Shown: in pieces, positions 1 to 64,000 of the stretch | Numbering within the stretch: position 1 is the stretch's first letter | How the letters are laid out: every line of letters begins with the position of its first letter | From: Yuukianura sp. NJ FZ-2021 | Taxonomy: Eukaryota | Length of the DNA: 64,000 nt | Direction of reading: 5' to 3' | Assembly: GCA_046563655.1 (NCBI GenBank) | Contig: CM102286.1 | Coordinates: forward strand, 8,308,001-8,372,000 | Translations under genes and position numbers: made by a program | Notes under the pieces: model-generated | What the model was told of the DNA's origin: nothing | The model's input: only the letters and a program-made list of their open reading frames with translations | The model's database searches: none

Positions 1-3000
1 ATCTCCATCAGCGAATATGAAAAACCGTGAAGAATTTGTTTACGAAATAAGTGCTTGACTAAAAACTTGAAAACCCGTTAAACTGCTCGTCTGGTGGGTT
101 GGTTTTCAATGGAACAAAAGAATGACGAAGGATGAGGTCGAGAGTCAATAAGTCCATTGTTATGAGATGCAAGTTCAAAATAGGATTTAGAAATACCAAG
201 GTTTGACTGCACTGTTTACGACTTTGCCGGTTAAACGTTAGTTCTGCCTTACAGAATTCCCAGATTTTTCATTAGTTTTGTTCATTAAGGAACAATGGAT
301 CTTCAAGATGACATGGAACGAGAGAGGGAAAGAATAACAAAGGGAAGGCGTTACTTTTATGTACACATGTTTTACATCCCTTGACACAAGGACCAACACA
401 GAGTCAGTCTAAGGACGCAGCAGAAACACTAACCAACAGACGAACTTTCCGTTTTAAAAGGCCCTAAAAAACAAACCTTGGCTTAAACTTTGAACTGTTT
501 TAGAAAGTATACAGGGAAGTTCATCAGAGGGAAGTCTTAAAAGGGAAGTTGGAAATGAACCGGACGTACAAAGTCCCTATGTTGAAGATGTGCGGAAGTA
601 GAGATGCGGGTTATACTATTGAAACTGACGGTCCCAAGGCTGGGAGCCATGTGGACGCCTTTGCTTTTCAAATTTTCCCTCTGAATGTGTCTATCATTAT
701 TAGTTAGGTTTTTGAAAACCAGCTGAACGCGCCTTGATAAACATCAATAAGATACTTGTGGCACGCGTCCCTTCAATAACTCTCTAAAGCCGTTTCGACA
801 GCGACTACAACTCAGCAGCCGTTGAGACGTTTCAGCTGCCCCGTTGCGTAGCGACTGATCAGTCATCAGCAGTATGCGATCAGAGATTAACAAAACGTAT
901 TAATTGCTATTAAACGAGCGGTTGTGACGCTTCTAAACGTTAATCTTTCAATGTTTTAACACAAGGTCATTTGAAAGAAAAAATGAGCAATTTTGGAGAA
1001 CATTTTGCATCAGCCAGAGATAAGTACAAATGTCGTTGACTTTGCAAATGTGAAAAACATGCTTTGTTCCAAAAACATAAATCGTAACTAATTACAAAAT
1101 CAAAATCTCCGATAACTACAAATGAACGCTTACAATTTTTGGAAATTGTTTTGACAACCTCGGCAGCGGTTTAGGTTAGTCACCTAATCAGAATCGACCC
1201 AATTTCAATTTGAACAAGAATTCATACAAACCTGAGAACTCAAGGCCGCGTAGGTCAACAATGTTACAACTACTTGGGATTTTTACAACTGAAGTCTCCT
1301 GTATATGTTCCAAAGGGTCCATATCCTTATACATTTGAACAAAGAAGCAAGGGGTCCTAGAAAGTACAGCAAGCCTTAACTCCCGTATTCTGTTTGGGAG
1401 GGAAACTTCAAAATTGAATTCATGGATCTTTTTGGCTTTGCAGGTCCTAAAGACGGTTCCTATTGTACTTGATGCTTGCAGTAAGTCAAACAATCTTCCA
1501 AAGTGTAGACCCGTAAGAAACAGGGAAAAGCTGTTAGTGAAACAATACTCACGTTTTCCTATTTCACATTAGTTTATAATCGAACTTCATCTTCGTGCCA
1601 AAGACGCTTAGGCTCGTTTAGTTACTCCTCCAAATTTAAGTGGCGGTTATTAATGCTTCTTTAACAACCCAATAATTAACTACCAAGTTTCACTCATTCA
1701 TTATCCAAAATTGATAATTTTGGACAAAAAACGTCAAGTTTTTAACACTTAAAAGCGTCGTGCGATACGAAAAGTTTTGTGCAGTTTTGGTTTATTGCAA
1801 AACGATTCTACGAATTTTTTTTTCCGTGTAGTGCACAATTGTTTTGTTGATGCAAAAAGTCACAAGTATGCGTATAACGAAAATGTTGTTTTTCAGTTTC
1901 AAATTTTATGGCCAAAATGGAACTCCATTGTGTTAAGGTCACAGGGGCTATTAAACCGACACGACGGAGTCAAGGCTATTGTCTTGGTGCAAATTGAAAG
2001 ATTTTCGAAGAATTTCAATGACAATGGATGAGCACCTTTCAGCATTTATTGTGTGTAACCGATACCCAAAGTGTGTTCTTAGTACTTTGAAATGCAGTGT
2101 GGTTCAGTGACAAATGATTGAACATCGTCGGTGCGGTTTTCAGTTGTCTTCACTTCTGCACTTAAGCTGTGTTTTCGTTTGCTAAAGTTAGTAAATCCTT
2201 GCGCAGAAGGAATTCTTCACTGTCGCCGTTTACTCTAAAACTGTCTTCGCGGTATAGATTGTCCCATTTCTCAAACTGATATTCCCGCCAAATTGAAAAA
2301 GCATGCGAGTGCATCAACATTGTCACACTTTGTTCAATAGCAGATCAGTGTCTAATTTCGACTCTAAAAGTGGAGTAGAGGTAAAAAATGATTTCTGCTT
2401 TTTTTCTAGATTTCTTAAAAGAAGCAATTAAAATTCGGTGTTTTTTTTTTCAAAAAATGAAATCGGTGACTCTTGTGAAAGCGTGTATGAAAAAACTACG
2501 ATGTGAGTGTGACTAAAGATTTACGCATGATTCACGCGCATTCCTTTTGTATTGTGGCAAGATACTCTCAAAAGTACAACTTAGGGGGTGATGAGGCGAT
2601 AACAATGCCTTGGCAAAAAAAAAAAAAAACTTTATTTATTCACTTTTGACACATGAGCATCATTTATCAAGATTCTGGGCGAACCGAGTCTGATTTCTCT
2701 ATCAATGTCACATCATTCCCTCAATTTCCTCTTAACTTAAGAGACTGGACCGAATTCTGGGAAGTGGGGGGTCAGACTAGGCTGGATTTACCCGGATTTT
2801 GACACAGATGCTCTTGAGGTGTACTTTTGAATGTCCATGAACATTAGAGGCCTACAGAATCCTCCCTTTTCCCTTAACTTCCATCTGCGCCTCCACATGA
2901 TACACAGCTTACAAGCCCTTATATGAAACTTTGGCTGTAGTGGAATCTCTTTTGAAGTAGAATGCAACTGCAACTGCAGCTTTCGTTGATCCTGTCCAAA

Positions 3001-5642
3001 AAAAAAAAACCGGGACGGCGTCGCGGTGCATTAATGATGAGACCGCTGAATTGCGGGTAGAAACCTTTTTCGGTTCCAACCGTGATGCTCTGGATTGTCA
3101 AATACTGAAGACCTCCCCTATGCATTGCTGTGCTTACGTTAGGGTAACCTAACCTACCAGTGATTTAAGTCCTGAAGTTTGAGTTGTGACGTTGATTCCA
3201 GGGGGTTTTGTTAGAGTGAACAAGGGATGGCATGACCTTAGTTTGGTAAATAGGTAATGACACTGGTGCTTAATCTAATGAATGACGGAGAAACCGCCCA
3301 TGATCTCCCGGGAAAGCAGGAGGAAAGAATAGTGGGATTATTTGGTGGAAGAAGCACGGAGAGGGATTGTCTGGAAATGAAGGGAAGCCCTTAAGTCTTC
3401 TTCTGAAGTGATATTCATAATCCTACGGAAAAAAGACATCTTCCAAATATGACATTTTCAATTTAATCCACCGCCGTGACCTGGCACATATGTCAAACAA
3501 TTCATCATTCTCCTTTGAAATGCTAAATCAAGGACGCCTTGTTTTAGCCACCAACTTTTGATTTTGTTTTTAGGCATCCTTTTTGAAGTACAAATCGTTA
3601 CGCACAACTTTTGAAATTGAATTTTCCTCAATTTTTTATAGAAACTGACCTTTCAGTATGTTCAGGATTGTGTTCATTGGAATAGTCAGTCAGCAAGTCG
3701 ACATTAAAATAAATCACGGAAAAAAAACTCTGACTGTATTTCTAAACATTTTTGTGGCATAACCAAGTAGCCCGGTTCTTGTATGCAGAAAACGGTACTA
3801 TTTTCTATTTTTGAAATTAATCAAAAGTATATTCTTACACAAGATCATGATCATTGAAAAGAAAATTTTGTCTTACGGCCAAGAATTTTGAGTATCAAGT
3901 GCCAAAAATGTCCTTACTCAAAATGAAGAATTATTAGAAAACTAAAAAAAAAAAAAAAAAAATAACCAGAATGTTTTTGGATGAAAATCAAATTAAAGTG
4001 GTTGAACTTAGGCTAGGCTTTTCATTACTTCGTAGAAATTAGTCACTACAAAAAAAAAAATTCTGAGGAAATGAAAGTCTCCATTGTCACGAAGGAGATT
4101 TCAACCGCCACAAACGAAGCCCTTGAACTGCATCCTTCGCTGTCATCGTAGTCTCAAAGTGTATTAGGTTTCACCCTAACGTTCAAATTTCTTCTCCGAA
4201 ATACCGCGACCTCCATATGACCTTTCATCTTTCCATTGTCATTGTCAGTGGGACTTAAGAATGGTCCAGAGACCAATTTTCATTAGGAGCTTCTCATGTT
4301 CTTCAGAATCAGGCCGACAAATAATCCAGTCCCCCTATTAGTAAAGTGGAATCCAATTTTTTCTCAACCGAAATTAAGTGGATCCCATCAACATTAGAAC
4401 ATCGTGAAGTGTGAAACTTTAGACCGTGAACGTGTGAAAATTTAAGTGGAGTGTATATAAGTTTAACTATTGGTCTGCTAAGGTTATGACCCATTCGGAT
4501 GCTGTTCCTATCTCTTGTAATAAGTAATTACAAAGATGACACTGTACAATTAACTTTGATTTACACTCTCCGTCATCACTTCCTTCTTCGGGTCTGGAAT
4601 GGAAAATTCCCTTGGAAATGGATGGTGTTAATTTTAGACACTCGGAAGGGATCCTCTGCTGCCACTTACTCCCGTATCTCTAGGCCCAATTTCAATGAAT
4701 CATGGTTCTGGAGGGCCTTTCAATTTAGTTGAAGGGAGTCATTAAGGTTACACTTTAGATTAGGCTGAAAGAAATCACAAAACACATAAGACCTAATGTT
4801 TTCTGAACATTTTTTTCAAAATCAAAATGACCAGAAAATTATGGTAACCTTTTGGACCCAGTCTGTCAAGTCACTATCAAAATTTTGAAATTTCAAAAAA
4901 ATAAAATGAAACATAAGTCCTATTGTTTTTAACACACTATTCAACGTTGTCATATTGTCTCAGCCCATCCATGTTTTCCCTGGTAAAATATTTGGTTTAG
5001 TAGAAATTAAAAGTTGTGAGTGGCATGTTGTTAATTATTGTCTTGTTACCTGTCAAACCCATCCGAACAATCATGCATGCCTGTGTAATTTCGACGTAAA
5101 ACAGGAGCTTGCGAACTCGTATTGCCTAAAGCCCCAATAACATTCATGCGAATAGATGAGTAGAGCATATGAGCAGAGAAAGCGCGAATTTAGTTATGTT
5201 AATGACGGAGTGTATTTTTGCAATAATTTGTTGTTGTGGTTCATTCAATGTCTGCCAGTTTTCTGCTGCCACTAATGTGTCACTTGTATGTTTTTACAGT
5301 TAATTTCTGCATGACTCAGGAACACAGCACTCCAAAACCCCAAAATTTTGCAAACCTTTTTCAAGACGCTCAAAATAAACATTACAAGGAACACTGACGA
5401 GTTGAAGTGGACTGGAGGAGACGCAGATTGAATTAAAGTGATTCAGCAAAAAAAAAAACAACAACTTTTCCATTAACAATACTCCAGTACTTGCCCAATG
5501 TTGTTGTAAGCAAAAGTAAAGTTAAACAGAGAGGGCAAAATGAGGTCACTTCCTGAATCTGTCTAGAGCAGATTTAGCATCAAAATCTGCTGAATTTCAT
5601 CTCTCTCACAATTGAGATCAAGTAAAGTTCAGCCTTTGAAGC

Positions 5643-40483
<34,841 letters not shown>

Positions 40484-41027
40484 TTCTAAGCGAAGTCGTT
40501 CTAACAAAGCCAACTCTGCTCGTCGTTCTGATAAACTTAAGTAACCAGACGAGTGTAACGACACCATTTCCAAAAGTCCGGAAAAAGTGTGATCTAGCGT
40601 GGAAAAGGAATTATGTTCTTTTCAACTTACTGAGTCTGATCCGGCAGTGCTGGATGAGAACCAAGAGGAAATTGCAAGGCGAAAGATGCCAAGCTGAAGT
40701 GCTTCTTACGATTTCTTACTGAGAGTTCATTGTCCACAGAGCCACTGCCAATTCAACTTTCTTCCTGGAGGATTCAATTCACAACGAAAATTTAAACTTA
40801 TTCTTTCCTTCCAGACTTTCTTTTCAAAATTCCAAAGTTCCAGATTCCAAATCCAACTTTTATCCCTCCAACTAATTCGACAAAAAAGAAAAAGAAAATC
40901 AACCTGATTTTTTCGAAGAGTCCGATTCTACAACCAAACACTTCTAACTCATCTTGTTTTCAAAGTATCGTGTGTCTTCTGAAATTTTGTGAAGTTTCGA
41001 TTTTCAGAAGCTAAAAGTTTTACTGTA

Positions 41028-41354
41028 AGTAGTTATCATCGCATGACTACTAGTAAAAACAAACTTGACCTGTAGGTCAAAATATGTAAACATGACCTAC
41101 TTTTCGAAAGTCAACTTTTCAGGGTGCATGAGAAAATGATGATCTCATTCTTTCTCTCAGTGGAGAAGAGTATACGAGGAAGAGTTCACTTCCACCCACT
41201 TTTCACTTGTGAGGAAACTTTTGAGGGGAGGGGAGGGTGTAATTTTTATTATAACACATAAGAGCAACAAAAAACGAAACTGAGTTCAGTTGTTCATAAA
41301 CCTGGAACCATTACACTTGTTGGGAGGAGAAAATTGTCTGGTTTAAGTTCTAGT
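41028..41354 (+). repeat. Left terminal inverted repeat of the Polinton-like element
   Basis: Reverse complement of 45753-46073 with about ten small differences (substitutions plus two short indels). Confidence 0.95.
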
Positions 41355-41355
41355 A

Positions 41356-41499
41356 AATTTTAGGTTAGGTTAGGTTAGGTTAGCTAACCTAAGCTAACCT
41401 AGGTTAAGTTAGCTAGCTAGGTAGCTAAGCTAGTTAAGCTAGCTAGGTTAAGTTTAAGTTAGCTAACCTAGGTTAGCTAACCTAACCTAACCTAAAATT
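41356..41499. repeat. (TTAGG)n ... (CCTAA)n quasi-palindromic telomere-like tract
   Basis: AATTTTAGG(TTAGG)3TTAGCTAACCTA ... TAGGTTAGCTAA(CCTAA)3AATT; the interior is built from TTAGCTAA/CTAGG-type permutations. Confidence 0.9.
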
Positions 41500-41840
41500 C
41501 CAAGGCTCCTCTCAAATTCATCGACTCGTATGGGTTGGGAGTAGAGTTTTACGACAAGGCCTTTTCCAACTTTGCATCTCGGCACCAGACTTCAATTGTG
41601 GAAAACATCCGGACTCTTCAAAGTCCAAACTCTCAAGTGTGTGGAGAATATGCAATCTATTTTTTCTACAAACTTTATCATACTTGCTGTCTCATGTCCA
41701 TCTACTGCAACTTCAACTCCAACTCCAAAAGAAATGATAGGCTAGTTAGACAATTTGTAAGAAAAAAGCTTAGGAGACTCTCCAAAAATTCTCTTCCTTC
41801 CTCATCTAACCTTAATCAATGTTGTACTCCATTCAAATAA
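41496..41840 (+). pseudogene. 5'-truncated adenain-like (Polinton PRO / adenovirus-type) cysteine protease
   Basis: NSKAPLKFIDSYGLGVEFY...NIRTLQSPNSQVCGEYAIYFFY...FNSNSKRNDRLVRQFV matches the xDSYG / LQ-x-x-x-S-x-x-CG-x-Y / ND pattern of Polinton proteases. The N-terminal catalytic-His (HW) segment is absent, replaced by the TTAGG tract. Confidence 0.85.
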
Positions 41841-41948
41841 ATTTAAACAAAAAAAAACAAATAAGATCTCACAAAATCCAAATTCTCTCGTTTGTTTTAA
41901 AGCAATTGCTAACAAATTTTATTTTACCAAGTGAAAAGAAAGGGAAAG

Positions 41949-42381
41949 TTAGTCATGTGGGACATGTTCCAGCTCCTGGTTGAAGGTTTCAATGTCGCTG
42001 CGGCAAGTCTCCAGAGTCGTCTTGAGTGTAGCCAACTGTTCCGCAGCTCCTCCAGTTGTCCTCAAGTAGAATGTAGCCAGCCGACGCAAAACGTACGGAA
42101 TAGAGCTGACCTCAAAGTTGACCGTATGCTTGTTTCGGCGAAAGTAAACCCAGTGGTAGATCTTCCCCTTGTACATGGTCTCCCTGCTGAAAACTGACAA
42201 CCGCTTGTCCTCGTCAAAAGCTGCATCGGTGGGTGCAAACATATTCACGTCCAAAACTTCGTCTGAAACAGAGAAGAAGAAATATTTTTTGTTGTAAATT
42301 TGTGAAACATTGCAACTTTCCAAATCCAAATTGTAAAGAGAGAGATATTTGTTGTTACTTACTTTGATCGTTTGATGCCAT
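41949..42381 (-). CDS. Two-exon hypothetical protein (~110 aa) inside the Polinton-like element
   Basis: Exon 42381-42363 (MASNDQ), GTAAGT donor, TTTCAG acceptor, exon 42262-41949 in phase: NEVLDVNMFAPTDAAFDEDKRLSVFSRETMYKGKIYHWVYFRRNKHTVNFEV... with a helical C-terminus. Convergent with the protease. Confidence 0.6.
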
Positions 42382-43038
42382 TGGTGCGAGCAAAAGAAGT
42401 AGTAGAGTAGTGTTGACATGGTGAAGGTTCGAGTAGAAATGAAGTGGAACATGAAAAAGAAGAAGGGTAGAGTAGCAGAAAAACGAATTGAGAGTGTGGG
42501 AAATTGCTGACGTTGCTTCAGTTGGAGTTTGGAATTTCTTCACTCTTACTAGCATCAATTTCGTTTTCGTTCTTGGAATACCCGTCATCCACTGAGAACG
42601 TGGACATGTCGTTGAGGTCGTCGGAAGTTGAACCATGCACAGAACATAGCCAATCATAAAACTCCACGTCTTCTACTCCTTCCCCAAATCTCCCAATTCC
42701 CCAAACATTCCTAACCCCCAACATCATAACAACACGAAACAGAAATATGTTTTGACAAAAGTGCAATCCCACCAAATTGCATTTTTAAGATTTTCTTTAC
42801 TTGTTAGGGGCCAACGGTACTAATGCTTCTATTATGCACAAAATTGTGTCCTCACTAAAAAATACGGCCTATTAGTCGTAACACGTTGGGTGAAGTAACC
42901 ACTCAATGTATACAAAATTAGTTGTGGAGTAAACTTTTTTCAACGACGGTAGCAGAATCGCAAATGTGAAAGTTCGATTGAATGAAAAGGCAATTAGTTA
43001 GGCAGTCGTTGTGATTCCACATTTCTGTTCGTTTTATT

Positions 43039-43555
43039 TCATACATCAAAACTTAGAAGTTTTATGTTACCTGTTGTATTTAAGTGTTTACATTCCTTGG
43101 GCGTAATTTGCGTTCCACCATACAGAAACATCGGAGTTCTCTTTGGAACATATTGATTTACTTTGACTCCAAACCCACCAATTTTGACGTCACAAAACAA
43201 ATAGCACAGCCTGGAAAAGTCGTCCGCCATCTCTACCATTACTCCATTTCTTCGCTTTATTCCAGGTATGGGGCGATATCCCGAAGCAGATAATTGTGAA
43301 ATGAGGTCTTTTGTTTCGGAATCATACTTATGCCCTCGAAGTACGTTACAACCTATTTTTGGGTCATACTGAAATAAATAAAAAAAACATGAACTGTTAA
43401 ATTGAGTTGCTGGGGTCGTTTTGAAGTAATACAAATATCACTTTTCTCAAAAATAAAATGATGTTTTGTGTTTTGATCATGTAACTTAGTAAGCAAGAAT
43501 GTGACTCCGGAGAAACAAAGTTATAAGTGTATGTAAGTAAAATTTCCCCGCTCAT
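43039..43555 (-). CDS. Two-exon hypothetical protein (~147 aa), tandem copy 1
   Basis: Exon 43555-43442 (MSGEILLTY...LFLRK), 73-nt GTGATA...TTTCAG intron, exon 43368-43039 (YDPKIGCNVLRGHKY...KLLSFDV). The donor is weak, so the model is tentative. Confidence 0.5.
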
Positions 43556-43893
43556 ATTCCTACTTGCTAAAGTTTATTACATCATAACAACACGAAACAG
43601 AAATATGTTTTGACAAAAGTGCAATCCCACCAAATTGCATTTTTAAGATTTTCTTTACTTGTTTGGGGCCAACGGCACTAATGCTTCTATTAAGCACAGA
43701 ATTGTGTCCTCACTAAAAAATACGGCCTATTAGTCGTAACACGTTGGGTGAAGTAACCACTCAACGTATACGAAATTAGTTGTGGAGTAAACTTTTTTCA
43801 ACGACGGTAGCAGAATCGCAAATGTGAAAGTTCGATTGAATGAAAAGGCAATTAGACCAGTCGTTGTGATTCCACATTTCTGTTCGTTTTATT

Positions 43894-44410
43894 TTATACA
43901 TCAAAACTTAGAAGTTTTATGTTACCTGTTGTATTTAAGTGTTTACATTCCTTGGGCGTAATTTGCGTTCCACCATACAGAAACATCGGAGTTCTCTTTG
44001 GAACATATTGATTTACTTTGACTCCAAACCCACCAATTTTGACGTCACAAAACAAATAGCACAGCCTGGAAAAGTCGTCCGCCATCTCTACCATTACTCC
44101 ATTTCTTCGCTTTATTCCAGGTATGGGGCGATATCCCGAAGCAGATAATTGTGAAATGAGGTCTTTTGTTTCAGAATCATACTTATGCCCTCGAAGTACG
44201 TTACAACCTATTTTTGGGTCATACTGAAATAAATAAAAAAAACATGAACTGTTAAATTGAGTTGCTGGGGTCGTTTTGAAGTAATACAAATATCACTTTT
44301 CTCAAAAATAAAATGATGTTTTGTGTTTTGATCATGTAACTTAGTAAGCAAGAATGTGACTCCGGAGAAACAAAGTTATAAGTGTATGTAAGTAAAATTT
44401 CCCCGCTCAT
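43894..44410 (-). CDS. Two-exon hypothetical protein (~147 aa), tandem copy 2
   Basis: Same structure shifted by 855 bp (44410-44297, 44223-43894); same protein sequence as copy 1. Confidence 0.5.
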
Positions 44411-44915
44411 ATTCCTACTTGCTAAAGTTTATTACATCATAACAACACGAAACAGAAATATGTTTTGACAAAAGTGCAATCCCACCAAATTGCATTTTTA
44501 AGATTTTCTTTACTTGTTTGGGGCCAACGGCACTAATGCTTCTATTAAGCACAGAATTGTGTCCTCACTAAAAAATACGGCCTATTAGTCGTAACACGTT
44601 GGGTGAAGTAACCACTCAATGTATACAAAATTAGTTGTGGAGTAAACTTTTTCAACGACGGTAGCAGAATCGCAAATGTGAAAGTTCGATTGAATGAAAA
44701 GGCAATTAGACCAGTCGTTGTGATTCCACATTTGTGTTCGTTTTATTTCATACATCAAAACTTAGAAGTTTTATGTTACCTGTTGTATTTAAGTGTTTAC
44801 ATTCCTTGGGCGTAATTTGCGTTCCACCATACAGAAACATCGGAGTTCTCTTTGGAACATATTGATTTACTTTGACTCCAAACCCACCAATTTTGACGTC
44901 ACAAAACAAACACTG

Positions 44916-45773
44916 CTAACCAAGTACGACGCGATTTCCCCATGAATCCTTCTCATCAATTCCCGCAAAGTTGCTGAACAGTGAGCAAAGACACCAGCGA
45001 CCAGCCACATCCACAAACACATCTTCATCAAACGTTGCGGTATACTCGCGAGTGGTACCGCCAAAAGCAGTCAATTCATCGAAATGTACTTCATACTCTG
45101 GAGCACTTCCACTCTGTTGGTTTTGAACAGAAGGATACAGTTCTGGGTGAGTATTGTACTGGTGCTCATCCAACTGCCCAGGATACTCAAAATTTATTCC
45201 ACACTGAGCACAAAATCGTCTCTTGTAATTCCTCAATTCCAACGCAACAGCATCTCGTTCTAAATTGGAAGAGAAGATTATTTTTACAAAAAAAAAATCA
45301 TCATCATGACATTCTAACCTTCCGTCGGCTGGTACTGAAGGGGTACAAATGCCGACCGTGAACTACTTGTACCAGCAATGAGACCTAAAAACAACCAACA
45401 ACAATCAAAACATGCTCTGCTTTCGAATTATTAATTTGAGATTACCTGGTAATTGAATACTTGGATGCAGTTGTTGAATGTGACTTATAAAATCTCGTTC
45501 AGAAAGCCCCCTCAAGTTACATGTTTCGCATCCGCACTGTCTTCCAGCGAATGCTCCCGAGGTATCATAATGCTCAGTTTGAATGTCTTCTAACAATTCA
45601 CCTATTGTAACAAGAATTTTAAAAACAATGCGTATTACTGTATCAATTGTTTTAAGCTTACCAGGTATTTCAATGTCCAGATGGGTTGTTTGGACGTGAG
45701 GTAAGAATTGTTGTGCACCTAAATTTTGCAATTGGCATGTGTCACAAGAGTAACTAGAACTGAAACCAGACAT
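44916..45773 (-). pseudogene. Four-exon gene with three C2H2 zinc fingers, starting inside the right TIR; frameshifted and 3'-truncated, possibly the N-terminal part of the element's protein-primed DNA polymerase gene
   Basis: Exons 45773-45662, 45601-45446, 45384-45319, 45259-44916 joined by 60, 61 and 59-nt phase-1 GT-AG introns. C-x2-C-x12-H-x4-H fingers: CDTC...HVQTTH, CETC...HIQQLH, CAQC...HQYNTH. A near-perfect 7-nt duplication (44993-45006) shifts the frame. The polymerase assignment is inference only. Confidence 0.7.
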
Positions 45774-46073
45774 TTTTCTCCTCCCAACAAGTGTAATGGT
45801 TCATGGTTTATGAATAACTGAACTCAGTTTCGTTTTTTGTTGCTCTTATGTGTTAAAAAATTACACCCTACCCTCCCCTCAAAAGTTTCCTCACAAGTGA
45901 AGAGTGGGTGGAAGTGAACTCTTCCTCGTACTCTTCTCCACTGAGAGAAAGAATGAGATCATCATTTTCTCATGCACCCTGAAAAGTTGACTTTCGAAAA
46001 GTAGGTCATGTTTACATATTTTGACCTACAGGTCAAGTTTGTTTTTACTAGTAGTCATGCGATGAAAACTACT
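45753..46073 (-). repeat. Right terminal inverted repeat of the Polinton-like element
   Basis: Reverse complement of 41028-41354; ends ...GATGAAAACTACT. Confidence 0.95.
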
Positions 46074-48342
46074 TGTATTTTTAAACATTGTGCCAAAATG
46101 TTACCACACAATTGTTACCATTGTATCTTAACATTAGTTAGTGTTTAATTTTTGGTTGAGGTTGAACACTTTTATGTTCTTGTCTTATCTGTTTCAATTT
46201 TTTAAATTTTCCATCTACTCGTTCTTATGACTATAATGAATTTTGTGGAATTTGCTTGTTGTCAGTGTCAAGTTTTAAGAAAATTGATCACAACGGGAAG
46301 TCTTCCCTTTGCATTCAATATTCCCTAGCGTTGAATTTGTGTCTGGGGATGTGCTAAGAAACCCCTAGCTTGACATGGGGTCAACTCCTTAGGGGCAACT
46401 TAACTTAACTTAGGTTGGAAGTGGAATGAACAAATGGATTGGAAGCAGAGTGGCATCTCGATTAGCCCCAAGAAATTCGGAATTTGAACCAAGTCTCAAA
46501 CGGGAGCCTTTTCATTTGTCTTGATGAAAATTAATGAGCTTCTGTCCAGCTCCTCTGGTTCTCGGAATAAGGCAAAAGTCAAAGGAAGTGAATTGGATTT
46601 TGAATCTTGTTTCTTGAGAAATTGTTTAGTTTGAACTTTGAAATCAATCTTATTTCCAACAAGTCTTGACGTAGTGTTAATAAGGACTTTCACGGACGTT
46701 CAATTAGCTATGTTTTAATTAATTATATTGTATTGATATTTATAAGTTTTGCATGGTAGTTTTTATCTTGAATCAAACAGATAGTCGAAATCGTTAATTT
46801 TACAAATGACATAACCAGTTTTTATACTGTATTTTATAATTTATTGTTCAAATTATTATTTTGTTGAAATAATTCATTAGATTTTCAGTGATTTTATTTG
46901 TAGGGTTTATACGGCCCGGAGCTCTCAAGGATCTGCTTAACCTTAAAGTTTGGTGTTGTTTTACCAAAAGAGTAAACGGGTTTGTTTTGTGCCTAGTTTA
47001 AAATATATATTCCAATTTAAAAATACATGCATACACACATCTTATGCATATTATGTTAGGTATATTATATTCTGCATATTGAAATTTCATTATACGTTAA
47101 CGAGTTTTTGTTATGCGTAAGACTACAGCCTTGTTCGAAAAATTTTCACACTTGTACAATTGAATTTAACACAGCATGACATTTTACGAGATAAAATTAA
47201 AAATGTTTGTGTATGAGTTAGTGCAAACAATGAAAGGGCAGCGTCGAATTTGAAAATTTTGTGTTGTTCGCCGATGCCTTTTTAGATATAACTATACTAG
47301 TAATGCAATTTTGAAAAAAAGTTTGTTAACTCAAAATTTCTAACCTTTGGTTATATTAGCATGAGCACACCAAAAAGTTATTGTTAATCTTAAAGTTTCT
47401 TCAATAAATTTGAAGTTTGAGTCCTGAATAGCTATGGAGTCGAAACCCCAATTTCCAAGAGAAATTTACTGTTATGTCTTGATCAGCCAGGTCAGAAGAA
47501 CCTTATAAACCTAACATTTTGTTCAAAAACTTGGCTTCACTTTCTTCTCTTTTTGCAATTTGGAAAAAGAAATTTTGCATGAAAGGTTTTGCGAAGCCGA
47601 ATCCTCTTGGTTTACTAGAAAGCTTTTGGATTTGATTTCGACGAAAGCTACGACGAGTACTGAGATGGGCCTAACGAATCCCGATGCCTTGGAGGATTTT
47701 GTAGTCTCCACTTTTCTTCCATATTCAATTCCACAGTAAAATTTTACGACGGAACGACGCTTATCCTTTTCTTCTCTTTTCCGTGTTCTTTAGGAGATCC
47801 CAAATGGAACGACGCACACTTTCCGGGCGCTACTTTGCCACAGTTTAGTTGAATTGACGCAAGGGAAACCCGGGAAACAAAAAGTTAAGTCTCCAATCTC
47901 ATCTCCTCAAACTCACTTTCTTTTCCCTATTCTTGCAGATCTGTCTGATCTGTCGCAAAGGAGGACTTCATCCATATCACCATAGGACCCTTCCTTATGA
48001 AAATAGTCAACTTTCGATATAAAACAAAAGACCAAGAAAACACATAACTTGTTTCAATCTCTTTCTTCCGCACTTCATCCTCCAAATGTAACACAAACGA
48101 AATCCACTAACAAAAACTTTTTGCAAAAAAATATGAAAACGACTGCGACGCCTTTGTACACACTTATATTTCAATATTCAATTTCAAGATGAGGGAAACG
48201 ACTCGCTCTTTATTTTCCGTTCTATGAGTATTATACTTTTGGATTTCGAAGAAGAAATAGGTTCAGCCCTGCATTAGAGTGTGGTTCCAGTGTGTGGAAA
48301 AGGAAGTCGCTCAATTTCATTTTGGACAGAAATCCATACGTT

Positions 48343-50726
48343 TTAGCTAGAATTAATTTCCGTTTCAATCCAATTCAAATAGCGATTTAATCTTGTGTAC
48401 ACTCCAGGAAGTGAACTCCTTCCACAACCTTTTCCAGCAGCCACGATCCCAATAACCACAGAGTCAGCTCCGTTCTGGACCAGAAATGGGGAACCAGAGT
48501 CACCCTGTTCAAAAAAGGAAACGTTACAACCGTTAGTCACAACTTTTAGCACGCTTTGATCCGGCACCTTCTTCACAATGACGTGCAAATTTATGACGCG
48601 GAGGCTTGCTCAAGCTACGTTCGAAATTCAAAATAGCCAAAATTTCAAGAAAAAGAGAAGAAAAACTAAACCTTAGTCTTCTTTTTTTAAAAAATGATAA
48701 GAAATTAAAGAAGTATAGAAAGTAAAAATCAATTTACCCTACAAGCGTCTTTTCCACCTTCCAAATATCCTGCACAGAGGTGTGAACTTTTCGGTACCCA
48801 ATTAACCGCTCTTCTATGAAACCATTTGCGACACTCCGAATTGCTCAGAATCGGTATAGTCGCTTTCTGTAGCAAGTTCGGGTACTCTCCTGTCTGATCT
48901 GTAATAAAATTGATTAATGTGTGTCAATTTGAAAATGTCACAGGTCACTATTACTCTAATGACTTTTGACATAAAACGTAACCTATCAAAAATTAACTTT
49001 GAATTAAATGACTTGTAAAATTGAATGTCATAAATCCAAACCTCCAATAATATCCACTGAAGAGCCCCATCCTGCCACAGTTCCATTTTGTCCCTCTTCC
49101 GCTTCAAATCCTGAGCTGCTGATGCACGCCGGCCAAACATAGGGTGACCACTCCAAATCTCTGTCCAGTTTCAGAATGGCAATGTCGTTGACGTAGCCAT
49201 AAATGTTAAACTGGGGATGAATGGTCAATTTCTCAATGCCAACGTCCAGAGCATCCATCGGAACTTCTACATTGGCCAAGTCATGTTCTCCTATAGTAGC
49301 TACAAGACGATCCAAGTGGACAGCTCTTCTAAACTCGTTCGAAAACAGAGATTTCAAAAGAAAAAGGAAATAAAAATCGGAACTTTCTTTTTGAAGAAAA
49401 ACGGGTTTCATTTCCTTTATCTCTTTTCTTTTCCGTATTTGTTTCTCCGAAATGAAACTTTTGTGACTGTTATTGTTGTCCTGTTTGCCTCTTTTTCGAG
49501 GAGAAAAGTTTTCCCGTTTTAGAGAAACTGAAACCTCACACCTAAGGATTCAGGTTTAGCCAAAGCATGGGAAGACAATTCGTATTAGAAAAATAGTGTT
49601 TCCAACTATACGTTTTTGGAAAATGGAACTCATTGGAAGCTTTTTTTCCCCGTAGTCAACATAAGTATTCCAATTCCATTTTCCTGCCGTTATTACTTGG
49701 AACGGATAGACCAGTTCAATAAAGGCTTTCCCCAATTTCCCTTGCTCTACTAACGACCTATGGCTACAACCTTAGAAAATGGAAGAGTAAGAAGAGGGAG
49801 GCATCCGGAAAACTTGTGTTTTTACCTTCGTAAATTCAGTTGATATAAATCGAAACCAAGAGAAAGTAAAACAGTTTTTGGAGAACGAAAGGAACAAAAA
49901 GAGACTTAAAATGTAAGTGCGATCCTTGGACAAGATTTATGTGCCCGAATGAAATCATTTCCGACACATCACAAACTCCAAAGTTCTCTGGGCGGATTTA
50001 GAGATAAAATACTAAAAGTTAAGGTTAAGGTGTAGGTTAAAGTTATTGTTACCCATTTCGAGATATGTAGGACTCGAAGCAGTGAGCGGCAGAGATGACG
50101 AAGCGGTCGTTGACAATGAACCCGCCGCAGATATGTTGAAACTTTCCGCCGAATTTCTCTTTGACCGAAACCATCCAAGGGAACTCTCCTCGAAAAGCGT
50201 CTTCTCCACCAATGACCTTTGGCCTCCGCGTCAGTTGCTTCCCACAGATGACATGGGAGGCTACTACACAAGATCAAAGAAATTTGATTTCAATTACCTT
50301 TGACTTCTGAAATGAAAGGTAAAATTTTAATTGAGTTTTAAAAGTAAACAAAGGTCTCTATTAAGAAAATGCAGAGCGGTTCAAGAAAACTGCTTTTGTA
50401 TTTTGGAGTGTACAAGGTCGGGTGAAGCTAATTTCACTTCCGAGTAGTTTAGTTTTTAGATTTATGAAAAACCGGCTCTGTACTACTGTGATGTATTGCC
50501 CTGAACTATTTCCGAAGACAACTTGTACTGCTGGTGGAAAAGGGGACATGGTTCCACCAAAATTTGATTATGCGGTTGAAAGCTCACGGTTTGTGATTCC
50601 ATTAGCCTCAGCTTCTCTCGAACTTTGGGCAAGTAACGTAATTACGGCTGCGGATATTAAGACTCTTGGCTTCAAAAATTGTACACTTGAGGGAATTGCT
50701 TTCAAGCAATCAAAAAGCGATTCCAT
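48343..50726 (-). CDS. Trypsin-type (S1A) serine protease zymogen, 5 coding exons
   Basis: Exons 50726-50588, 50263(or 50260)-50053, 49328-49042, 48898-48738, 48504-48343, all phase-compatible. CG...PK|VIGG activation site, FPWMV, HICGG, SAAHC (His), NDIAIL (Asp), KDACRGDSGSP (Ser; S1 Asp indicates trypsin specificity), PGVYTR. The first exon is less certain. Confidence 0.92.
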
Positions 50727-53482
50727 AGCAAAAATAACCTCTCTGTGTCTAAGTTAAAACAATGTTTACAATCAGTTACAATAATATCAACTGTATCAAT
50801 ATTTTTGGACATTTCTATTTATATTTTCAAAAATCGTAGGAAATACTAGTACACCTAAGGTGTACTAGTCGCTACTTCGTTTTGACTGACGTCTCTTGCA
50901 CGTCATCCCAAATCTCCAGCAGTGTTGGGGTTGAACAAGAAGAAACAAATTTAAGCGGGAAGAAGTGAATATTGGGAATAGGCGTTGATGTATAGCTGAC
51001 TTCCTCCATTTGCTTTGTGAGTAACAGGGAAATAACAAACTACAAAAAGAAGACACGTGCTTGTTGGTGTGAATGAAGGTCTAGTTCAATCTAGCAAAAT
51101 ACTTAATTGTAATAAAATTTGCACATTACCTAAATTAGAGGTTATTCTTCCAGTGCGTCAGAGCCATTTTCCAGAATTTACTGAATTTTGGTTTCTTCGT
51201 CATCAAGCCCTGGCCTCTTGCTCTCAATTCCACTTTGAAGATCATGGGTAGATCAACAACACTTGTAACGCACATTTTCGTAAGGTTAAACAATTCACTT
51301 CTTTACTCAGACTGTAGGTCCAATATATTGCAAAATTTTCTTTCAATAAATATGAAATAATATTCACAGTTGGAAATGCAAAACCAAATCAAGTGAAAAG
51401 GAGAACCAATTAAGCGACTCCTCATTATCCGAAAAAATCGTCCACGAATATTTCAATAATACATCTCTGTACATCTCTGTGCTCCTTAGAAAAATTTAAC
51501 CACTTTAGCGTAATTGAGAGCGAGGTTTCTAACCAGGAATAGGCCCGACATGGTTATTTTGGATTTTGATAAAATTTGACATGTAACTTCATTGTGACCT
51601 TCGAAATTTTTTTTCGATTCAATCATGTCGTTTTTCGGAGATGTTCAAAAAGCTTAAAGTTTTAAAATTCTTACGGGGAGTAGTAACAGGAGTTTTTTTC
51701 TGGTTTTTTTCAGTAACTCCTCTTTGAAGATTTTCCGGGAAGCTTATTTTCGGAGTTTAATTTAAGTATAGATGACATAATCTATTGACAATTGGATAGA
51801 TTATTTTACTTTTAGACGGAGTTTAACAGACGATAAACTAGAAAAAAAAGTAGAGGGTGGATAATATTGAAACTTAATGTTTCCAATTTCTTTCCTCGAA
51901 AGGTTCATGTGATATTATCAAAATCAAATACTACTGACAGAAGGTGAACAACTGACATTATCCGATTAAATCTAAATTAAACTTTTGTAATTTTAAACTG
52001 AACGGTTCACGCCCAACAAAGCGTTTGTTGGGATAAGAGTTTGTTGACATGTCCGGATAAGAGATTTCTGGGCCCTCGCGAAGGTTTGCATTGCGCGAGA
52101 TAGGAGTTGAGATGAGAGAAATGAATGGGAGCAAATCACCATGCAACTTCTCCTATCCCACACCATGCAAAACTCCCATTGGGCCCAGCTCCCATCTCTT
52201 TCTTAAGCTTATCCGGACATGTCCGGATAAGGGTTCTAAAGATAAAGGGATGTAAAGATAAAGGTTCATTCTAACATGATTTAATATTTTATTTATGTCA
52301 CAAAAATTTCTCCACAAAAAATACTTTCAATAAATTTTTTCCTTTATATTTTGTTTGAAACAATGCCACAATACTTTTATAACGTTTTTGTATAAGGCCG
52401 ATGATTCTATTTGAATCCCAATGAATCAAAGGTTCACAAAGTTTTTTTTTTTTGTTGAATATCCAATTCAGGATATTTTTGCGATTACTGGATACCATGA
52501 TAATTCGTGTTCAAGTTTCAAAGACTTTTCAGCGCTTTCAGCATTTTCATTAGCGTTTTGGAAGGCAAATTGAAATTGGAATTGAGATTCAAATTTTTAT
52601 AATAAACTAAACAACATCTGAAAAAAGTCATTTTCAACATTTTTAATGTTAAGGTGTTCAAACAAGCGGTCTTCTCTTTCTTTCCGCCAATTTTTTTATT
52701 TGAAGTTGCTAAAACTCGCATTGTTTGCGGAAACGATTAGAATCCAAGCCTAGATTGAATATATAATTTATTATTGATCATAAAATAACAAATACTTACC
52801 AATGGTTTGATAATGTAGCTGCGAATTTAATGCGTACAGGATAACATTATGTAACATACTTAATTTGGCTTTGACTTACTTCTAATGTCAATGATGCTCT
52901 GCTGCAGCTGCCCTTTACCCAATTTCCTCTCAGGTTGCGTGTGTTATGCATACAAAACAGAAATACTGTCACCTTTGCCGTACTCGATGTGGCGACGCAT
53001 ACTTGTCTAATTTTTGTAAAACCATTTGTAGAATAATTTTGGAAAACAAGTTCAGTTTATTTGTTGACTTGAATTTGGAAACCGATAGGTTCATCTTCAT
53101 TTTTTAATTGTAACGTATTTTAAGAATACGTTTTTCCTTCGTGACAATTTTTCAAGTTAAGACCGAAAGTGAAACTTTCGTAACATTATGTTTAACCATA
53201 ATGTTTAACACTAGGATTAAGTTTTCCTCCACAAACAATCACTTTTCATTTGATGAGCTCCTATAGTGCCTTGTTTCCGTATTGAATATAAATTCCACTG
53301 GAGTTTTTCTCCTTTTAGTGTTATTCTTTCATTAGGTTAACAAAAATCGATTTGGTTTGTTTTCCTTCCATGTGGTGGGGCCTGTTGAAGTTGTCATTGA
53401 GGAAGGGAGAGTTGATTCGCACAAGAAGTAGTGGTGGCAGTGATGCAGAAGGGAAATGTTAGGTTAGGGTTTTGGGAGAAAG

Positions 53483-56400
53483 TCATAACGGAGATGCTGA
53501 TGCCTGGTGATGCTGCTGTGCTGGACATGCCATGGCCAGTGGACTGATGATGAACAGGAGGATGAGCGTGAGGCAATGGGCCGTAATGATGCTGGAGAAG
53601 GAGGAGAAGCGACCACTGTAAGCTCTGGACGACGTCGAAGTGGCCGTCGAAATACTGGACACGGAGTAACTGGCTTGCGTGATATTTAGCAGTATCGTAC
53701 CCTCATGAATCCCTTTGCTATTTCGGGCTACGAACATGTACTCTCCTCCGTCTTCCGAAGACAGATTCTGGATGCTAAGTACTGCCAAGTAGCAGTTTGG
53801 TGAATCCGGACTCTGGGAAATAAAAAACATACTTTTAGAAATGGACTAACCAGTAACATTCTCAGAATGCTCGACAGGTCAAAAAGGTCAATTGCAATAT
53901 GAGCAACGCGACAATCCAAATTGGGGTTAAATAACTTCTTCATTATGACTTATCGAACATGGAATCATGAAAATTAGCCCACGCAGAGCGTTCCACCTTG
54001 TCTTTGACGAACATGTCTACTTGTTTACAACACTGTTCCTAAGCTTATAGTAAGTTCGAGTTTAATTGTGCAAAAATAGTGTTAAGTGGAATTGTGTTGG
54101 AGTACTTCAGAATCGGGTCACGCATAGCAGAACCCTACATTCGACTGTCCTTAACATTTTTGGTGGGGTTTTGATGGTTCATTTTTATGAAGTGCCGTGA
54201 AGCGGTAAACATTATTATTTAGGATGCCATGATAAAGTGTGTCTCTTGTAAGCTTTGTTGCACAGCTCGTGTCCAGTGTGTACTCAAGGGGAAGGGGCCT
54301 TAGAGCTCTAACCCTGCCTCTTTCAGTCGTAAGTCAGTGTCACAGTGAAGCGTTAAAAGAATTGATTAATGGACTTTAAGGGACACAAGGGACTATGTCT
54401 TCAGCAGTTTCTTTAATAAATTCAACAGAAACAAAAATATTTTAATCTCTCGTCAACTCGAGTACTGCTGGCACTGTTATTAATTTCCCAACAACAAAAG
54501 AAATGTCAAATGTTTTGCTATTCAGTAAAACCCAATTCAATTAATCCTTTGTCAAAGGTTTTTCTGTTTCTTCCAATTTTGTCTGGAAGTTGTTTGCAAC
54601 GTTTGCTATTTTGCAAATTTAAGACGTACCTCCCTTTTGTGCTGATAAAAACTTTCCAAGCAATTTGGGTTATAGTTTTTGATTGTTTGGGACATACTAA
54701 TAATTAATTTAAGCTTTGAAAACAAATTAATCAATAGTAACATACAATACAAAAACTAGCCCAGTGCACCGGTTATTTCTGAATACATAAACCAATTTTT
54801 TTTATAGGTTGAAAACCCCTGTTCTCAAAGTTGCAACTTCATGTCGTAATACAGTAGCACCAGATAAAACCCTGAAGTATTTTGGAGAATGCAATTTTTT
54901 TTATGCCTTCAGTACTTGCATTAAAAAGCCACTACAAATTTATCTCTACCGAGCAATTTGTCTAACTTGCCATACGGGTTTTGTTTGAGAAGCCGATCCA
55001 ATAAATAAAGGCGGCATTTTCTGGTGTAATATTGACGAAGTATAAAATTTATTAAAACAATTTTTTAAATATCAAGCCAAGTTACATATTTTAAAATTTT
55101 AAAAGTAGATATGTAGCTCGGAAGTTTGAGAATTAAAAAAAATAAATCTCTCTTTTACGATTGGCAAAAAAAAAACGAGTTCAAGAATTTCACAGTTTAT
55201 GACCCCAAGGAAAAACTTGGAAAATGAATTTTTGTTTGATATTTGGGGAAAACTTGAAATTTTTTCCCTAGAATCAAGCACAAAATTATATTAAATTTTT
55301 TGAATTTTTAGTCTGAAATTGTATGGTTTTATAATGAAACAAAGTTTCGTGGGTGAGAGACGAAGCGCGTTGTGTAATAAAGTTTGGGTTAGGAGTTTTA
55401 GGCGTAAAAAAAGTTTGAAGCTTGTCTACATCCTCCGGCTTTTATTATTAACCAATTGTTTTATATTTGAAATTGAAAAAAAAACTTCAACCGTAATCAT
55501 AACTTGTTCAAAAGTTCTCACAGTGCCAATTCAGATGGATGAATATTTCAACCTTTCAAATTCATATCTCACACAAAGAACTCTTTCGTCAACTTCAAGA
55601 AAACTCCTTCAGTACTTTATTTTATTTTACAATGTGGGGACTGTGAAAAGGAAGTTCTTCAAATTTGAATCAAAGTAAAAGTTCAAAAGCTTTTCCCGCA
55701 GAACAGTCCGTGACAAAGGGCTCAATTTGGCCAACAAGAATCCCAGACTTTCAAAACACAATCTCGAACCTGCCGCCAATCACAAACACGCATTGGCGAA
55801 ATTTAGAAATTACATTGCTCTATTTATGAATTATTCCATTATTTATAAAAATTTACTACAATTTAATATTAGTTAAACATATACCAATGAGGATACTAAA
55901 GAACGAGAGTAAGTTTGAGTTTTTCTCCACCCGCCAGTTTTTTAGCCATCCCAACTCAACTATAAAAAAACTGGCGGGTGTAGAAAAACTCAAACTTACT
56001 CTCGTTCTTTAGTATCCTCATTGGTACTATCTGTACTTTGAGGAATTCAGTAACATGCATGAAATAAATACTAAATATAGTAAGGCACCAAACCTAATTT
56101 ATAGAACCAAACCACGTTTACCTAATTTATTGCACATAATAAATTGGTACTAAAAATCTGAAAAGTCCGAGAGCACTTTCTAAGAATTGAAAATGACAAA
56201 GCCAGCATTTTTGGCAGAAACTGCCAGTTGAAAAAATTAGACTCAATTTCAAGAGACCACAAAAATTGTTCGCTCTCTCGTTTTGAAACAATAAAAAAGT
56301 TGAGCAGAATAAAGAAAGTCTTTGTTAGTTTTACTTCCCTTTCTTTGCTACACTTTCGAGCATGAAATCTCTTCTTCTTTGGCGTGCTTTCACTTCTCTT

Positions 56401-59400
56401 TGATCAGGTAACTAACTTTCCACGTGGCAGCACATTGAACAAAATACCAGAAAAATTCTTCTTCCAAAGAAAGTTACATAACAACTTATGTAACTTTGAT
56501 TGCATATAGGGTTTCAGCCAAGCTTCAACTCTACTATTTTGTAGTGCACTTCGGAACAAAACCTCTACAAAAGGCGATGTTTTTCAAGCATGGTTTCCGG
56601 CATCATGTAGCACATTTCTATTGTACTCCTGTGTCACTTGAAGCGCAGTTTCCGCATTCCTTTGTCCATTTTAATAAAATGCCTCAGAGTGAATCAAAGT
56701 GAAGAGAGGCATGCGTAGGGAATTAAGTTTAAGTCGTTTGTCAGACTGCGATGAAAGTGTCCTCCTATGACATTCCTTCTTTCTAATCCCTGTCAACTGT
56801 AAGTATCCTAAAACTCGCATTGTTCTAGTTTTGGCAGAACCATAGCCACTCTTGTGATGTTGTTTGTTTTACTTTTCCTTTGAAAAAAATTAGAACGCTG
56901 TGTACATTTCTGCAATAGTGACACCATGCCTTTGTTCTTCGTAGCGTAATGAAGCGAAAAACTGTAACAAAAGGCATTCGTGTAATTGAAAATGATCATG
57001 ACTGACAGTTGCTAGTCAACTTTTAGAACTCGTTTGAATCCCATTCTTGCAGAACTTCTTTTTCCAATAATTGAAAACTAGAGCGGCAAAGTCAAAATTT
57101 TTCTACATTGTGCATAGTAGGGTTCCATAGTCCATTGTTTTTCTGAGATCACAGCTATTGATTTTCCTTATCTCAAACGGAATCAATGCTAGATTTTCCT
57201 TTAAGTCTGTACTTCAAAGTGAAAAGGGCTTTGAAAATTAAAAGGCTCTTAGATTAGTCTGAATGAAAACGACTTTGATTCTTTCGTATATATAGTACTA
57301 TATAGTATTTGATTTTCTGAACAAAGTTTTTGCTCGTAGCAGGAGTCCGCCCAAACGTTATCTGTACAAAAGTAATTTATTTCTGACAAAAAGGTTCCTT
57401 AATTGTAACCAACGCATTAAGAATTATTGCTTTCAGTTTCTCCACAGGGAAAGCAAGAGGTTCCTTTTTGGTTTTGCCCAACTCTAACCTAGGGGAAGCC
57501 TAGGGTGAACGCTAGAGAAGGAAATGGAAATGAGGAGGGAAAGATCAAAATCGCGTTACTTCCAAATTGTTAGTCGTCTCGAAAATACGTGCGTCGATCT
57601 CCCTTGTACTAAAGATCCAAGCTGCCCAAAACTCTCGTCTCTTCTAGCAGTCGAGGTTAATGAACAGAGACAGTTTCTTTGGAAACACTTTGACTTTACA
57701 AGGATTCCTCCTTTGCAACACTCTCCAGTTACCTTTAGTCTCATTAATTACATTAATTAGAACTCAACTCCCGCTGGAACTCATTTGGTTCTTGGAAAAG
57801 TACATGATGATCCATCCACGCTCTTTCCAGGAATCGAGTCTGACTTTTTAAAATCTTTGACAAAAGCTTCAAAGATCCAGCCAAGTCTCATGGTCTAGAT
57901 GACTTTGGGCTGGGCTAATCTGATTTAACACTACAGTGCTTTTGATTTTCAAATTCTAATCTTCTTTTTCAAGAAATTCCTTGCGAGACTGAAAAAAATA
58001 CTTCCACTAAAAATTTAAAATGAACCATTAAAATGGGATTTTTAGACGATGCTGTACACTATAAAGAATCTTCCTCTTAGGAATCTTCAACTCCTTGACT
58101 TCTCTTTGGATTTTGAGAATGCAGACAGATTAATTACTAGAGACAATGAAGTCGAGCAGAATCAAAATGAGGAGAGAATGAAGCAGGAAATTTTAAAAAG
58201 TAATGCTTCGAGGCTCAACTTTCCCGCCGAAAGCCAAAATGCGGGCAGATGACAATGATGGATTGACAGGATTGTGAAGCACCTTTCTATTTCCACTTTC
58301 TCTTCTTCCCAAATCCGCACTTCGAACTCTCCCTCATCATTTCCTATCCAGAAAGCGTTACCTAACTTATACCAGCATAAACCTAACCTTCCAGAAGAAG
58401 CATCGAGAGGGTTTCGTATTCATTAGTCATTAGATTGATTAACTTTAACAAGTCAATGGAACTTGATTATTCTGGAGTGTCTTTTGCTACCCCACAAGTA
58501 TACGTACAAACCTTACCAGTACAAGTGAATCCTAATTTTGAATTTACATGGAAGTGCCATTGTGGTAGTTTTGAACCTCAACCAAAAGTTCCACTTCATT
58601 CCATAACTAATTTCCTGAGTGATTCCCCACCCCAAGATTATGTGGTACTTTCATTTACTCTAAAAGTCCTTTTATAATCTCCCGCATTCTGCTTTAACAT
58701 TATAAAGGATCCTTGTTTAGGGTTTCCAAGGGAAGAGAAATTTTGAAAAGTTTTGGTGGAAAGTGAAAGCCCACAAGTGAAAGTTGTAACATGTGCGCTT
58801 AGTCATTACAATTTAGGAGCTTGTGTTTGTGCTTGCAGGGAGCCACAGGAGGTTATAATTAGGAAGAATTTGCATTGACGCTGCTCTGCATATGCATTTT
58901 GTAGAAGTCCTGCTTGTTTAAAAAGTACCATTCAATTCTTTGGCGTTGTGCAGAGCTCTATAGTCATTAGAAACGTCAGTGGGCGGATTAGAACATTGAT
59001 TTAAATTTAATCATGCTGTTGGACCCCGTAATTTAGCACAAGTCAGTTCCAGTCGCACTTCAACTGCACTTAACCCCAGTGAACCCATAAGCCAATCCCT
59101 GAAAATATATTTTTTATAATTGCCGCTTTCACGCACCGTTTAAATCAAAACTTTCTCCAATCCAAGTCAACTGAAAAATCGCAAATGAATATGGTGCATG
59201 GTAGGGTATCATTAACATGTGCACAAAATGGATTTACTTTTTGGCACTTTTGTGCATACAGCAAAAAGGAGGGTCCAGACTCTTGACTTTACTCCTGGAC
59301 ACGTCCGAATCCATGCGTTCCCATGACAATTCTCACTTCAAAGTACGAAGAACCTAACGTAGTGTAAGTAAAAGTAGTAAGTCAAATGTGTCGGTGTGGC

Positions 59401-62400
59401 TTCCGTCCTTGCTCTCCTTTTTCAAAAAGCGTAGAAGCTGAGAAAGTGCTTGGAGTGCTGCAACTAAGAGAGACTTTTTGTTCTAATTAGATTTGTTCCA
59501 TTTTGGAGTCTAATCTTTCAATGGGCTTCAGTTAGTGAAAGTCCTACTTTCAGATATTGTGTTAGGTTGTATGAGTACTTCGTGTAATGAGAGGAAAGGA
59601 ATCCGCTTTTAGGTTTTAGTATTTTCTTGGAAAAAGATATAGAAAGGACAGGCATTTTAGTTTAACTTTTGCAAAAGATCCTCGATACACTGGGAAATAC
59701 ACGAATAAATGGAAATAGTCGAGTGGGAATAGGAATTTAGACTTTCAGTTGTACAATTCCTTTCTGCAGATCCTACTGTACTCCAAAATAAGCTTTTAGA
59801 CAAAACTCATCTTTCTTCCTTTGCTTTCTATTTTTGCCCCAGGACGAAGTAACTATGCGTCTGTCTTCGTGTAATCGAAAGGCCTAAATACTACTGAGCA
59901 GCTTCCAGAAGCTTTCTTCTTTCATCCCTAGAAGCAAAATGAAAAGCTCCAACGAAAGCCTAATGTGACGCTTCCCTCTAAAGTAGGTTTTTAAACCAAA
60001 AGCTTCCGGCCACATCGTCTTTTGGTAGGAAGAATTGATCCAAAGTAAGACCACCGTCACAGTCACAGTAGTCTTCGTCAGCTTAATTCCGTCCTACTTT
60101 GCACCAAAGTAACCAACTTATTGTCTTTTCTATCTTCTGAATTTAGCACATTCCATTTCCACGACTTCTTTCACCTGACTTTCTATTCTTGGCGTTTGAT
60201 GACTCCAAGGAATGAATTAAACTGGAAAGTTTTCACAACTTTCGCTTTCTGTACCAATGGAATGCCTAAGCCTTCCTGGAGGGGATTGAAATACTGGACT
60301 AATTACGGTTCTCCATGGAACTTTAAAATTAGGAAATTTTGAACAAAGCCTTTGGAGTCCAGTGAAACTTTTTTTTTTTTTTTTGCAAACTAGAGCACTT
60401 CTTGACTTTTGAAATTTTCCCGGGGGATCGAGCGCGACATTAAGAATTCAGTTGCCGTTGCGGGAAAATTCGTGGTTCGATTTTATCTTTGAGTTTGGTG
60501 AAGAAGTGTCTCCCATTTGTAATAAGTATCATTTCATAAACCAATTCGTAATTTTCAAAATTCTAGAAACTTTCTTTGAAAAATTTTGGCCGTGACAAAT
60601 TGGGTTTCAGGCACGTTGATAAAAAGTTTCTGCAATTTTAATGCAGAATGCTAGCTTTTGAGTTACTACTTTTTACGCTAGTTTAACAAATAACTCCTGG
60701 CAACAAATTCAAAAATTAGTATTACTGTTTGAAAAAAATAAAAATCCGGATCAGTTTAAAAAATCTCCTTTGTTTGCTAATCCAAAAATAAAAACTCAAA
60801 AGGCAGCCGATTTTTAAAACATATTCTAGCCCCTGGTTCAAAAAAGTACTTTTTGCATGAAAGCAAATCCTTTTTGTTTCCCTTACTCAGCATATCATCT
60901 GGCAGTTTTCACAGGACTGTCACTACGTTAAAACCCTGCTTCAGCAGCATATTTTAGCATCTTAATATGAGAACATGGATATTGAATATCATCATCCACT
61001 GCATCACCACAAACTACACCAAGTGTCTGTAAGTTTTATTTCACCCAGTACAAAGTACTCCCGAGCCCTTTGAAGAATACGCTTTCCCTTAATAGAAACA
61101 ACAATTTGAATTTTTATTAAATTTCCCTAATAAGGCTACCCTAACGGCTCTTTCCGCACTTATTGCTCCATTTCCCATTTCAAAATTCCAGCCCAAAGCA
61201 TATACTGAGTGCCCCTGGAAATTGGGAAAAAGGAAACCCTGCATTTGCTCATATTGATGCTTTCATCTTCCTTTCCTTGAGAAAGTGTAAGTGTAAGACG
61301 CGAAGAGTAGCTGAAAAGGCCCTATTTCACTTTCCAAGGTTCCTTTGTAGCCATAAATCATATTCCGTGCATTATTTGCTTCTGCCTTAATAGTTTTCTT
61401 CCACATCCCTTCAGTTCCAGGGTAAGGTATGCCCTTAATACATTTTTAAAAGTAAGGCAACATGAAAAATGGCTTCATATCCATTCACTCCTATGGGAAG
61501 ATTGTCTGGGAAGGCGACAAGGTGCATCTCTTCGGATTTGTCACATACACTTATATCCACTTCTGTGTGATAAGTATTTGTTCATGTGTGTAATGGGGAT
61601 CAGAGCTAACAGATTTCTGTTTTATTCAATTTAAAAAACCACCAAAAAGTATTTCCAGTTTCACACTCCATTGACTCGAAATTTAAAATTGAATATTCAA
61701 AATGGAATTCCTTCAATTTCAACTACAAAAATTACATTTTGGGGTTTTTCCTTAGAAGTTTTGAATCTGAAATTAGAACGTAGTTGACATTATCCTTTCC
61801 GCCAAAATGAAATTAAGCAAAAGTTGCTCAAGAAAGTCGCTTTTAAGCGCAGCGGCAGCTTTTGTCTCAAATTTTTCAAACTTTGATAAAAATCTGACAG
61901 ACTTTTCCTATAGTATATTGACAGAACCTTCAAAGGATGATTGATCTAAAGGCTTTAAGTTTTTGACTTTTGGCTTCTGAACTTTCACTTACCGTTAGCG
62001 TCAGTTTCTTGGCGGCATATTTGTTTCTATGCCTCCCTCCAGGTTTGAGTGCCGTATTCCCAAAGACCCAGTAGGACTTGTCCGGTGGTGGATTGGCACA
62101 CATTTCTACGGAAAGTGACAAGGGCTGTCCAGTGTAGCCCATTATGGTACGATTCGTAGGGTAGACAACAGGGCGACCTGGAAATCATAAATTAACGCCG
62201 ACAGTTTTATGTCAGAGGCATAATAGGATCAGGCTCACAACTCTACAAATGAACTCGGTTGGAAAGTTTATGACAAATGCTTCCCCCATCGTTTATTTTC
62301 CCAAGTGCTAATGACTTTGTTGAGTAGAATTTTAATGCCCTTAAAATAGACGTTCCCTCTTCAAAGTCAAAAATAAGCTCCCCAGCAACCTCGTTCTGTC

Positions 62401-63947
62401 ATTTCAAAAGGATGAATTCCTTTTCTATTTTCCCAGGAGACATGCATTTGGACTTGGAATAGGAGCCTGTTTTCGACATGTTAGGTTAGGTTCTGAAGAA
62501 AAGTGTCCGGATGTAGCAAGTCAGTTCGTTAGACATGTAAAGTTTGACCTCGAAACGAACAACGTTTCGGTCAAGAACAAAGTTTGGTAGTAAAGGCGTA
62601 GGGACACCTCGAGGCGTCGTGTACTGCTCTAATGAAAATTAACTACAACTACATAGGTCTATCTTGCTCCTTTGTAATAATCAACTTTCTTCGTAAAATT
62701 ACTTTTACTTTCTGCGCTCTTGCGAGACCTATGGGAGCTTTAGGCCGTGTAGTGTTAGTAGCCCATTTCTGTTCCTCTATCTTTATGGCCTCTTAACACT
62801 AACTTTCTCCCTCACTCACTGTGGAAGGCCTTCAAAATGATTTTTGACAAAGGAGCAAGAGAGGAGCTCCAACTCACTTCAAACTTCCCTCGTTCCCGCC
62901 TTATCTTGTGCGTTTAGAAAGCGTTACAGGCCCGTTTCGTTGGGAGGTTATAAAGAAGAGCTCAATCTCAATCCTATTTGCTAAAAAGTCTTATTACGCT
63001 TCAAGTTGAAAGGTTCTAGCGACTTCCCTTTCTGTTCCTTAGTTGAACTTTGACACGCTAGGGAATGATGTGAATGTGTGAAAAGAAAAGTGAAAAGCGA
63101 CTTTCACTTCTCGACTCCTCGGGAGGCTACGACCTTAACTGAGGAACGTAAAATCCAGTTGACATGATTAAAGGGAAATCCATTAAATTTAATTGACATC
63201 CCCCTGGAAAGTGCCAAAAACCTCCTCGGAACGGAACTCCGAGGGCGGGCACTCCTATATTTGGCATGTTCCACTACAACTTAAATGGATCAGCTCAGTA
63301 GATGAAAGCTGAATGTCCATGATTTCAAACTTACTCTGTCACTTGTCTATAAAAACGAAAAGAAAAGGAGCAGTACGAGAACAAAGACTGGCGTGAACTG
63401 AGAAAAAGACACAAAAAAAGTTGGGCTTATGGGCTTATGATTCAAAAATTGGTCATTTGAGCATAAACTGTTTCTTTCTGATAATTTCTGGTTTTTGAAG
63501 TTTTCTGAAACCTCCTTGCATAAACGGCTTTTAAAAAAACTTTAAACCTAAACTAAATTTTTTGTGAATATAGGAATTTCCGGGTTTTGATCACGTTGGA
63601 GATGCATAATTCAGGAACCTGGCAGTGGTCTAACGAGATTCAGATTCAAGTTGTCAAAATAAGTTGTGGATTGAAATGGAAGTTGCGTAAGTGGAATGTG
63701 ACGTGGACTTAAGTGGATATCAGAAGAAGGTGGGTACAAAGGGGCATGTCACCTGTCACGACTACTTGGACATCACGGGTCTGAGCTCTTCGTTCCTCCA
63801 GTCCCAATCGATTCTGTGCAACGCAACGGTAGGATCCAGCCTCTTGATATAAAATATTCTCCAGAATCAATTCTTGACCTGAACCCACAGCGGTCAATGA
63901 ACCACCAAACCCGATCCGACTCCAACAAAGACCCGGGGACGGACGAC
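53483..63947 (-). CDS. 3' part of an immunoglobulin-superfamily cell-surface protein (fasciclin-3/irreC-rst-like); continues beyond the window
   Basis: Phase-compatible exons 63947-63753 (GRPSPGLCW...LILENILYQEAGSYRCVAQN), 62177-61993 (RPVVYP...VEMCANPPPDKSYWVFG), 53812-53483 (CYLAVLSIQNLSSEDGGEYMFVARNSKG, Ser/Thr-rich spacer, C-terminal hydrophobic segment: TM or GPI signal). Confidence 0.85.
55884..56024. mobile_element. 141-bp MITE with ~60-bp TIRs and TA flanks (Tc1/mariner-type targeting)
   Basis: CCAATGAGGATACTAAAGAACGAGAGTAAGTTTGAGTTTTTCT(C/A)CACCCGCCAGTTTTTT and its reverse complement surround a ~20-nt loop; TA at 55882-55883 and 56025-56026. Confidence 0.75.
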
Positions 63948-64000
63948 CTGAAAATTGAAATTAAAATAACGAGTTCATTTTCTAAATAAAAACTGAACAA

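What the first reader, a model, noticed from the sequence alone, without database searches (positions are those of the whole stretch)
41028..46073. Miniature Polinton/Maverick-like viral element with spliced genes
Seen: a 5,046-bp unit with AGTAGT/ACTACT ends, ~325-bp TIRs, an adenain-like protease fragment, and at least three different small genes that need GT-AG splicing to read through. Established: Polintons/Mavericks are usually about 15-20 kb with AGT-type termini, long TIRs, pPolB, retroviral-type integrase, packaging ATPase, protease and capsid genes, mostly as intron-poor ORFs. Inference: a defective-interfering-like or non-autonomous derivative of an intron-rich family, with intact ends that could be mobilised or packaged in trans.
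Basis: partly seen in the sequence, partly recalled or inferred. Interest (0 to 1): 0.8.

Follow-up and report, generated by a model that had tools for sequence, protein, structure and literature searches.

The report
Broken Maverick element inside host mRNA
A dead, rearranged 5-kb remnant of a virus-like Maverick/Polinton transposon carries tandem copies of a piece of a host histone-methyltransferase-type gene and sits in the tail of a host gene, where it appears to be read through into RNA whose folded-back ends are edited by the host.

Summary
The element is real. It has AGTAGT/ACTACT ends, ~330-bp TIRs and a 4-bp TSD against an empty site; relatives have 6 bp. It derives from 14-18-kb Mavericks in the same genome.

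The unit holds an exon homologous to a host SET-domain family; no SET C-half was detectable.

Three introns are supported by comparison between copies, none by RNA. Only one insertion site exists (a second assembly copy shares its flanks and has 7.6 units), so trans-mobilisation is not shown.

New: one run, probably RNA-seq though not labelled so, reads the element unspliced and shows 14 A-to-G changes confined to the TIR. This fits ADAR editing of a fold-back in the host 3' UTR.

This scan has already reported mini-Mavericks and spliced pPolB leaders elsewhere in this genome.

The parts
40295..40483 (+). Last coding exon of the host PH-domain gene; the element lies 544 nt after its stop.
   Evidence: PH hits. 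No AATAAA/ATTAAA between stop and insertion; first ones after the site at 47196 and 47403.
41024..41027 (.). Left copy of the 4-bp target-site duplication TGTA (right copy 46074-46077)
   Evidence: Empty site at C4:~9215434 has a single TGTA.
41028..41362 (+). Left TIR, pPolB-type end: runs ~27 nt into a degenerate copy of the pPolB start
41362..41493 (.). Palindromic filler with (TTAGG)4 and (CCTAA)3 head to head, sealing an ~11.5-kb deletion
   Evidence: A core 20-mer occurs once in the genome. CCTAA/TTAGG runs at 3 of 15 contig ends sampled.
41494..41840 (+). 3' half of the adenain-like protease gene, without the His-motif half
41949..42381 (-). Spliced 110-aa Maverick accessory gene: exon 1 42381-42363, phase-1 intron 42362-42263, exon 2 42262-41949; function unassigned
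   Evidence: Same short first exon and phase-1 GT-AG intron in diverged relatives.
42518..42708 (-). 3' end (63 codons) of a ~177-aa Maverick accessory gene, cut by the array junction
   Evidence: 81-84% aa identity to L003, L006, L009.
42721..44910 (-). 2.6 tandem copies of an 855-bp unit with a SET-family-related exon (43368-43071, 44223-43926, 5'-cut copy 44910-44780); degenerate
44911..45773 (-). 5' leader of pPolB with zinc-finger exon: exon 1 45773-45446, intron 45445-45385, exon 2 45384-45319, intron 45318-45260, exon 3 cut at 44911; frameshifted near 45005
   Evidence: Six-copy alignment, phases, C2H2-like hits below cut-off.
45746..46073 (-). Right TIR, pPolB-type end; 14 A-to-G changes (+ strand, 45855-46036) in run X1

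Best explanation
A dead, singly inserted recombinant remnant of the genome's Maverick family that now acts as an inverted-repeat insert in a host 3' UTR. SHOWN: two pPolB-type ends enclose a deleted core, the tail of the accessory region and a tandem array; it is bounded by a TSD relative to an empty site. INFERRED, order unknown: (1) the far end was lost inside the 177-aa gene and replaced by captured genomic DNA of a host SET-family gene plus an inverted copy of the pPolB end (copy-back, or recombination with a second element); (2) ~11.5 kb from pPolB codon ~9 to mid-protease was deleted and both broken ends received telomere repeats before joining; (3) the unit has since changed copy number by unequal exchange (2.6 vs 7.6). 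Present behaviour, inferred from one run: the host gene transcribes through the element on the + strand, the TIRs pair into a ~330-bp stem, and ADAR hyper-edits it; the element's own minus-strand genes are not seen spliced.
For: pPolB and protease are co-oriented in 5 of 5 relatives but opposed here and in the sibling. The deleted span is 11,465-11,479 bp in 3 of 3 relatives measured. X1 contigs bridge protease-to-unit and right-flank-to-unit, so those junctions are not an assembly artefact. A profile of 5 host SET exons hits the unit exon at E=1e-6 among 2,916 window segments, next unrelated hit E=0.9; acceptor phase 0 and donor phase 1 match 3 of 3 host paralogues checked; SET clusters score 0.94 in the atlas. 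X1 lays only 5 records, with no TIR pile-up and no relatives, against 76 records and a TIR pile-up in same-sample X3. Its right-TIR contig has 14 T>C (A>G on +) at sites where 4 of 4 genomic TIR copies have T; 11 of 14 have zero depth in X3; the 553-nt flank contig has 0 changes and two interior contigs 2 in ~2,100 nt. An A_deamin gene with a weak dsrm hit (E=0.02) is in the genome.
Against: X1's library is not on record and the tool guessed 'DNA?'. The editing rests on one contig (depth 15.9) of one run; no left-TIR contig beyond 41051 was laid. The neighbour bias is not significant alone (5' G 1 of 14, p=0.14; 3' G 6 of 14, p=0.06). An AATAAA at 41836 could end transcripts before the right TIR. 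The labelled RNA run X6 laid 0 records. The SET C-half was not detected in any test, and 3 of the 5 profile members were first found with the unit as query. No close donor gene is in the assembly. Short TTAGG runs also occur at 3 other places in 419 kb scanned, one inside a relative's TIR, so a templated source for the filler is possible.
Confidence: 0.7

Rival explanations
1. One reading: a non-autonomous or defective-interfering mini-Maverick that formed outside the chromosome and is copied, packaged and integrated by helper elements.
For: Intact termini and a clean TSD. The outer ~170 bp of the TIRs are nearly identical while the inner half differs at ~9 sites, as if the ends were homogenised. 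Full-size relatives with long core ORFs exist. Two same-type ends resemble copy-back genomes (recalled).
Against: One insertion site only. The TSD is 4 bp, against 6 bp in 4 of 4 relatives where both ends could be read, one with a mismatch. Recombination between TIRs of nested copies can give the same structure in place.
Confidence: 0.25
2. The array is a working cargo gene: a divergent SET protein, possibly spliced unit to unit or fused to the pPolB zinc-finger leader, amplified like a viral gene accordion.
For: Splice signals in host-matching phases. In the sibling a 175-aa frame runs from pPolB into the SET exon. SET-like motifs can be seen downstream by eye. Copy number varies. SET genes are listed for related viruses (PMC8502044 legend).
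Against: After the exon, none of 11 copies has more than 48 open codons at the obvious acceptor and 5 of 11 have 6. No splice model beats shuffles (best 1.5 bits on the broader profile vs shuffles up to 7.4). The fusion frame is closed by a stop in the window copy and is out of frame with the leader exons in the sibling. X1 shows the unit unspliced.
Confidence: 0.07
3. The A-to-G cluster is not editing: X1 is DNA and carries another allele, a related TIR or an assembly artefact.
For: The run type is guessed as DNA; 3 of 14 changes also occur in X3 and 4 of 14 in X5, in other contigs.
Against: The contig is anchored by 60 nt of this locus's right flank and by the pPolB/unit junction, and its length (1,253) equals the genomic span. 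All 14 are one change type; 11 are absent from same-sample X3; a DNA run would show the relatives.
Confidence: 0.15

Closest known systems
Mavericks/Polintons (adintoviruses) of animals: PMC8097293 (passages), bioRxiv 10.1101/2023.08.22.554363 (passages), PMC8502044 (passages)
   Same: (AGT)2//(ACT)2 termini, TIRs of 100-1,500 bp, adenain-like protease, pPolB. Most genomic copies are defective (96% in vertebrates).
   Different: 5 kb; no integrase, ATPase or capsid genes; two pPolB-type ends; 4-bp TSD (5-8 bp stated, 6 bp in vertebrates); introns in the pPolB leader, whereas intact vertebrate elements are reported intronless.
Cargo-carrying nematode Mavericks (wasp/krma), bioRxiv 10.1101/2022.07.12.499685 (passages)
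   Same: Intron-containing, host-derived sequence in the variable region.
   Different: Here the cargo is SET-related, degenerate, tandemly repeated and in a defective element; no horizontal transfer shown.
Tc1 read-through fold-back dsRNA (review PMC3878927, passages) and ADAR hyper-editing of repeat dsRNA in animals (PMC9989829, passages)
   Same: A host promoter reads through a TIR element, the TIRs pair, and clustered A-to-I changes follow.
   Different: The substrate is a Maverick TIR in a 3' UTR. Searches (listings only) showed no paper on edited Maverick TIRs; no small RNA or silencing is shown here.
Galileo copies with extended or recombinant TIRs (PMC3573991, passages)
   Same: Non-autonomous copies with sequence next to one TIR repeated inverted at the other end.
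   Different: A cut-and-paste transposon; no telomere-repeat junction or captured gene in the passages seen.
Short interstitial telomeric sequences inserted at double-strand breaks (PMC8537989, passages)
   Same: Few telomere repeats, sometimes head to head, with deletion, random filler and 1-3 in-frame bases at the break.
   Different: Described in vertebrate chromosomes; here TTAGG inside a virus-like element; telomerase involvement is inferred only.

Membership tests
Autonomous Maverick/Polinton | (AGT)2//(ACT)2 termini and long TIRs | tested here: met
Autonomous Maverick/Polinton | 5-8 bp (usually 6 bp) TSD | tested here: not met
   4 bp against the empty site; relatives have 6 bp.
Autonomous Maverick/Polinton | Full pPolB, rve integrase, packaging ATPase | tested here: not met
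   Only ~860 bp of the pPolB leader; the others are absent here but present in relatives.
Autonomous Maverick/Polinton | Major and minor capsid genes | tested here: not met
   The relatives' 500- and 337-aa ORFs are absent from the element. Their capsid identity is recalled; no library hit.
Autonomous Maverick/Polinton | Complete adenain-like protease | tested here: not met
   3' half only; C5 hits are below cut-off.
Derivative of the resident Maverick family (descent) | High nucleotide identity and shared gene order with full-size copies | tested here: met
   86-95% identity; deletion span agrees in 3 of 3 relatives.
Non-autonomous mobilised family | Several independent insertions of the same structure | tested here: not met
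   Two assembly copies share both flanks; searches give lower bounds only.
Defective-interfering genome | Helper-dependent replication, packaging and interference | not testable with these tools
   No data on free or packaged forms.
SET-domain methyltransferase | Pre-SET region and N-terminal GxG motif | tested here: met
   Host-family profile E=1e-6; no direct Pfam hit.
SET-domain methyltransferase | C-terminal half with NH(S)C and ELxxDY motifs in an open frame | tested here: not met
   No hit above shuffles; frames close early.
ADAR-edited inverted repeat in an mRNA | Clustered A-to-G, confined to the repeat, absent from matched DNA | tested here: met
   14 sites; 11 of 14 absent in same-sample X3.
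ADAR-edited inverted repeat in an mRNA | Evidence comes from an RNA library of known strand | tested here: inconclusive
   X1 library not on record; RNA inferred from its coverage pattern.
PC4/Pur-like nucleic-acid-binding fold (110-aa gene; resemblance recalled) | Structural match of the three-strand-plus-helix unit | tested here: inconclusive
   Model has three strands and two helices, pLDDT 57; matches are generic helices, Z up to 6.4; none at E<=0.001.

The most novel reading that the evidence does not exclude
The insertion has turned a host gene into a standing source of Maverick double-stranded and antisense RNA (TIR stem, antisense pPolB leader). It would silence the resident Maverick family, like maize Mu killer (recalled), with ADAR editing tuning that supply; filled and empty haplotypes would then differ in Maverick control.
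Probability: 0.15. Interest if true: 0.8.

Novelty: new variant of a known kind. Interest (0 to 1): 0.5.

Why it matters
As a mini-Maverick it is ordinary: defective copies dominate known genomes and this scan has noted several minis here. Three features add value. First, how animal hosts sense Mavericks is little studied, and this locus gives a testable case of a Maverick TIR forming edited dsRNA in a host transcript, with filled and empty versions of the site in the same assembly and, by its contigs, in run X1. Second, it records how Mavericks break and take up cargo: intron-bearing host DNA, telomere repeats at a deletion joint and end replacement in one 5-kb unit. Third, it adds comparative support that pPolB and an accessory gene of this lineage are spliced, which intron-blind annotation would miss.

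Tried and rejected
Database searches without useful hits: protease fragment against longer proteins (0 of 41 candidates); unit exon against 1.84 billion representatives (2 hits on short repeated stretches of long proteins, judged spurious), PDB sequences (0), viral contigs (0 of 54); accessory-gene alignment against metagenomes (0 of 40); putative capsid against PDB and NCBIfam (0).

SET C-half: the by-eye alignment failed profile, splice-model and shuffle tests. One search gave no models for the copy used and was redone on all 11 copies. The fold of the SET-like exon was unusable (pLDDT 39) and was not searched. PC4-like fold for the 110-aa gene: no support.

The labelled RNA run X6 (share 0.07) laid 0 records; this is no evidence either way.

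Readings dropped: a pPolB-SET fusion as a conserved product; paralogous small genes in L009 (they are two insertions in one gene); inversion of the middle block (deletion plus end replacement is simpler); a dispersed MITE as the filler (both searches skip or need exact simple repeats, so the exclusion is weak); the sibling as a second insertion.

Literature searches were seen as listings only. The two hits were not read for ADAR. No supplements or figures were seen; the maps of PMC8502044 may show SET in animal elements.
Full report
1. OBSERVATION. The unit 41028-46073 starts AGTAGT and ends ACTACT. Its TIRs are ~330 bp, 95.7% alike. The window is G000:C4:8308001-8372000 of a 98.7-Mb genome.

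2. FAMILY. The TIR finds 37 matches in the genome, a lower bound. Elements of ~14-18 kb on C10, C5 and C4 match the window's non-array parts at 86-95%. Their ORFs hit DNA_pol_B_2, Endonuclease_7, rve and F-box above cut-off, and A32/IVa2-type ATPase and Peptidase_C5 below cut-off; no Ulp1/SENP family was hit. The capsid identity of the 500- and 337-aa ORFs is recalled, not shown. So this is a Maverick derivative by descent, but it fails the tests for an autonomous member.

3. ANATOMY. pPolB and protease point the same way in 5 of 5 relatives and opposite ways here and in the sibling L001. The left TIR runs ~27 nt into a degenerate pPolB start. Read from the left, the element is therefore a normal pPolB end with ~11.5 kb deleted to mid-protease (11,465-11,479 bp in 3 of 3 relatives measured). 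The protease 3' half, the 110-aa gene and the 3' end of a 177-aa gene follow in parental order. The far end is replaced by the array and a second, inverted pPolB end. The deletion joint is a palindrome with (TTAGG)4 and (CCTAA)3 head to head; both breaks follow AATTTT, in frame with the telomere repeat. Its core 20-mer occurs once in the genome. This resembles telomere-repeat insertion at double-strand breaks (PMC8537989 passages); a templated origin from a relative's TIR, which holds (TTAGG)3, is the rival. Contigs of run X1 bridge 41458-43201 and right flank to unit, so those junctions are real; the TIR/filler joint was not bridged.

4. INSERTION. L001 (8.9 kb, 7.6 units, a 480-bp deletion) has the same flanks, so it is the same insertion. 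A third copy of the region is empty and shows one TGTA, giving a 4-bp TSD. Four relatives with both ends readable have 6 bp, one with a mismatch; papers give 5-8 bp or 6 bp. The three region copies are ~95% alike and may be haplotypes. No independent insertion was found, so trans-mobilisation is not shown.

5. INTRONS. pPolB leader: two phase-1 GT-AG introns (61 and 59 nt) join the zinc-finger exon in frame to the relatives' 1,280-aa ORF; unspliced, the frame stops after 122 codons. Donors and acceptors are kept in 6 of 6 copies aligned, and intron 2 varies by lengths that are not multiples of three; one relative also has a 1-base insertion in exon 2. Both copies of this element are frameshifted near 45005. 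110-aa gene: of 26 genome matches, 12 loci were fetched and 8 inspected. The window copy and 6 relatives of 44-74% aa identity show a short ATG exon, a phase-1 GT donor and an AG acceptor; in 1 (L050) the intron region is deleted. The gene lies convergent with the protease wherever that ORF was listed; its function is unassigned. No RNA shows splicing. Intact vertebrate Mavericks are reported intronless and nematode core genes too. This scan noted spliced pPolB leaders elsewhere in this genome (e1-7469918, e1-7469974, e1-7470646).

6. THE ARRAY. At DNA level the unit occurs only in the two copies of this element. Its exon gave 3 weak genome hits (E=0.006-0.3); 2 lie directly before Pfam SET hits and the third is a truncated paralogue. 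A profile from 5 host exons scores the unit exon at E=1e-6 among 2,916 window segments, at 20-24% identity. Acceptor and donor phases match 3 of 3 host paralogues checked. The C-half is undetectable, and no copy of 11 has more than 48 open codons after the obvious acceptor. I read it as captured genomic DNA of a host SET-family gene, probably dead, whose copy number changes by unequal exchange (units differ by 0-13 substitutions). Intron-bearing cargo is known in Mavericks, and a figure legend lists SET among genes of related viruses (figure not seen).

7. TRANSCRIPTION AND EDITING. The site lies 544 nt after the stop of a PH-domain gene, before the first canonical poly(A) signals. I laid 4 of 6 runs on 40500-43575 only. 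X1, labelled 'DNA?' by guess and from the same sample as X3, lays 5 records, none from relatives, at even depth with no TIR pile-up; X3 lays 76 and X5 60, both with pile-ups. I infer that X1 is RNA-seq. Its contigs keep the minus-strand introns; the 1,253-nt right-end contig equals the unspliced span. One contig crosses the empty site. The right-TIR contig has 14 T>C, that is A>G on the + strand, at sites where all four genomic TIR copies agree. Its 22 substitutions equal these 14 plus 8 genomic left/right differences; 5 of the 8 are shown and 3 are inferred because the table was cut. Eleven of the 14 have zero depth in X3. The flank contig has none, and two interior contigs have 2 changes in ~2,100 nt. 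Neighbour bias leans as ADAR's does (PMC9989829 passages) but is not significant. An ADAR-like gene is present. This fits a fold-back of read-through RNA, as for Tc1 (PMC3878927 passages). Limits: one contig, one run, library unknown, no left-TIR contig, and the labelled RNA run laid nothing. Searches (listings) and of this scan's notes showed no earlier report of edited Maverick TIRs or of this unit.

8. VERDICT. It is a dead, rearranged Maverick derivative with captured SET-related DNA (about 0.85), probably read through and edited in a host 3' UTR (about 0.75); about 0.7 for the whole account. Defective Mavericks are common, and this scan has several minis in this genome (e1-7469837, e1-7470081, e1-7468338, e1-7499109). 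The telomere-repeat joint, the variable SET-related array and the edited TIR make it a new variant of a known kind. Interest 0.5. The bolder reading, that it silences its family, has probability 0.15.

Noticed in passing
window 30363-31532 and 12720-13300: A perfect 1,170-bp palindrome (two 585-bp arms, no spacer) of a TTAA-bounded element; a 92% identical single copy lies at 12720-13300. The stretches fetched from the other two region copies did not reach the matching position.
   Followed up: partly
G000 C4 ~8.34, ~8.99 and ~9.22 Mb: The host region occurs three times at ~95% pairwise identity with identical PH exons: filled (window), filled (sibling), empty. X3's unit depth (758 vs flank 262) and alleles fit the window type alone; X5's unit contig looks sibling-type. 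This suggests uncollapsed haplotypes.
   Followed up: partly
L009 2869-3664 and 3846-4635: The small accessory gene of this relative is interrupted by two copies of a ~790-bp inverted-repeat insertion in opposite orientations.
   Followed up: no
L003 4874-6430, L006, L009: Full-size relatives carry an F-box/LRR-like accessory gene (F-box E=1e-6); their pPolB has an Endonuclease VII domain (E=5e-9), recalling the HNH insert of nematode and oomycete pPolB2.
   Followed up: no
L002 773-787 and L003 8011-8025: (TTAGG)3 inside the TIR of a relative, at the edge of an internal duplication: a second possible telomere-repeat patch in this family.
   Followed up: partly
window 42709-42720: The 12-nt filler at the array/177-aa-gene junction contains one telomere-like unit; it may be chance.
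   Followed up: no
L010 (C4:10601516-10606799): Another ~5.3-kb element with related TIRs, a near 6-bp TSD and different content.
   Followed up: no
L025, L027, L034 (C3 5.83-5.87 Mb), L028, L035, L036: An expanded host SET family with shared exon structure, several copies broken, some beside retroelement ORFs.
   Followed up: partly
L013/L014 and L015: Near-identical Maverick ends on C10 and C17, with the small accessory gene cut at its 5' end; the C10 element's pPolB is only ~71% identical to the window's.
   Followed up: no
   Followed up: no
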